Of a DNA stretch of 59,908 nt, positions 1-59,908 are shown one piece after another. Each line of letters starts with the position of its first letter. Position 1 is the stretch's first letter. Location of the stretch: positions 1 to 59,908 of IMG/VR virus record IMGVR_UViG_3300032323_002596. One strand, 5' to 3'. A program made the position numbers and the translations under genes. The notes under the pieces are model-generated. The model saw only the letters and a program-made list of their open reading frames with translations. It searched no databases and was not told where the DNA came from. This DNA is from a virus (taxonomy: Duplodnaviria; Caudoviricetes).

Positions 1-147
1 CGCAGCCGTTGTTGTAGTTGTAGTAGGCGCAGCCGTTGTTGTAGTTGTAGTAGGCGCAGCCGTTGTTGTAGTTGTAGTAGGCGCAGCCGTTGTTGTAGTT
101 GTAGTAGGCGCAGCCGTTGTTGTTGTAGTAGTTGTTGTAGGCCCCGC
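1..147 (-). repeat. 27-bp coding tandem repeat (PTTTTTTAA)n
   Basis: CGCAGCCGTTGTTGTAGTTGTAGTAGG perfect at 1, 28, 55 and 82, then degenerate copies. Confidence 0.97.
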
Positions 148-3100
148 TGTGGTTGTAGTTGTTTCAGGTGCACAACAAGGTCCATATGAGTCAATTGTAA
201 ATGTTGCAGTTCCACCTAATGTGTTTCTTTGCACACAATTTGGAGAAGAACCAATAACTTCTGGCCCAAGTCCTACCGGTTGTGATTGTGCTGAACCATT
301 ACAATCTACATATGTTACATTTCCTGCTCCTGTTACTTCAATGTTTACAAATTGAACACAGTTACAAGGTATAGTTGTTGTAGTAGTAGTTGGAGCCGCT
401 GTTGTAGTGGTAGTCGTACTAGTTGTTGTTGTAGTCGTAGTAGTAGGCCCTGCTGTGGTAGTAGTTGATGTTGTAACTATATCATATCTATTTATCTCTT
501 CCATAGCAATAATATACTTATTAGTATAAGCATCAAAAACACCATATATGCAAGGGTTTCCTGTATATACCTGACCTTCAGGCACAATGCCATTATTCAA
601 CTCTTGCCTGTATTCTTGTGACAATGGAACAAAAAAAGCGTTTGTGCCATACAAGATACTTAATGGAGTAATTCCATCTTGACTTAATCTACATACAACA
701 CCCCTATAATTATCTACAAAATAATCAGAAAAATTATTCCAAGCCAAACTAGTGCCCGCATCACCAATACCATAATCTCCAGCGTAATACTGAATTTTAT
801 TAATTAACTGATCCGTATTTGCTTGCAATGGATTATTTGCACTGTCTTTTACAATCTGCGTTAAAATAGGCACATTTCCAACTTTGAATTTCTGATAAAC
901 TTTTAAATACCTATCTCTAACATGCAATCTAATTACATCTCCGAAACTTCTATCATACTCATCAAAATTTTCATACTTAAAATTATTAATCTGATTTATA
1001 TCTGTATTTACTTGATAAGCACCACCAAATCTAATTAGCGTTGGGAAGTAAGTTTTTTTAGCATTTACCTCAACTACAGAAGGCCTTCCATTACTATTTG
1101 TAACTAAATTGTATGTATCATTAAAGCTTTTTTCAATAATTCCAATAGATTTATCTTTTACTACATTAAAATCAAAATTCATTGGCTGAAGAACAAGAAT
1201 ATTAATACCAGTAGCGTCATTTGTGGAACTAGCAACTATCCAAACTTTACCCGATGGAGGGACTGCAAAACTTTTATCAATATCAAAAGTTACATTAAAA
1301 TTATTTGTAGTTGAGTTAAGAGAATTAACCTCTACAGGCAATAGTGAAACAGTATATTTTAAATTCAAAAAGGCTACATCTGTTAAAATTAATGCATAAA
1401 CAGAAAAAGTAGAATTACCACTTGTTGTAAATCTCAATGTCCCCTTTATTGAAAGTATCCTCTCGGCTGTACTTGATTTATTATAAAAAAAATATCCATC
1501 AGTAGCCCAAGTTGGCGCGCCAGCTCCGGTTATATCTACAGGAATATTTAATTGAGATTGTATCTTATATGCAGCATTATCTATTGTTCTTGGCACATTA
1601 ATAGGGAATGATTCAGATCTAGTTTCATTGGGGTCATTTGTATTTGTGTCAAATGAGGTAGAATTAAAATTATAACTATCCGAAAATGGTACTTTTCTAA
1701 GTCTATAAAACAAGTCTCCATTTGTAACAGGTATTGTTGCTCCCCCGTTTGGCAACTGTGTTAAGCCAAAATGGTATCTATTTTCCGTCCCTGGATTGCC
1801 TATTCCATATTGTTTACCAAATTCATAATAAAACCTCTGATTTGAATCTGCATTGGATGAATAATTATATACAAGTATTTCATAATGCTGAAAATCTGTT
1901 GTTCCAGGGAATTGGAAATTAGCACTTATATCAGCATCTGGGTATCTTATTTTTAAGAAATTACCATTAGCTGTATATGTATTTTTATCTGGAGCTATTG
2001 GCACAGGCCACTGTATGTTATATTCAAATGTAGATACGGTACCAACTATTTCATAATCATATTGTGGCAAATAAACTATCTCATTACTAACATTATATCT
2101 AGCAATAAATCTAATTCTATCTCCCTCTGTGTAATTATAGGAAACAACACCCTGTGTTGAACTTATAGCTTCATTATATGCCGCTATGTTATCAATTCCA
2201 ATATAAAAATATCTTGAATTATCTACATTATTCGTAATGCCAGCGTATGCAGACTCGCTTATCCAACACAATCTCTTATTGTAAGTAGTATTATTTGACC
2301 TTAAAACTTGATAATACGTAGCATATAATGGAGGCTTGTTCAGTATGCTTAAAGTTATTTGAGGATATTTTACAAGTGGCTGATCACTTGGCAAATTCGT
2401 AAAACTTGGGGTATTTATAGCACCTCCAATTTCTGTTTGCGCACCTATCGTTCTTCCTTGGGCATCAAAATATTGAATTGCATATTGATAACCCGAGTTC
2501 CATACATATGCAAAACTAGTATTATCATTACTCAATAAAGTTAATGTTTTAAATCCTACAGAGGTCAAAACAAACCCACTTGAATAATTCATAACCAATT
2601 TATTCCCAACCAATGATACTTGAGTATAACCTTTCAACACCATTGCAGCAGATATTCCAGCTAATATATCAGAAACCAAATATGAAGTTGTTAAACCTGA
2701 CGTTGTAAAAGATGTACTTAAATCTGTTCCATTTGATGCGAATGAATTTATATAATAACCACCTGCCGCATTATTTAATGTCGTAACCTCTCCACCTGTA
2801 TTTGTACCGGTACCATAAAGATATATACTCATTTGAGTACCAGGACCGCTATCAGTGCCATTTACCGTAGCAAGAAATAGCAAACCATTTTGATCATAAA
2901 AATAAGTATATGCATTTGGGGATGAATTAATACTTAAACTTACATTTGTTTTATCGTAACCCTCTGTAATTCCAGAATATAACAAAACATTACCATTTGC
3001 CAATTCTGCCGCATTTGCCTTTTGAGGTACATAATCTTGTAATTGGGAACTTTCAATAACATCTATTTGCGTATATACTGAATCATTGTAAAACTTATAA

Positions 3101-3966
3101 ATATAAATGATGTTATCTGATATATTAAGAAGCTGCTTATCAAAAGATTGTATTAAAAACCAATCGCTTGTTGAACCATTTGTTGTTTCTCTAAAACAAA
3201 GCTCAATAGCTTTTACATCTGGCCCACCAGTTGATAACAATACAGCTATTCTTGCATTATTTGTAGCAGTATTATCTGTAAGTGTTAATGATGGTTGCTG
3301 GGGTAATGGCACAATGCTTCTTGAACTCCACACAGATTTTTCATTGTTATCATAAACATATCTGTAAGAAAATTGAAATAATTTGTTTCTTAAATTATTA
3401 ATAGTTATAGTAGTATCATTTTCATAAACTACTTTTGGAGGCATTACCGGAGGAGCTTTGGCTACTAATATATATTCAAGCTTCCAGCTTGTACCATAAT
3501 TTCCAAGTACATTTATATTTTTTGGAGGATTAAAACCATCATTAAAAAATAAAATATCACCTTCTACATCCCTATAAAATATATTTACTGATAAAACTTT
3601 ATAAGATGGGTTAAAATTTAAAATATCAATACCATCACTATCTGTTTTGCTTTCTAATACCTTTGTTATTGTATCATTGCTTAAATCATAATACAAAATG
3701 CTATTATATCCATTACTATTCCAAAGAAAATAATACGCCCTATTTCTTACCCTATCGGCATAAAAACCAATAATTTTATTCGTACCAGCTGGCAGTGTGT
3801 ATGGTATTAAAGTGTTACCAAGAATATTTGATACTACTCTGTCCTGACCACGACCTTGCGCATCTTTTGTTATATTAAGCGCATCAATATAATCACCATT
3901 AGATATTCTATACTCGGCAACGTCTAAATTGAGCTTACCATTAAATGGGTTATTTATTATTGGCAT
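1..3966 (-). CDS. Tail stabilization/muzzle-type protein (crAss-like, P22 gp10-like), >1322 aa, 3'-truncated at window edge
   Basis: Absent from the ORF track because it has no stop. ATG at 3966: MPIINNPFNGKLNLDVAEYRISNGDYIDALNI…FFNDGFNPPKNIN…FQFSYRYVYDNNEKSVWS; follows the ring/tube genes; ends in Thr-rich repeats. Confidence 0.75.
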   Translation of the reverse strand, partial: MPIINNPFNGKLNLDVAEYRISNGDYIDALNITKDAQGRGQDRVVSNILGNTLIPYTLPAGTNKIIGFYADRVRNRAYYFLWNSNGYNSILYYDLSNDTITKVLESKTDSDGIDILNFNPSYKVLSVNIFYRDVEGDILFFNDGFNPPKNINVLGNYGTSWKLEYILVAKAPPVMPPKVVYENDTTITINNLRNKLFQFSYRYVYDNNEKSVWSSRSIVPLPQQPSLTLTDNTATNNARIAVLLSTGGPDVKAIELCFRETTNGSTSDWFLIQSFDKQLLNISDNIIYIYKFYNDSVYTQIDVIESSQLQDYVPQKANAAELANGNVLLYSGITEGYDKTNVSLSINSSPNAYTYFYDQNGLLFLATVNGTDSGPGTQMSIYLYGTGTNTGGEVTTLNNAAGGYYINSFASNGTDLSTSFTTSGLTTSYLVSDILAGISAAMVLKGYTQVSLVGNKLVMNYSSGFVLTSVGFKTLTLLSNDNTSFAYVWNSGYQYAIQYFDAQGRTIGAQTEIGGAINTPSFTNLPSDQPLVKYPQITLSILNKPPLYATYYQVLRSNNTTYNKRLCWISESAYAGITNNVDNSRYFYIGIDNIAAYNEAISSTQGVVSYNYTEGDRIRFIARYNVSNEIVYLPQYDYEIVGTVSTFEYNIQWPVPIAPDKNTYTANGNFLKIRYPDADISANFQFPGTTDFQHYEILVYNYSSNADSNQRFYYEFGKQYGIGNPGTENRYHFGLTQLPNGGATIPVTNGDLFYRLRKVPFSDSYNFNSTSFDTNTNDPNETRSESFPINVPRTIDNAAYKIQSQLNIPVDITGAGAPTWATDGYFFYNKSSTAERILSIKGTLRFTTSGNSTFSVYALILTDVAFLNLKYTVSLLPVEVNSLNSTTNNFNVTFDIDKSFAVPPSGKVWIVASSTNDATGINILVLQPMNFDFNVVKDKSIGIIEKSFNDTYNLVTNSNGRPSVVEVNAKKTYFPTLIRFGGAYQVNTDINQINNFKYENFDEYDRSFGDVIRLHVRDRYLKVYQKFKVGNVPILTQIVKDSANNPLQANTDQLINKIQYYAGDYGIGDAGTSLAWNNFSDYFVDNYRGVVCRLSQDGITPLSILYGTNAFFVPLSQEYRQELNNGIVPEGQVYTGNPCIYGVFDAYTNKYIIAMEEINRYDIVTTSTTTTAGPTTTTTTTTSTTTTTTAAPTTTTTTIPCNCVQFVNIEVTGAGNVTYVDCNGSAQSQPVGLGPEVIGSSPNCVQRNTLGGTATFTIDSYGPCCAPETTTTTAGPTTTTTTTTAAPTTTTTTAAPTTTTTTAAPTTTTTTAAPTTTTTTAA

Positions 3967-3972
3967 TTGTTA

Positions 3973-4743
3973 TTATGCTTTTACAGTCATTCTTTGAGTG
4001 TCTAAATTTTGTTCATATGCTTGCATTAGGTACAATGGCTTAAATTGAGCATTTGCTAATCTTCTTTGATTATAAAATTCTGATTTTCTATCTCTCTTGT
4101 CTCCCAAATTACCTCTTCTTGTAGTAGGCATATTCACTATATCTCTCCAAGCTAACCAAGCAAGCATAGCCTCTCTAAATTGAATTGGAATAGAAAATGT
4201 TTCTTCTGGATTACCACTAGATAAATATTCTATCATCAAATAAGAATAATAAAAATATTGATTTAAAAGAACCACTCCATTAGAATCATCAATATTAAAT
4301 TGACCTACAAACGGAGATCCACTTGGTAAGCCATAAATATTATTAAAACCATAACCATCCCAATAATTAAACCATACCGGCAAATCAGATTGATACCAAG
4401 CTGCCAGGGTATTGTCTTGTGTCAAAGCCAATCTATCCGGTTGCTGGTCTCCATAAAATGTCATTTTAGGATTAAATTTCAAAGGTATAATTTCTCCAAC
4501 TGAATTTAAAACCCCAATTTTAGTATAGCTAATATAATCGTTTGGCAATTGAGCCGTAAAATTAGTTGTGTCAATTGCAACTTTTACTGTTCTTATTTTA
4601 TAAAAAAAGTCAAGTCCTAATTTTTCCATACCACGAACAGCTATGTTGTATAGCTTCGCATACTTGTGGACTGATTGCTCACTTTCATCAATATAATCAT
4701 TGATTACTGAATCTAGTGTTATATAATTTCTAACTTGTGACAT
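3973..4743 (-). CDS. Putative tail tubular/ring protein
   Basis: 256 aa, just upstream of the stabilization gene; 'AQLPNDYISYTKIG' resembles phage ring/adaptor proteins; synteny. Confidence 0.55.
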   Translation of the reverse strand: MSQVRNYITLDSVINDYIDESEQSVHKYAKLYNIAVRGMEKLGLDFFYKIRTVKVAIDTTNFTAQLPNDYISYTKIGVLNSVGEIIPLKFNPKMTFYGDQQPDRLALTQDNTLAAWYQSDLPVWFNYWDGYGFNNIYGLPSGSPFVGQFNIDDSNGVVLLNQYFYYSYLMIEYLSSGNPEETFSIPIQFREAMLAWLAWRDIVNMPTTRRGNLGDKRDRKSEFYNQRRLANAQFKPLYLMQAYEQNLDTQRMTVKA

Positions 4744-4745
4744 TT

Positions 4746-5018
4746 TTAATTATTTGATAAGTAAGCTAATATATCATTATGTCGGATCAAAAAGTGCAAT
4801 TCATTATTTACAATGACAGGCTCTCCTGCTCCTTTTATGTGAAAAACAACGTCATCTTTCTTTGCTTCCATCTTAATTTTAGCAGTACCATTGCCTACAG
4901 AAACAACTTGTGCTTTACAATTTCTTTCTCTAAATCCTTCAGGCAAAAACAATCCGCCCTCTGTAACCTCTTCAGGTGCAAATGGTCTTACTAAAACAAA
5001 ATCTCTAATTGGTCTCAT
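4746..5018 (-). CDS. groES: Co-chaperonin GroES (Cpn10)
   Basis: MRPIRDFVLVRP…EEVTEGGLFLP…AQVVSVGNG…DDVVF…LIRHNDILA matches the Cpn10 pattern, including the mobile loop. Confidence 0.9.
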   Translation of the reverse strand: MRPIRDFVLVRPFAPEEVTEGGLFLPEGFRERNCKAQVVSVGNGTAKIKMEAKKDDVVFHIKGAGEPVIVNNELHFLIRHNDILAYLSNN

Positions 5019-5032
5019 ATGTTTTCTTAATT

Positions 5033-5659
5033 TTAATTATCTACGCCATCATTACTTTGATCTATTGGCCTTGATTTCTCAAAAGCTAATTGACCTTTAA
5101 TATATTCAATAATCATTGGCATGTAATCATCCGGAACTATTAACGTAGATGTTAAGTCAGTTGAATCACCACCACTAATCATTCTTAATGTTGCCTTATA
5201 GCTTGTCAAAGGTATAGAACTTTTTACATAAATATTCTTACCTTCAATCCAGTAAAGAATTTTATTTTGAATTGGTCTTAATTGCTCTTGATAAGCAACT
5301 TGATTCATGCTCAAAGGTATAGCCGTTTGCGATGTCTTTTTATCACCCACAAATTGCAACATTGCAACGCCCTCGTTTTTACCCAATGCGTATGGAATTA
5401 CCGGCAAATCAATGCTATAAGTAACAGTATCTACAGTTTCAGCATTAATATCTATATTGGTAAATGTAGTGTAAAACGAATTGTTTACATATGAAATACC
5501 GTCAATTTGAATATTGTCTGTGTAATTCTTTTTAACGGCCATACCAACAGCATCATTCAGCCATTGATTTACCAAATTAAAAGTAATATTTGAATCATCG
5601 GATGGTTGTCCGTTATATATCTGTCTTAATATCCTTTCTATAAGCGCATATCTAGTCAT
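5033..5659 (-). CDS. Putative structural (neck/ring) protein
   Basis: 208 aa in the post-capsid structural operon, coupled to the upstream gene (TAATG). Confidence 0.55.
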   Translation of the reverse strand: MTRYALIERILRQIYNGQPSDDSNITFNLVNQWLNDAVGMAVKKNYTDNIQIDGISYVNNSFYTTFTNIDINAETVDTVTYSIDLPVIPYALGKNEGVAMLQFVGDKKTSQTAIPLSMNQVAYQEQLRPIQNKILYWIEGKNIYVKSSIPLTSYKATLRMISGGDSTDLTSTLIVPDDYMPMIIEYIKGQLAFEKSRPIDQSNDGVDN

Positions 5660-6354
5660 TATTGTCCTGTTTGTGTTATTTGATTAGCATATTGCTGCAC
5701 CATACCATCTTTTAAGTTTAAACCAATTAACTTCAATGCACGCGTAATAATTTCCAATAAATCAACATCATCCCATACTGGCTGAACAGTACCCGTAGTA
5801 GGAGTAACTCCAGCACCTGTTTGGGTTGGAGCATAAACTGGCCTTCCGCTTACTGTTGTATATGCCCATACAATATCTGGTGCATTTTTAACATAAGTTA
5901 AAATAGCGCTACCAAGATTTTTTGGATAAAACTGAAATTTGTTTGGCTCTATTAAATAAATAGGATTAGTTACAACAGGATCAATTTCGCTATTATAATA
6001 AGAATATAAACTGTCTTGCTGAACAAATCTAACTCTTTTAAAATCAGGTGTAATTATTGCATCCGCTTGCAGATAATCAGCAGGATATGGTGCTTCCCCT
6101 GTAGTCGCATTAATAGTTAATGTAGATTCGGTAATCAAAGGAGTTAATCTCTGTCTTATATTTTCATTTTGGCTATAATTAACCCTAGCCTGTGGCCTTC
6201 CGTATTGATATTGCTGAAACTCACCCAATAAATAATCTTGATACGAAATCTGTGCTTGATTTATGACAAGATTAAATTCAGCTGGTGTCAAATAACCATT
6301 CTGCGCTTTATTAATCGCAAACTGGCAAATACGATACATGTCATTAACATTCAT
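5659..6354 (-). CDS. Putative head-tail connector/ring protein
   Basis: 231 aa; 'INKAQNGYLTPAEFNLVINQAQ' N-terminus resembles crAss-like ring proteins; synteny. Confidence 0.6.
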   Translation of the reverse strand: MNVNDMYRICQFAINKAQNGYLTPAEFNLVINQAQISYQDYLLGEFQQYQYGRPQARVNYSQNENIRQRLTPLITESTLTINATTGEAPYPADYLQADAIITPDFKRVRFVQQDSLYSYYNSEIDPVVTNPIYLIEPNKFQFYPKNLGSAILTYVKNAPDIVWAYTTVSGRPVYAPTQTGAGVTPTTGTVQPVWDDVDLLEIITRALKLIGLNLKDGMVQQYANQITQTGQ

Positions 6355-6371
6355 TGAAATAAGTTATATAA

Positions 6372-6379
6372 CAAATATA
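6372..6379 (-). promoter_or_regulatory. Bacteroidota sigma-ABfr -7 element (TATATTTG)
   Basis: Matches TAnnTTTG, 18 nt upstream of the ATG at 6354 and just after a terminator. Confidence 0.6.
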
Positions 6380-6381
6380 CG

Positions 6382-6413
6382 AAAAAGCCCCGTAATTTTT
6401 AGGCTACAGGGCT
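6382..6413 (-). terminator. Intrinsic terminator
   Basis: AGCCCTGTA-gcctaaaaat-TACGGGGCT followed by TTTT, downstream of the 297-aa gene. Confidence 0.65.
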
Positions 6414-6434
6414 ATTTTATTTAGAGGGGGAAGT

Positions 6435-7328
6435 TTATACCAATTTTTTCAATTGCTCTAAAAATGCCTTACTCTCGTCTTGAGGGAACATAGCAAAATC
6501 AACTAAATAAGTATGCGGCTTTTTGTCCGCTGGTATCTTGCAAATGAAGCCACCATTATTTGCCCAATAAGCTGATCCTTTCTTAGTTGTTGTATCAATC
6601 TTATTGTCAATCAATGCTTTTTTAACTATAAATGCAATTTCAACTTCTTTAGAACCAGCACTTTGCATAAACTTATTAGGTTGAGCTTCAGCGTAAAGTT
6701 CATAGTCGTTTCTTAATGCTTCCATAGATTTAGGCATACCTAAGTCATCTACAAACGAAATTCCCAAGAAATTACAATGTTTACGCATTTCTTCGTCAGA
6801 AGCTAATGAAGCGTACTTAATAGCCTCAACCTTAGCAACGCGTTTTGCCCTTTCAAGTTCAGCAGTTCTTTGTGGATTCCATTGGAAGAAAGTAACCTTT
6901 CTGGTTCCCTTTCTATTTGCATTATCTAAATTAGCATTACAAAGACTTAAAAACTCAAGTGCCTCAATATCATAATCAGCTACCCTTAAAACCCTACGGT
7001 CAAAAATTAAGCTTCTTCTGTTTTGTTCTACAAATGATTTTTCAAGTCCTTTTTGATCCTCTACCCAAATACTTGGATATCCTCTCAAAAGTCTAATTCT
7101 TTCCATTCTACCTTTCTTTTCATTCCAAACATCATCAATACCTTCCATATGGTATTTACCATTCTTCTTAGTATCTGATAATTTGAAAATCTTGAATGTA
7201 GTTCCGTTATTGGAAGCAGGGGCTAAATCAATGGCCTGAGCTGCTTCTTCATGTTGTCTTTGTACCTTTATTTCACCTTGTTGTGAAAAGTTAGCTTCCG
7301 CTAAACCTACTGCCTTTAAACGTGCCAT
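6435..7328 (-). CDS. Conserved protein downstream of major capsid gene
   Basis: 297 aa; occupies the post-MCP slot of crAss-like head modules; function not recognisable. Confidence 0.55.
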   Translation of the reverse strand: MARLKAVGLAEANFSQQGEIKVQRQHEEAAQAIDLAPASNNGTTFKIFKLSDTKKNGKYHMEGIDDVWNEKKGRMERIRLLRGYPSIWVEDQKGLEKSFVEQNRRSLIFDRRVLRVADYDIEALEFLSLCNANLDNANRKGTRKVTFFQWNPQRTAELERAKRVAKVEAIKYASLASDEEMRKHCNFLGISFVDDLGMPKSMEALRNDYELYAEAQPNKFMQSAGSKEVEIAFIVKKALIDNKIDTTTKKGSAYWANNGGFICKIPADKKPHTYLVDFAMFPQDESKAFLEQLKKLV

Positions 7329-7354
7329 AAAATGGTTTTAAAATGTTTAAAATA

Positions 7355-7385
7355 GGTAGGGACAATCAATAAAGTTGCCCCTACC
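7355..7385 (-). terminator. Stem-loop after major capsid gene (terminator or stabiliser)
   Basis: GGTAGGGGCAA-ctttattga-TTGTCCCTACC followed by TATTTT. Confidence 0.55.
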
Positions 7386-7408
7386 CGAATTATAATGTCC
7401 TAAATAGA

Positions 7409-8821
7409 CTAGCTACCTTGAACGATGATGAATTGGTTTGCTGCACAAACACGAGTACCACGGTAAGTGATCATCGCGATTTGATTAGTCATTGTACCAT
7501 CTGTTGGATTAGGAGATCCACCACCATATTGCCATACACGAATACCGTTACCAACAGTACCACCTTGAGGAGGTTGTTGATACATAATAGTGATATTCTT
7601 GTAAACTTGAGCGGTTTTAGCATCCTTAGTTTCTCCCATTGGATAGATTAAACCGAAATTACGGAAGTAATCATTTTGAGGAGTTAAACCAGTTGTAACC
7701 TCAGTGTTGAATTGAGAGTACTTCTTAACAGATAATAAATATCCATCAATGTAGATTTCTTGGAAACCATAAGCAACAGAAGCTTCTTTAGACTTCTCGC
7801 CTTGTCCATAAACGAAAGCACCAGCTGGGTAAGCAGCGAAGATACCATCAGAGAAATCTTGTCTTTGGAAGATGTCAGTTAACCAAGCAGATTGCTTAGC
7901 ACAACCGTTAACGTCCATGATACGAGTGATTTCATGTAATTTAGCGATATCTAATGTACCTGGAGTGTAACCAACAGTTTCACCGTCAGCAACTACTTTA
8001 GGGATGATACCTACTGAACCTTGAGAGTTAGAATCAATTGCGGCGTTGTTTTGTAAATCACCACGCATTAATTTAGCCTCTACGTTGTTCTTGAAACGTA
8101 CCAATGTTTTGTACATACCTTTGTAAGTGAAAGCTGTAACACCGTTTTGAGCCATATCTGGAGATACTGGGAACTCATAGTAAGTTTCAGCCATTTGCGC
8201 TAAGTCAGTGTTAGACCAACCATCGCGAATTTCAGTTACATAGTTGTCATATCTTTGATCCAATTGGATTAAAGGATTGATTGCTTGAGAAGCTTCACCA
8301 GCATCGGCATCACCACCGAATAATAAAACCTCACCTGCTAACAATTGATTTACGCCAGCAGAAGCAAATCTTTGACCAGTTTGCTTAGGAGCAACTTGGA
8401 AAGTCCATGCATAAGCTACGCTATCGTCAATAGAGATGATAACCCCTTCAATGTTAGAAGAAGCAACACGCAATGTTTCGTTAACTCTTAATGGAGTCTG
8501 AGTACCATTGTTGTAATAAGCTTCTTGTCCTAATGTTAAAGTTAAAGTAGCGCCAAGACCAGCTGAAACTGTAGATTCGTTTGTAACACCTGGCATTAAT
8601 TTACCACGGTTTTCAAACCAGAAGTAGTTTAAGTTTTTAACTTCTTCCATTCCGCTATGAGCAGCTAACCACCAAGTAAAATCTTCGTTGCCATACTTTT
8701 GAGTGTATTGCTTGTAGTACTGTGGAGTTAATAATTGTAGGTCAACCATAAGTTGCCTATTCTGGGTTTGCAACGAGATACTACCCGGTTGCAAAATATT
8801 TGAGGTAGGTATTCCTGCCAT
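7409..8821 (-). CDS. Major capsid protein
   Basis: 470 aa after the acidic scaffold; 'LNYFWFENRGKL' motif; strong high-expression codon bias (CGT, GGT, TTC, AAC, ATC). Confidence 0.85.
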   Translation of the reverse strand: MAGIPTSNILQPGSISLQTQNRQLMVDLQLLTPQYYKQYTQKYGNEDFTWWLAAHSGMEEVKNLNYFWFENRGKLMPGVTNESTVSAGLGATLTLTLGQEAYYNNGTQTPLRVNETLRVASSNIEGVIISIDDSVAYAWTFQVAPKQTGQRFASAGVNQLLAGEVLLFGGDADAGEASQAINPLIQLDQRYDNYVTEIRDGWSNTDLAQMAETYYEFPVSPDMAQNGVTAFTYKGMYKTLVRFKNNVEAKLMRGDLQNNAAIDSNSQGSVGIIPKVVADGETVGYTPGTLDIAKLHEITRIMDVNGCAKQSAWLTDIFQRQDFSDGIFAAYPAGAFVYGQGEKSKEASVAYGFQEIYIDGYLLSVKKYSQFNTEVTTGLTPQNDYFRNFGLIYPMGETKDAKTAQVYKNITIMYQQPPQGGTVGNGIRVWQYGGGSPNPTDGTMTNQIAMITYRGTRVCAANQFIIVQGS

Positions 8822-8869
8822 GATATTTTAGTTTTTGTTTTTAACGCCTCCTCCAAAGGCAATATCAAG

Positions 8870-10042
8870 TTACGAACTAAATGCCCACTCTGCTAGTCTC
8901 TGCCTTTCAGCTTCAACGCCACTAAGATCAGGTTTCGCTCCTTGAGGAGTTGCGGTTTGGTTGATGTTTATGTTCCCACTCTTTTTAAAATGAGCAAGCA
9001 ATCTTTGAGATGCCGCCTCATTTGCTATTTTTGAGAATATTTTATCACGGTTTTCTAACAGATATTTATCTGCCATAATTTGTTGAACATTTGGCTTACC
9101 ATCCTCGTTAAACCATCTGCCTTCAAAATAACTGTCCGTGTCAAAATCCTCTAATTGACTCTTCATTGCGCTTTTTTCTTCATCCCCCACATTAAATGAA
9201 ATCGGTATTTCAACATCCTCGTCTTTTACCGATACACTAAATCCGTTGAATGATTTAAAATCAGAGTCAAGTGTTTTTTCATAATTTGATCTAGCATATT
9301 GCATCATTTCATATTCTTCTTGAAATTGAGCTTGTCTGCCTGCCTCATTATAAATATCTGGTAATTGAATTTCACTTTTCAATTTTGCCAATTCAGATCT
9401 AGTTGTTTTAGCCTCAATCATCAACTTCCTTTCGGTATAGTCAACTTGAGCCTCCCAATTCTTTACCTTGTTAGCATAATCTTCATCAGTTTCATCAAAT
9501 CCCTGTTCTGGTTTTAAAGGTACGAAAAATTTATCATAAAATAAAAGTTCCACCTCTTCTTCATTTAACTCCTTGTGTTTTTGTCTAAGATTTTCTTTTA
9601 CAACTTCAATGGCTAATTCAGTATCTAATTCAGCAGTAGTCAATCTTTCTAGTTTTTTCTGCTGATTTAAAACTTGATACACATCGTCTGCTTTGCCTTC
9701 TTTAATTGCATCAAACAATGTTTTACTTACATCGTCCTTAAACTCAAAACTAGGCTCTTCTTTAAGCCTTCTAAATTGATTTTCAGCCTCTTCAACGCTT
9801 TCAAAGCCAAACCTTTCTCTTACAAATTCATTTGGATCAAATGACTGAGAGCTGTTTTGTTGCTCTGATTGTTCCGGTTGCTGTTCCGGTTGAGCCGTAA
9901 CTTGTTCGTTACTTGACTCATTTGTAGCAGTAGGGGTTACATCTACCGCTGTTTGTTGTTGTAACACAACATCTTCATCCCCGAAAGGATTGTAACCTTC
10001 TGCCAGCGTAATTGGTGCTGACATGTCTGTATTCTCTGGCAT
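8870..10042 (-). CDS. Putative capsid scaffolding protein
   Basis: 390 aa, very acidic and coiled-coil-like, directly upstream of MCP. Confidence 0.65.
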   Translation of the reverse strand: MPENTDMSAPITLAEGYNPFGDEDVVLQQQTAVDVTPTATNESSNEQVTAQPEQQPEQSEQQNSSQSFDPNEFVRERFGFESVEEAENQFRRLKEEPSFEFKDDVSKTLFDAIKEGKADDVYQVLNQQKKLERLTTAELDTELAIEVVKENLRQKHKELNEEEVELLFYDKFFVPLKPEQGFDETDEDYANKVKNWEAQVDYTERKLMIEAKTTRSELAKLKSEIQLPDIYNEAGRQAQFQEEYEMMQYARSNYEKTLDSDFKSFNGFSVSVKDEDVEIPISFNVGDEEKSAMKSQLEDFDTDSYFEGRWFNEDGKPNVQQIMADKYLLENRDKIFSKIANEAASQRLLAHFKKSGNININQTATPQGAKPDLSGVEAERQRLAEWAFSS

Positions 10043-10070
10043 AAATGCTGATTTGGTTTCTATTTTATAT

Positions 10071-10098
10071 TAGAGCACACCTATATTGATGTGCTCTA
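10071..10098. other. Intergenic stem-loop
   Basis: TAGAGCACA-cctatattga-TGTGCTCTA. Confidence 0.55.
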
Positions 10099-10113
10099 TT
10101 TTATTTAATTATA

Positions 10114-10722
10114 TTAACAAGCTGTGTAACTGCTAATTGTATTACCAAATGGTCCGCCCATATTACAAACTTGATCTTGAGCTGCGAAATAAATGCTAAG
10201 ATACTGACCATAAAGAGGTCTGTTATATGGAACAGTTAGTCCTGCATCCATATACAAACTAACACCGATATTTAATGATAGAGTATTAGCATATACTGTA
10301 ATCATTGGGTTAATACGTGCACACGCATCAAGTGGATCAGATGCACCATAAGCCATGAAAGCGTATGATGAAACTGCACTAGTAGTAGTTGTTGTAGTAG
10401 GTGCAGCAGTTGTAGTTGTTGTAGTAGGCGCAGTAGTAGTGGTTGTAGTTGTACCAGAACCAATCGCTATTACGCCACTCTCACTTATAGTAATTGGATA
10501 TACTACAGAAGTATTTGTCAATAACTGTACGCCATACCAACTTGTTCCATCTCCATAAATAGGTTGTGTTAATCTACTATCAGCATATAATACATTAGCA
10601 GTTGTTAATGTGCTTGTTGTAGTATATACTATTTGAGTGCCCTGATCAACTCCTATAAGATTTGCCTGAAAGGCATCAGGGTATGTATTTTTAGACAATA
10701 CATAAGCTATTGAATTTGCCAT
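10114..10722 (-). CDS. Putative virion decoration protein, two domains joined by a Thr-rich linker
   Basis: 202 aa; LYADSRLTQP and LYMDAGLTVP on either side of TTTTTTTAPTTTTTTAAPTTTTTTS. Confidence 0.6.
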   Translation of the reverse strand: MANSIAYVLSKNTYPDAFQANLIGVDQGTQIVYTTTSTLTTANVLYADSRLTQPIYGDGTSWYGVQLLTNTSVVYPITISESGVIAIGSGTTTTTTTAPTTTTTTAAPTTTTTTSAVSSYAFMAYGASDPLDACARINPMITVYANTLSLNIGVSLYMDAGLTVPYNRPLYGQYLSIYFAAQDQVCNMGGPFGNTISSYTAC

Positions 10723-10723
10723 T

Positions 10724-11071
10724 TTATTCTATTTTTAAATATTTACCAATAATACCAAATGCCACTAAACCACTAGCGGCAATTGATGTAACATCAGCTT
10801 TTGATGTTAAATTTACTCCAGAAACAGATATCCAGTTAATTGGCACTTCAGGTGCTGGTAATAATTGACCAGTAATAGCGCCATCATCATTTGTTGTGCT
10901 AAAATTAATTGTACCAGAAGGGCTTACTAATTGAACTACAGCCGAATCCCATCCAGATAAATCCTGATAGAAGCTGTTGTTCGCATTAAATGATTCAGTT
11001 GCATCTACAACTGTACTAATTTTTGAACTAAATTTTTGTAGTCTTATTAAAAGTTTACTAACCGTTGCCAT
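10724..11071 (-). CDS. Putative small structural protein
   Basis: 115 aa, beta-rich composition, A-rich initiation region, between portal and scaffold. Confidence 0.55.
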   Translation of the reverse strand: MATVSKLLIRLQKFSSKISTVVDATESFNANNSFYQDLSGWDSAVVQLVSPSGTINFSTTNDDGAITGQLLPAPEVPINWISVSGVNLTSKADVTSIAASGLVAFGIIGKYLKIE

Positions 11072-11097
11072 TTTTTTATTTTTTTAATTTTTATTTA

Positions 11098-13560
11098 TTA
11101 TTGTTGCATTTGTTGAGCCATCATTTGTTCCTGCATCATCTGCTCCTCCATCATTTGTTGATCCTCTGGAGACATCTCCTCTTCTTCGCCCTGCTGAGGC
11201 TCCATTTGTTCGCCTTCTCCGCCTTGTTGCTGCATCGCCGCTTGTTGCTGTTGCATTTCCTCCATTTGCATTTGCTGCATTTGCTTTTCAATTTGATCAT
11301 TTTCCATTACTAATGGCATCTCAACATTTTGCAACATTTCAGCTAACAAAGGTCTTAATTCAACCGGAACAGGTATATTAGCCTTAGCCAAATCAAACAT
11401 TCCTTGTATAACAATCGCTCTTTCTTTTGCTTGAGTTTGTTTTTCTAATAAAGCAGCATCACCCTCAGCTTTAGCTTGCATACTTGCTTGTTGAATTTGA
11501 GCATTTTGCTGACTATTGTTAGCTGCGTTTTCTTGTTCATTTTTTATAAATCTTTTTTGCGCTTGTCTAAAATATAATTCAGCTAATTCAACATTTTCCT
11601 TAGCAATTCTAACAATCTTAAATGGATCTAAATACATTACTAATTGAGGATTTGATGCCATAGCATTGTTCATCATTATTTGCAAATTAGCAATTTCTTG
11701 AGCTTGTGGCAACATTCTAACCGTAGCCACAAAGTTTCTATCTACAACATCAGACTCTTTTAATAAATTTCTGTATTTCTTTGCTCCATAAGTAACGCTC
11801 TTATTTAATAAACATGCTATTTTTTTACATGTTTCTTCCATAACATAAATATATGCATCATACATATATTCTGTAGCATTATTAGCTAAAACTCTTGATG
11901 CCTCAATATTTGAAGCAGCAACTCTTGGTTGAGCAGCTTGGTTCATCAAATTAGGATCTTCACCAAGTTCGTCTTTTAAAACTTGATAATGGAATTGATA
12001 CAACTGAATTAAAGATTGCAATTGAGGCGAAAATCCTGAATTTGCTAATTCTGTAATTGGCACAGGTATTCTATTTCCTTCGGCATCTCTACCACGATAG
12101 TAAAGCTTACCAGTTTGTTCCCAAATCTTTTGAACGTCTAATGGCTTTACAGAGTCACCCAGTCCCAAATCTAACTCCTGCATTGCATCCACATCTATAG
12201 CGGCACCTGCCGGCACCATCTTAGCTACTAATTGTTGTATCTTTAATCTAGCTAAAATCATTTGTTCAATTGGCTCTTCAATCTTTTCTGGCACAGCTAC
12301 ATTACGCATGTCATATGGATCATACATATAGAAGCTATAAGAAAATTCTGCGTTGCCAATTTCTTTTGGATCTTGCGGGCGAATCATGTTTTTCTTAATT
12401 CCCCACTTAATCATTTTTTGAGTAACTGGACAATATACACCTTCGTATATATTCCACTTTTTCTCTTCTAAATATTGCTGATTTTCATCTAATTTTTCTG
12501 GCTTACCTTTTCTTATGATAGTGCTACCGTTTTTCTTCGTCTTAGTAACAGTATATCCATCAGAATCTAAAGTCTTAATTTCAAATTGCATTAAATCAAT
12601 ATTCCATTCGTCATATGGTCTTAACCATGCAACGTTCCAATCTTGCATCCACTTAATCTTATCTGTAAGTTGGTATTCTTTTGAAGATTGAGCTAATTCA
12701 AATATATCTTCTTCGCTTAATGTTCCGCCACTTTCTTTACCATATCTTGCTCTTATTTCGCTAATCTTCATTGATAAGATATGACCTCTATAAGTAGTAT
12801 CTCTAAAATCAGGGAAATCAGAATAAGAATAAATTGCATTTTCTGGGCGAATCCATTGAACATGAATTTCACCTTCTTCATCCATCCATGTATAAGTACA
12901 TACTAATCCAACCTCTGCTGAATCGTGTAATAATCTTTGTTTTAAAACATCATTCCATCCATTAGCCTCTAATACATTATTGCAACCAAGACTATATTGT
13001 ATCTCTTCTGGTAAATGATTAAATTCTGTAATCCATCTATCTAACTCGTCTTTATCTTCTGCAACAAATTGGTCTGGAGATATAATTGGTATTCCAGACT
13101 CTTGTTGAATTTGTCCCAATATCTCTTTATTCTGAAACACAAACTCTGCTTCATCTGCTGCATTTTTTTTAAGCATTGCAGAGGCGCTATCAGTAGCTGT
13201 AACAGTAACCTTTTCATTTCTACTCATCCATGATCCAACTAATCTTGCAACAATTGTATTACCAATAATAATTGACTTCCAATTGATATTTACAAAGTTA
13301 GCTTTACTGTTCATCTCTAAACGATCCATAAACACACTCATGTCTATTTTACCGTTTGCGATTTGTCTATTTTTTCTAAATCTATTATTTCTTAACCAAA
13401 AATAAGTTTGATTACCATAGATTGTAGAATAAATGCTTTGTGCAACATTTTTACCATAGGTATAATCTTTTTTAGAAGATACGTCTGTAGTAATTTGGAA
13501 TTTTTTTAAAGCCTCCCCATTACTATTTGCTGCTGATATGTATAAAGGACTATCTGCCAA
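11098..13560 (-). CDS. Portal protein
   Basis: 820 aa directly after TerL; size and position as in crAss-like portals; TTG start; Q/M/E-rich C-terminal tail. Confidence 0.8.
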   Translation of the reverse strand: MADSPLYISAANSNGEALKKFQITTDVSSKKDYTYGKNVAQSIYSTIYGNQTYFWLRNNRFRKNRQIANGKIDMSVFMDRLEMNSKANFVNINWKSIIIGNTIVARLVGSWMSRNEKVTVTATDSASAMLKKNAADEAEFVFQNKEILGQIQQESGIPIISPDQFVAEDKDELDRWITEFNHLPEEIQYSLGCNNVLEANGWNDVLKQRLLHDSAEVGLVCTYTWMDEEGEIHVQWIRPENAIYSYSDFPDFRDTTYRGHILSMKISEIRARYGKESGGTLSEEDIFELAQSSKEYQLTDKIKWMQDWNVAWLRPYDEWNIDLMQFEIKTLDSDGYTVTKTKKNGSTIIRKGKPEKLDENQQYLEEKKWNIYEGVYCPVTQKMIKWGIKKNMIRPQDPKEIGNAEFSYSFYMYDPYDMRNVAVPEKIEEPIEQMILARLKIQQLVAKMVPAGAAIDVDAMQELDLGLGDSVKPLDVQKIWEQTGKLYYRGRDAEGNRIPVPITELANSGFSPQLQSLIQLYQFHYQVLKDELGEDPNLMNQAAQPRVAASNIEASRVLANNATEYMYDAYIYVMEETCKKIACLLNKSVTYGAKKYRNLLKESDVVDRNFVATVRMLPQAQEIANLQIMMNNAMASNPQLVMYLDPFKIVRIAKENVELAELYFRQAQKRFIKNEQENAANNSQQNAQIQQASMQAKAEGDAALLEKQTQAKERAIVIQGMFDLAKANIPVPVELRPLLAEMLQNVEMPLVMENDQIEKQMQQMQMEEMQQQQAAMQQQGGEGEQMEPQQGEEEEMSPEDQQMMEEQMMQEQMMAQQMQQ

Positions 13561-13578
13561 TTTGAGTATATTTTACGT

Positions 13579-13586
13579 CAAATATA
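13579..13586 (-). promoter_or_regulatory. Bacteroidota -7 promoter element upstream of portal
   Basis: TATATTTG lying within the inverted repeat AGTATATTT-N6-AAATATACT (13565-13588). Confidence 0.55.
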
Positions 13587-13616
13587 CTAAATATTAAGAA
13601 TTTAGTAAAATTTTAA

Positions 13617-15665
13617 TTAATTAAATACAGGAACATAACTTTTAACTAGTGGTTCTCTTTTAACCTGCTTCTGAATTGGCTCCATTAAACAAACAATCAA
13701 CATTAAAAATGATACCGTAATGTCATAGTCTGTTCTATTATTGGGATCAAACTTTTTGGCATCTTCAAGCAAGTTTTCAAAATCAATTGAATCAATATGA
13801 GACTCAAAATACATAATGCCGACATCGGTTTGCTTGGTTAAGCTAAATGGCGTAGTCGGGAATCCCTTGTGCCTATCTGCTGTCTCCCTTTTTGATGGAT
13901 CTATTGTGGATAAGGGATAGGAACCTAAATACCCAACCCTACCTCTATCTCTAAAATATGATAAATAATCATCACTATTATGCTCGTACCAAGCCTGATA
14001 ACCATAAAATTCGGCAGCTAAAAGGACTTGTTCGTGTAATATTTCTTTAATTGGCGGCCTTCCATACAAATGCCCTATTGCCTTACCGGTCTGTTCCGGA
14101 TTTAACAAATCATATCTTCTACCTATCCAAGCAGATGCTTTTGAACCATATTTACCACCCTGACTATTACTATACCCGTCAATTGCAATAGCTCCATCAT
14201 GTACTCTTCCTGGCTTTCTAGTCTTAACATCAAATGTGTGCTTATTCTCTTCACCTGGTTTTGGGAATTGGGTTATTACCCAATGAAAATCTTCTTCTTT
14301 ATCTGTAATGTTTCTCCATCTAACCGTTTGGTCTAAGTCTCTATAAAATATAACATGTCTCTTTAATACAGGATTTTCTTTTAAATATTGCTCTCTTGAA
14401 CCAATGTTCATTACATTAAAAATACATTTATCAGAATCTGTACTAAAAGCTTCATCAATAGTCAATGGCTCTTTTCTTACACGCGCAGATAATGCTCTTG
14501 GGTTGTTTTTAACTGTTTCCCTATCTGCCAATATTTGGTCTAAGGTTTTATTTTCATCAGGATAACCAAAATCATCAAAGTTTCTAGTTCGTTTAGCAGA
14601 CATAAAGAATCTATAAAGGCCACTTGAAGTTGTGCCATTATCTTGCCTTTTATCCTGATTACTTTCCTCCCATAATAATTTAAACGCATCTTGTACTCCA
14701 TCTTTTTCTGTTGTTAATTTTTCAACCGTTGTAGTATATAATGCCTTGCCAATGATTTTACCCTCATCATCCAATAAACAATAACGGACAACCTCGTGCC
14801 TATCGTAAACATTTACCTCCGTTGTTTTACCGCACTCGTCAGCAACATATCTATGCAATTTCTGTCCGTCATATGCAACCGTATCAGCTGACTGATGGTC
14901 AATAATTGAACCCAATTCATCCTTATCTACACTCTCCTCTGCCTTTTTACCTCTTACATTGGTTTTTTGGAACCTCATCTCTGTCTTAGGATTTACCCCC
15001 AAAGACATATCGTATTCCGGTCTAAAAAACTTAGGGAGCCTTCTAAATGGATTTACAACAGTTTTAGCAAAGAATTTCTTGGCATCCGAACCTGTTTTAG
15101 ACTGAATACCACCGTTGGTCATTTTTGTCCTAGTTATATATTCGGTAACAAACAATCCTGCTACAAATGATTTACCAAAACGCCTTTTAGTAACTTCTAG
15201 CATCCCCATACATAATGGATCTTGGATGCAATAGTCCATGAAATAAAATTTCTCTAAATCTGGAATACGAAATTTAGGATAACCAATATCTATTGGCCAC
15301 CATTGTAAATACAAATAATGCAACCCCGTTAAAAAAGTAGGCACTCCATTATTCATGTACCAAAAACCATTTAATCTTCTATCCCACTCTTGCTTTTTAA
15401 ATTCCTCAAGCTTTTCGTCATAAAACTCTACATCGTCATCCTTTTTCTTTTTGTCAAATTCATCCCACCTTTTCATAGTATCTAAATACCAATCAGGCAA
15501 AGGCATCCTTTTCCAATACTGTTCTGACTGAATTTCAGATCTTTTATAAACACCCCTAAATTCTACTTGCTTTGTAATTATATTAAATACATAGCCTTCA
15601 GGAGGTAAATTACATTTTAACCCCTGAATATCTATAACACTACCACCTTCAATTTTTTCGTACAT
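13617..15665 (-). CDS. terL: Terminase large subunit
   Basis: Walker A KRRFGKS, Walker B YVADECGK, RNase-H-like nuclease aspartates (AIAIDGY … TDYDITVS). Confidence 0.9.
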   Translation of the reverse strand: MYEKIEGGSVIDIQGLKCNLPPEGYVFNIITKQVEFRGVYKRSEIQSEQYWKRMPLPDWYLDTMKRWDEFDKKKKDDDVEFYDEKLEEFKKQEWDRRLNGFWYMNNGVPTFLTGLHYLYLQWWPIDIGYPKFRIPDLEKFYFMDYCIQDPLCMGMLEVTKRRFGKSFVAGLFVTEYITRTKMTNGGIQSKTGSDAKKFFAKTVVNPFRRLPKFFRPEYDMSLGVNPKTEMRFQKTNVRGKKAEESVDKDELGSIIDHQSADTVAYDGQKLHRYVADECGKTTEVNVYDRHEVVRYCLLDDEGKIIGKALYTTTVEKLTTEKDGVQDAFKLLWEESNQDKRQDNGTTSSGLYRFFMSAKRTRNFDDFGYPDENKTLDQILADRETVKNNPRALSARVRKEPLTIDEAFSTDSDKCIFNVMNIGSREQYLKENPVLKRHVIFYRDLDQTVRWRNITDKEEDFHWVITQFPKPGEENKHTFDVKTRKPGRVHDGAIAIDGYSNSQGGKYGSKASAWIGRRYDLLNPEQTGKAIGHLYGRPPIKEILHEQVLLAAEFYGYQAWYEHNSDDYLSYFRDRGRVGYLGSYPLSTIDPSKRETADRHKGFPTTPFSLTKQTDVGIMYFESHIDSIDFENLLEDAKKFDPNNRTDYDITVSFLMLIVCLMEPIQKQVKREPLVKSYVPVFN

Positions 15666-15667
15666 AA

Positions 15668-16057
15668 TTAATATCTTTTGCCAGCTAATTCGCCTACAGC
15701 ATCAGCCATGTTTTCTGGAGAAAATGGTTTTCTAGTAATTTGAACTTGTTCTTTTTTATCGTCCTTAGCTTCTTGGTTTATGCCAGCAAGCACTTCTAAC
15801 GCCTTTATTGACGAAGAAATCGTACCCGCATCTACCCATATTTTCTGCAACCTCTCAAAAGTTTTAATCTTAGGATCGTCAATATCAATCGCAGTAAGAC
15901 TTGTTTTATTAAGCAATTCAGCCATTTCATTTGCTTTCCTATTAAGAGCATGATACAGCTTTCCAATACCATCTTCTTCATAGTAAGCGTTTTTACTTTG
16001 AAGATAAGATATTTGCCTTTGTAAATCTTTAATTTTATTTTCTAATTCTACTGACAT
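15668..16057 (-). CDS. Putative terminase small subunit
   Basis: 129 aa helical protein immediately upstream of terL; positional inference only. Confidence 0.4.
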   Translation of the reverse strand: MSVELENKIKDLQRQISYLQSKNAYYEEDGIGKLYHALNRKANEMAELLNKTSLTAIDIDDPKIKTFERLQKIWVDAGTISSSIKALEVLAGINQEAKDDKKEQVQITRKPFSPENMADAVGELAGKRY

Positions 16058-16722
16058 TAGTTTAATTTTTTAGCATCAGAAACACTATATCCAACTAACA
16101 AATCTCCATTTTTAACTTTTTCAGTTAATTCATGCTCAACCGATATTACCTCATTTCTATCATTACCATCAGGATAATATCTTAATCTTATTATCTTACC
16201 TTCTGTACCGTCATCATTTTGATAAATAATTTCATAATCGCTTGATATTACAGTACCAACCACATTGCCAGCCAAATCACCACTTGTTACGTAAATCTTA
16301 TTTTTTACTAAAGTAGGCTCTATTCCTTGTAAAAAACCAGTATATGGTTCAAATACCCTCAATCCGGTAATAAAATTATTTAAAGCGTTCCACGTGGAAC
16401 CTTTCTCTGTTCTCCACATAAAACACTCTTCAATAGGAATAGAGAAATATTGCATATCGGAAGATGCCTCTGCCGTAGGTCTTTGGTAGTTGAATATTTT
16501 ATATGTATCATGGGTGGAATTGTGGTGTATCAATATTTCGGCACCTTCTGGTATTCCATTGCCATTTACTACTTCCGCATTAACTGGCTTAACATAACGC
16601 ATATTAAAATTATCATACTGCCTTTCTAGCTTAATTTTAGTACCATCCTTAAATGTGTGGCTATTCTTACTTTCTAAATCAACTTTAATAACAACTCGGT
16701 TTGCAGGAGCCTTCAGTTTCAT
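16057..16722 (-). CDS. Divergent GroES-like protein
   Basis: N-terminus MKLKAPANRVVIKV…KDGTKIKL…VKPVNAEVV…IPEGAEILIHH follows the Cpn10 pattern; 221 aa. Confidence 0.5.
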   Translation of the reverse strand: MKLKAPANRVVIKVDLESKNSHTFKDGTKIKLERQYDNFNMRYVKPVNAEVVNGNGIPEGAEILIHHNSTHDTYKIFNYQRPTAEASSDMQYFSIPIEECFMWRTEKGSTWNALNNFITGLRVFEPYTGFLQGIEPTLVKNKIYVTSGDLAGNVVGTVISSDYEIIYQNDDGTEGKIIRLRYYPDGNDRNEVISVEHELTEKVKNGDLLVGYSVSDAKKLN

Positions 16723-16740
16723 AATTTAATTAATTTAATT

Positions 16741-16800
16741 CAAAGGTAAGGATTTTATTAACTTAATCAATTTTAAATTGCATAAAATATCTTATATTTG
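16741..16800. promoter_or_regulatory. Divergent pair of Bacteroidota -7 promoters
   Basis: TACCTTTG on minus (16741-16748) toward the packaging operon; TATATTTG on plus (16793-16800) toward the paralog pair. Confidence 0.65.
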
Positions 16801-16842
16801 TATTGCCCAAAAAAAATTTATAACAAAAAAAAACAATCAAAA

Positions 16843-17217
16843 ATGGCAAATCATTTATCGGTTTATGTTTATCGTAGAAATCAATACGATTTATCAAACC
16901 CAAACGGAACCCCTGCAACTAGCGGTGTGTTATTTTCATTACCAACTGTTGGATTACAAGTTCAACCTACTACAGTAGTAGCAAATGGCGTACAAATGAA
17001 CTCATTGATTCTTTTGTACCCTAGTGGTCTTAATCAACCAGCTGAAAAGTTATACAGCAATGCAACTGTTGCTGGATTAATTGCAGCTATCAATGGTGGT
17101 GGTATCGCAACAACAACAACTACTACAGTAGCTCCAACCACAACAACTACTACAGTAGCTCCAACCACAACAACTACTACAGTAGCTCCAACCACAACAA
17201 CTACAACAGTAGCTTAA
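16843..17217 (+). CDS. Putative virion protein with C-terminal (TTTTTTVAP)n tail, 124 aa
   Basis: Likely start is ATG 16843 (A-rich leader, downstream of the promoter); paralog of the next gene; 27-bp repeats at about 17107-17214. Confidence 0.75.
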   Translation: MANHLSVYVYRRNQYDLSNPNGTPATSGVLFSLPTVGLQVQPTTVVANGVQMNSLILLYPSGLNQPAEKLYSNATVAGLIAAINGGGIATTTTTTVAPTTTTTTVAPTTTTTTVAPTTTTTTVA

Positions 17218-17254
17218 TTTAAAAAAATTTAAAAACAATTAAAAATATTAAAAA

Positions 17255-17518
17255 ATGGCAAGTATAGTATCAATTACAGCATATCGCAGAAATCAATATG
17301 ATTTATTAAATGCAAACGGAACTCCAGCAACATCTGGTATTGAATACGGATTCCCAGTAGAGGGATTCGCAGCTTATCCATGTCCTTCTGGAACAGTAGC
17401 AAACGGTGTAACTATGAACTCAATTGTTGAGGTAGTTCCAACCGGTTTAAATCAAGTGCCGGTATTATTTTATACTACTTCTACAGTAGCACAGATTAAT
17501 TCAGCAGCAAATGCTTAA
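17255..17518 (+). CDS. Putative virion protein, paralog of upstream gene
   Basis: Shares YRRNQYDLxNxNGTPATSG…VANGVxMNS…PxGLNQ…Y. Confidence 0.75.
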   Translation: MASIVSITAYRRNQYDLLNANGTPATSGIEYGFPVEGFAAYPCPSGTVANGVTMNSIVEVVPTGLNQVPVLFYTTSTVAQINSAANA

Positions 17519-17538
17519 TCTTTTTAAAGATGTAAATG

Positions 17539-17564
17539 AGCCCCTAGTTTTTAGGGGCTTTTTT
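17539..17564 (+). terminator. Intrinsic terminator between convergent units
   Basis: AGCCCCTA-gtttt-TAGGGGCT followed by a T-tract. Confidence 0.8.
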
Positions 17565-17687
17565 ATTTTCTTTATAAACCGTCTTTAGGTTTTTATAAAT
17601 TCTTTCAGCATCATCAATTGTTTTGCCCGCTCCTGCGGCCATTACAACAGACAACCTTCTTAGTTTCTTTGCAGCTTTGTTATTCAT
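17544..17687 (-). CDS. Small basic hypothetical protein, 47 aa
   Basis: MNNKAAKKLRRLSVVMAAGAGKTIDDAERIYKNLKTVYKENKKAPKN; below the ORF-track cutoff. Confidence 0.55.
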   Translation of the reverse strand: MNNKAAKKLRRLSVVMAAGAGKTIDDAERIYKNLKTVYKENKKAPKN

Positions 17688-17696
17688 AATTTAATT

Positions 17697-17819
17697 TTAT
17701 CTCCCCTGACCTCTATATTCTTTAGGCTTTGGAGAGTGCTTGTTATAAGTTTTTTTTGCACTACCAGTCTTTCTTTTACCAAATGTAACCTTCCTGGAAT
17801 CTGATTTTACTTTAGCCAT
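17697..17819 (-). CDS. Small basic protein ending in YRGQGR, 40 aa
   Basis: MAKVKSDSRKVTFGKRKTGSAKKTYNKHSPKPKEYRGQGR; abuts the upstream gene. Confidence 0.6.
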   Translation of the reverse strand: MAKVKSDSRKVTFGKRKTGSAKKTYNKHSPKPKEYRGQGR

Positions 17820-17820
17820 T

Positions 17821-18093
17821 TTATTCGTTATTTAGGATTAATTGGTACGAATATAAGCCATTTTCTAAATATTTTTTATTCAAAATATGACTTCCGAACC
17901 TTTCTTTCCTAAAATCTCTCAATCCGGCTGATACTGAAGCTTCGGGTATATTGGTAATATGAGATATTTCACCCAATGTTCTATACACCCTATCCTTCAT
18001 CAAATCTTTTAATTTAAAATGGTTTTTAGCCAATCTTTTACCATCTTGTTCGTGGTTATAATCGGATCCATCAAATCTTAATTCCTGTTGCAT
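17821..18093 (-). CDS. Putative HTH DNA-binding protein
   Basis: TLGEISHITNIPEASVSAGLRDFRK is HTH-like. Confidence 0.55.
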   Translation of the reverse strand: MQQELRFDGSDYNHEQDGKRLAKNHFKLKDLMKDRVYRTLGEISHITNIPEASVSAGLRDFRKERFGSHILNKKYLENGLYSYQLILNNE

Positions 18094-18097
18094 AGTA

Positions 18098-18322
18098 TTA
18101 TTTTTTGTTTTTAAAATAATCTAAATTCAATTGTCCACCGTCCATAAAATTGGGGTGTACGAGGATGTCATCATCATAAAAGTTCCGCACCATACCACTG
18201 TCGTATAATACGACTTTCCAAACGGTGTTGGTTTGGCTTCCGTAGTCAATCCAGGCAATTGCTTTTCCATATCCTAAAGGGGTTTCTACGTCAATAATAT
18301 TTGTTAATTCGTGTATATACAT
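18098..18322 (-). CDS. Hypothetical protein
   Basis: 74 aa, coupled to ssb (TAATG). Confidence 0.65.
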   Translation of the reverse strand: MYIHELTNIIDVETPLGYGKAIAWIDYGSQTNTVWKVVLYDSGMVRNFYDDDILVHPNFMDGGQLNLDYFKNKK

Positions 18323-18660
18323 TAGAATGGAGTTTCGTCTTGTTTACTAGATAATAATTGAATACTTGTAACTCTTGAATGTAATTGAGCTACAGTTTCT
18401 TTTGTCTTGTCGTTTAAATAATTTTTAGCTTCTGGCTTACCTTCCATGTAAATCAACGTACCTTTCTTAAGATAATTTACAACATTTAATTTGTCTGTCC
18501 AATAAGCACAAGAAACCCATGTAGTTTTATCTACATCTTGTCCTTGTTGGTTTTTAAACTTTTCACTGTAGGCCATTGAGAAATTAATCACCGTCTTACC
18601 GTTCACTTCATTAACCACTGCATCTTGTCCTAATCTTCCGATTACTGAAATTCTAATCAT
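18322..18660 (-). CDS. ssb: Single-stranded DNA-binding protein
   Basis: IGRLGQDA…FSMA…TTWVSC…YLKKGTLIYMEGK; acidic C-terminus DETPF. Confidence 0.92.
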   Translation of the reverse strand: MIRISVIGRLGQDAVVNEVNGKTVINFSMAYSEKFKNQQGQDVDKTTWVSCAYWTDKLNVVNYLKKGTLIYMEGKPEAKNYLNDKTKETVAQLHSRVTSIQLLSSKQDETPF

Positions 18661-18681
18661 TGTTTTTTGTTTTTATTGTTA

Positions 18682-20544
18682 TTAAAATATTACTTCTTCT
18701 CCGTTTTCATCTTTATATGGAAGCCAAGATTGACTTGCTTCTTTTCTTTTCCAAAAATCCATTTTCTTGGCATTTAACATTTCTTGCAATATATCTTTAC
18801 CTTCTATGAAAAACCTTCTTCTTTCCCATACATAATCAAGCATCATAAAACCTTTTCTACCAACGCTTTTCTTTTTAATCTTTTTGGAATGAAACTCTGC
18901 TAAAGGATTATTTGGATCTGTCTGCGCAAATGGCCTATGATATACTAAAATATTATCCATTTTATTTGACCACATAGCACCATCATTAATATCAAATACA
19001 TCAGGGCATTTATAGTTACCAGTTCTATCTCTTTCCATCAATTTAGGATGCGCAATTATCCAAAAGTATATATCGTTTTTTCTTGCAAATCTTGAAAAGT
19101 CTGCTAATAGTGTTTCAAGATATTTATCAGTTCTACCGTTATATCCCTTGTAATCATTTGTCATCTGATTAAATGGATCAATACAACAGTAATCTACTTT
19201 TTCTTGAACTATTAACTCTAAAAATTTCTCCTTGATATACTGTGGTGTTGGTGATAGCATTTCAGCACTAATGTAAAAAATATGCTTTGAAACAAAATCA
19301 TATGCAGCCTCGTATATTTCACTTGAAGGTCTATTTGGATTGTATGGAGTACATTCGCAACCTAAAAGCATTTCAACATAATCATGAAAGTATTCTTCTG
19401 CCGGAACATCCTCTGGTGAAAATGTTGCAACCTTCTCTCCAAACATAACCATTCTCATTAGCAATTGAGCTTTCTGCCAAGCTGTTTTACCGTAGTTACC
19501 AATACCAGTAAGTAATGTTATTTCACCTCTTTTTGGTTTAAATAAATAATCTATTTGAGGTATTCCAATTCCCATTACCCTGTCAAAACCATTTTCATTG
19601 ATATATAATGCTCTATCTTTTACATCTATACCGTAAACAACATCCTCAACTCTATAATTTTCTCCAGACTCTTCTGTAAACTCTTTTTTAACATCAATTT
19701 CGTAATTTGTGGTTTTACTTACAAGTTTTTCTTTTTGTATTGACGCAGTTGCAAAATTGTTTTTATTTGCCCTATAACCACTCTTAACAGCACTCTTCAT
19801 TTCAGACATTGTAAAGTCATTACTAACCGTGTACTCTGTTGAAATTAAACTTAGTGCAGAATCTTCTCCAATACCAAATCTGCAACAAGCTGAAGCTAAT
19901 TTGAAAATATAAGTGTTTCTTTCACCTGTGACAAAAGCATCGTTTTTATTGGTAAGCCACTTCAAAATTCTACGAAAATTCTCAGAATCATCTACGTTTT
20001 CATTTTCAGTTACAACTACCTTTTCTATCTTTTTTGCCTTTGAAAATACTTCTGCATTTTCGTTAATGTAAATATCTGGATCAAAGCTCTCATAACAAAC
20101 TCGGCTTACGTTAATACCACTTCTATCAATTTCAGGGAAAACATCCTGAAGCGACTGAAAGTGTTCTCTGTGTTTTTTACCATCGGCTATTTTAACCAAT
20201 GCTTTTAAACCGTTACCAGAAGGGCTAACCCAACAAGCGTAAACAAATGTGTTAGATATAATTTCGGTTTGCTTATCCCTTAAATCAGAAATATCATCAA
20301 AATCAAGCACAATAAAACCACTATGCTCAATAAGCTGCTCATCTTTCCTATCAGCACCAAATTTACCACTAAAGCATATTGATGGCAGATTTAACTTCAA
20401 TTTATTGGCTTTTTCCTTATCCAGGGCCAATCTAATATCCATTACCAACTGCTTACTTGCACCAAGCTTTATTCTTTCTAGTGCCTTTTCAACGGTTATA
20501 AAATGAGGTTCCTTGCTAAAAATGTTTTTAAAAATTGTAATCAT
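18682..20544 (-). CDS. Primase-helicase fusion (VirE-N/BT4734-like + PriCT-like + DnaB-like SF4 helicase)
   Basis: HSGFIVLDFD, WVSPSGNGLK, GERNTYIFKLA; Walker A TGIGNYGKT, Walker B CCIDPFN, IIAHP. Confidence 0.85.
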   Translation of the reverse strand: MITIFKNIFSKEPHFITVEKALERIKLGASKQLVMDIRLALDKEKANKLKLNLPSICFSGKFGADRKDEQLIEHSGFIVLDFDDISDLRDKQTEIISNTFVYACWVSPSGNGLKALVKIADGKKHREHFQSLQDVFPEIDRSGINVSRVCYESFDPDIYINENAEVFSKAKKIEKVVVTENENVDDSENFRRILKWLTNKNDAFVTGERNTYIFKLASACCRFGIGEDSALSLISTEYTVSNDFTMSEMKSAVKSGYRANKNNFATASIQKEKLVSKTTNYEIDVKKEFTEESGENYRVEDVVYGIDVKDRALYINENGFDRVMGIGIPQIDYLFKPKRGEITLLTGIGNYGKTAWQKAQLLMRMVMFGEKVATFSPEDVPAEEYFHDYVEMLLGCECTPYNPNRPSSEIYEAAYDFVSKHIFYISAEMLSPTPQYIKEKFLELIVQEKVDYCCIDPFNQMTNDYKGYNGRTDKYLETLLADFSRFARKNDIYFWIIAHPKLMERDRTGNYKCPDVFDINDGAMWSNKMDNILVYHRPFAQTDPNNPLAEFHSKKIKKKSVGRKGFMMLDYVWERRRFFIEGKDILQEMLNAKKMDFWKRKEASQSWLPYKDENGEEVIF

Positions 20545-21239
20545 TATTCAGAAATTGTTTTATAAGCCATTCTAGCGGCTTCTAATTGTTGTTGGTAAGG
20601 GTTAACACTATTTTGGGGAGAAACTGTCTTATTTGGCTTATTAACAGCATCTAGCACCCATCTACGAATAGTTAGGTAATCTGATTTTGTAGAATAGGAC
20701 TTTTCAATTTTATAAGAAGATAAAAAATCATAGCACTTTTTTACTACATCATTTCCATATTCAGAAATAAGTTTTTCGTTTTCTTTTTCAGTCAAATGAA
20801 CATTATCCTTATATTTTATTTTTATTTCCTTTCCTTTTATTTCCTTTCCTTTCCTTTCCTTTTTAGCATTGCCTTCGGATTGCGTTTGCAATGCGTTCGC
20901 ATTTTCCCATCTATAACTAGCTGATTTTCTTGCACTTTCGCTTTTGCTGTTTCTTTGATCTAATCTTTCTTGAACAGAATTGCTACCAAAAAAATCACCA
21001 TTAAAAATGAACAAATCAAAGTCATTTACTACGGATGCAACAATATCGCAATCCGACCTTAAATCATACGCAATGCCTTCGTAATCCGTTCGCAATGCGT
21101 TCGCATTATTATATAAATCTTCAACAATAGACCAAAATATACCATAGCCAATCATGCCATGTTTTCTTATTAGCCTTTTTATCTTCTCATCATTACGAGC
21201 ATTATAGTCGTGTGAGAAATAGAATGTATCTTTTGGCAT
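20544..21239 (-). CDS. Putative replication initiator (DUF4373/Lin1244-like)
   Basis: YFSHDYNARNDEKIKRL…GYGIFWSIVEDL N-terminus; KERKGKEIKGKEIK linker; coupled to the helicase gene. Confidence 0.75.
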   Translation of the reverse strand: MPKDTFYFSHDYNARNDEKIKRLIRKHGMIGYGIFWSIVEDLYNNANALRTDYEGIAYDLRSDCDIVASVVNDFDLFIFNGDFFGSNSVQERLDQRNSKSESARKSASYRWENANALQTQSEGNAKKERKGKEIKGKEIKIKYKDNVHLTEKENEKLISEYGNDVVKKCYDFLSSYKIEKSYSTKSDYLTIRRWVLDAVNKPNKTVSPQNSVNPYQQQLEAARMAYKTISE

Positions 21240-21249
21240 TTTTAAATTC

Positions 21250-21447
21250 TTAATCGTTAGTAAAATCAGTTCCCATTACCTCATTTATCTTTTCTAAATT
21301 TTTATCAGAAAGGTTCATAATCCTCTGGATAAAGATTGAATAAAGTGTTGGATATGGTATTTCTGTTTTTCTTGAAAGCCATGCTAGTGGCCTTTCTTCT
21401 GCTTCAAGATGCAGTAGAATTAAATCTTTTACATTTTGTTTTTCCAT
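21250..21447 (-). CDS. Cro/XRE-like HTH regulator
   Basis: 65 aa; LAWLSRKTEIPYPTLYSIF; first gene of the replication operon at a divergent junction. Confidence 0.65.
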   Translation of the reverse strand: MEKQNVKDLILLHLEAEERPLAWLSRKTEIPYPTLYSIFIQRIMNLSDKNLEKINEVMGTDFTND

Positions 21448-21541
21448 AAATAATTTGATTGAAGCACAAAGTAAAGAATAATATTTTTAATTACAAAATT
21501 TATTTTTCCATAAATTTATTTTGTTATTTAATTAAATTAAT

Positions 21542-21549
21542 TATCTTTG
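21542..21549 (+). promoter_or_regulatory. Bacteroidota -7 element (TATCTTTG)
   Basis: Consensus match 15 nt upstream of ATG 21564. Confidence 0.6.
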
Positions 21550-21563
21550 TTAAAATTATTATT

Positions 21564-21833
21564 ATGATTAAAGAATTTATCCCTTCTGAACAAGCGCAAG
21601 CTCTAGCAGAATTAGGTTTTAATGAAGAGTGTATTATGTCATATCCTCCATTATTTCAACAAGCATTTAGATTTTTTAGAGATAAGTATGAATATACTTA
21701 TTCAATTGGTAGAACAAATATTGCAGTTATACATTATGGATTAACAACGCAGTTATTACAAAACAATAATTCATATGAAGAAGCAGAACTTGCTTGTATT
21801 AAAAAATTTATTGAAATAGCTAATGCAGAATAG
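21564..21833 (+). CDS. Hypothetical protein, 89 aa
   Basis: Restarted at ATG 21564 (MIKEFIPSEQAQALAELGFNEEC); the longer TTG start runs through the promoter region. Confidence 0.65.
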   Translation: MIKEFIPSEQAQALAELGFNEECIMSYPPLFQQAFRFFRDKYEYTYSIGRTNIAVIHYGLTTQLLQNNNSYEEAELACIKKFIEIANAE

Positions 21834-22008
21834 AGAATTAATATACGATATGGCTAAGAGATTAGACATGGTAATTGAAGTAACAAAGAAAGGAGAATAC
21901 ATTGGAAAATTTAGATTCATTAACAATAAACTACATAAATTAAATGAAACAAGAAATGACGATAACAAAGAAGTGCGCAACTTGCAAGATAGAAAAACCA
22001 GTAAGTGA
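21823..22008 (+). CDS. Hypothetical protein
   Basis: 61 aa in an operon of overlapping genes. Confidence 0.5.
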   Translation: MQNRELIYDMAKRLDMVIEVTKKGEYIGKFRFINNKLHKLNETRNDDNKEVRNLQDRKTSK

Positions 22009-22126
22009 GTTCGCTAGAGATCATGATGCATTATATGGAAGATATTATCAGTGTAAAAAATGTACTGTTTTAGCTAATAGGGCATCAAAAAATAAAAAGA
22101 AAGAAGGAGTTATAATAGCATTTTAA
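21944..22126 (+). CDS. Small zinc-finger protein
   Basis: KKCATCKIEKPVSEF…YYQCKKC. Confidence 0.6.
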   Translation: MKQEMTITKKCATCKIEKPVSEFARDHDALYGRYYQCKKCTVLANRASKNKKKEGVIIAF

Positions 22127-22127
22127 T

Positions 22128-22328
22128 ATGGAGCCATACCAAACAAAAGCAATAAAAATATACTTAAACTTTTTTTTAAAAGACAGAATAACTGATTTTG
22201 AAAATAGAATAATAAAAGCAAAAAATGATGCTATATCGCATGCTCAAAATCAAATAGAATTATATAAAAACAATTCTGAAGAAATATTTTATTGGTCAAA
22301 TGTAAAAAACGCAATTGAAAAAATATGA
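22128..22328 (+). CDS. Hypothetical protein
   Basis: 66 aa; ATGA overlap with ninG. Confidence 0.6.
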   Translation: MEPYQTKAIKIYLNFFLKDRITDFENRIIKAKNDAISHAQNQIELYKNNSEEIFYWSNVKNAIEKI

Positions 22329-22864
22329 GAAATAGCACAATAATAGTTAAGAAAAAGCGTTGTATAAATTGTGGTAATATTGATTACCATTTTTCAAAAA
22401 AGATGTGTAAGCAATGCGCTACCATTGCATCAACACAAAAAAGGATGGATGAATTTGAAGATGATTCAGAAAGCTTTAATAATTTAGTTCAGGATTTAGA
22501 TCACGTATTTAGCCAGTATATTAGAAATAAACATGCCGATAAAAGCGGAATAGTAGAATGTTATACTTGTGGAAATAAGCATACTGTTTCTGAAATACAA
22601 TGCGGACATTTTATGGGCAGGTCAAATTTGGGCACAAGATGGATGGAGTCAAATTGTAAACCACAATGTATGGAATGTAATTATTTCAAAACAGGAAACA
22701 TTGAAGAGTTTGAAAATAAACTACACGAAGAAAATGGAGCTTTGGTAGAATATTTAAGAGAAACAGCTAGACAACCAACAAGGCCAACAAGAGAAGAATT
22801 AAAAGCTTTGATCTTAGAATATAGGGCTAAACTTATTTTAGTTAAAAAGAAATTTATAAAGTAG
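22325..22864 (+). CDS. ninG: NinG/Rap-like recombination endonuclease
   Basis: LDHVFSQYIR…CYTCG…QCGHFMGRS…RW…NCKPQCMECN. Confidence 0.8.
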   Translation: MRNSTIIVKKKRCINCGNIDYHFSKKMCKQCATIASTQKRMDEFEDDSESFNNLVQDLDHVFSQYIRNKHADKSGIVECYTCGNKHTVSEIQCGHFMGRSNLGTRWMESNCKPQCMECNYFKTGNIEEFENKLHEENGALVEYLRETARQPTRPTREELKALILEYRAKLILVKKKFIK

Positions 22865-22890
22865 GTTGTCGGTTTTTTATAGTAAATATG

Positions 22891-22915
22891 CCCCTGCATT
22901 TCTATGCGGGGGTTT
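22891..22915 (+). terminator. Stem-loop/terminator after ninG
   Basis: CCCCTGCAT-TTCT-ATGCGGGGG followed by TTT. Confidence 0.6.
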
Positions 22916-22917
22916 AT

Positions 22918-22977
22918 AAAAAAAGAGCCCCTCGTAGAAACGAAGGGCGTGATTAAACCGTTAACACTTGCTATATG
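22918..22977 (-). ncRNA. Candidate ~55-60 nt trans-antisense sRNA
   Basis: TATATTTG promoter (22983-22990, minus), about 30 nt with no ORF, then GCCCTTCGT-TTCT-ACGAGGGGC-TC-T7; body complementary to 23634-23653 and 23276-23286. Confidence 0.6.
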
Positions 22978-23057
22978 AGATGCAAATATACAAAAATTAA
23001 TTAAATTTATTTTTTTAATTAAATTAATTAAATTAATTTTACAAAAAAATTTAAAAA

Positions 23058-23255
23058 ATGGCAAGAAACATTAGTCCAGATTCGGTTTCAAGTAAGGTTG
23101 CTGAATTAACATTAGGAGAAAATATTAGATTAAATAATCCATATACATCAGTTATGGTTATGGTATCAAATTTAAAAAAGAAAGAAGCACACAAAGATAA
23201 GCTGTTTAAAATTAAACACGCGGACGGTGTTACCGTTGTATCACGAATTAAATAA
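23058..23255 (+). CDS. Hypothetical small protein (possible DNA-binding)
   Basis: 65 aa, A-rich initiation region, first gene of the recombination operon. Confidence 0.65.
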   Translation: MARNISPDSVSSKVAELTLGENIRLNNPYTSVMVMVSNLKKKEAHKDKLFKIKHADGVTVVSRIK

Positions 23256-23265
23256 ACCAACATAT

Positions 23266-23643
23266 ATGCACATCCAAACCGTTAACTACACTAGAACATT
23301 TAATTTAGGTAACTATTCATCTGAAAAGATTGGCGTTGAGTTTGCCCTCAATGAAGGTGAGTCAGCCAATAAAGCTCTTGACCACGCAAGAGAGCTAGTA
23401 GAAGAATATCACAATAAAAATGTAGCTAGACAAAAAGAACTTGCTGAGTATTTAGGTGTTAATTATGATGACATACTTACTGAAGAAGTAATTCCTACTC
23501 AGTCAAAAAAGACTTTAGCTGAAAAAACCAAAGAGTTTATTGACTCCTGTAAAACAAAAGAAGAGTTAAAGGCTTGGGAATTGATGAGTAAAAGTAATCC
23601 GGAATTACTAATGCACTACAATAATAAAATGAAAACACTTTAA
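23266..23643 (+). CDS. Hypothetical protein, 125 aa, exonuclease-associated
   Basis: Restarted at ATG 23266 (MHIQTVNYTRTFNLGNYSSEKIGVE). Confidence 0.7.
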   Translation: MHIQTVNYTRTFNLGNYSSEKIGVEFALNEGESANKALDHARELVEEYHNKNVARQKELAEYLGVNYDDILTEEVIPTQSKKTLAEKTKEFIDSCKTKEELKAWELMSKSNPELLMHYNNKMKTL

Positions 23644-23645
23644 CT

Positions 23646-24368
23646 ATGAGATGGAATGAAACACACATCAGAGCAAGCTCTGTAGGTTATTTAATGACCG
23701 AACCTCAATCAAAAGCTGATAAAGAAGCTGGATTGTTATCTAAAACGGCTCAAAAGCATTTATTAGATGTTTATATAGCCGAAAAGTATGGTCGCAGAAA
23801 AGACATACAAACCAAGCAAATGAAAAAGGGTATAGAAGTAGAGCAAGATTCAATTGATTTACTTTCTATGTACTTAAAAATGCCATTTAGTAAGAATGAC
23901 CAAAGATTTACAAATGATTTTATTACTGGTTTTCCTGATATTATTGATAATGACAGAATAATTGATATTAAATCAAGTTATGATCTTTGGACGTTTATTG
24001 GCAATATACCAGATAAGTTAGATAGTTTATACTATTGGCAAATGCAATCTTACATGTGGTTGACAAATACAAAAAGTGCTGTAATTGCTTATTGTTTAGT
24101 AAATACTCCTGAAAGTATCATAGAGCAAGAGAAGTATTACATGCTTAAAAAGATGGATGTAGCCACTGAAGAAAATCCAGAGTATGTAAAAGAGGCAATG
24201 AAGATTGAATTTAACATGTCTTTTGATGATATTTCAATAGAAGAAAGAGTACTTATGTTTAAAGTTGGTAGAAATGAAGATGATATACTGCGCATCCAGC
24301 AGAAAGTAGAAAGAGCAAGAGAGTTTTTAAGAGAATTGGAAGAAACACATTTAAACTTTAATAAGTAA
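23646..24368 (+). CDS. YqaJ/lambda-exonuclease family protein
   Basis: IRASSVGYLM, KGIEVE, TGFPD…IIDIKSS (PD-D/ExK), YYWQMQSYMW. Confidence 0.85.
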   Translation: MRWNETHIRASSVGYLMTEPQSKADKEAGLLSKTAQKHLLDVYIAEKYGRRKDIQTKQMKKGIEVEQDSIDLLSMYLKMPFSKNDQRFTNDFITGFPDIIDNDRIIDIKSSYDLWTFIGNIPDKLDSLYYWQMQSYMWLTNTKSAVIAYCLVNTPESIIEQEKYYMLKKMDVATEENPEYVKEAMKIEFNMSFDDISIEERVLMFKVGRNEDDILRIQQKVERAREFLRELEETHLNFNK

Positions 24369-24369
24369 T

Positions 24370-24735
24370 ATGAATCCTGAAGTTAATAACGGTGCTAACA
24401 TTATAAATGCCATTCAAAATTTAAAAATGGCTCAAGAACAATTTGAGGATTTTTGTAGGCAATACCCTAATTCGCAAGGATCAAGATTATTTAAGAAATA
24501 TAGCGATAAGATAGGTTGGATATTTGGAGATTTAATATCTAATCCATTTTTAACAGAACAAGTCAGGATTGGGATTAAAACAGAAATAGCAAGTGATGTT
24601 TTTGCGGTGCCGGCAATTATTGAAAAGGTAGCGTTATTAACTCCAGATCAAAGAGATATGATTGAATCTACATTAGATGCATTAATAAGTGGCGAAGAGG
24701 TAAAAATAGTTGACATAAACGAAATAAAACAATAA
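24370..24735 (+). CDS. Hypothetical protein
   Basis: 121 aa, tightly packed in the operon. Confidence 0.7.
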   Translation: MNPEVNNGANIINAIQNLKMAQEQFEDFCRQYPNSQGSRLFKKYSDKIGWIFGDLISNPFLTEQVRIGIKTEIASDVFAVPAIIEKVALLTPDQRDMIESTLDALISGEEVKIVDINEIKQ

Positions 24736-24738
24736 AAT

Positions 24739-25029
24739 ATGGCAAAGAAAAAAGCAAATATTCCTGAAGATAAACAAGCATATACAGAAGGATGTGATTT
24801 TTGTATGCAATTTGACTATGATGACATTCATGTAATTGGAGCAAGTCCAGATGAGCACGGTGCAATTGAATTAATAATTAAGGCTTACCAAGATGCCGGA
24901 GTTACATTTGTATGCCCAAATACTGGTAAAAAATTAAGGATATTTGCTAGGCCATTAACAGATGCTGGCAGAGCTATTTTAGATCCTAGTCAATTACCTG
25001 GAGGTAACGAGGATATTAAGGAAATTTAA
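24739..25029 (+). CDS. Hypothetical protein
   Basis: 96 aa; CDFC and CP motifs. Confidence 0.7.
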   Translation: MAKKKANIPEDKQAYTEGCDFCMQFDYDDIHVIGASPDEHGAIELIIKAYQDAGVTFVCPNTGKKLRIFARPLTDAGRAILDPSQLPGGNEDIKEI

Positions 25030-25036
25030 CAATGAT

Positions 25037-25108
25037 TGCTGGTTGGTGTAATTGGTAACACGACAGATTTTGGTTCTGTTATTTTGCGTTCAAATCGCAA
25101 ACCAGTAA
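25037..25108 (+). tRNA. tRNA-Gln(TTG)
   Basis: Acceptor TGCTGGT/ACCAGTA, D-arm GTGT/ACAC, anticodon arm ACAGA-TTTTGGT-TCTGT, T-arm TTGCG-TTCAAAT-CGCAA; CCA not encoded. Confidence 0.9.
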
Positions 25109-25126
25109 CAAATAAAAACTATCAAT

Positions 25127-25216
25127 ATGACAATAGGAATAATAACAATAGTATTATTTATAGCAATATCTATTTTAGGTGTAATAGATATTTTTAAGCA
25201 AACAAAAGACAAATAG
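25127..25216 (+). CDS. Single-TM micropeptide, 29 aa
   Basis: MTIGIITIVLFIAISILGVIDIFKQTKDK. Confidence 0.4.
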   Translation: MTIGIITIVLFIAISILGVIDIFKQTKDK

Positions 25217-25217
25217 T

Positions 25218-25292
25218 ATGATATTTATAGTAATACTCATACTAATGGCAATAGCGGCTTGGGTTTCTTATGATATGAATAAAGAACCCTAG
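25218..25292 (+). CDS. Single-TM micropeptide, 24 aa
   Basis: MIFIVILILMAIAAWVSYDMNKEP; starts 1 nt after the previous stop. Confidence 0.35.
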   Translation: MIFIVILILMAIAAWVSYDMNKEP

Positions 25293-25294
25293 TA

Positions 25295-25978
25295 TTAAGA
25301 TTGAACTAAATTAATGTTTTCTCTTCCAGGTAAGTTTATTTGTTTTACTTTAGAAACGCCATTTAGCATATCTAACATGGCTTTTTCATCTTTTGTTATA
25401 TTCAGCAAATCTTCAATATCGCCATTGTCTCTTTTATACGTTTTCCAAAATTCTTGTAAATCTTTTGGTGTAACGACTTGATCTGGCTTAAAACCTGCAC
25501 GTTGTCTTAAAGACATCAACCTTGATTGAATTTCTTTTGGATGTGTAAAATATTCGTATTCAGTACCACGATACTCTTCCGGCATTTTCATTCTTGGTAA
25601 TAATGAATTTCTAATTATTCTTGCATTTTCGTTATCTGAAAATGATTCGTTACCTTCAGACCATTGATTGTTGTAATCTTGTAAAAAATGATTTATTTCA
25701 TGTGTTTCAACATCTGGAGCAGCTCCTTTTTTAACAAGTATTCTTCTTGATTCTGGAACGTATTGACCTTCAACTGGGAATGGTACATCTATAAAACCGG
25801 ACTCATCAACAAACTCTGTTTGTGGTATATTTTTTAATTGATTTAAAATCTTTGACTTATCCATGTTATACCACATTTGACTAGTAAAATTAGGCATTAC
25901 CCTATTTTTATACCAATTAATTAAAAACTCCCTGTTTTTATCAATTGGATCACCTGATTTCATAGCTTTTATTGCCAT
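25295..25978 (-). CDS. Zincin-like (HExxH) protein
   Basis: VETHEINH plus downstream EYFTHPKEIQSRL (candidate third-ligand Glu). Confidence 0.6.
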   Translation of the reverse strand: MAIKAMKSGDPIDKNREFLINWYKNRVMPNFTSQMWYNMDKSKILNQLKNIPQTEFVDESGFIDVPFPVEGQYVPESRRILVKKGAAPDVETHEINHFLQDYNNQWSEGNESFSDNENARIIRNSLLPRMKMPEEYRGTEYEYFTHPKEIQSRLMSLRQRAGFKPDQVVTPKDLQEFWKTYKRDNGDIEDLLNITKDEKAMLDMLNGVSKVKQINLPGRENINLVQS

Positions 25979-25980
25979 AA

Positions 25981-26778
25981 TTAATCTACTTTATAATTTT
26001 TACCGTATCTAAATTTCAAGAAATCGCTTAATAATTGCTTTTTGTCAGTCGTGCCTTTTGGAGATGTATGCATTGGTTCTGGGAACTCTCCATATTTATT
26101 AAAAAATTCTCTATTAGCTTGTGTATCTTCAGTAAATTTTCGCATGGCTTGTAATTTATTTAACAATCTTGCACCTTTTGGAGCCAAACCCTCTGCTGCG
26201 CTATCTATTTGTTCTCTAAGTGCAGAAAAATTATCACCTCTAGCTTTCATGTAATCTTCATACGCTTCTTTGTCCTTGCCAAAATCCCAACCCCAATCTG
26301 TTGATTGATTAAATCCCTTATCCTCGGTAGGTCCTATTGTTGCAGAATAAATGTATGGTCTATTTGCTAAATAATTTTTTTGATCAACTTCTCTACTATT
26401 ATCAACTGTGTCTAACCCCTGTAATAAATATTTTGTTCTTGCTCCAAGAATGTCATCTACAAAGGTTCCAGCTCTAGTTGTTCCGTAAACCTTCTGCATT
26501 TCTGCTAAATATTGTCTTCCTACTGGAGTAGAAGAGAGCATATCAATAGCAGCTTGTTGAAATTCTCTATTGGAAGTAGTAGGCAATTTGTGTTTTTTCG
26601 CATGTAAAACTACTTCTTCAGGAGTTATTCCAGAACTTGCGAAAGCATTGCTTTTACCAGTAGGAGTTTTTTCAACACCTCCTTCATATATACTTAACCC
26701 AGTACCTGCTATTTTTTTTGATTTTGGTTTTTTTGGATCTTCTGGTAATTCAAAAGACTGCATCATTTCTATTGCCAT
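25981..26778 (-). CDS. Hypothetical protein (possible internal virion protein)
   Basis: 265 aa; FQ…VDDILGART loosely resembles the PG-binding DGxxGxxT motif. Confidence 0.6.
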   Translation of the reverse strand: MAIEMMQSFELPEDPKKPKSKKIAGTGLSIYEGGVEKTPTGKSNAFASSGITPEEVVLHAKKHKLPTTSNREFQQAAIDMLSSTPVGRQYLAEMQKVYGTTRAGTFVDDILGARTKYLLQGLDTVDNSREVDQKNYLANRPYIYSATIGPTEDKGFNQSTDWGWDFGKDKEAYEDYMKARGDNFSALREQIDSAAEGLAPKGARLLNKLQAMRKFTEDTQANREFFNKYGEFPEPMHTSPKGTTDKKQLLSDFLKFRYGKNYKVD

Positions 26779-26799
26779 GTTGTTATATTTTACGCTAAT

Positions 26800-27084
26800 T
26801 TACGATTTTTTGTGTGCATTGGCAAACTTCCTAGCGGCTTCAACGCTTCCAAATCCCCATGCTTTAAGGGCTAATGCTTTACGAGTAGGTTCTCCATTAG
26901 GTTTTTTCATTGCCCCTTTAATACCAGCGAATCTAGCCGCAAATGATACTCTACGAGGATTAGTTCCTTCTTTTACTGGTGCTTTTAAATTACCACCGGT
27001 TTCAGCATTATAAGATGCTCTACCTTTTGCATTTAATCCACCCTCGGGATTTTTGCCTTCTTTTCTTTGCCAAGCTCCTGACAT
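26800..27084 (-). CDS. Small basic phage protein (DUF6321-like)
   Basis: AWQRKEGKNPEGGLNAKGRASY…RRVSFAARF…ALKAW; family name recalled, not searched. Confidence 0.6.
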   Translation of the reverse strand: MSGAWQRKEGKNPEGGLNAKGRASYNAETGGNLKAPVKEGTNPRRVSFAARFAGIKGAMKKPNGEPTRKALALKAWGFGSVEAARKFANAHKKS

Positions 27085-27093
27085 AATTTATAT

Positions 27094-27651
27094 TTAATTT
27101 CTTTTTAAAATCGTTAATCCATTGTTGTTCGTAAATCTTTCATGTATTACCCAATGTTCGTTTTCTTTCAAAAATTCATCAATTGCCGGCCATAAACCTA
27201 CTTCTTTTTTCCCTTCATAAGATTCGCCATTCCATTCAAAAGTAGTAGTATCATGAAAAATGATATATTTATTACTTTTATTACCATGCAACTCTAATTC
27301 TTTTTTTAGCTGATTGTAATTATGCAAAGTATCTATAAACAATAAGTCTGTTTCTTCTATTTCAAGATCTAATGTATTTGCAATATGAAACTCAAAATCT
27401 ATTTTATTTTCTTTAGCTAAATCAATAAGAAATTTCTGTTCAGTTCCCCATTTCTCTACTGGCTCTATATCATAGGAGATTATTTTTTTAGGCTTGCCCA
27501 TCATAAATGCATATGTAGAAACAACCCATCTGACTCCCATTTCTGTAACATGATTGCACTCTTCAGTATATTTCTTTAGAATAGGTAAATGTTCGTTTAT
27601 ATCAGAATAGGTATTACACTTTTCTTCATATATTCTTTCTAGTGTACTCAT
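27094..27651 (-). CDS. Class I SAM-dependent methyltransferase (Methyltransf_24-like)
   Basis: VTEMGVRWVVST, ISYDI, DLLFIDTLH, IIFHDT, GLWPAIDEF. Confidence 0.8.
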   Translation of the reverse strand: MSTLERIYEEKCNTYSDINEHLPILKKYTEECNHVTEMGVRWVVSTYAFMMGKPKKIISYDIEPVEKWGTEQKFLIDLAKENKIDFEFHIANTLDLEIEETDLLFIDTLHNYNQLKKELELHGNKSNKYIIFHDTTTFEWNGESYEGKKEVGLWPAIDEFLKENEHWVIHERFTNNNGLTILKRN

Positions 27652-27803
27652 TTCTTTTCTTGTGCTTTAATTTTCTTTTCTTGTTTAAGCATTTCTGGTG
27701 TTGGTTTTTTACCTGAACCAGCAGCCGCACGAATATTATCCCATAATCCACGAGGTGAATATGAGCCATCTGCGCGCTTCATCATTTTTAATTTACTTTT
27801 CAT
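27648..27803 (-). CDS. Small basic protein, 51 aa
   Basis: MKSKLKMMKRADGSYSPRGLWDNIRAAAGSGKKPTPEMLKQEKKIKAQEKK; ATGA overlap with the methyltransferase. Confidence 0.65.
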   Translation of the reverse strand: MKSKLKMMKRADGSYSPRGLWDNIRAAAGSGKKPTPEMLKQEKKIKAQEKK

Positions 27804-27819
27804 ACCACTAAGATACGAA

Positions 27820-28083
27820 TTATTTCCAGTTTTCCGCCTTCCAAATAGTCAAATCTATACCTTTTAAGCCAATAGGAGGCTCTTTTTGACTTTCAACAGG
27901 TATTTCTACCACTTTAGCATTATCTGCCAATTTTGAGGCTAATTCTACGGGAGAAACAATATTTCCTTTAGGGTACTTTCTATGCCAATATACCCTGCAC
28001 TTGTCAGAGCAGAATTTCTTTTTTGATGTTTCGCTCTCCATTCTTTCGTTGCAATAAATGCAAAATGGTGTTCTGTTTTTCAT
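27820..28083 (-). CDS. Zinc-finger putative DNA-binding protein
   Basis: CIYC…KKFCSDKCRVYWHRK. Confidence 0.7.
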   Translation of the reverse strand: MKNRTPFCIYCNERMESETSKKKFCSDKCRVYWHRKYPKGNIVSPVELASKLADNAKVVEIPVESQKEPPIGLKGIDLTIWKAENWK

Positions 28084-28084
28084 G

Positions 28085-28168
28085 TGTTACGATTGGTTGT
28101 TACGATTAATTAATTTGTTACGATAAAGGTATGTATTTTGTTACGATAAAGCAAATTTTTGTTACGAT
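28085..28168. repeat. Five direct repeats TGTTACGAT (operator/iteron-like)
   Basis: Exact copies at 28085, 28098, 28116, 28139 and 28160. Confidence 0.9.
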
Positions 28169-28513
28169 ACCTCCCCCTTACCTCAATACATAATACATAA
28201 ACATAAACCCTACATAACAGCACAGCACCCCCACAAAAGAATTGCAAGAAAGAAAACCCCCACGCCATAGCCACCACGTAAAAAAGCTATAAGTCAACAG
28301 TAGCCTAACCCATAACCCACAAACCCACGCACAACAAACTAGCGGAAAGGGTGCAAGGGAAAACCAATAAACAAGGGTACACGGTGCAAGGCAAAAAAAA
28401 ACCCCACAAAAAAAATCGCGAAAAATTTTTTAGCGGACCCCTAAACAAGTGTTGATGTAGAAGTTTTGGAATTTTTTAGGTATAATATGGTGGAAATGGT
28501 GGAAAATGTTTCG

Positions 28514-28521
28514 TATATTTG
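28514..28521 (+). promoter_or_regulatory. Bacteroidota -7 element (TATATTTG)
   Basis: Consensus match 26 nt upstream of ATG 28547. Confidence 0.6.
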
Positions 28522-28546
28522 AATATAAATTAAAAAAAATATTTTT

Positions 28547-28915
28547 ATGGCAATGGAAATAACAGAAATGGTTTATGATCAAGGTGGTCCAAAAAAACCA
28601 AAAAAAATAGATAAACCAGCAGGCCCAAAGGGTAAATTACTTTCTTCAATGAAAAAGAAATTTCTTAATGGAGTTGAAGTGATGGACACAGAGCTTAGAC
28701 AAAATGTGCCTGTAAAACAAGTTAAAAGGGAAACTCAAGAATTTGTTAATGCAATGGATGGTGCTAGAAAAAGAATGGAAAGAGAAGTAGCGGAAAAAGA
28801 AAAAGTTAAATCTGCGATTGGCGGAAAACCAAAACTTAGTGGAAGCAATCTTTCTCCTAAAGCTCCTTTTAGATCCCCTGCTCCTAGTGCCCCTGCTAAA
28901 TATAAAATGAAATAA
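28547..28915 (+). CDS. Lys/Pro-rich hypothetical protein
   Basis: 122 aa, basic, low complexity. Confidence 0.7.
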   Translation: MAMEITEMVYDQGGPKKPKKIDKPAGPKGKLLSSMKKKFLNGVEVMDTELRQNVPVKQVKRETQEFVNAMDGARKRMEREVAEKEKVKSAIGGKPKLSGSNLSPKAPFRSPAPSAPAKYKMK

Positions 28916-28917
28916 AC

Positions 28918-29109
28918 ATGAAGCCAAAGTTAGGGTCTGGCGAAAGATTCGCTAATATTGAAAATAAGGCGGCAAAATCATACGAAAAGAAAGGAATGAG
29001 CCCAGAACGTGCTAAAGAGGTTGGAGCCGCAATAGCAGCCTCTGTAGGCCGTAAAAAGTACGGTGCAAAGAAATTCTCTAAGCTATCAGCGATGGCTAGA
29101 CAAAAGTAG
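28918..29109 (+). CDS. Small basic phage protein
   Basis: KLGSGERFA…AIAASVGRKKYGAKKF. Confidence 0.7.
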   Translation: MKPKLGSGERFANIENKAAKSYEKKGMSPERAKEVGAAIAASVGRKKYGAKKFSKLSAMARQK

Positions 29110-29143
29110 GTTTGTTGGTTAAGTGTTTTCTTTCTTTGAATTG

Positions 29144-29170
29144 ACCTCCCTTAAAAAAGGAGGTTTTTTT
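29144..29170 (+). terminator. Intrinsic terminator
   Basis: ACCTCC-cttaaaaaa-GGAGGT followed by a T-tract. Confidence 0.8.
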
Positions 29171-29178
29171 GTCCCCTT

Positions 29179-29215
29179 CATCATTATGATGTATATTGCA
29201 TCAAACTACATCAAA
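29179..29215 (+). promoter_or_regulatory. Putative RHH operator
   Basis: CATCAT-T-ATGATG inverted repeat (29179-29191); CATCAAA at 29199 and 29209, 10 bp apart. Confidence 0.5.
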
Positions 29216-29397
29216 TGAAGAAAAGAATAACAATTACATTATCACAAGAAAGTTACATTAAACTACAACTTCTTGCAGAAAAGAAAAAATGGTCATTAAG
29301 CAAAACGGTAGAAGATGTTTTAGAAAAGTATTTAGCTAAACAAAAAGTAGAATTTAAAACCATCGCCGGCATAGCTTATGAGAAAGGTAATTCTTAA
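29215..29397 (+). CDS. Ribbon-helix-helix (CopG/Arc-like) regulator
   Basis: KRITITLS beta-ribbon followed by LQLLAEKKKWSLSKTVEDVLEKYL. Confidence 0.75.
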   Translation: MKKRITITLSQESYIKLQLLAEKKKWSLSKTVEDVLEKYLAKQKVEFKTIAGIAYEKGNS

Positions 29398-29836
29398 CAT
29401 AACGCCACAAACCCACGTTAGAGCAACTCAAGGTGATTCAATATTCTTCAGAATACCAAGAGAAAAATTACGCCCAGCCGGTCTCAAAAGATTAATGAGA
29501 TTAGAGAGGTATAACAAATACAAACTAGATCTTGATTCGGAAGCTAAACGAAAATCATTTACAATGCCTCCGATTGGAGCTTCAATAACATTTGTAATTC
29601 CTGTGCCTCGCTCCTGGTCAAAGAAGAAAAAGAAACTATACCACGGAACATTCCATCAATCAAAACCAGACATTGACAATCTCCAAAAGGCTTTCTTAGA
29701 TTCCCTAATGAAAGAGGATAAACAAATCGCGCATTTAGAAGTCCAAAAAAGATGGGTTGACTTTGAGTCAGGATGGATAGAAATTACATTAAAAGATTAC
29801 GAACAAGTTCTTACTTTACCAATTCCCAAAGAATAG
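29378..29836 (+). CDS. rusA: RusA-family Holliday junction resolvase
   Basis: PRSWSKKKK…KPDIDNLQKAFLDSL…EDKQI. Confidence 0.88.
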   Translation: MRKVILNITPQTHVRATQGDSIFFRIPREKLRPAGLKRLMRLERYNKYKLDLDSEAKRKSFTMPPIGASITFVIPVPRSWSKKKKKLYHGTFHQSKPDIDNLQKAFLDSLMKEDKQIAHLEVQKRWVDFESGWIEITLKDYEQVLTLPIPKE

Positions 29837-30072
29837 ACCTCGCCCAAGAATCCGCTTTAGTGAGTATTATATACACACAATCTTTGTATTTAACATAATA
29901 TTAATTATAAGCTTTAGCTTATTTACAAATACTAGCAATCCCTAAAATTTAGTTAACTAAATTTTAGGGATTGCTAGTATTTGTAAATAAGCTAAAGCTT
30001 ATAATTAATATTATGTTAAATACAAAGATTGTGTGTATATAATACTCACTAAAGCGGATTCTTGGGCGAGGT

Positions 30073-30531
30073 CTATTCTTTGGGAATTGGTAAAGTAAGA
30101 ACTTGTTCGTAATCTTTTAATGTAATTTCTATCCATCCTGACTCAAAGTCAACCCATCTTTTTTGGACTTCTAAATGCGCGATTTGTTTATCCTCTTTCA
30201 TTAGGGAATCTAAGAAAGCCTTTTGGAGATTGTCAATGTCTGGTTTTGATTGATGGAATGTTCCGTGGTATAGTTTCTTTTTCTTCTTTGACCAGGAGCG
30301 AGGCACAGGAATTACAAATGTTATTGAAGCTCCAATCGGAGGCATTGTAAATGATTTTCGTTTAGCTTCCGAATCAAGATCTAGTTTGTATTTGTTATAC
30401 CTCTCTAATCTCATTAATCTTTTGAGACCGGCTGGGCGTAATTTTTCTCTTGGTATTCTGAAGAATATTGAATCACCTTGAGTTGCTCTAACGTGGGTTT
30501 GTGGCGTTATGTTAAGAATTACCTTTCTCAT
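30073..30531 (-). CDS. rusA: RusA-family Holliday junction resolvase (mirror copy)
   Basis: Mirror of 29378..29836. Confidence 0.88.
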   Translation of the reverse strand: MRKVILNITPQTHVRATQGDSIFFRIPREKLRPAGLKRLMRLERYNKYKLDLDSEAKRKSFTMPPIGASITFVIPVPRSWSKKKKKLYHGTFHQSKPDIDNLQKAFLDSLMKEDKQIAHLEVQKRWVDFESGWIEITLKDYEQVLTLPIPKE

Positions 30532-30694
30532 AAGCTATGCCGGCGATGGTTTTAAATTCTACTTTTTGTTTAGCTAAATACTTTTCTAAAACATCTTCTA
30601 CCGTTTTGCTTAATGACCATTTTTTCTTTTCTGCAAGAAGTTGTAGTTTAATGTAACTTTCTTGTGATAATGTAATTGTTATTCTTTTCTTCAT
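30512..30694 (-). CDS. RHH regulator (mirror copy)
   Basis: Mirror of 29215..29397. Confidence 0.75.
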   Translation of the reverse strand: MKKRITITLSQESYIKLQLLAEKKKWSLSKTVEDVLEKYLAKQKVEFKTIAGIAYEKGNS

Positions 30695-30738
30695 TTGATG
30701 TAGTTTGATGCAATATACATCATAATGATGAAGGGGAC

Positions 30739-30765
30739 AAAAAAACCTCCTTTTTTAAGGGAGGT
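30739..30765 (-). terminator. Intrinsic terminator (mirror copy)
   Basis: Mirror of 29144..29170. Confidence 0.8.
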
Positions 30766-30799
30766 CAATTCAAAGAAAGAAAACACTTAACCAACAAAC

Positions 30800-30991
30800 C
30801 TACTTTTGTCTAGCCATCGCTGATAGCTTAGAGAATTTCTTTGCACCGTACTTTTTACGGCCTACAGAGGCTGCTATTGCGGCTCCAACCTCTTTAGCAC
30901 GTTCTGGGCTCATTCCTTTCTTTTCGTATGATTTTGCCGCCTTATTTTCAATATTAGCGAATCTTTCGCCAGACCCTAACTTTGGCTTCAT
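30800..30991 (-). CDS. Small basic phage protein (mirror copy)
   Basis: Mirror of 28918..29109. Confidence 0.7.
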   Translation of the reverse strand: MKPKLGSGERFANIENKAAKSYEKKGMSPERAKEVGAAIAASVGRKKYGAKKFSKLSAMARQK

Positions 30992-30993
30992 GT

Positions 30994-31362
30994 TTATTTC
31001 ATTTTATATTTAGCAGGGGCACTAGGAGCAGGGGATCTAAAAGGAGCTTTAGGAGAAAGATTGCTTCCACTAAGTTTTGGTTTTCCGCCAATCGCAGATT
31101 TAACTTTTTCTTTTTCCGCTACTTCTCTTTCCATTCTTTTTCTAGCACCATCCATTGCATTAACAAATTCTTGAGTTTCCCTTTTAACTTGTTTTACAGG
31201 CACATTTTGTCTAAGCTCTGTGTCCATCACTTCAACTCCATTAAGAAATTTCTTTTTCATTGAAGAAAGTAATTTACCCTTTGGGCCTGCTGGTTTATCT
31301 ATTTTTTTTGGTTTTTTTGGACCACCTTGATCATAAACCATTTCTGTTATTTCCATTGCCAT
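30994..31362 (-). CDS. Lys/Pro-rich hypothetical protein (mirror copy)
   Basis: Mirror of 28547..28915. Confidence 0.7.
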   Translation of the reverse strand: MAMEITEMVYDQGGPKKPKKIDKPAGPKGKLLSSMKKKFLNGVEVMDTELRQNVPVKQVKRETQEFVNAMDGARKRMEREVAEKEKVKSAIGGKPKLSGSNLSPKAPFRSPAPSAPAKYKMK

Positions 31363-31740
31363 AAAAATATTTTTTTTAATTTATATTCAAATATACGAAA
31401 CATTTTCCACCATTTCCACCATATTATACCTAAAAAATTCCAAAACTTCTACATCAACACTTGTTTAGGGGTCCGCTAAAAAATTTTTCGCGATTTTTTT
31501 TGTGGGGTTTTTTTTTGCCTTGCACCGTGTACCCTTGTTTATTGGTTTTCCCTTGCACCCTTTCCGCTAGTTTGTTGTGCGTGGGTTTGTGGGTTATGGG
31601 TTAGGCTACTGTTGACTTATAGCTTTTTTACGTGGTGGCTATGGCGTGGGGGTTTTCTTTCTTGCAATTCTTTTGTGGGGGTGCTGTGCTGTTATGTAGG
31701 GTTTATGTTTATGTATTATGTATTGAGGTAAGGGGGAGGT

Positions 31741-31824
31741 ATCGTAACAAAAATTTGCTTTATCGTAACAAAATACATACCTTTATCGTAACAAATTAAT
31801 TAATCGTAACAACCAATCGTAACA
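31741..31824. repeat. Five direct repeats ATCGTAACA (mirror copy)
   Basis: Mirror of 28085..28168. Confidence 0.9.
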
Positions 31825-31825
31825 C

Positions 31826-32089
31826 ATGAAAAACAGAACACCATTTTGCATTTATTGCAACGAAAGAATGGAGAGCGAAACATCAAAAAAGAAATTCTGC
31901 TCTGACAAGTGCAGGGTATATTGGCATAGAAAGTACCCTAAAGGAAATATTGTTTCTCCCGTAGAATTAGCCTCAAAATTGGCAGATAATGCTAAAGTGG
32001 TAGAAATACCTGTTGAAAGTCAAAAAGAGCCTCCTATTGGCTTAAAAGGTATAGATTTGACTATTTGGAAGGCGGAAAACTGGAAATAA
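31826..32089 (+). CDS. Zinc-finger protein (mirror copy)
   Basis: Mirror of 27820..28083. Confidence 0.7.
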   Translation: MKNRTPFCIYCNERMESETSKKKFCSDKCRVYWHRKYPKGNIVSPVELASKLADNAKVVEIPVESQKEPPIGLKGIDLTIWKAENWK

Positions 32090-32105
32090 TTCGTATCTTA
32101 GTGGT

Positions 32106-32261
32106 ATGAAAAGTAAATTAAAAATGATGAAGCGCGCAGATGGCTCATATTCACCTCGTGGATTATGGGATAATATTCGTGCGGCTGCTGGTTCAGGTAA
32201 AAAACCAACACCAGAAATGCTTAAACAAGAAAAGAAAATTAAAGCACAAGAAAAGAAATGA
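32106..32261 (+). CDS. Small basic protein (mirror copy)
   Basis: Mirror of 27648..27803. Confidence 0.65.
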   Translation: MKSKLKMMKRADGSYSPRGLWDNIRAAAGSGKKPTPEMLKQEKKIKAQEKK

Positions 32262-32815
32262 GTACACTAGAAAGAATATATGAAGAAAAGTGTAATACCT
32301 ATTCTGATATAAACGAACATTTACCTATTCTAAAGAAATATACTGAAGAGTGCAATCATGTTACAGAAATGGGAGTCAGATGGGTTGTTTCTACATATGC
32401 ATTTATGATGGGCAAGCCTAAAAAAATAATCTCCTATGATATAGAGCCAGTAGAGAAATGGGGAACTGAACAGAAATTTCTTATTGATTTAGCTAAAGAA
32501 AATAAAATAGATTTTGAGTTTCATATTGCAAATACATTAGATCTTGAAATAGAAGAAACAGACTTATTGTTTATAGATACTTTGCATAATTACAATCAGC
32601 TAAAAAAAGAATTAGAGTTGCATGGTAATAAAAGTAATAAATATATCATTTTTCATGATACTACTACTTTTGAATGGAATGGCGAATCTTATGAAGGGAA
32701 AAAAGAAGTAGGTTTATGGCCGGCAATTGATGAATTTTTGAAAGAAAACGAACATTGGGTAATACATGAAAGATTTACGAACAACAATGGATTAACGATT
32801 TTAAAAAGAAATTAA
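32258..32815 (+). CDS. Class I SAM-dependent methyltransferase (mirror copy)
   Basis: Mirror of 27094..27651. Confidence 0.8.
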   Translation: MSTLERIYEEKCNTYSDINEHLPILKKYTEECNHVTEMGVRWVVSTYAFMMGKPKKIISYDIEPVEKWGTEQKFLIDLAKENKIDFEFHIANTLDLEIEETDLLFIDTLHNYNQLKKELELHGNKSNKYIIFHDTTTFEWNGESYEGKKEVGLWPAIDEFLKENEHWVIHERFTNNNGLTILKRN

Positions 32816-32824
32816 ATATAAATT

Positions 32825-33109
32825 ATGTCAGGAGCTTGGCAAAGAAAAGAAGGCAAAAATCCCGAGGGTGGATTAAATGCAAAAGGTAGAGCATCTTATA
32901 ATGCTGAAACCGGTGGTAATTTAAAAGCACCAGTAAAAGAAGGAACTAATCCTCGTAGAGTATCATTTGCGGCTAGATTCGCTGGTATTAAAGGGGCAAT
33001 GAAAAAACCTAATGGAGAACCTACTCGTAAAGCATTAGCCCTTAAAGCATGGGGATTTGGAAGCGTTGAAGCCGCTAGGAAGTTTGCCAATGCACACAAA
33101 AAATCGTAA
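32825..33109 (+). CDS. Small basic DUF6321-like protein (mirror copy)
   Basis: Mirror of 26800..27084. Confidence 0.6.
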   Translation: MSGAWQRKEGKNPEGGLNAKGRASYNAETGGNLKAPVKEGTNPRRVSFAARFAGIKGAMKKPNGEPTRKALALKAWGFGSVEAARKFANAHKKS

Positions 33110-33130
33110 ATTAGCGTAAAATATAACAAC

Positions 33131-33928
33131 ATGGCAATAGAAATGATGCAGTCTTTTGAATTACCAGAAGATCCAAAAAAACCAAAATCAAAAAAAATAG
33201 CAGGTACTGGGTTAAGTATATATGAAGGAGGTGTTGAAAAAACTCCTACTGGTAAAAGCAATGCTTTCGCAAGTTCTGGAATAACTCCTGAAGAAGTAGT
33301 TTTACATGCGAAAAAACACAAATTGCCTACTACTTCCAATAGAGAATTTCAACAAGCTGCTATTGATATGCTCTCTTCTACTCCAGTAGGAAGACAATAT
33401 TTAGCAGAAATGCAGAAGGTTTACGGAACAACTAGAGCTGGAACCTTTGTAGATGACATTCTTGGAGCAAGAACAAAATATTTATTACAGGGGTTAGACA
33501 CAGTTGATAATAGTAGAGAAGTTGATCAAAAAAATTATTTAGCAAATAGACCATACATTTATTCTGCAACAATAGGACCTACCGAGGATAAGGGATTTAA
33601 TCAATCAACAGATTGGGGTTGGGATTTTGGCAAGGACAAAGAAGCGTATGAAGATTACATGAAAGCTAGAGGTGATAATTTTTCTGCACTTAGAGAACAA
33701 ATAGATAGCGCAGCAGAGGGTTTGGCTCCAAAAGGTGCAAGATTGTTAAATAAATTACAAGCCATGCGAAAATTTACTGAAGATACACAAGCTAATAGAG
33801 AATTTTTTAATAAATATGGAGAGTTCCCAGAACCAATGCATACATCTCCAAAAGGCACGACTGACAAAAAGCAATTATTAAGCGATTTCTTGAAATTTAG
33901 ATACGGTAAAAATTATAAAGTAGATTAA
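33131..33928 (+). CDS. Hypothetical protein (mirror copy)
   Basis: Mirror of 25981..26778. Confidence 0.6.
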   Translation: MAIEMMQSFELPEDPKKPKSKKIAGTGLSIYEGGVEKTPTGKSNAFASSGITPEEVVLHAKKHKLPTTSNREFQQAAIDMLSSTPVGRQYLAEMQKVYGTTRAGTFVDDILGARTKYLLQGLDTVDNSREVDQKNYLANRPYIYSATIGPTEDKGFNQSTDWGWDFGKDKEAYEDYMKARGDNFSALREQIDSAAEGLAPKGARLLNKLQAMRKFTEDTQANREFFNKYGEFPEPMHTSPKGTTDKKQLLSDFLKFRYGKNYKVD

Positions 33929-33930
33929 TT

Positions 33931-34614
33931 ATGGCAATAAAAGCTATGAAATCAGGTGATCCAATTGATAAAAACAGGGAGTTTTTAATTAATTGGTATA
34001 AAAATAGGGTAATGCCTAATTTTACTAGTCAAATGTGGTATAACATGGATAAGTCAAAGATTTTAAATCAATTAAAAAATATACCACAAACAGAGTTTGT
34101 TGATGAGTCCGGTTTTATAGATGTACCATTCCCAGTTGAAGGTCAATACGTTCCAGAATCAAGAAGAATACTTGTTAAAAAAGGAGCTGCTCCAGATGTT
34201 GAAACACATGAAATAAATCATTTTTTACAAGATTACAACAATCAATGGTCTGAAGGTAACGAATCATTTTCAGATAACGAAAATGCAAGAATAATTAGAA
34301 ATTCATTATTACCAAGAATGAAAATGCCGGAAGAGTATCGTGGTACTGAATACGAATATTTTACACATCCAAAAGAAATTCAATCAAGGTTGATGTCTTT
34401 AAGACAACGTGCAGGTTTTAAGCCAGATCAAGTCGTTACACCAAAAGATTTACAAGAATTTTGGAAAACGTATAAAAGAGACAATGGCGATATTGAAGAT
34501 TTGCTGAATATAACAAAAGATGAAAAAGCCATGTTAGATATGCTAAATGGCGTTTCTAAAGTAAAACAAATAAACTTACCTGGAAGAGAAAACATTAATT
34601 TAGTTCAATCTTAA
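33931..34614 (+). CDS. Zincin-like HExxH protein (mirror copy)
   Basis: Mirror of 25295..25978. Confidence 0.6.
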   Translation: MAIKAMKSGDPIDKNREFLINWYKNRVMPNFTSQMWYNMDKSKILNQLKNIPQTEFVDESGFIDVPFPVEGQYVPESRRILVKKGAAPDVETHEINHFLQDYNNQWSEGNESFSDNENARIIRNSLLPRMKMPEEYRGTEYEYFTHPKEIQSRLMSLRQRAGFKPDQVVTPKDLQEFWKTYKRDNGDIEDLLNITKDEKAMLDMLNGVSKVKQINLPGRENINLVQS

Positions 34615-34800
34615 TACTAGGGTTCTTTATTCATATCATAAGAAACCCAAGCCGCTATTGCCATTAGTATGAGTATTACTATAAATATCATACTATTTGT
34701 CTTTTGTTTGCTTAAAAATATCTATTACACCTAAAATAGATATTGCTATAAATAATACTATTGTTATTATTCCTATTGTCATATTGATAGTTTTTATTTG

Positions 34801-34872
34801 TTACTGGTTTGCGATTTGAACGCAAAATAACAGAACCAAAATCTGTCGTGTTACCAATTACACCAACCAGCA
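34801..34872 (-). tRNA. tRNA-Gln(TTG) (mirror copy)
   Basis: Mirror of 25037..25108. Confidence 0.9.
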
Positions 34873-34879
34873 ATCATTG

Positions 34880-35170
34880 TTAAATTTCCTTAATATCCTC
34901 GTTACCTCCAGGTAATTGACTAGGATCTAAAATAGCTCTGCCAGCATCTGTTAATGGCCTAGCAAATATCCTTAATTTTTTACCAGTATTTGGGCATACA
35001 AATGTAACTCCGGCATCTTGGTAAGCCTTAATTATTAATTCAATTGCACCGTGCTCATCTGGACTTGCTCCAATTACATGAATGTCATCATAGTCAAATT
35101 GCATACAAAAATCACATCCTTCTGTATATGCTTGTTTATCTTCAGGAATATTTGCTTTTTTCTTTGCCAT
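34880..35170 (-). CDS. Hypothetical protein (mirror copy)
   Basis: Mirror of 24739..25029. Confidence 0.7.
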   Translation of the reverse strand: MAKKKANIPEDKQAYTEGCDFCMQFDYDDIHVIGASPDEHGAIELIIKAYQDAGVTFVCPNTGKKLRIFARPLTDAGRAILDPSQLPGGNEDIKEI

Positions 35171-35173
35171 ATT

Positions 35174-35539
35174 TTATTGTTTTATTTCGTTTATGTCAAC
35201 TATTTTTACCTCTTCGCCACTTATTAATGCATCTAATGTAGATTCAATCATATCTCTTTGATCTGGAGTTAATAACGCTACCTTTTCAATAATTGCCGGC
35301 ACCGCAAAAACATCACTTGCTATTTCTGTTTTAATCCCAATCCTGACTTGTTCTGTTAAAAATGGATTAGATATTAAATCTCCAAATATCCAACCTATCT
35401 TATCGCTATATTTCTTAAATAATCTTGATCCTTGCGAATTAGGGTATTGCCTACAAAAATCCTCAAATTGTTCTTGAGCCATTTTTAAATTTTGAATGGC
35501 ATTTATAATGTTAGCACCGTTATTAACTTCAGGATTCAT
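35174..35539 (-). CDS. Hypothetical protein (mirror copy)
   Basis: Mirror of 24370..24735. Confidence 0.7.
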   Translation of the reverse strand: MNPEVNNGANIINAIQNLKMAQEQFEDFCRQYPNSQGSRLFKKYSDKIGWIFGDLISNPFLTEQVRIGIKTEIASDVFAVPAIIEKVALLTPDQRDMIESTLDALISGEEVKIVDINEIKQ

Positions 35540-35540
35540 A

Positions 35541-36263
35541 TTACTTATTAAAGTTTAAATGTGTTTCTTCCAATTCTCTTAAAAACTCTCTTGCTCTTTC
35601 TACTTTCTGCTGGATGCGCAGTATATCATCTTCATTTCTACCAACTTTAAACATAAGTACTCTTTCTTCTATTGAAATATCATCAAAAGACATGTTAAAT
35701 TCAATCTTCATTGCCTCTTTTACATACTCTGGATTTTCTTCAGTGGCTACATCCATCTTTTTAAGCATGTAATACTTCTCTTGCTCTATGATACTTTCAG
35801 GAGTATTTACTAAACAATAAGCAATTACAGCACTTTTTGTATTTGTCAACCACATGTAAGATTGCATTTGCCAATAGTATAAACTATCTAACTTATCTGG
35901 TATATTGCCAATAAACGTCCAAAGATCATAACTTGATTTAATATCAATTATTCTGTCATTATCAATAATATCAGGAAAACCAGTAATAAAATCATTTGTA
36001 AATCTTTGGTCATTCTTACTAAATGGCATTTTTAAGTACATAGAAAGTAAATCAATTGAATCTTGCTCTACTTCTATACCCTTTTTCATTTGCTTGGTTT
36101 GTATGTCTTTTCTGCGACCATACTTTTCGGCTATATAAACATCTAATAAATGCTTTTGAGCCGTTTTAGATAACAATCCAGCTTCTTTATCAGCTTTTGA
36201 TTGAGGTTCGGTCATTAAATAACCTACAGAGCTTGCTCTGATGTGTGTTTCATTCCATCTCAT
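35541..36263 (-). CDS. YqaJ/lambda-exonuclease family protein (mirror copy)
   Basis: Mirror of 23646..24368. Confidence 0.85.
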   Translation of the reverse strand: MRWNETHIRASSVGYLMTEPQSKADKEAGLLSKTAQKHLLDVYIAEKYGRRKDIQTKQMKKGIEVEQDSIDLLSMYLKMPFSKNDQRFTNDFITGFPDIIDNDRIIDIKSSYDLWTFIGNIPDKLDSLYYWQMQSYMWLTNTKSAVIAYCLVNTPESIIEQEKYYMLKKMDVATEENPEYVKEAMKIEFNMSFDDISIEERVLMFKVGRNEDDILRIQQKVERAREFLRELEETHLNFNK

Positions 36264-36265
36264 AG

Positions 36266-36643
36266 TTAAAGTGTTTTCATTTTATTATTGTAGTGCATTA
36301 GTAATTCCGGATTACTTTTACTCATCAATTCCCAAGCCTTTAACTCTTCTTTTGTTTTACAGGAGTCAATAAACTCTTTGGTTTTTTCAGCTAAAGTCTT
36401 TTTTGACTGAGTAGGAATTACTTCTTCAGTAAGTATGTCATCATAATTAACACCTAAATACTCAGCAAGTTCTTTTTGTCTAGCTACATTTTTATTGTGA
36501 TATTCTTCTACTAGCTCTCTTGCGTGGTCAAGAGCTTTATTGGCTGACTCACCTTCATTGAGGGCAAACTCAACGCCAATCTTTTCAGATGAATAGTTAC
36601 CTAAATTAAATGTTCTAGTGTAGTTAACGGTTTGGATGTGCAT
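36266..36643 (-). CDS. Hypothetical protein (mirror copy)
   Basis: Mirror of 23266..23643. Confidence 0.7.
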   Translation of the reverse strand: MHIQTVNYTRTFNLGNYSSEKIGVEFALNEGESANKALDHARELVEEYHNKNVARQKELAEYLGVNYDDILTEEVIPTQSKKTLAEKTKEFIDSCKTKEELKAWELMSKSNPELLMHYNNKMKTL

Positions 36644-36653
36644 ATATGTTGGT

Positions 36654-36851
36654 TTATTTAATTCGTGATACAACGGTAACACCGTCCGCGTGTTTAATTT
36701 TAAACAGCTTATCTTTGTGTGCTTCTTTCTTTTTTAAATTTGATACCATAACCATAACTGATGTATATGGATTATTTAATCTAATATTTTCTCCTAATGT
36801 TAATTCAGCAACCTTACTTGAAACCGAATCTGGACTAATGTTTCTTGCCAT
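36654..36851 (-). CDS. Hypothetical small protein (mirror copy)
   Basis: Mirror of 23058..23255. Confidence 0.65.
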   Translation of the reverse strand: MARNISPDSVSSKVAELTLGENIRLNNPYTSVMVMVSNLKKKEAHKDKLFKIKHADGVTVVSRIK

Positions 36852-36931
36852 TTTTTAAATTTTTTTGTAAAATTAATTTAATTAATTTAATTAAAAAAAT
36901 AAATTTAATTAATTTTTGTATATTTGCATCT

Positions 36932-36991
36932 CATATAGCAAGTGTTAACGGTTTAATCACGCCCTTCGTTTCTACGAGGGGCTCTTTTTTT
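36932..36991 (+). ncRNA. Candidate antisense sRNA (mirror copy)
   Basis: Mirror of 22918..22977. Confidence 0.6.
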
Positions 36992-37044
36992 ATAAACCCC
37001 CGCATAGAAATGCAGGGGCATATTTACTATAAAAAACCGACAAC

Positions 37045-37584
37045 CTACTTTATAAATTTCTTTTTAACTAAAATAAGTTTAGCCCTATATTCTAAGATCA
37101 AAGCTTTTAATTCTTCTCTTGTTGGCCTTGTTGGTTGTCTAGCTGTTTCTCTTAAATATTCTACCAAAGCTCCATTTTCTTCGTGTAGTTTATTTTCAAA
37201 CTCTTCAATGTTTCCTGTTTTGAAATAATTACATTCCATACATTGTGGTTTACAATTTGACTCCATCCATCTTGTGCCCAAATTTGACCTGCCCATAAAA
37301 TGTCCGCATTGTATTTCAGAAACAGTATGCTTATTTCCACAAGTATAACATTCTACTATTCCGCTTTTATCGGCATGTTTATTTCTAATATACTGGCTAA
37401 ATACGTGATCTAAATCCTGAACTAAATTATTAAAGCTTTCTGAATCATCTTCAAATTCATCCATCCTTTTTTGTGTTGATGCAATGGTAGCGCATTGCTT
37501 ACACATCTTTTTTGAAAAATGGTAATCAATATTACCACAATTTATACAACGCTTTTTCTTAACTATTATTGTGCTATTTCTCAT
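37045..37584 (-). CDS. ninG: NinG-like endonuclease (mirror copy)
   Basis: Mirror of 22325..22864. Confidence 0.8.
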   Translation of the reverse strand: MRNSTIIVKKKRCINCGNIDYHFSKKMCKQCATIASTQKRMDEFEDDSESFNNLVQDLDHVFSQYIRNKHADKSGIVECYTCGNKHTVSEIQCGHFMGRSNLGTRWMESNCKPQCMECNYFKTGNIEEFENKLHEENGALVEYLRETARQPTRPTREELKALILEYRAKLILVKKKFIK

Positions 37585-37781
37585 ATTTTTTCAATTGCGT
37601 TTTTTACATTTGACCAATAAAATATTTCTTCAGAATTGTTTTTATATAATTCTATTTGATTTTGAGCATGCGATATAGCATCATTTTTTGCTTTTATTAT
37701 TCTATTTTCAAAATCAGTTATTCTGTCTTTTAAAAAAAAGTTTAAGTATATTTTTATTGCTTTTGTTTGGTATGGCTCCAT
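37581..37781 (-). CDS. Hypothetical protein (mirror copy)
   Basis: Mirror of 22128..22328. Confidence 0.6.
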   Translation of the reverse strand: MEPYQTKAIKIYLNFFLKDRITDFENRIIKAKNDAISHAQNQIELYKNNSEEIFYWSNVKNAIEKI

Positions 37782-37782
37782 A

Positions 37783-37965
37783 TTAAAATGCTATTATAAC
37801 TCCTTCTTTCTTTTTATTTTTTGATGCCCTATTAGCTAAAACAGTACATTTTTTACACTGATAATATCTTCCATATAATGCATCATGATCTCTAGCGAAC
37901 TCACTTACTGGTTTTTCTATCTTGCAAGTTGCGCACTTCTTTGTTATCGTCATTTCTTGTTTCAT
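37783..37965 (-). CDS. Small zinc-finger protein (mirror copy)
   Basis: Mirror of 21944..22126. Confidence 0.6.
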   Translation of the reverse strand: MKQEMTITKKCATCKIEKPVSEFARDHDALYGRYYQCKKCTVLANRASKNKKKEGVIIAF

Positions 37966-38086
37966 TTAATTTATGTAGTTTATTGTTAATGAATCTAAAT
38001 TTTCCAATGTATTCTCCTTTCTTTGTTACTTCAATTACCATGTCTAATCTCTTAGCCATATCGTATATTAATTCTCTATTCTGCAT
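37901..38086 (-). CDS. Hypothetical protein (mirror copy)
   Basis: Mirror of 21823..22008. Confidence 0.5.
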   Translation of the reverse strand: MQNRELIYDMAKRLDMVIEVTKKGEYIGKFRFINNKLHKLNETRNDDNKEVRNLQDRKTSK

Positions 38087-38345
38087 TAGCTATTTCAATA
38101 AATTTTTTAATACAAGCAAGTTCTGCTTCTTCATATGAATTATTGTTTTGTAATAACTGCGTTGTTAATCCATAATGTATAACTGCAATATTTGTTCTAC
38201 CAATTGAATAAGTATATTCATACTTATCTCTAAAAAATCTAAATGCTTGTTGAAATAATGGAGGATATGACATAATACACTCTTCATTAAAACCTAATTC
38301 TGCTAGAGCTTGCGCTTGTTCAGAAGGGATAAATTCTTTAATCAT
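38076..38345 (-). CDS. Hypothetical protein (mirror copy)
   Basis: Mirror of 21564..21833. Confidence 0.65.
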   Translation of the reverse strand: MIKEFIPSEQAQALAELGFNEECIMSYPPLFQQAFRFFRDKYEYTYSIGRTNIAVIHYGLTTQLLQNNNSYEEAELACIKKFIEIANAE

Positions 38346-38461
38346 AATAATAATTTTAACAAAGATAATTAATTTAATTAAATAACAAAATAAATTTATG
38401 GAAAAATAAATTTTGTAATTAAAAATATTATTCTTTACTTTGTGCTTCAATCAAATTATTT

Positions 38462-38659
38462 ATGGAAAAACAAAATGTAAAAGATTTAATTCTACTGCAT
38501 CTTGAAGCAGAAGAAAGGCCACTAGCATGGCTTTCAAGAAAAACAGAAATACCATATCCAACACTTTATTCAATCTTTATCCAGAGGATTATGAACCTTT
38601 CTGATAAAAATTTAGAAAAGATAAATGAGGTAATGGGAACTGATTTTACTAACGATTAA
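38462..38659 (+). CDS. Cro/XRE-like HTH regulator (mirror copy)
   Basis: Mirror of 21250..21447. Confidence 0.65.
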   Translation: MEKQNVKDLILLHLEAEERPLAWLSRKTEIPYPTLYSIFIQRIMNLSDKNLEKINEVMGTDFTND

Positions 38660-38669
38660 GAATTTAAAA

Positions 38670-39365
38670 ATGCCAAAAGATACATTCTATTTCTCACACG
38701 ACTATAATGCTCGTAATGATGAGAAGATAAAAAGGCTAATAAGAAAACATGGCATGATTGGCTATGGTATATTTTGGTCTATTGTTGAAGATTTATATAA
38801 TAATGCGAACGCATTGCGAACGGATTACGAAGGCATTGCGTATGATTTAAGGTCGGATTGCGATATTGTTGCATCCGTAGTAAATGACTTTGATTTGTTC
38901 ATTTTTAATGGTGATTTTTTTGGTAGCAATTCTGTTCAAGAAAGATTAGATCAAAGAAACAGCAAAAGCGAAAGTGCAAGAAAATCAGCTAGTTATAGAT
39001 GGGAAAATGCGAACGCATTGCAAACGCAATCCGAAGGCAATGCTAAAAAGGAAAGGAAAGGAAAGGAAATAAAAGGAAAGGAAATAAAAATAAAATATAA
39101 GGATAATGTTCATTTGACTGAAAAAGAAAACGAAAAACTTATTTCTGAATATGGAAATGATGTAGTAAAAAAGTGCTATGATTTTTTATCTTCTTATAAA
39201 ATTGAAAAGTCCTATTCTACAAAATCAGATTACCTAACTATTCGTAGATGGGTGCTAGATGCTGTTAATAAGCCAAATAAGACAGTTTCTCCCCAAAATA
39301 GTGTTAACCCTTACCAACAACAATTAGAAGCCGCTAGAATGGCTTATAAAACAATTTCTGAATAA
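38670..39365 (+). CDS. Putative replication initiator, DUF4373-like (mirror copy)
   Basis: Mirror of 20544..21239. Confidence 0.75.
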   Translation: MPKDTFYFSHDYNARNDEKIKRLIRKHGMIGYGIFWSIVEDLYNNANALRTDYEGIAYDLRSDCDIVASVVNDFDLFIFNGDFFGSNSVQERLDQRNSKSESARKSASYRWENANALQTQSEGNAKKERKGKEIKGKEIKIKYKDNVHLTEKENEKLISEYGNDVVKKCYDFLSSYKIEKSYSTKSDYLTIRRWVLDAVNKPNKTVSPQNSVNPYQQQLEAARMAYKTISE

Positions 39366-41227
39366 TGATTACAATTTTTAAAAACATTTTTAGCAAGGAA
39401 CCTCATTTTATAACCGTTGAAAAGGCACTAGAAAGAATAAAGCTTGGTGCAAGTAAGCAGTTGGTAATGGATATTAGATTGGCCCTGGATAAGGAAAAAG
39501 CCAATAAATTGAAGTTAAATCTGCCATCAATATGCTTTAGTGGTAAATTTGGTGCTGATAGGAAAGATGAGCAGCTTATTGAGCATAGTGGTTTTATTGT
39601 GCTTGATTTTGATGATATTTCTGATTTAAGGGATAAGCAAACCGAAATTATATCTAACACATTTGTTTACGCTTGTTGGGTTAGCCCTTCTGGTAACGGT
39701 TTAAAAGCATTGGTTAAAATAGCCGATGGTAAAAAACACAGAGAACACTTTCAGTCGCTTCAGGATGTTTTCCCTGAAATTGATAGAAGTGGTATTAACG
39801 TAAGCCGAGTTTGTTATGAGAGCTTTGATCCAGATATTTACATTAACGAAAATGCAGAAGTATTTTCAAAGGCAAAAAAGATAGAAAAGGTAGTTGTAAC
39901 TGAAAATGAAAACGTAGATGATTCTGAGAATTTTCGTAGAATTTTGAAGTGGCTTACCAATAAAAACGATGCTTTTGTCACAGGTGAAAGAAACACTTAT
40001 ATTTTCAAATTAGCTTCAGCTTGTTGCAGATTTGGTATTGGAGAAGATTCTGCACTAAGTTTAATTTCAACAGAGTACACGGTTAGTAATGACTTTACAA
40101 TGTCTGAAATGAAGAGTGCTGTTAAGAGTGGTTATAGGGCAAATAAAAACAATTTTGCAACTGCGTCAATACAAAAAGAAAAACTTGTAAGTAAAACCAC
40201 AAATTACGAAATTGATGTTAAAAAAGAGTTTACAGAAGAGTCTGGAGAAAATTATAGAGTTGAGGATGTTGTTTACGGTATAGATGTAAAAGATAGAGCA
40301 TTATATATCAATGAAAATGGTTTTGACAGGGTAATGGGAATTGGAATACCTCAAATAGATTATTTATTTAAACCAAAAAGAGGTGAAATAACATTACTTA
40401 CTGGTATTGGTAACTACGGTAAAACAGCTTGGCAGAAAGCTCAATTGCTAATGAGAATGGTTATGTTTGGAGAGAAGGTTGCAACATTTTCACCAGAGGA
40501 TGTTCCGGCAGAAGAATACTTTCATGATTATGTTGAAATGCTTTTAGGTTGCGAATGTACTCCATACAATCCAAATAGACCTTCAAGTGAAATATACGAG
40601 GCTGCATATGATTTTGTTTCAAAGCATATTTTTTACATTAGTGCTGAAATGCTATCACCAACACCACAGTATATCAAGGAGAAATTTTTAGAGTTAATAG
40701 TTCAAGAAAAAGTAGATTACTGTTGTATTGATCCATTTAATCAGATGACAAATGATTACAAGGGATATAACGGTAGAACTGATAAATATCTTGAAACACT
40801 ATTAGCAGACTTTTCAAGATTTGCAAGAAAAAACGATATATACTTTTGGATAATTGCGCATCCTAAATTGATGGAAAGAGATAGAACTGGTAACTATAAA
40901 TGCCCTGATGTATTTGATATTAATGATGGTGCTATGTGGTCAAATAAAATGGATAATATTTTAGTATATCATAGGCCATTTGCGCAGACAGATCCAAATA
41001 ATCCTTTAGCAGAGTTTCATTCCAAAAAGATTAAAAAGAAAAGCGTTGGTAGAAAAGGTTTTATGATGCTTGATTATGTATGGGAAAGAAGAAGGTTTTT
41101 CATAGAAGGTAAAGATATATTGCAAGAAATGTTAAATGCCAAGAAAATGGATTTTTGGAAAAGAAAAGAAGCAAGTCAATCTTGGCTTCCATATAAAGAT
41201 GAAAACGGAGAAGAAGTAATATTTTAA
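39365..41227 (+). CDS. Primase-helicase fusion (mirror copy)
   Basis: Mirror of 18682..20544. Confidence 0.85.
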   Translation: MITIFKNIFSKEPHFITVEKALERIKLGASKQLVMDIRLALDKEKANKLKLNLPSICFSGKFGADRKDEQLIEHSGFIVLDFDDISDLRDKQTEIISNTFVYACWVSPSGNGLKALVKIADGKKHREHFQSLQDVFPEIDRSGINVSRVCYESFDPDIYINENAEVFSKAKKIEKVVVTENENVDDSENFRRILKWLTNKNDAFVTGERNTYIFKLASACCRFGIGEDSALSLISTEYTVSNDFTMSEMKSAVKSGYRANKNNFATASIQKEKLVSKTTNYEIDVKKEFTEESGENYRVEDVVYGIDVKDRALYINENGFDRVMGIGIPQIDYLFKPKRGEITLLTGIGNYGKTAWQKAQLLMRMVMFGEKVATFSPEDVPAEEYFHDYVEMLLGCECTPYNPNRPSSEIYEAAYDFVSKHIFYISAEMLSPTPQYIKEKFLELIVQEKVDYCCIDPFNQMTNDYKGYNGRTDKYLETLLADFSRFARKNDIYFWIIAHPKLMERDRTGNYKCPDVFDINDGAMWSNKMDNILVYHRPFAQTDPNNPLAEFHSKKIKKKSVGRKGFMMLDYVWERRRFFIEGKDILQEMLNAKKMDFWKRKEASQSWLPYKDENGEEVIF

Positions 41228-41248
41228 TAACAATAAAAACAAAAAACA

Positions 41249-41587
41249 ATGATTAGAATTTCAGTAATCGGAAGATTAGGACAAGATGCAGTGGTTAATG
41301 AAGTGAACGGTAAGACGGTGATTAATTTCTCAATGGCCTACAGTGAAAAGTTTAAAAACCAACAAGGACAAGATGTAGATAAAACTACATGGGTTTCTTG
41401 TGCTTATTGGACAGACAAATTAAATGTTGTAAATTATCTTAAGAAAGGTACGTTGATTTACATGGAAGGTAAGCCAGAAGCTAAAAATTATTTAAACGAC
41501 AAGACAAAAGAAACTGTAGCTCAATTACATTCAAGAGTTACAAGTATTCAATTATTATCTAGTAAACAAGACGAAACTCCATTCTAA
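41249..41587 (+). CDS. ssb: Single-stranded DNA-binding protein (mirror copy)
   Basis: Mirror of 18322..18660. Confidence 0.92.
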   Translation: MIRISVIGRLGQDAVVNEVNGKTVINFSMAYSEKFKNQQGQDVDKTTWVSCAYWTDKLNVVNYLKKGTLIYMEGKPEAKNYLNDKTKETVAQLHSRVTSIQLLSSKQDETPF

Positions 41588-41811
41588 TGTATATACACGA
41601 ATTAACAAATATTATTGACGTAGAAACCCCTTTAGGATATGGAAAAGCAATTGCCTGGATTGACTACGGAAGCCAAACCAACACCGTTTGGAAAGTCGTA
41701 TTATACGACAGTGGTATGGTGCGGAACTTTTATGATGATGACATCCTCGTACACCCCAATTTTATGGACGGTGGACAATTGAATTTAGATTATTTTAAAA
41801 ACAAAAAATAA
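41587..41811 (+). CDS. Hypothetical protein (mirror copy)
   Basis: Mirror of 18098..18322. Confidence 0.65.
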   Translation: MYIHELTNIIDVETPLGYGKAIAWIDYGSQTNTVWKVVLYDSGMVRNFYDDDILVHPNFMDGGQLNLDYFKNKK

Positions 41812-41815
41812 TACT

Positions 41816-42088
41816 ATGCAACAGGAATTAAGATTTGATGGATCCGATTATAACCACGAACAAGATGGTAAAAGATTGGCTAAAAACCATTTTAAATTAA
41901 AAGATTTGATGAAGGATAGGGTGTATAGAACATTGGGTGAAATATCTCATATTACCAATATACCCGAAGCTTCAGTATCAGCCGGATTGAGAGATTTTAG
42001 GAAAGAAAGGTTCGGAAGTCATATTTTGAATAAAAAATATTTAGAAAATGGCTTATATTCGTACCAATTAATCCTAAATAACGAATAA
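41816..42088 (+). CDS. Putative HTH protein (mirror copy)
   Basis: Mirror of 17821..18093. Confidence 0.55.
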   Translation: MQQELRFDGSDYNHEQDGKRLAKNHFKLKDLMKDRVYRTLGEISHITNIPEASVSAGLRDFRKERFGSHILNKKYLENGLYSYQLILNNE

Positions 42089-42089
42089 A

Positions 42090-42212
42090 ATGGCTAAAGT
42101 AAAATCAGATTCCAGGAAGGTTACATTTGGTAAAAGAAAGACTGGTAGTGCAAAAAAAACTTATAACAAGCACTCTCCAAAGCCTAAAGAATATAGAGGT
42201 CAGGGGAGATAA
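42090..42212 (+). CDS. Small basic YRGQGR protein (mirror copy)
   Basis: Mirror of 17697..17819. Confidence 0.6.
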   Translation: MAKVKSDSRKVTFGKRKTGSAKKTYNKHSPKPKEYRGQGR

Positions 42213-42221
42213 AATTAAATT

Positions 42222-42365
42222 ATGAATAACAAAGCTGCAAAGAAACTAAGAAGGTTGTCTGTTGTAATGGCCGCAGGAGCGGGCAAAACAATTGATGATG
42301 CTGAAAGAATTTATAAAAACCTAAAGACGGTTTATAAAGAAAATAAAAAAGCCCCTAAAAACTAG
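42222..42365 (+). CDS. Small basic hypothetical protein (mirror copy)
   Basis: Mirror of 17544..17687. Confidence 0.55.
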   Translation: MNNKAAKKLRRLSVVMAAGAGKTIDDAERIYKNLKTVYKENKKAPKN

Positions 42366-42390
42366 GGGCTCATTTACATCTTTAAAAAGA

Positions 42391-42654
42391 TTAAGCATTT
42401 GCTGCTGAATTAATCTGTGCTACTGTAGAAGTAGTATAAAATAATACCGGCACTTGATTTAAACCGGTTGGAACTACCTCAACAATTGAGTTCATAGTTA
42501 CACCGTTTGCTACTGTTCCAGAAGGACATGGATAAGCTGCGAATCCCTCTACTGGGAATCCGTATTCAATACCAGATGTTGCTGGAGTTCCGTTTGCATT
42601 TAATAAATCATATTGATTTCTGCGATATGCTGTAATTGATACTATACTTGCCAT
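42391..42654 (-). CDS. Putative virion protein paralog (mirror copy)
   Basis: Mirror of 17255..17518. Confidence 0.75.
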   Translation of the reverse strand: MASIVSITAYRRNQYDLLNANGTPATSGIEYGFPVEGFAAYPCPSGTVANGVTMNSIVEVVPTGLNQVPVLFYTTSTVAQINSAANA

Positions 42655-42691
42655 TTTTTAATATTTTTAATTGTTTTTAAATTTTTTTAAA

Positions 42692-43066
42692 TTAAGCTAC
42701 TGTTGTAGTTGTTGTGGTTGGAGCTACTGTAGTAGTTGTTGTGGTTGGAGCTACTGTAGTAGTTGTTGTGGTTGGAGCTACTGTAGTAGTTGTTGTTGTT
42801 GCGATACCACCACCATTGATAGCTGCAATTAATCCAGCAACAGTTGCATTGCTGTATAACTTTTCAGCTGGTTGATTAAGACCACTAGGGTACAAAAGAA
42901 TCAATGAGTTCATTTGTACGCCATTTGCTACTACTGTAGTAGGTTGAACTTGTAATCCAACAGTTGGTAATGAAAATAACACACCGCTAGTTGCAGGGGT
43001 TCCGTTTGGGTTTGATAAATCGTATTGATTTCTACGATAAACATAAACCGATAAATGATTTGCCAT
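42692..43066 (-). CDS. Putative virion protein with Thr-rich tail (mirror copy)
   Basis: Mirror of 16843..17217. Confidence 0.75.
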   Translation of the reverse strand: MANHLSVYVYRRNQYDLSNPNGTPATSGVLFSLPTVGLQVQPTTVVANGVQMNSLILLYPSGLNQPAEKLYSNATVAGLIAAINGGGIATTTTTTVAPTTTTTTVAPTTTTTTVAPTTTTTTVA

Positions 43067-43186
43067 TTTTGATTGTTTTTTTTTGTTATAAATTTTTTTT
43101 GGGCAATACAAATATAAGATATTTTATGCAATTTAAAATTGATTAAGTTAATAAAATCCTTACCTTTGAATTAAATTAATTAAATT

Positions 43187-43852
43187 ATGAAACTGAAGGC
43201 TCCTGCAAACCGAGTTGTTATTAAAGTTGATTTAGAAAGTAAGAATAGCCACACATTTAAGGATGGTACTAAAATTAAGCTAGAAAGGCAGTATGATAAT
43301 TTTAATATGCGTTATGTTAAGCCAGTTAATGCGGAAGTAGTAAATGGCAATGGAATACCAGAAGGTGCCGAAATATTGATACACCACAATTCCACCCATG
43401 ATACATATAAAATATTCAACTACCAAAGACCTACGGCAGAGGCATCTTCCGATATGCAATATTTCTCTATTCCTATTGAAGAGTGTTTTATGTGGAGAAC
43501 AGAGAAAGGTTCCACGTGGAACGCTTTAAATAATTTTATTACCGGATTGAGGGTATTTGAACCATATACTGGTTTTTTACAAGGAATAGAGCCTACTTTA
43601 GTAAAAAATAAGATTTACGTAACAAGTGGTGATTTGGCTGGCAATGTGGTTGGTACTGTAATATCAAGCGATTATGAAATTATTTATCAAAATGATGACG
43701 GTACAGAAGGTAAGATAATAAGATTAAGATATTATCCTGATGGTAATGATAGAAATGAGGTAATATCGGTTGAGCATGAATTAACTGAAAAAGTTAAAAA
43801 TGGAGATTTGTTAGTTGGATATAGTGTTTCTGATGCTAAAAAATTAAACTAA
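43187..43852 (+). CDS. Divergent GroES-like protein (mirror copy)
   Basis: Mirror of 16057..16722. Confidence 0.5.
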   Translation: MKLKAPANRVVIKVDLESKNSHTFKDGTKIKLERQYDNFNMRYVKPVNAEVVNGNGIPEGAEILIHHNSTHDTYKIFNYQRPTAEASSDMQYFSIPIEECFMWRTEKGSTWNALNNFITGLRVFEPYTGFLQGIEPTLVKNKIYVTSGDLAGNVVGTVISSDYEIIYQNDDGTEGKIIRLRYYPDGNDRNEVISVEHELTEKVKNGDLLVGYSVSDAKKLN

Positions 43853-44241
43853 TGTCAGTAGAATTAGAAAATAAAATTAAAGATTTACAAAGGCAAATAT
43901 CTTATCTTCAAAGTAAAAACGCTTACTATGAAGAAGATGGTATTGGAAAGCTGTATCATGCTCTTAATAGGAAAGCAAATGAAATGGCTGAATTGCTTAA
44001 TAAAACAAGTCTTACTGCGATTGATATTGACGATCCTAAGATTAAAACTTTTGAGAGGTTGCAGAAAATATGGGTAGATGCGGGTACGATTTCTTCGTCA
44101 ATAAAGGCGTTAGAAGTGCTTGCTGGCATAAACCAAGAAGCTAAGGACGATAAAAAAGAACAAGTTCAAATTACTAGAAAACCATTTTCTCCAGAAAACA
44201 TGGCTGATGCTGTAGGCGAATTAGCTGGCAAAAGATATTAA
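43852..44241 (+). CDS. Putative terminase small subunit (mirror copy)
   Basis: Mirror of 15668..16057. Confidence 0.4.
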   Translation: MSVELENKIKDLQRQISYLQSKNAYYEEDGIGKLYHALNRKANEMAELLNKTSLTAIDIDDPKIKTFERLQKIWVDAGTISSSIKALEVLAGINQEAKDDKKEQVQITRKPFSPENMADAVGELAGKRY

Positions 44242-44243
44242 TT

Positions 44244-46292
44244 ATGTACGAAAAAATTGAAGGTGGTAGTGTTATAGATATTCAGGGGTTAAAATGTAAT
44301 TTACCTCCTGAAGGCTATGTATTTAATATAATTACAAAGCAAGTAGAATTTAGGGGTGTTTATAAAAGATCTGAAATTCAGTCAGAACAGTATTGGAAAA
44401 GGATGCCTTTGCCTGATTGGTATTTAGATACTATGAAAAGGTGGGATGAATTTGACAAAAAGAAAAAGGATGACGATGTAGAGTTTTATGACGAAAAGCT
44501 TGAGGAATTTAAAAAGCAAGAGTGGGATAGAAGATTAAATGGTTTTTGGTACATGAATAATGGAGTGCCTACTTTTTTAACGGGGTTGCATTATTTGTAT
44601 TTACAATGGTGGCCAATAGATATTGGTTATCCTAAATTTCGTATTCCAGATTTAGAGAAATTTTATTTCATGGACTATTGCATCCAAGATCCATTATGTA
44701 TGGGGATGCTAGAAGTTACTAAAAGGCGTTTTGGTAAATCATTTGTAGCAGGATTGTTTGTTACCGAATATATAACTAGGACAAAAATGACCAACGGTGG
44801 TATTCAGTCTAAAACAGGTTCGGATGCCAAGAAATTCTTTGCTAAAACTGTTGTAAATCCATTTAGAAGGCTCCCTAAGTTTTTTAGACCGGAATACGAT
44901 ATGTCTTTGGGGGTAAATCCTAAGACAGAGATGAGGTTCCAAAAAACCAATGTAAGAGGTAAAAAGGCAGAGGAGAGTGTAGATAAGGATGAATTGGGTT
45001 CAATTATTGACCATCAGTCAGCTGATACGGTTGCATATGACGGACAGAAATTGCATAGATATGTTGCTGACGAGTGCGGTAAAACAACGGAGGTAAATGT
45101 TTACGATAGGCACGAGGTTGTCCGTTATTGTTTATTGGATGATGAGGGTAAAATCATTGGCAAGGCATTATATACTACAACGGTTGAAAAATTAACAACA
45201 GAAAAAGATGGAGTACAAGATGCGTTTAAATTATTATGGGAGGAAAGTAATCAGGATAAAAGGCAAGATAATGGCACAACTTCAAGTGGCCTTTATAGAT
45301 TCTTTATGTCTGCTAAACGAACTAGAAACTTTGATGATTTTGGTTATCCTGATGAAAATAAAACCTTAGACCAAATATTGGCAGATAGGGAAACAGTTAA
45401 AAACAACCCAAGAGCATTATCTGCGCGTGTAAGAAAAGAGCCATTGACTATTGATGAAGCTTTTAGTACAGATTCTGATAAATGTATTTTTAATGTAATG
45501 AACATTGGTTCAAGAGAGCAATATTTAAAAGAAAATCCTGTATTAAAGAGACATGTTATATTTTATAGAGACTTAGACCAAACGGTTAGATGGAGAAACA
45601 TTACAGATAAAGAAGAAGATTTTCATTGGGTAATAACCCAATTCCCAAAACCAGGTGAAGAGAATAAGCACACATTTGATGTTAAGACTAGAAAGCCAGG
45701 AAGAGTACATGATGGAGCTATTGCAATTGACGGGTATAGTAATAGTCAGGGTGGTAAATATGGTTCAAAAGCATCTGCTTGGATAGGTAGAAGATATGAT
45801 TTGTTAAATCCGGAACAGACCGGTAAGGCAATAGGGCATTTGTATGGAAGGCCGCCAATTAAAGAAATATTACACGAACAAGTCCTTTTAGCTGCCGAAT
45901 TTTATGGTTATCAGGCTTGGTACGAGCATAATAGTGATGATTATTTATCATATTTTAGAGATAGAGGTAGGGTTGGGTATTTAGGTTCCTATCCCTTATC
46001 CACAATAGATCCATCAAAAAGGGAGACAGCAGATAGGCACAAGGGATTCCCGACTACGCCATTTAGCTTAACCAAGCAAACCGATGTCGGCATTATGTAT
46101 TTTGAGTCTCATATTGATTCAATTGATTTTGAAAACTTGCTTGAAGATGCCAAAAAGTTTGATCCCAATAATAGAACAGACTATGACATTACGGTATCAT
46201 TTTTAATGTTGATTGTTTGTTTAATGGAGCCAATTCAGAAGCAGGTTAAAAGAGAACCACTAGTTAAAAGTTATGTTCCTGTATTTAATTAA
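44244..46292 (+). CDS. terL: Terminase large subunit (mirror copy)
   Basis: Mirror of 13617..15665. Confidence 0.9.
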   Translation: MYEKIEGGSVIDIQGLKCNLPPEGYVFNIITKQVEFRGVYKRSEIQSEQYWKRMPLPDWYLDTMKRWDEFDKKKKDDDVEFYDEKLEEFKKQEWDRRLNGFWYMNNGVPTFLTGLHYLYLQWWPIDIGYPKFRIPDLEKFYFMDYCIQDPLCMGMLEVTKRRFGKSFVAGLFVTEYITRTKMTNGGIQSKTGSDAKKFFAKTVVNPFRRLPKFFRPEYDMSLGVNPKTEMRFQKTNVRGKKAEESVDKDELGSIIDHQSADTVAYDGQKLHRYVADECGKTTEVNVYDRHEVVRYCLLDDEGKIIGKALYTTTVEKLTTEKDGVQDAFKLLWEESNQDKRQDNGTTSSGLYRFFMSAKRTRNFDDFGYPDENKTLDQILADRETVKNNPRALSARVRKEPLTIDEAFSTDSDKCIFNVMNIGSREQYLKENPVLKRHVIFYRDLDQTVRWRNITDKEEDFHWVITQFPKPGEENKHTFDVKTRKPGRVHDGAIAIDGYSNSQGGKYGSKASAWIGRRYDLLNPEQTGKAIGHLYGRPPIKEILHEQVLLAAEFYGYQAWYEHNSDDYLSYFRDRGRVGYLGSYPLSTIDPSKRETADRHKGFPTTPFSLTKQTDVGIMYFESHIDSIDFENLLEDAKKFDPNNRTDYDITVSFLMLIVCLMEPIQKQVKREPLVKSYVPVFN

Positions 46293-46348
46293 TTAAAATT
46301 TTACTAAATTCTTAATATTTAGTATATTTGACGTAAAATATACTCAAA

Positions 46349-48811
46349 TTGGCAGATAGTCCTTTATACATATCAGCAGCAAATAGTAATGGGGAGGCTT
46401 TAAAAAAATTCCAAATTACTACAGACGTATCTTCTAAAAAAGATTATACCTATGGTAAAAATGTTGCACAAAGCATTTATTCTACAATCTATGGTAATCA
46501 AACTTATTTTTGGTTAAGAAATAATAGATTTAGAAAAAATAGACAAATCGCAAACGGTAAAATAGACATGAGTGTGTTTATGGATCGTTTAGAGATGAAC
46601 AGTAAAGCTAACTTTGTAAATATCAATTGGAAGTCAATTATTATTGGTAATACAATTGTTGCAAGATTAGTTGGATCATGGATGAGTAGAAATGAAAAGG
46701 TTACTGTTACAGCTACTGATAGCGCCTCTGCAATGCTTAAAAAAAATGCAGCAGATGAAGCAGAGTTTGTGTTTCAGAATAAAGAGATATTGGGACAAAT
46801 TCAACAAGAGTCTGGAATACCAATTATATCTCCAGACCAATTTGTTGCAGAAGATAAAGACGAGTTAGATAGATGGATTACAGAATTTAATCATTTACCA
46901 GAAGAGATACAATATAGTCTTGGTTGCAATAATGTATTAGAGGCTAATGGATGGAATGATGTTTTAAAACAAAGATTATTACACGATTCAGCAGAGGTTG
47001 GATTAGTATGTACTTATACATGGATGGATGAAGAAGGTGAAATTCATGTTCAATGGATTCGCCCAGAAAATGCAATTTATTCTTATTCTGATTTCCCTGA
47101 TTTTAGAGATACTACTTATAGAGGTCATATCTTATCAATGAAGATTAGCGAAATAAGAGCAAGATATGGTAAAGAAAGTGGCGGAACATTAAGCGAAGAA
47201 GATATATTTGAATTAGCTCAATCTTCAAAAGAATACCAACTTACAGATAAGATTAAGTGGATGCAAGATTGGAACGTTGCATGGTTAAGACCATATGACG
47301 AATGGAATATTGATTTAATGCAATTTGAAATTAAGACTTTAGATTCTGATGGATATACTGTTACTAAGACGAAGAAAAACGGTAGCACTATCATAAGAAA
47401 AGGTAAGCCAGAAAAATTAGATGAAAATCAGCAATATTTAGAAGAGAAAAAGTGGAATATATACGAAGGTGTATATTGTCCAGTTACTCAAAAAATGATT
47501 AAGTGGGGAATTAAGAAAAACATGATTCGCCCGCAAGATCCAAAAGAAATTGGCAACGCAGAATTTTCTTATAGCTTCTATATGTATGATCCATATGACA
47601 TGCGTAATGTAGCTGTGCCAGAAAAGATTGAAGAGCCAATTGAACAAATGATTTTAGCTAGATTAAAGATACAACAATTAGTAGCTAAGATGGTGCCGGC
47701 AGGTGCCGCTATAGATGTGGATGCAATGCAGGAGTTAGATTTGGGACTGGGTGACTCTGTAAAGCCATTAGACGTTCAAAAGATTTGGGAACAAACTGGT
47801 AAGCTTTACTATCGTGGTAGAGATGCCGAAGGAAATAGAATACCTGTGCCAATTACAGAATTAGCAAATTCAGGATTTTCGCCTCAATTGCAATCTTTAA
47901 TTCAGTTGTATCAATTCCATTATCAAGTTTTAAAAGACGAACTTGGTGAAGATCCTAATTTGATGAACCAAGCTGCTCAACCAAGAGTTGCTGCTTCAAA
48001 TATTGAGGCATCAAGAGTTTTAGCTAATAATGCTACAGAATATATGTATGATGCATATATTTATGTTATGGAAGAAACATGTAAAAAAATAGCATGTTTA
48101 TTAAATAAGAGCGTTACTTATGGAGCAAAGAAATACAGAAATTTATTAAAAGAGTCTGATGTTGTAGATAGAAACTTTGTGGCTACGGTTAGAATGTTGC
48201 CACAAGCTCAAGAAATTGCTAATTTGCAAATAATGATGAACAATGCTATGGCATCAAATCCTCAATTAGTAATGTATTTAGATCCATTTAAGATTGTTAG
48301 AATTGCTAAGGAAAATGTTGAATTAGCTGAATTATATTTTAGACAAGCGCAAAAAAGATTTATAAAAAATGAACAAGAAAACGCAGCTAACAATAGTCAG
48401 CAAAATGCTCAAATTCAACAAGCAAGTATGCAAGCTAAAGCTGAGGGTGATGCTGCTTTATTAGAAAAACAAACTCAAGCAAAAGAAAGAGCGATTGTTA
48501 TACAAGGAATGTTTGATTTGGCTAAGGCTAATATACCTGTTCCGGTTGAATTAAGACCTTTGTTAGCTGAAATGTTGCAAAATGTTGAGATGCCATTAGT
48601 AATGGAAAATGATCAAATTGAAAAGCAAATGCAGCAAATGCAAATGGAGGAAATGCAACAGCAACAAGCGGCGATGCAGCAACAAGGCGGAGAAGGCGAA
48701 CAAATGGAGCCTCAGCAGGGCGAAGAAGAGGAGATGTCTCCAGAGGATCAACAAATGATGGAGGAGCAGATGATGCAGGAACAAATGATGGCTCAACAAA
48801 TGCAACAATAA
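46349..48811 (+). CDS. Portal protein (mirror copy)
   Basis: Mirror of 11098..13560. Confidence 0.8.
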   Translation: MADSPLYISAANSNGEALKKFQITTDVSSKKDYTYGKNVAQSIYSTIYGNQTYFWLRNNRFRKNRQIANGKIDMSVFMDRLEMNSKANFVNINWKSIIIGNTIVARLVGSWMSRNEKVTVTATDSASAMLKKNAADEAEFVFQNKEILGQIQQESGIPIISPDQFVAEDKDELDRWITEFNHLPEEIQYSLGCNNVLEANGWNDVLKQRLLHDSAEVGLVCTYTWMDEEGEIHVQWIRPENAIYSYSDFPDFRDTTYRGHILSMKISEIRARYGKESGGTLSEEDIFELAQSSKEYQLTDKIKWMQDWNVAWLRPYDEWNIDLMQFEIKTLDSDGYTVTKTKKNGSTIIRKGKPEKLDENQQYLEEKKWNIYEGVYCPVTQKMIKWGIKKNMIRPQDPKEIGNAEFSYSFYMYDPYDMRNVAVPEKIEEPIEQMILARLKIQQLVAKMVPAGAAIDVDAMQELDLGLGDSVKPLDVQKIWEQTGKLYYRGRDAEGNRIPVPITELANSGFSPQLQSLIQLYQFHYQVLKDELGEDPNLMNQAAQPRVAASNIEASRVLANNATEYMYDAYIYVMEETCKKIACLLNKSVTYGAKKYRNLLKESDVVDRNFVATVRMLPQAQEIANLQIMMNNAMASNPQLVMYLDPFKIVRIAKENVELAELYFRQAQKRFIKNEQENAANNSQQNAQIQQASMQAKAEGDAALLEKQTQAKERAIVIQGMFDLAKANIPVPVELRPLLAEMLQNVEMPLVMENDQIEKQMQQMQMEEMQQQQAAMQQQGGEGEQMEPQQGEEEEMSPEDQQMMEEQMMQEQMMAQQMQQ

Positions 48812-48837
48812 TAAATAAAAATTAAAAAAATAAAAAA

Positions 48838-49185
48838 ATGGCAACGGTTAGTAAACTTTTAATAAGACTACAAAAATTTAGTTCAAAAATTAGTACAGTT
48901 GTAGATGCAACTGAATCATTTAATGCGAACAACAGCTTCTATCAGGATTTATCTGGATGGGATTCGGCTGTAGTTCAATTAGTAAGCCCTTCTGGTACAA
49001 TTAATTTTAGCACAACAAATGATGATGGCGCTATTACTGGTCAATTATTACCAGCACCTGAAGTGCCAATTAACTGGATATCTGTTTCTGGAGTAAATTT
49101 AACATCAAAAGCTGATGTTACATCAATTGCCGCTAGTGGTTTAGTGGCATTTGGTATTATTGGTAAATATTTAAAAATAGAATAA
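48838..49185 (+). CDS. Putative small structural protein (mirror copy)
   Basis: Mirror of 10724..11071. Confidence 0.55.
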   Translation: MATVSKLLIRLQKFSSKISTVVDATESFNANNSFYQDLSGWDSAVVQLVSPSGTINFSTTNDDGAITGQLLPAPEVPINWISVSGVNLTSKADVTSIAASGLVAFGIIGKYLKIE

Positions 49186-49186
49186 A

Positions 49187-49795
49187 ATGGCAAATTCAAT
49201 AGCTTATGTATTGTCTAAAAATACATACCCTGATGCCTTTCAGGCAAATCTTATAGGAGTTGATCAGGGCACTCAAATAGTATATACTACAACAAGCACA
49301 TTAACAACTGCTAATGTATTATATGCTGATAGTAGATTAACACAACCTATTTATGGAGATGGAACAAGTTGGTATGGCGTACAGTTATTGACAAATACTT
49401 CTGTAGTATATCCAATTACTATAAGTGAGAGTGGCGTAATAGCGATTGGTTCTGGTACAACTACAACCACTACTACTGCGCCTACTACAACAACTACAAC
49501 TGCTGCACCTACTACAACAACTACTACTAGTGCAGTTTCATCATACGCTTTCATGGCTTATGGTGCATCTGATCCACTTGATGCGTGTGCACGTATTAAC
49601 CCAATGATTACAGTATATGCTAATACTCTATCATTAAATATCGGTGTTAGTTTGTATATGGATGCAGGACTAACTGTTCCATATAACAGACCTCTTTATG
49701 GTCAGTATCTTAGCATTTATTTCGCAGCTCAAGATCAAGTTTGTAATATGGGCGGACCATTTGGTAATACAATTAGCAGTTACACAGCTTGTTAA
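49187..49795 (+). CDS. Putative decoration protein with Thr linker (mirror copy)
   Basis: Mirror of 10114..10722. Confidence 0.6.
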   Translation: MANSIAYVLSKNTYPDAFQANLIGVDQGTQIVYTTTSTLTTANVLYADSRLTQPIYGDGTSWYGVQLLTNTSVVYPITISESGVIAIGSGTTTTTTTAPTTTTTTAAPTTTTTTSAVSSYAFMAYGASDPLDACARINPMITVYANTLSLNIGVSLYMDAGLTVPYNRPLYGQYLSIYFAAQDQVCNMGGPFGNTISSYTAC

Positions 49796-49866
49796 TATAA
49801 TTAAATAAAATAGAGCACATCAATATAGGTGTGCTCTAATATAAAATAGAAACCAAATCAGCATTT

Positions 49867-51039
49867 ATGCCAGAGAATACAGACATGTCAGCACCAATTA
49901 CGCTGGCAGAAGGTTACAATCCTTTCGGGGATGAAGATGTTGTGTTACAACAACAAACAGCGGTAGATGTAACCCCTACTGCTACAAATGAGTCAAGTAA
50001 CGAACAAGTTACGGCTCAACCGGAACAGCAACCGGAACAATCAGAGCAACAAAACAGCTCTCAGTCATTTGATCCAAATGAATTTGTAAGAGAAAGGTTT
50101 GGCTTTGAAAGCGTTGAAGAGGCTGAAAATCAATTTAGAAGGCTTAAAGAAGAGCCTAGTTTTGAGTTTAAGGACGATGTAAGTAAAACATTGTTTGATG
50201 CAATTAAAGAAGGCAAAGCAGACGATGTGTATCAAGTTTTAAATCAGCAGAAAAAACTAGAAAGATTGACTACTGCTGAATTAGATACTGAATTAGCCAT
50301 TGAAGTTGTAAAAGAAAATCTTAGACAAAAACACAAGGAGTTAAATGAAGAAGAGGTGGAACTTTTATTTTATGATAAATTTTTCGTACCTTTAAAACCA
50401 GAACAGGGATTTGATGAAACTGATGAAGATTATGCTAACAAGGTAAAGAATTGGGAGGCTCAAGTTGACTATACCGAAAGGAAGTTGATGATTGAGGCTA
50501 AAACAACTAGATCTGAATTGGCAAAATTGAAAAGTGAAATTCAATTACCAGATATTTATAATGAGGCAGGCAGACAAGCTCAATTTCAAGAAGAATATGA
50601 AATGATGCAATATGCTAGATCAAATTATGAAAAAACACTTGACTCTGATTTTAAATCATTCAACGGATTTAGTGTATCGGTAAAAGACGAGGATGTTGAA
50701 ATACCGATTTCATTTAATGTGGGGGATGAAGAAAAAAGCGCAATGAAGAGTCAATTAGAGGATTTTGACACGGACAGTTATTTTGAAGGCAGATGGTTTA
50801 ACGAGGATGGTAAGCCAAATGTTCAACAAATTATGGCAGATAAATATCTGTTAGAAAACCGTGATAAAATATTCTCAAAAATAGCAAATGAGGCGGCATC
50901 TCAAAGATTGCTTGCTCATTTTAAAAAGAGTGGGAACATAAACATCAACCAAACCGCAACTCCTCAAGGAGCGAAACCTGATCTTAGTGGCGTTGAAGCT
51001 GAAAGGCAGAGACTAGCAGAGTGGGCATTTAGTTCGTAA
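49867..51039 (+). CDS. Putative scaffolding protein (mirror copy)
   Basis: Mirror of 8870..10042. Confidence 0.65.
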   Translation: MPENTDMSAPITLAEGYNPFGDEDVVLQQQTAVDVTPTATNESSNEQVTAQPEQQPEQSEQQNSSQSFDPNEFVRERFGFESVEEAENQFRRLKEEPSFEFKDDVSKTLFDAIKEGKADDVYQVLNQQKKLERLTTAELDTELAIEVVKENLRQKHKELNEEEVELLFYDKFFVPLKPEQGFDETDEDYANKVKNWEAQVDYTERKLMIEAKTTRSELAKLKSEIQLPDIYNEAGRQAQFQEEYEMMQYARSNYEKTLDSDFKSFNGFSVSVKDEDVEIPISFNVGDEEKSAMKSQLEDFDTDSYFEGRWFNEDGKPNVQQIMADKYLLENRDKIFSKIANEAASQRLLAHFKKSGNININQTATPQGAKPDLSGVEAERQRLAEWAFSS

Positions 51040-51087
51040 CTTGATATTGCCTTTGGAGGAGGCGTTAAAAACAAAAACTAAAATATC

Positions 51088-52500
51088 ATGGCAGGAATAC
51101 CTACCTCAAATATTTTGCAACCGGGTAGTATCTCGTTGCAAACCCAGAATAGGCAACTTATGGTTGACCTACAATTATTAACTCCACAGTACTACAAGCA
51201 ATACACTCAAAAGTATGGCAACGAAGATTTTACTTGGTGGTTAGCTGCTCATAGCGGAATGGAAGAAGTTAAAAACTTAAACTACTTCTGGTTTGAAAAC
51301 CGTGGTAAATTAATGCCAGGTGTTACAAACGAATCTACAGTTTCAGCTGGTCTTGGCGCTACTTTAACTTTAACATTAGGACAAGAAGCTTATTACAACA
51401 ATGGTACTCAGACTCCATTAAGAGTTAACGAAACATTGCGTGTTGCTTCTTCTAACATTGAAGGGGTTATCATCTCTATTGACGATAGCGTAGCTTATGC
51501 ATGGACTTTCCAAGTTGCTCCTAAGCAAACTGGTCAAAGATTTGCTTCTGCTGGCGTAAATCAATTGTTAGCAGGTGAGGTTTTATTATTCGGTGGTGAT
51601 GCCGATGCTGGTGAAGCTTCTCAAGCAATCAATCCTTTAATCCAATTGGATCAAAGATATGACAACTATGTAACTGAAATTCGCGATGGTTGGTCTAACA
51701 CTGACTTAGCGCAAATGGCTGAAACTTACTATGAGTTCCCAGTATCTCCAGATATGGCTCAAAACGGTGTTACAGCTTTCACTTACAAAGGTATGTACAA
51801 AACATTGGTACGTTTCAAGAACAACGTAGAGGCTAAATTAATGCGTGGTGATTTACAAAACAACGCCGCAATTGATTCTAACTCTCAAGGTTCAGTAGGT
51901 ATCATCCCTAAAGTAGTTGCTGACGGTGAAACTGTTGGTTACACTCCAGGTACATTAGATATCGCTAAATTACATGAAATCACTCGTATCATGGACGTTA
52001 ACGGTTGTGCTAAGCAATCTGCTTGGTTAACTGACATCTTCCAAAGACAAGATTTCTCTGATGGTATCTTCGCTGCTTACCCAGCTGGTGCTTTCGTTTA
52101 TGGACAAGGCGAGAAGTCTAAAGAAGCTTCTGTTGCTTATGGTTTCCAAGAAATCTACATTGATGGATATTTATTATCTGTTAAGAAGTACTCTCAATTC
52201 AACACTGAGGTTACAACTGGTTTAACTCCTCAAAATGATTACTTCCGTAATTTCGGTTTAATCTATCCAATGGGAGAAACTAAGGATGCTAAAACCGCTC
52301 AAGTTTACAAGAATATCACTATTATGTATCAACAACCTCCTCAAGGTGGTACTGTTGGTAACGGTATTCGTGTATGGCAATATGGTGGTGGATCTCCTAA
52401 TCCAACAGATGGTACAATGACTAATCAAATCGCGATGATCACTTACCGTGGTACTCGTGTTTGTGCAGCAAACCAATTCATCATCGTTCAAGGTAGCTAG
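51088..52500 (+). CDS. Major capsid protein (mirror copy)
   Basis: Mirror of 7409..8821. Confidence 0.85.
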   Translation: MAGIPTSNILQPGSISLQTQNRQLMVDLQLLTPQYYKQYTQKYGNEDFTWWLAAHSGMEEVKNLNYFWFENRGKLMPGVTNESTVSAGLGATLTLTLGQEAYYNNGTQTPLRVNETLRVASSNIEGVIISIDDSVAYAWTFQVAPKQTGQRFASAGVNQLLAGEVLLFGGDADAGEASQAINPLIQLDQRYDNYVTEIRDGWSNTDLAQMAETYYEFPVSPDMAQNGVTAFTYKGMYKTLVRFKNNVEAKLMRGDLQNNAAIDSNSQGSVGIIPKVVADGETVGYTPGTLDIAKLHEITRIMDVNGCAKQSAWLTDIFQRQDFSDGIFAAYPAGAFVYGQGEKSKEASVAYGFQEIYIDGYLLSVKKYSQFNTEVTTGLTPQNDYFRNFGLIYPMGETKDAKTAQVYKNITIMYQQPPQGGTVGNGIRVWQYGGGSPNPTDGTMTNQIAMITYRGTRVCAANQFIIVQGS

Positions 52501-52580
52501 TCTATTTAGGACATTATAATTCGGGTAGGGGCAACTTTATTGATTGTCCCTACCTATTTTAAACATTTTAAAACCATTTT

Positions 52581-53474
52581 ATGGCACGTTTAAAGGCAGT
52601 AGGTTTAGCGGAAGCTAACTTTTCACAACAAGGTGAAATAAAGGTACAAAGACAACATGAAGAAGCAGCTCAGGCCATTGATTTAGCCCCTGCTTCCAAT
52701 AACGGAACTACATTCAAGATTTTCAAATTATCAGATACTAAGAAGAATGGTAAATACCATATGGAAGGTATTGATGATGTTTGGAATGAAAAGAAAGGTA
52801 GAATGGAAAGAATTAGACTTTTGAGAGGATATCCAAGTATTTGGGTAGAGGATCAAAAAGGACTTGAAAAATCATTTGTAGAACAAAACAGAAGAAGCTT
52901 AATTTTTGACCGTAGGGTTTTAAGGGTAGCTGATTATGATATTGAGGCACTTGAGTTTTTAAGTCTTTGTAATGCTAATTTAGATAATGCAAATAGAAAG
53001 GGAACCAGAAAGGTTACTTTCTTCCAATGGAATCCACAAAGAACTGCTGAACTTGAAAGGGCAAAACGCGTTGCTAAGGTTGAGGCTATTAAGTACGCTT
53101 CATTAGCTTCTGACGAAGAAATGCGTAAACATTGTAATTTCTTGGGAATTTCGTTTGTAGATGACTTAGGTATGCCTAAATCTATGGAAGCATTAAGAAA
53201 CGACTATGAACTTTACGCTGAAGCTCAACCTAATAAGTTTATGCAAAGTGCTGGTTCTAAAGAAGTTGAAATTGCATTTATAGTTAAAAAAGCATTGATT
53301 GACAATAAGATTGATACAACAACTAAGAAAGGATCAGCTTATTGGGCAAATAATGGTGGCTTCATTTGCAAGATACCAGCGGACAAAAAGCCGCATACTT
53401 ATTTAGTTGATTTTGCTATGTTCCCTCAAGACGAGAGTAAGGCATTTTTAGAGCAATTGAAAAAATTGGTATAA
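52581..53474 (+). CDS. Conserved post-capsid protein (mirror copy)
   Basis: Mirror of 6435..7328. Confidence 0.55.
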   Translation: MARLKAVGLAEANFSQQGEIKVQRQHEEAAQAIDLAPASNNGTTFKIFKLSDTKKNGKYHMEGIDDVWNEKKGRMERIRLLRGYPSIWVEDQKGLEKSFVEQNRRSLIFDRRVLRVADYDIEALEFLSLCNANLDNANRKGTRKVTFFQWNPQRTAELERAKRVAKVEAIKYASLASDEEMRKHCNFLGISFVDDLGMPKSMEALRNDYELYAEAQPNKFMQSAGSKEVEIAFIVKKALIDNKIDTTTKKGSAYWANNGGFICKIPADKKPHTYLVDFAMFPQDESKAFLEQLKKLV

Positions 53475-53554
53475 ACTTCCCCCTCTAAATAAAATAGCCC
53501 TGTAGCCTAAAAATTACGGGGCTTTTTCGTATATTTGTTATATAACTTATTTCA

Positions 53555-54250
53555 ATGAATGTTAATGACATGTATCGTATTTGCCAGTTTGCGATTAATA
53601 AAGCGCAGAATGGTTATTTGACACCAGCTGAATTTAATCTTGTCATAAATCAAGCACAGATTTCGTATCAAGATTATTTATTGGGTGAGTTTCAGCAATA
53701 TCAATACGGAAGGCCACAGGCTAGGGTTAATTATAGCCAAAATGAAAATATAAGACAGAGATTAACTCCTTTGATTACCGAATCTACATTAACTATTAAT
53801 GCGACTACAGGGGAAGCACCATATCCTGCTGATTATCTGCAAGCGGATGCAATAATTACACCTGATTTTAAAAGAGTTAGATTTGTTCAGCAAGACAGTT
53901 TATATTCTTATTATAATAGCGAAATTGATCCTGTTGTAACTAATCCTATTTATTTAATAGAGCCAAACAAATTTCAGTTTTATCCAAAAAATCTTGGTAG
54001 CGCTATTTTAACTTATGTTAAAAATGCACCAGATATTGTATGGGCATATACAACAGTAAGCGGAAGGCCAGTTTATGCTCCAACCCAAACAGGTGCTGGA
54101 GTTACTCCTACTACGGGTACTGTTCAGCCAGTATGGGATGATGTTGATTTATTGGAAATTATTACGCGTGCATTGAAGTTAATTGGTTTAAACTTAAAAG
54201 ATGGTATGGTGCAGCAATATGCTAATCAAATAACACAAACAGGACAATAA
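53555..54250 (+). CDS. Putative connector/ring protein (mirror copy)
   Basis: Mirror of 5659..6354. Confidence 0.6.
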   Translation: MNVNDMYRICQFAINKAQNGYLTPAEFNLVINQAQISYQDYLLGEFQQYQYGRPQARVNYSQNENIRQRLTPLITESTLTINATTGEAPYPADYLQADAIITPDFKRVRFVQQDSLYSYYNSEIDPVVTNPIYLIEPNKFQFYPKNLGSAILTYVKNAPDIVWAYTTVSGRPVYAPTQTGAGVTPTTGTVQPVWDDVDLLEIITRALKLIGLNLKDGMVQQYANQITQTGQ

Positions 54251-54876
54251 TGACTAGATATGCGCTTATAGAAAGGATATTAAGACAGATATATAACGGA
54301 CAACCATCCGATGATTCAAATATTACTTTTAATTTGGTAAATCAATGGCTGAATGATGCTGTTGGTATGGCCGTTAAAAAGAATTACACAGACAATATTC
54401 AAATTGACGGTATTTCATATGTAAACAATTCGTTTTACACTACATTTACCAATATAGATATTAATGCTGAAACTGTAGATACTGTTACTTATAGCATTGA
54501 TTTGCCGGTAATTCCATACGCATTGGGTAAAAACGAGGGCGTTGCAATGTTGCAATTTGTGGGTGATAAAAAGACATCGCAAACGGCTATACCTTTGAGC
54601 ATGAATCAAGTTGCTTATCAAGAGCAATTAAGACCAATTCAAAATAAAATTCTTTACTGGATTGAAGGTAAGAATATTTATGTAAAAAGTTCTATACCTT
54701 TGACAAGCTATAAGGCAACATTAAGAATGATTAGTGGTGGTGATTCAACTGACTTAACATCTACGTTAATAGTTCCGGATGATTACATGCCAATGATTAT
54801 TGAATATATTAAAGGTCAATTAGCTTTTGAGAAATCAAGGCCAATAGATCAAAGTAATGATGGCGTAGATAATTAA
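54250..54876 (+). CDS. Putative structural protein (mirror copy)
   Basis: Mirror of 5033..5659. Confidence 0.55.
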   Translation: MTRYALIERILRQIYNGQPSDDSNITFNLVNQWLNDAVGMAVKKNYTDNIQIDGISYVNNSFYTTFTNIDINAETVDTVTYSIDLPVIPYALGKNEGVAMLQFVGDKKTSQTAIPLSMNQVAYQEQLRPIQNKILYWIEGKNIYVKSSIPLTSYKATLRMISGGDSTDLTSTLIVPDDYMPMIIEYIKGQLAFEKSRPIDQSNDGVDN

Positions 54877-54890
54877 AATTAAGAAAACAT

Positions 54891-55163
54891 ATGAGACCAA
54901 TTAGAGATTTTGTTTTAGTAAGACCATTTGCACCTGAAGAGGTTACAGAGGGCGGATTGTTTTTGCCTGAAGGATTTAGAGAAAGAAATTGTAAAGCACA
55001 AGTTGTTTCTGTAGGCAATGGTACTGCTAAAATTAAGATGGAAGCAAAGAAAGATGACGTTGTTTTTCACATAAAAGGAGCAGGAGAGCCTGTCATTGTA
55101 AATAATGAATTGCACTTTTTGATCCGACATAATGATATATTAGCTTACTTATCAAATAATTAA
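54891..55163 (+). CDS. groES: Co-chaperonin GroES (mirror copy)
   Basis: Mirror of 4746..5018. Confidence 0.9.
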   Translation: MRPIRDFVLVRPFAPEEVTEGGLFLPEGFRERNCKAQVVSVGNGTAKIKMEAKKDDVVFHIKGAGEPVIVNNELHFLIRHNDILAYLSNN

Positions 55164-55165
55164 AA

Positions 55166-55936
55166 ATGTCACAAGTTAGAAATTATATAACACTAGATTC
55201 AGTAATCAATGATTATATTGATGAAAGTGAGCAATCAGTCCACAAGTATGCGAAGCTATACAACATAGCTGTTCGTGGTATGGAAAAATTAGGACTTGAC
55301 TTTTTTTATAAAATAAGAACAGTAAAAGTTGCAATTGACACAACTAATTTTACGGCTCAATTGCCAAACGATTATATTAGCTATACTAAAATTGGGGTTT
55401 TAAATTCAGTTGGAGAAATTATACCTTTGAAATTTAATCCTAAAATGACATTTTATGGAGACCAGCAACCGGATAGATTGGCTTTGACACAAGACAATAC
55501 CCTGGCAGCTTGGTATCAATCTGATTTGCCGGTATGGTTTAATTATTGGGATGGTTATGGTTTTAATAATATTTATGGCTTACCAAGTGGATCTCCGTTT
55601 GTAGGTCAATTTAATATTGATGATTCTAATGGAGTGGTTCTTTTAAATCAATATTTTTATTATTCTTATTTGATGATAGAATATTTATCTAGTGGTAATC
55701 CAGAAGAAACATTTTCTATTCCAATTCAATTTAGAGAGGCTATGCTTGCTTGGTTAGCTTGGAGAGATATAGTGAATATGCCTACTACAAGAAGAGGTAA
55801 TTTGGGAGACAAGAGAGATAGAAAATCAGAATTTTATAATCAAAGAAGATTAGCAAATGCTCAATTTAAGCCATTGTACCTAATGCAAGCATATGAACAA
55901 AATTTAGACACTCAAAGAATGACTGTAAAAGCATAA
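55166..55936 (+). CDS. Putative tail tubular/ring protein (mirror copy)
   Basis: Mirror of 3973..4743. Confidence 0.55.
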   Translation: MSQVRNYITLDSVINDYIDESEQSVHKYAKLYNIAVRGMEKLGLDFFYKIRTVKVAIDTTNFTAQLPNDYISYTKIGVLNSVGEIIPLKFNPKMTFYGDQQPDRLALTQDNTLAAWYQSDLPVWFNYWDGYGFNNIYGLPSGSPFVGQFNIDDSNGVVLLNQYFYYSYLMIEYLSSGNPEETFSIPIQFREAMLAWLAWRDIVNMPTTRRGNLGDKRDRKSEFYNQRRLANAQFKPLYLMQAYEQNLDTQRMTVKA

Positions 55937-55942
55937 TAACAA

Positions 55943-58900
55943 ATGCCAATAATAAATAACCCATTTAATGGTAAGCTCAATTTAGACGTTGCCGAGTATA
56001 GAATATCTAATGGTGATTATATTGATGCGCTTAATATAACAAAAGATGCGCAAGGTCGTGGTCAGGACAGAGTAGTATCAAATATTCTTGGTAACACTTT
56101 AATACCATACACACTGCCAGCTGGTACGAATAAAATTATTGGTTTTTATGCCGATAGGGTAAGAAATAGGGCGTATTATTTTCTTTGGAATAGTAATGGA
56201 TATAATAGCATTTTGTATTATGATTTAAGCAATGATACAATAACAAAGGTATTAGAAAGCAAAACAGATAGTGATGGTATTGATATTTTAAATTTTAACC
56301 CATCTTATAAAGTTTTATCAGTAAATATATTTTATAGGGATGTAGAAGGTGATATTTTATTTTTTAATGATGGTTTTAATCCTCCAAAAAATATAAATGT
56401 ACTTGGAAATTATGGTACAAGCTGGAAGCTTGAATATATATTAGTAGCCAAAGCTCCTCCGGTAATGCCTCCAAAAGTAGTTTATGAAAATGATACTACT
56501 ATAACTATTAATAATTTAAGAAACAAATTATTTCAATTTTCTTACAGATATGTTTATGATAACAATGAAAAATCTGTGTGGAGTTCAAGAAGCATTGTGC
56601 CATTACCCCAGCAACCATCATTAACACTTACAGATAATACTGCTACAAATAATGCAAGAATAGCTGTATTGTTATCAACTGGTGGGCCAGATGTAAAAGC
56701 TATTGAGCTTTGTTTTAGAGAAACAACAAATGGTTCAACAAGCGATTGGTTTTTAATACAATCTTTTGATAAGCAGCTTCTTAATATATCAGATAACATC
56801 ATTTATATTTATAAGTTTTACAATGATTCAGTATATACGCAAATAGATGTTATTGAAAGTTCCCAATTACAAGATTATGTACCTCAAAAGGCAAATGCGG
56901 CAGAATTGGCAAATGGTAATGTTTTGTTATATTCTGGAATTACAGAGGGTTACGATAAAACAAATGTAAGTTTAAGTATTAATTCATCCCCAAATGCATA
57001 TACTTATTTTTATGATCAAAATGGTTTGCTATTTCTTGCTACGGTAAATGGCACTGATAGCGGTCCTGGTACTCAAATGAGTATATATCTTTATGGTACC
57101 GGTACAAATACAGGTGGAGAGGTTACGACATTAAATAATGCGGCAGGTGGTTATTATATAAATTCATTCGCATCAAATGGAACAGATTTAAGTACATCTT
57201 TTACAACGTCAGGTTTAACAACTTCATATTTGGTTTCTGATATATTAGCTGGAATATCTGCTGCAATGGTGTTGAAAGGTTATACTCAAGTATCATTGGT
57301 TGGGAATAAATTGGTTATGAATTATTCAAGTGGGTTTGTTTTGACCTCTGTAGGATTTAAAACATTAACTTTATTGAGTAATGATAATACTAGTTTTGCA
57401 TATGTATGGAACTCGGGTTATCAATATGCAATTCAATATTTTGATGCCCAAGGAAGAACGATAGGTGCGCAAACAGAAATTGGAGGTGCTATAAATACCC
57501 CAAGTTTTACGAATTTGCCAAGTGATCAGCCACTTGTAAAATATCCTCAAATAACTTTAAGCATACTGAACAAGCCTCCATTATATGCTACGTATTATCA
57601 AGTTTTAAGGTCAAATAATACTACTTACAATAAGAGATTGTGTTGGATAAGCGAGTCTGCATACGCTGGCATTACGAATAATGTAGATAATTCAAGATAT
57701 TTTTATATTGGAATTGATAACATAGCGGCATATAATGAAGCTATAAGTTCAACACAGGGTGTTGTTTCCTATAATTACACAGAGGGAGATAGAATTAGAT
57801 TTATTGCTAGATATAATGTTAGTAATGAGATAGTTTATTTGCCACAATATGATTATGAAATAGTTGGTACCGTATCTACATTTGAATATAACATACAGTG
57901 GCCTGTGCCAATAGCTCCAGATAAAAATACATATACAGCTAATGGTAATTTCTTAAAAATAAGATACCCAGATGCTGATATAAGTGCTAATTTCCAATTC
58001 CCTGGAACAACAGATTTTCAGCATTATGAAATACTTGTATATAATTATTCATCCAATGCAGATTCAAATCAGAGGTTTTATTATGAATTTGGTAAACAAT
58101 ATGGAATAGGCAATCCAGGGACGGAAAATAGATACCATTTTGGCTTAACACAGTTGCCAAACGGGGGAGCAACAATACCTGTTACAAATGGAGACTTGTT
58201 TTATAGACTTAGAAAAGTACCATTTTCGGATAGTTATAATTTTAATTCTACCTCATTTGACACAAATACAAATGACCCCAATGAAACTAGATCTGAATCA
58301 TTCCCTATTAATGTGCCAAGAACAATAGATAATGCTGCATATAAGATACAATCTCAATTAAATATTCCTGTAGATATAACCGGAGCTGGCGCGCCAACTT
58401 GGGCTACTGATGGATATTTTTTTTATAATAAATCAAGTACAGCCGAGAGGATACTTTCAATAAAGGGGACATTGAGATTTACAACAAGTGGTAATTCTAC
58501 TTTTTCTGTTTATGCATTAATTTTAACAGATGTAGCCTTTTTGAATTTAAAATATACTGTTTCACTATTGCCTGTAGAGGTTAATTCTCTTAACTCAACT
58601 ACAAATAATTTTAATGTAACTTTTGATATTGATAAAAGTTTTGCAGTCCCTCCATCGGGTAAAGTTTGGATAGTTGCTAGTTCCACAAATGACGCTACTG
58701 GTATTAATATTCTTGTTCTTCAGCCAATGAATTTTGATTTTAATGTAGTAAAAGATAAATCTATTGGAATTATTGAAAAAAGCTTTAATGATACATACAA
58801 TTTAGTTACAAATAGTAATGGAAGGCCTTCTGTAGTTGAGGTAAATGCTAAAAAAACTTACTTCCCAACGCTAATTAGATTTGGTGGTGCTTATCAAGTA

Positions 58901-59908
58901 AATACAGATATAAATCAGATTAATAATTTTAAGTATGAAAATTTTGATGAGTATGATAGAAGTTTCGGAGATGTAATTAGATTGCATGTTAGAGATAGGT
59001 ATTTAAAAGTTTATCAGAAATTCAAAGTTGGAAATGTGCCTATTTTAACGCAGATTGTAAAAGACAGTGCAAATAATCCATTGCAAGCAAATACGGATCA
59101 GTTAATTAATAAAATTCAGTATTACGCTGGAGATTATGGTATTGGTGATGCGGGCACTAGTTTGGCTTGGAATAATTTTTCTGATTATTTTGTAGATAAT
59201 TATAGGGGTGTTGTATGTAGATTAAGTCAAGATGGAATTACTCCATTAAGTATCTTGTATGGCACAAACGCTTTTTTTGTTCCATTGTCACAAGAATACA
59301 GGCAAGAGTTGAATAATGGCATTGTGCCTGAAGGTCAGGTATATACAGGAAACCCTTGCATATATGGTGTTTTTGATGCTTATACTAATAAGTATATTAT
59401 TGCTATGGAAGAGATAAATAGATATGATATAGTTACAACATCAACTACTACCACAGCAGGGCCTACTACTACGACTACAACAACAACTAGTACGACTACC
59501 ACTACAACAGCGGCTCCAACTACTACTACAACAACTATACCTTGTAACTGTGTTCAATTTGTAAACATTGAAGTAACAGGAGCAGGAAATGTAACATATG
59601 TAGATTGTAATGGTTCAGCACAATCACAACCGGTAGGACTTGGGCCAGAAGTTATTGGTTCTTCTCCAAATTGTGTGCAAAGAAACACATTAGGTGGAAC
59701 TGCAACATTTACAATTGACTCATATGGACCTTGTTGTGCACCTGAAACAACTACAACCACAGCGGGGCCTACAACAACTACTACAACAACAACGGCTGCG
59801 CCTACTACAACTACAACAACGGCTGCGCCTACTACAACTACAACAACGGCTGCGCCTACTACAACTACAACAACGGCTGCGCCTACTACAACTACAACAA
59901 CGGCTGCG
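55943..59908 (+). CDS. Tail stabilization/muzzle-type protein, 3'-truncated (mirror copy)
   Basis: Mirror of 1..3966; ATG at 55943, runs to the window end. Confidence 0.75.
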   Translation, partial: MPIINNPFNGKLNLDVAEYRISNGDYIDALNITKDAQGRGQDRVVSNILGNTLIPYTLPAGTNKIIGFYADRVRNRAYYFLWNSNGYNSILYYDLSNDTITKVLESKTDSDGIDILNFNPSYKVLSVNIFYRDVEGDILFFNDGFNPPKNINVLGNYGTSWKLEYILVAKAPPVMPPKVVYENDTTITINNLRNKLFQFSYRYVYDNNEKSVWSSRSIVPLPQQPSLTLTDNTATNNARIAVLLSTGGPDVKAIELCFRETTNGSTSDWFLIQSFDKQLLNISDNIIYIYKFYNDSVYTQIDVIESSQLQDYVPQKANAAELANGNVLLYSGITEGYDKTNVSLSINSSPNAYTYFYDQNGLLFLATVNGTDSGPGTQMSIYLYGTGTNTGGEVTTLNNAAGGYYINSFASNGTDLSTSFTTSGLTTSYLVSDILAGISAAMVLKGYTQVSLVGNKLVMNYSSGFVLTSVGFKTLTLLSNDNTSFAYVWNSGYQYAIQYFDAQGRTIGAQTEIGGAINTPSFTNLPSDQPLVKYPQITLSILNKPPLYATYYQVLRSNNTTYNKRLCWISESAYAGITNNVDNSRYFYIGIDNIAAYNEAISSTQGVVSYNYTEGDRIRFIARYNVSNEIVYLPQYDYEIVGTVSTFEYNIQWPVPIAPDKNTYTANGNFLKIRYPDADISANFQFPGTTDFQHYEILVYNYSSNADSNQRFYYEFGKQYGIGNPGTENRYHFGLTQLPNGGATIPVTNGDLFYRLRKVPFSDSYNFNSTSFDTNTNDPNETRSESFPINVPRTIDNAAYKIQSQLNIPVDITGAGAPTWATDGYFFYNKSSTAERILSIKGTLRFTTSGNSTFSVYALILTDVAFLNLKYTVSLLPVEVNSLNSTTNNFNVTFDIDKSFAVPPSGKVWIVASSTNDATGINILVLQPMNFDFNVVKDKSIGIIEKSFNDTYNLVTNSNGRPSVVEVNAKKTYFPTLIRFGGAYQVNTDINQINNFKYENFDEYDRSFGDVIRLHVRDRYLKVYQKFKVGNVPILTQIVKDSANNPLQANTDQLINKIQYYAGDYGIGDAGTSLAWNNFSDYFVDNYRGVVCRLSQDGITPLSILYGTNAFFVPLSQEYRQELNNGIVPEGQVYTGNPCIYGVFDAYTNKYIIAMEEINRYDIVTTSTTTTAGPTTTTTTTTSTTTTTTAAPTTTTTTIPCNCVQFVNIEVTGAGNVTYVDCNGSAQSQPVGLGPEVIGSSPNCVQRNTLGGTATFTIDSYGPCCAPETTTTTAGPTTTTTTTTAAPTTTTTTAAPTTTTTTAAPTTTTTTAAPTTTTTTAA
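59762..59908 (+). repeat. 27-bp Thr-rich coding tandem repeat (mirror copy)
   Basis: Mirror of 1..147. Confidence 0.97.

Follow-up and report, generated by a model that had tools for sequence, protein, structure and literature searches.

A predicted antisense RNA gene beside the exonuclease operon of a lake phage

Between the NinG/Rap gene and the exonuclease operon of a phage from a lake lies a short minus-strand segment that carries a promoter box and a terminator and encodes no protein, and it raises the question of whether this segment specifies a regulatory RNA and, if so, which messages the RNA acts upon. Our preferred answer, to which we assign a probability of roughly 60%, is that the element produces a trans-acting antisense small RNA (sRNA) which would mask two sites of a single polycistronic mRNA, namely nucleotides +11 to +21 of the p125 gene and the leader and AUG of the exonuclease gene. 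This reading gains its support from related phages, because there the unit is conserved, its terminator stem shows compensatory changes and its seeds co-vary with their targets. An initial annotation of the DNA had offered essentially the same interpretation; the comparative evidence for it proved strong, whereas the energetics of pairing within the single genome did not sustain it.

The phage record and its probable host

The window, by which we mean the whole 59,908-base stretch of DNA that was analysed, is identical to its own reverse complement with 0 mismatches and is thus a perfect palindrome, such that only bases 1–29,954 (29,954 bases) are unique and any feature at position x recurs in mirror form at 59,909 minus x. 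In IMG/VR it is classed as a viral record carrying inverted terminal repeats. Given that the contigs of close relatives measure 58–69 kb, the window amounts to roughly one half of a phage genome followed by the reverse complement of that half, most probably through an artefact of assembly. The mirror copy of the whole sRNA element at 36919–36991 on the plus strand is a product of the palindromic record and no independent copy.

The unique half encodes an open-ended ORF of at least 1,322 aa, structural proteins, a portal protein and a large terminase, together with an SSB, a primase/helicase, a replication initiator, NinG/Rap, an exonuclease (phrog_5715, E 1.2e-47) and RusA. A search for DNA similarity to isolated phages yielded none, and the exonuclease protein gave only distant matches to isolated phages (<60% identity), including phages of Nonlabens, Leeuwenhoekiella, Riemerella and Flavobacterium and also of Acinetobacter and Pasteurellaceae.

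The host is probably a member of the Bacteroidota, a view that derives from the scarcity of Shine-Dalgarno cores, the A-rich leaders, the presence of TAnnTTTG boxes and the labels of metagenome-assembled genomes (MAGs) carrying related primases. Of 44 genes, only 2 are preceded by a Shine-Dalgarno-like core, and A makes up 53% of the 20 nt upstream. The TAnnTTTG motif occurs 40 times in the 29,954 unique bases, with 16 of the 40 in the 19% of bases that are intergenic, and several of these intergenic boxes stand before operons; such signals fit the Bacteroidota host that the initial annotation had assumed. Relatives of the primase were located on eight MAG contigs, four of them labelled as Bacteroidota (Bacteroides, Flavobacterium, Chitinophagales and Segetibacter) and the remainder assigned to bins of Taylorbacteria, Saccharibacteria, Clostridia and one further bin. 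When a 44-nt AT-rich block from the locus was compared with genome contigs there was no exact match, and that search produced neither a host nor a prophage.

Anatomy of the intergenic element and its operon

The intergenic region 22865–23057 contains, in order, the terminator of the NinG gene, the sRNA terminator, the sRNA body, its -7 box, an AT-rich block and a plus-strand promoter box. The NinG/Rap gene (22325–22864) is followed by a plus-strand terminator hairpin (22891–22912) which faces that of the sRNA. On the minus strand, the -7 box TATATTTG, of the Bacteroidota type, is read at 22990–22983, as initially annotated, and is followed by CATCTCATATAGCAAGTGTTAACGGTTTAATCAC. It conforms to the TAnnTTTG pattern of Bacteroidota sigma-A promoters, and no TTTG is present at the distance expected for the -33 element, a position occupied by the AT-rich block. 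The -7 motif alone, given its frequency in the unique half, is no more than chance would provide. The plus-strand form of this box, CAAATATA, is present in all 25 distinct homologues (see below), which were collected by blastn without using the motif.

In Flavobacterium psychrophilum the -7 box is described as extending from -12 to -5 (PMC9723704). By this rule, borrowed from another species, the RNA would start near 22978 (range 22976–22980) and be about 57–62 nt in length. An earlier caution that the start site would trim a few of the 5' base pairs is consistent with this placement, by which the four outermost pairs would be lost. The predicted single-stranded body, or seed (22949–22978, minus strand), shows little structure when folded, and the 34-nt stretch between the terminator hairpin and the -7 box carries no ORF; within the RNA body no ORF with a start codon exceeds four codons, in agreement with the initial reading of the unit as non-coding.

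The strong terminator that had been noted lies at 22948–22918 and consists of a G+C-rich hairpin of 9 bp (22927–22948, minus strand), with six G-C pairs and a 4-nt loop, UUCU, directly followed by the U-tract UCUUUUUUU (22918–22926; tail TCTTTTTTTA in the terminator scan), the arrangement typical of intrinsic (Rho-independent) terminators. The hairpin alone has a folding energy of -16.4 kcal/mol. Five terminator-like sites occur in the scanned 4.2-kb region against 1.2 ± 1.1 in shuffled sequences, and the fold of the 73-nt minus strand has a z-score of -4.35, with none of 200 shuffles being as stable. Rfam returned no family at its gathering threshold, the best hit over the element being RprA at 26.9 bits against a required 70 (E 4.5). 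The unit lies wholly between NinG and p65 and overlaps no gene, which sets it apart from cis-antisense RNAs of the OOP/sar type.

Some other readings of the same DNA were considered and set aside. A 127-aa ORF with a TTG start (22681–23064, minus strand) would run through two terminators and through sequence that relatives do not conserve. A plus-strand mini-ORF over the -7 box (MRCKYTKIN in the window) shows no synonymous variation in its K and Y codons among distinct homologues and is out of frame in locus L060. A conserved loop, UUUCUA, considered as an sRNA-specific protein site, recurs in the plus-strand NinG terminator and in further terminators of the group.

The AT-rich block (22991–23033; 43 bp) carries TTAATTAAAT repeats and separates the two divergent promoters; the TTAATTAAAT motif also adjoins other -7 boxes. 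On its far side stands the -7-like box TAATTTTA (7/8; 23034–23041, plus strand) of the p65-p125-exonuclease operon, which takes the perfect form TAATTTTG in divergent relatives. For comparison, 80 viral loci were kept from 172 matches in a protein search with the exonuclease (73–100% identity). The first operon gene, p65 (23058–23255, plus strand), was detected by tblastn in 77 of these loci, with 55–98% identity over residues 1–65 in 76; of the others, L018 is cut, while L005 and L011 end before the gene. Its conservation as a protein implies that a 70-aa ORF which overlaps it on the minus strand (23051–23263) is spurious. The p125 gene (23266–23643, plus strand) follows, and the exonuclease gene begins with an ATG at 23646. 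The initial annotation had spoken of a recombination operon, a term that is justified only in part: the exonuclease can be recognised as such, but no family was matched by p65, p125 or the two proteins encoded downstream. For p125, searches of Pfam, PHROGs, NCBIfam and the ESM Atlas and a profile search of the PDB gave nothing usable, the best match being to EXD1 (E 4.5e-4 over about 60 residues).

Conservation of the module and co-variation with two start regions

Complementarity to the operon involves two overlapping segments of the putative RNA. Seed A (22955–22965, minus strand) is complementary to codons 4–7 of p125, its template being identical at 11/11 positions, as annotated, to target site 1 (23276–23286, plus strand), with which the RNA could form a perfect 11-nt duplex at nucleotides +11 to +21 of the ORF. 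Seed B (22963–22982, minus strand) is complementary to the exonuclease leader and AUG; the ungapped match of 16/20 reported for target site 2 (23634–23653, plus strand) was reproduced, and this site comprises the last p125 codons, a 2-nt spacer and the start of the exonuclease gene. The pairing of seed B consists of 7 nt, a 4-nt mismatch and a further 9 nt, of which about five would lie within the RNA if it starts at 22978. The unstructured 5' part would thus present an accessible seed complementary to translation initiation regions over 11 nt and 7+5 nt, respectively.

Within the window these pairings are less distinctive than they appear. A 30-nt seed taken from the presumed 5' end was compared with 44 start regions (-30 to +25), alongside 200 dinucleotide-preserving shuffles of the seed. 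The p125 duplex (-15.4 kcal/mol) ranked first among the 44. The initial annotation had counted pairing no better than that of shuffled AT-rich controls against its own reading, and by energy, in the window genome alone, this partly applies: 44% of the 200 shuffled seeds equalled the best energy against some start region. The exonuclease site (-11.5 kcal/mol) ranked below the top eight of the 44 start regions, and its energy was equalled there by 25 of 200 shuffled seeds. Three of 200 shuffles produced an exact complement of at least 11 nt to a start region in the set of 44. The 11-mer itself is found at only the two places in the unique half of the window, and at the same two places only in a record of 58,309 bases whose exonuclease is identical. 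When both strands were scanned, stronger non-self duplexes emerged elsewhere, for example at 8991–9050 and 24931–24990. In the window genome alone, pairing is weak evidence, and the window alone would not carry the claim of an sRNA.

Such results leave room for the view that an AT-rich spacer merely resembles two nearby start regions by chance, since matches of 10–12 nt do arise by chance in DNA of this composition. We consider this highly improbable in the light of the position-specific conservation, and of the co-variation across 11–13 sRNA types with orientation controls, that are described below.

Homologues of 22910–22995 were found by blastn in 30 of the 80 loci and represent 25 distinct sequences, including that of the window. 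Conservation starts exactly at the terminator A-run (as read on the plus strand), and the sequence to the left of this run cannot be aligned. The conserved order is A-run, hairpin, the core AAACCGTTAACACTT, a variable segment of about 10 nt, the invariant CAAATATA and the AT-rich block. A motif search located the complete module (A-run, hairpin, body and -7 box) in 36 of 75 assessable loci, the remaining 5 of the 80 being too short to assess, and found it absent from 39. In the loci that lack it, the AT-rich block follows directly upon the NinG stop codon or terminator, and there is no minus-strand -7 box either. The parts of the module are therefore present or absent together, as befits a discrete accessory unit, and the promoter-to-terminator unit of about 55–60 nt that had been proposed as a stand-alone non-coding gene is conserved as such in relatives. 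It is evidently dispensable, to judge from the 39 relatives without it. A target-site duplication of a mobile insert was considered and rejected, as the segment that is present or absent ends at the -7 box and not at the second repeat.

Each of the 17 aligned variants forms a hairpin of 9–10 bp with a U-tract behind it, at energies of -13.1 to -16.4 kcal/mol, and the stems differ by compensatory changes (GCCC/GGGC, GGAGG/CCUCC, GCUCC/GGAGC and an inner C-G to A-U); the hairpins were established from folds of the individual sequences, as a 3-nt stem indel in the MAFFT alignment muddled the pair counts of RNAalifold. With the exception of L019, the 13 distinct loci of the main sRNA clade all share the core AAACCGTTAACACTT unchanged, and the p65 proteins of this clade are 80–98% identical to that of the window. 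A covariance model built from the 17 variants recognised the element once in the window, and again in its mirror, with 84.7 bits, and it also revealed a mini-gene at a second site, the far end of the operon, in L080, L067 and L140. A pattern scan picked up candidate promoter-to-terminator units of the same layout in other, unrelated contexts (L099/L123, the L112 group, L116, L136, L134 and L107), along with about eight chance matches that lack a hairpin.

These properties bear on two further explanations. The first sees the RNA as a functionless by-product of a bidirectional AT-rich promoter, with the terminator serving only to shield NinG from antisense transcription. It would accommodate two -7 boxes standing back to back, 43 bp apart, the dispensability of the module in 39 of 75 relatives and the ordinary pairing statistics of the single genome. 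We nevertheless judge it unlikely: an insulating spacer should not be conserved, yet the core is invariant in the main clade, nor should it co-vary with two start regions 300–700 bp away, and the relatives without the module also lack the minus-strand -7 box. The second places the function in the DNA, the direct repeats being binding sites of a phage protein, or the iterated AT-rich block a replication origin which the short transcript activates or primes, as was reportedly once proposed for the lambda oop RNA. The extreme conservation of the AT-rich repeat block and the proximity of primase/helicase and replication-initiator genes would fit such a role, and direct repeats are equally compatible with protein binding. 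This possibility seems quite improbable to us, because two different repeat sequences are fused in one promoter-to-terminator unit, unlike a single protein site, the compensatory changes in the hairpin stem point to an RNA structure, and the AT-rich block, which is nearly invariant in relatives both with and without the module, persists where the module is absent.

The antisense interpretation draws most directly on changes that occur in the sRNA and its proposed targets together. Seed A co-varies with p125 in L012, L054-57, L053, L083/L100 and L131. Thus, a G-to-A change in L012 affects both the sRNA and p125, each of which reads AACCATTAAC, while in L054-57 GTTAAC has become GTAAA in both, yielding ACCGTAAA in each. 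In L083/L100 the p125 codons AAC TAC are replaced by AGT TAT and the sRNA is changed to match. Changes in the exonuclease leader are mirrored by seed B in L054-57, L053/59, L060, L017, L083/L100 and the L058 clade. AACACTT has been altered to AAATCT in both the sRNA and the exonuclease leader of L054-57, where both read TAAATCT; sRNA and target share TTTTAACC in L053/59, AACCAAA in L060 and AACACTG in L017; and a C-to-T change that precedes the exonuclease ATG in L083/L100 is also found in the sRNA. In the large L058 clade the sRNA sequence CTTTAACTATG stands against the exonuclease start CTTTATAACTATG. The anti-AUG segment lies 9–14 nt from the -7 box in L083/L100/L131 and the L058 clade and would therefore fall within the RNA whatever its exact start. 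There are exceptions: L015 combines a window-type sRNA with a different second codon in the exonuclease gene, sRNA and exonuclease leader disagree at one position in L023/24/27, and pairing with p125 is poor in the L058 clade, L060 and L140. With these exceptions, the RNA sequence has stayed complementary to p125 codons 4–7 and to the exonuclease start, or has regained its complementarity where one of the two had changed, in line with the co-variation in related genomes that the initial annotation had named as a check.

The correspondence was evaluated in permutation tests that compared each sRNA type's own target with the targets of other types. For 13 types and duplex energy, p = 8e-4 was obtained for the exonuclease site and 1e-5 for the p125 site, and controls with the sense strand or a reversed sRNA gave p = 0.09–0.83. 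With alignment scores for 11 types the values were 0.019 (exonuclease), 0.002 (p125) and 5e-4 (sum), and without the main clade 0.052, 0.006 and 0.003; the opposite-strand control of this test was not significant. After a third scan of the sequence collections had enlarged the set to 93 loci, with 53 distinct triplets in 11 clusters, the exonuclease and p125 sites gave p = 2e-4 and 2e-5 by energy and 5e-3 and 3e-3 by alignment score, respectively. Two controls were marginal in this enlarged set, the sense strand at p = 0.016 (sum of both sites, duplex energy) and the opposite strand at p = 0.026 (p125 site, alignment score), probably because GTTAAC is its own reverse complement. All these p-values are approximate, the sRNA types being related sequences; a first permutation test on 27 loci was confounded by relatedness and was replaced by the tests at the level of sRNA types.

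Less constrained comparisons were more equivocal. An unconstrained RNAduplex search over the operon placed the best site at either start region in only 9 of 27 distinct loci, a noisy search driven in part by stem-base nucleotides included in the seed. Among 30 distinct bodies, the longest match was direct in 23 and inverted in four, with three ties; the margins are small and the bodies related. Overall, the p125 site is better supported than the exonuclease site, which is statistically weaker and more persistent across clades.

A real RNA might, however, have its main targets elsewhere, in host mRNAs, in the other half of the genome or in a co-infecting phage, with the complementarity to p125 and the exonuclease gene being secondary. 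By energy, pairing at other sites in the window is no weaker, and the window represents only half of a genome of about 58–69 kb. We think this an unlikely arrangement, given that in several independent lineages the seed has changed in step with precisely these two sites and that no third copy of the exact 11-mer occurs in the 58,309-base record with the identical exonuclease.

Predicted mode of action and relation to known RNAs

For the antisense reading, the following scheme can be envisaged. A promoter of sigma-A type, back to back with the operon promoter across the AT-rich block, would drive synthesis of an RNA of some 60 nt that ends at the intrinsic terminator (22948–22918) and has an unstructured 5' part of about 30 nt. 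The middle of this part would pair with nucleotides +11 to +21 of the p125 ORF and the 5' end of the RNA with the exonuclease leader and AUG; on the single polycistronic mRNA the two sites are arranged in the order that they have in the sRNA template. Pairing would most likely keep the 30S subunit off start regions that lack Shine-Dalgarno sequences, and it may also speed decay of the mRNA. The outcome would be a lowered synthesis of p125 and exonuclease; both the transcription of the sRNA and the repression are deduced from the DNA. Three small lake metatranscriptome runs from the same sample or study contained no reads for 22700–23800, a result that has no bearing on whether the element is expressed.

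Phages P1 and P7 provide a precedent in their c4 antisense RNA, which is cut from a longer transcript of the operon that it controls and which controls an antirepressor. As summarised in a review, c4 is 77 nt in length, and its pairing segments and targets differ together between related phages, as in P1/P7 heteroimmunity (PMC12197685); the seed and targets of the present element likewise differ together. Both are phage RNAs directed in trans, in our case by prediction, at the phage's own mRNA near the ribosome-binding region, where they block translation. The two show no relationship in sequence or structure, with no Rfam family at threshold, and the element differs from c4 in its stand-alone divergent promoter and terminator, in its candidate targets, p125 and the exonuclease, and in belonging to a host phylum without Shine-Dalgarno sites.

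The sar RNA of P22 and the OOP RNA of lambda are transcribed opposite their target gene and hence are fully complementary to it. They are reviewed as RNAs of 68–77 nt with their own promoter and terminator which repress a phage gene by base pairing (PMC12197685). The element resembles them as a short phage RNA gene with its own promoter and terminator, known here from sequence alone, and it differs in that it overlaps no target and would pair through segments of 11 nt and 7+5 nt.

Closer to the presumed host, the GibS RNA of Bacteroides thetaiotaomicron has an unstructured 5' part that is reported to pair with regions spanning start codons, in a genus described as having neither Hfq nor ProQ (PMC7366714). 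GibS and, by prediction, the element are alike in being trans-encoded, with an unstructured 5' seed directed at start codons of mRNAs that lack Shine-Dalgarno sites. According to the same account GibS is chromosomal, about 145 nt long, with a seed of 30–50 nt and metabolic targets (PMC7366714), whereas the element is phage-borne and about 60 nt long, with short seeds and targets in a neighbouring operon, and there is no homology between them. By analogy, the element probably works like P1/P7 c4 and GibS while being a member of neither family.

The predicted sRNA probably represents a new family of phage-encoded translation repressors. To our knowledge, base-pairing RNAs encoded by phages have been described almost exclusively for hosts among the Proteobacteria and Firmicutes. 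A full-text search of the main text of openly available papers found none on sRNAs of Flavobacterium or Bacteroidetes phages, and a term search of a 2025 review of phage sRNAs met no word beginning with Bacteroid or Flavobacter (PMC12197685).

A broader proposal, which we regard as doubtful and offer tentatively, is that the element belongs to a family of modular sRNA mini-genes in freshwater Bacteroidota phages, in which a constant scaffold of promoter and terminator carries exchangeable seeds at two or more genomic positions and in unrelated contexts. Such seeds might co-evolve with the 5' ends of phage genes and act as specificity determinants between related phages, in heteroimmunity or co-infection interference like that of P1/P7 c4, and one RNA may bridge two sites of one mRNA.

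The work on GibS has called it an open question by what means sRNAs regulate translation where a phylum has neither Shine-Dalgarno sites nor Hfq or ProQ (PMC7366714). The predicted sRNA family would supply naturally occurring variants of seed and target that could serve as compensatory mutants in tests of such a mechanism, and it points to a post-transcriptional control of the phage exonuclease operon.

Organisation of the phage record and related contigs

The record is its own reverse complement over positions 1-59908, with 0 mismatches and a centre at 29954/29955, and it consists of one half of a phage genome fused to the reverse complement of that half. For this reason, its labelling with 'inverted terminal repeats' is misleading, and so is the completeness estimate of 89%. 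Close relatives of the primase of this phage were also found on three genome contigs (genome_contigs L141, L146 and L147) from MAG bins labelled Taylorbacteria, Saccharibacteria and Clostridia, and these are probably phage contigs that were binned wrongly.

The p65-p125-exonuclease operon and its upstream region

The second gene of the operon (23266-23643, plus strand) encodes p125, a well-conserved phage protein with 30 invariant columns among 25 sequences. It yielded no match to Pfam or NCBIfam families, and its sole family match was to phrog_5189 (E 4.4e-4), a PHROG with neither a name nor a known function. A gap of 2 nt separates p125 from the exonuclease gene, and the two appear to be translationally coupled. 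Within a 96-aa gene of the same operon, positions 24947-24974 (plus strand) form a candidate duplex with the predicted sRNA, of -19.4 to -21.7 kcal/mol and with abundant G-U pairs, and they constitute a possible third pairing site.

Upstream of p65, the first gene of the operon, lies a block of AT-rich repeats of the TTAATTAAAT type (22991-23033) which shows almost no variation among relatives, though protein identity falls to 55-98%, and which may be an operator, UP element or origin. Repeats of this type recur in the window at 21526-21541 and 16724-16741; they are found shortly before a further -7 box and within one 5' leader.

Related mini-genes and terminators

Some relatives carry a second, paralogous mini-gene at the distal end of this operon (L080:4641-4708, minus strand; L067:4908-4984, minus strand; L140:1430-1495, plus strand), where a -7 box is followed by 5 nt, CATA..., a body and a terminator; none was found at this position in the window. 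Units of about 50-60 nt with the same promoter-to-terminator architecture and different seeds occur in unrelated genomic contexts at ten further loci (L099, L123, L112, L113, L135, L139, L128, L116, L136 and L107). For the L128 unit, a segment with 12 matching nucleotides, 4 mismatched ones and TATG stands 113 nt off, adjoining an ATG. At another locus, L134, a 16-nt perfect direct repeat (6546-6561 and 6814-6829) joins the mini-gene body to the bases immediately 5' of ATG 6562, with the caveat that a 343-aa Rep-like ORF runs open through this putative mini-gene.

Terminators on both strands of the window (loops at 22899-22904, plus strand, and 22935-22940, minus strand) and those at many loci in relatives share a UUUCUA loop and an inner stem of C-G/G-C type, a combination which looks like a terminator signature of the whole group.
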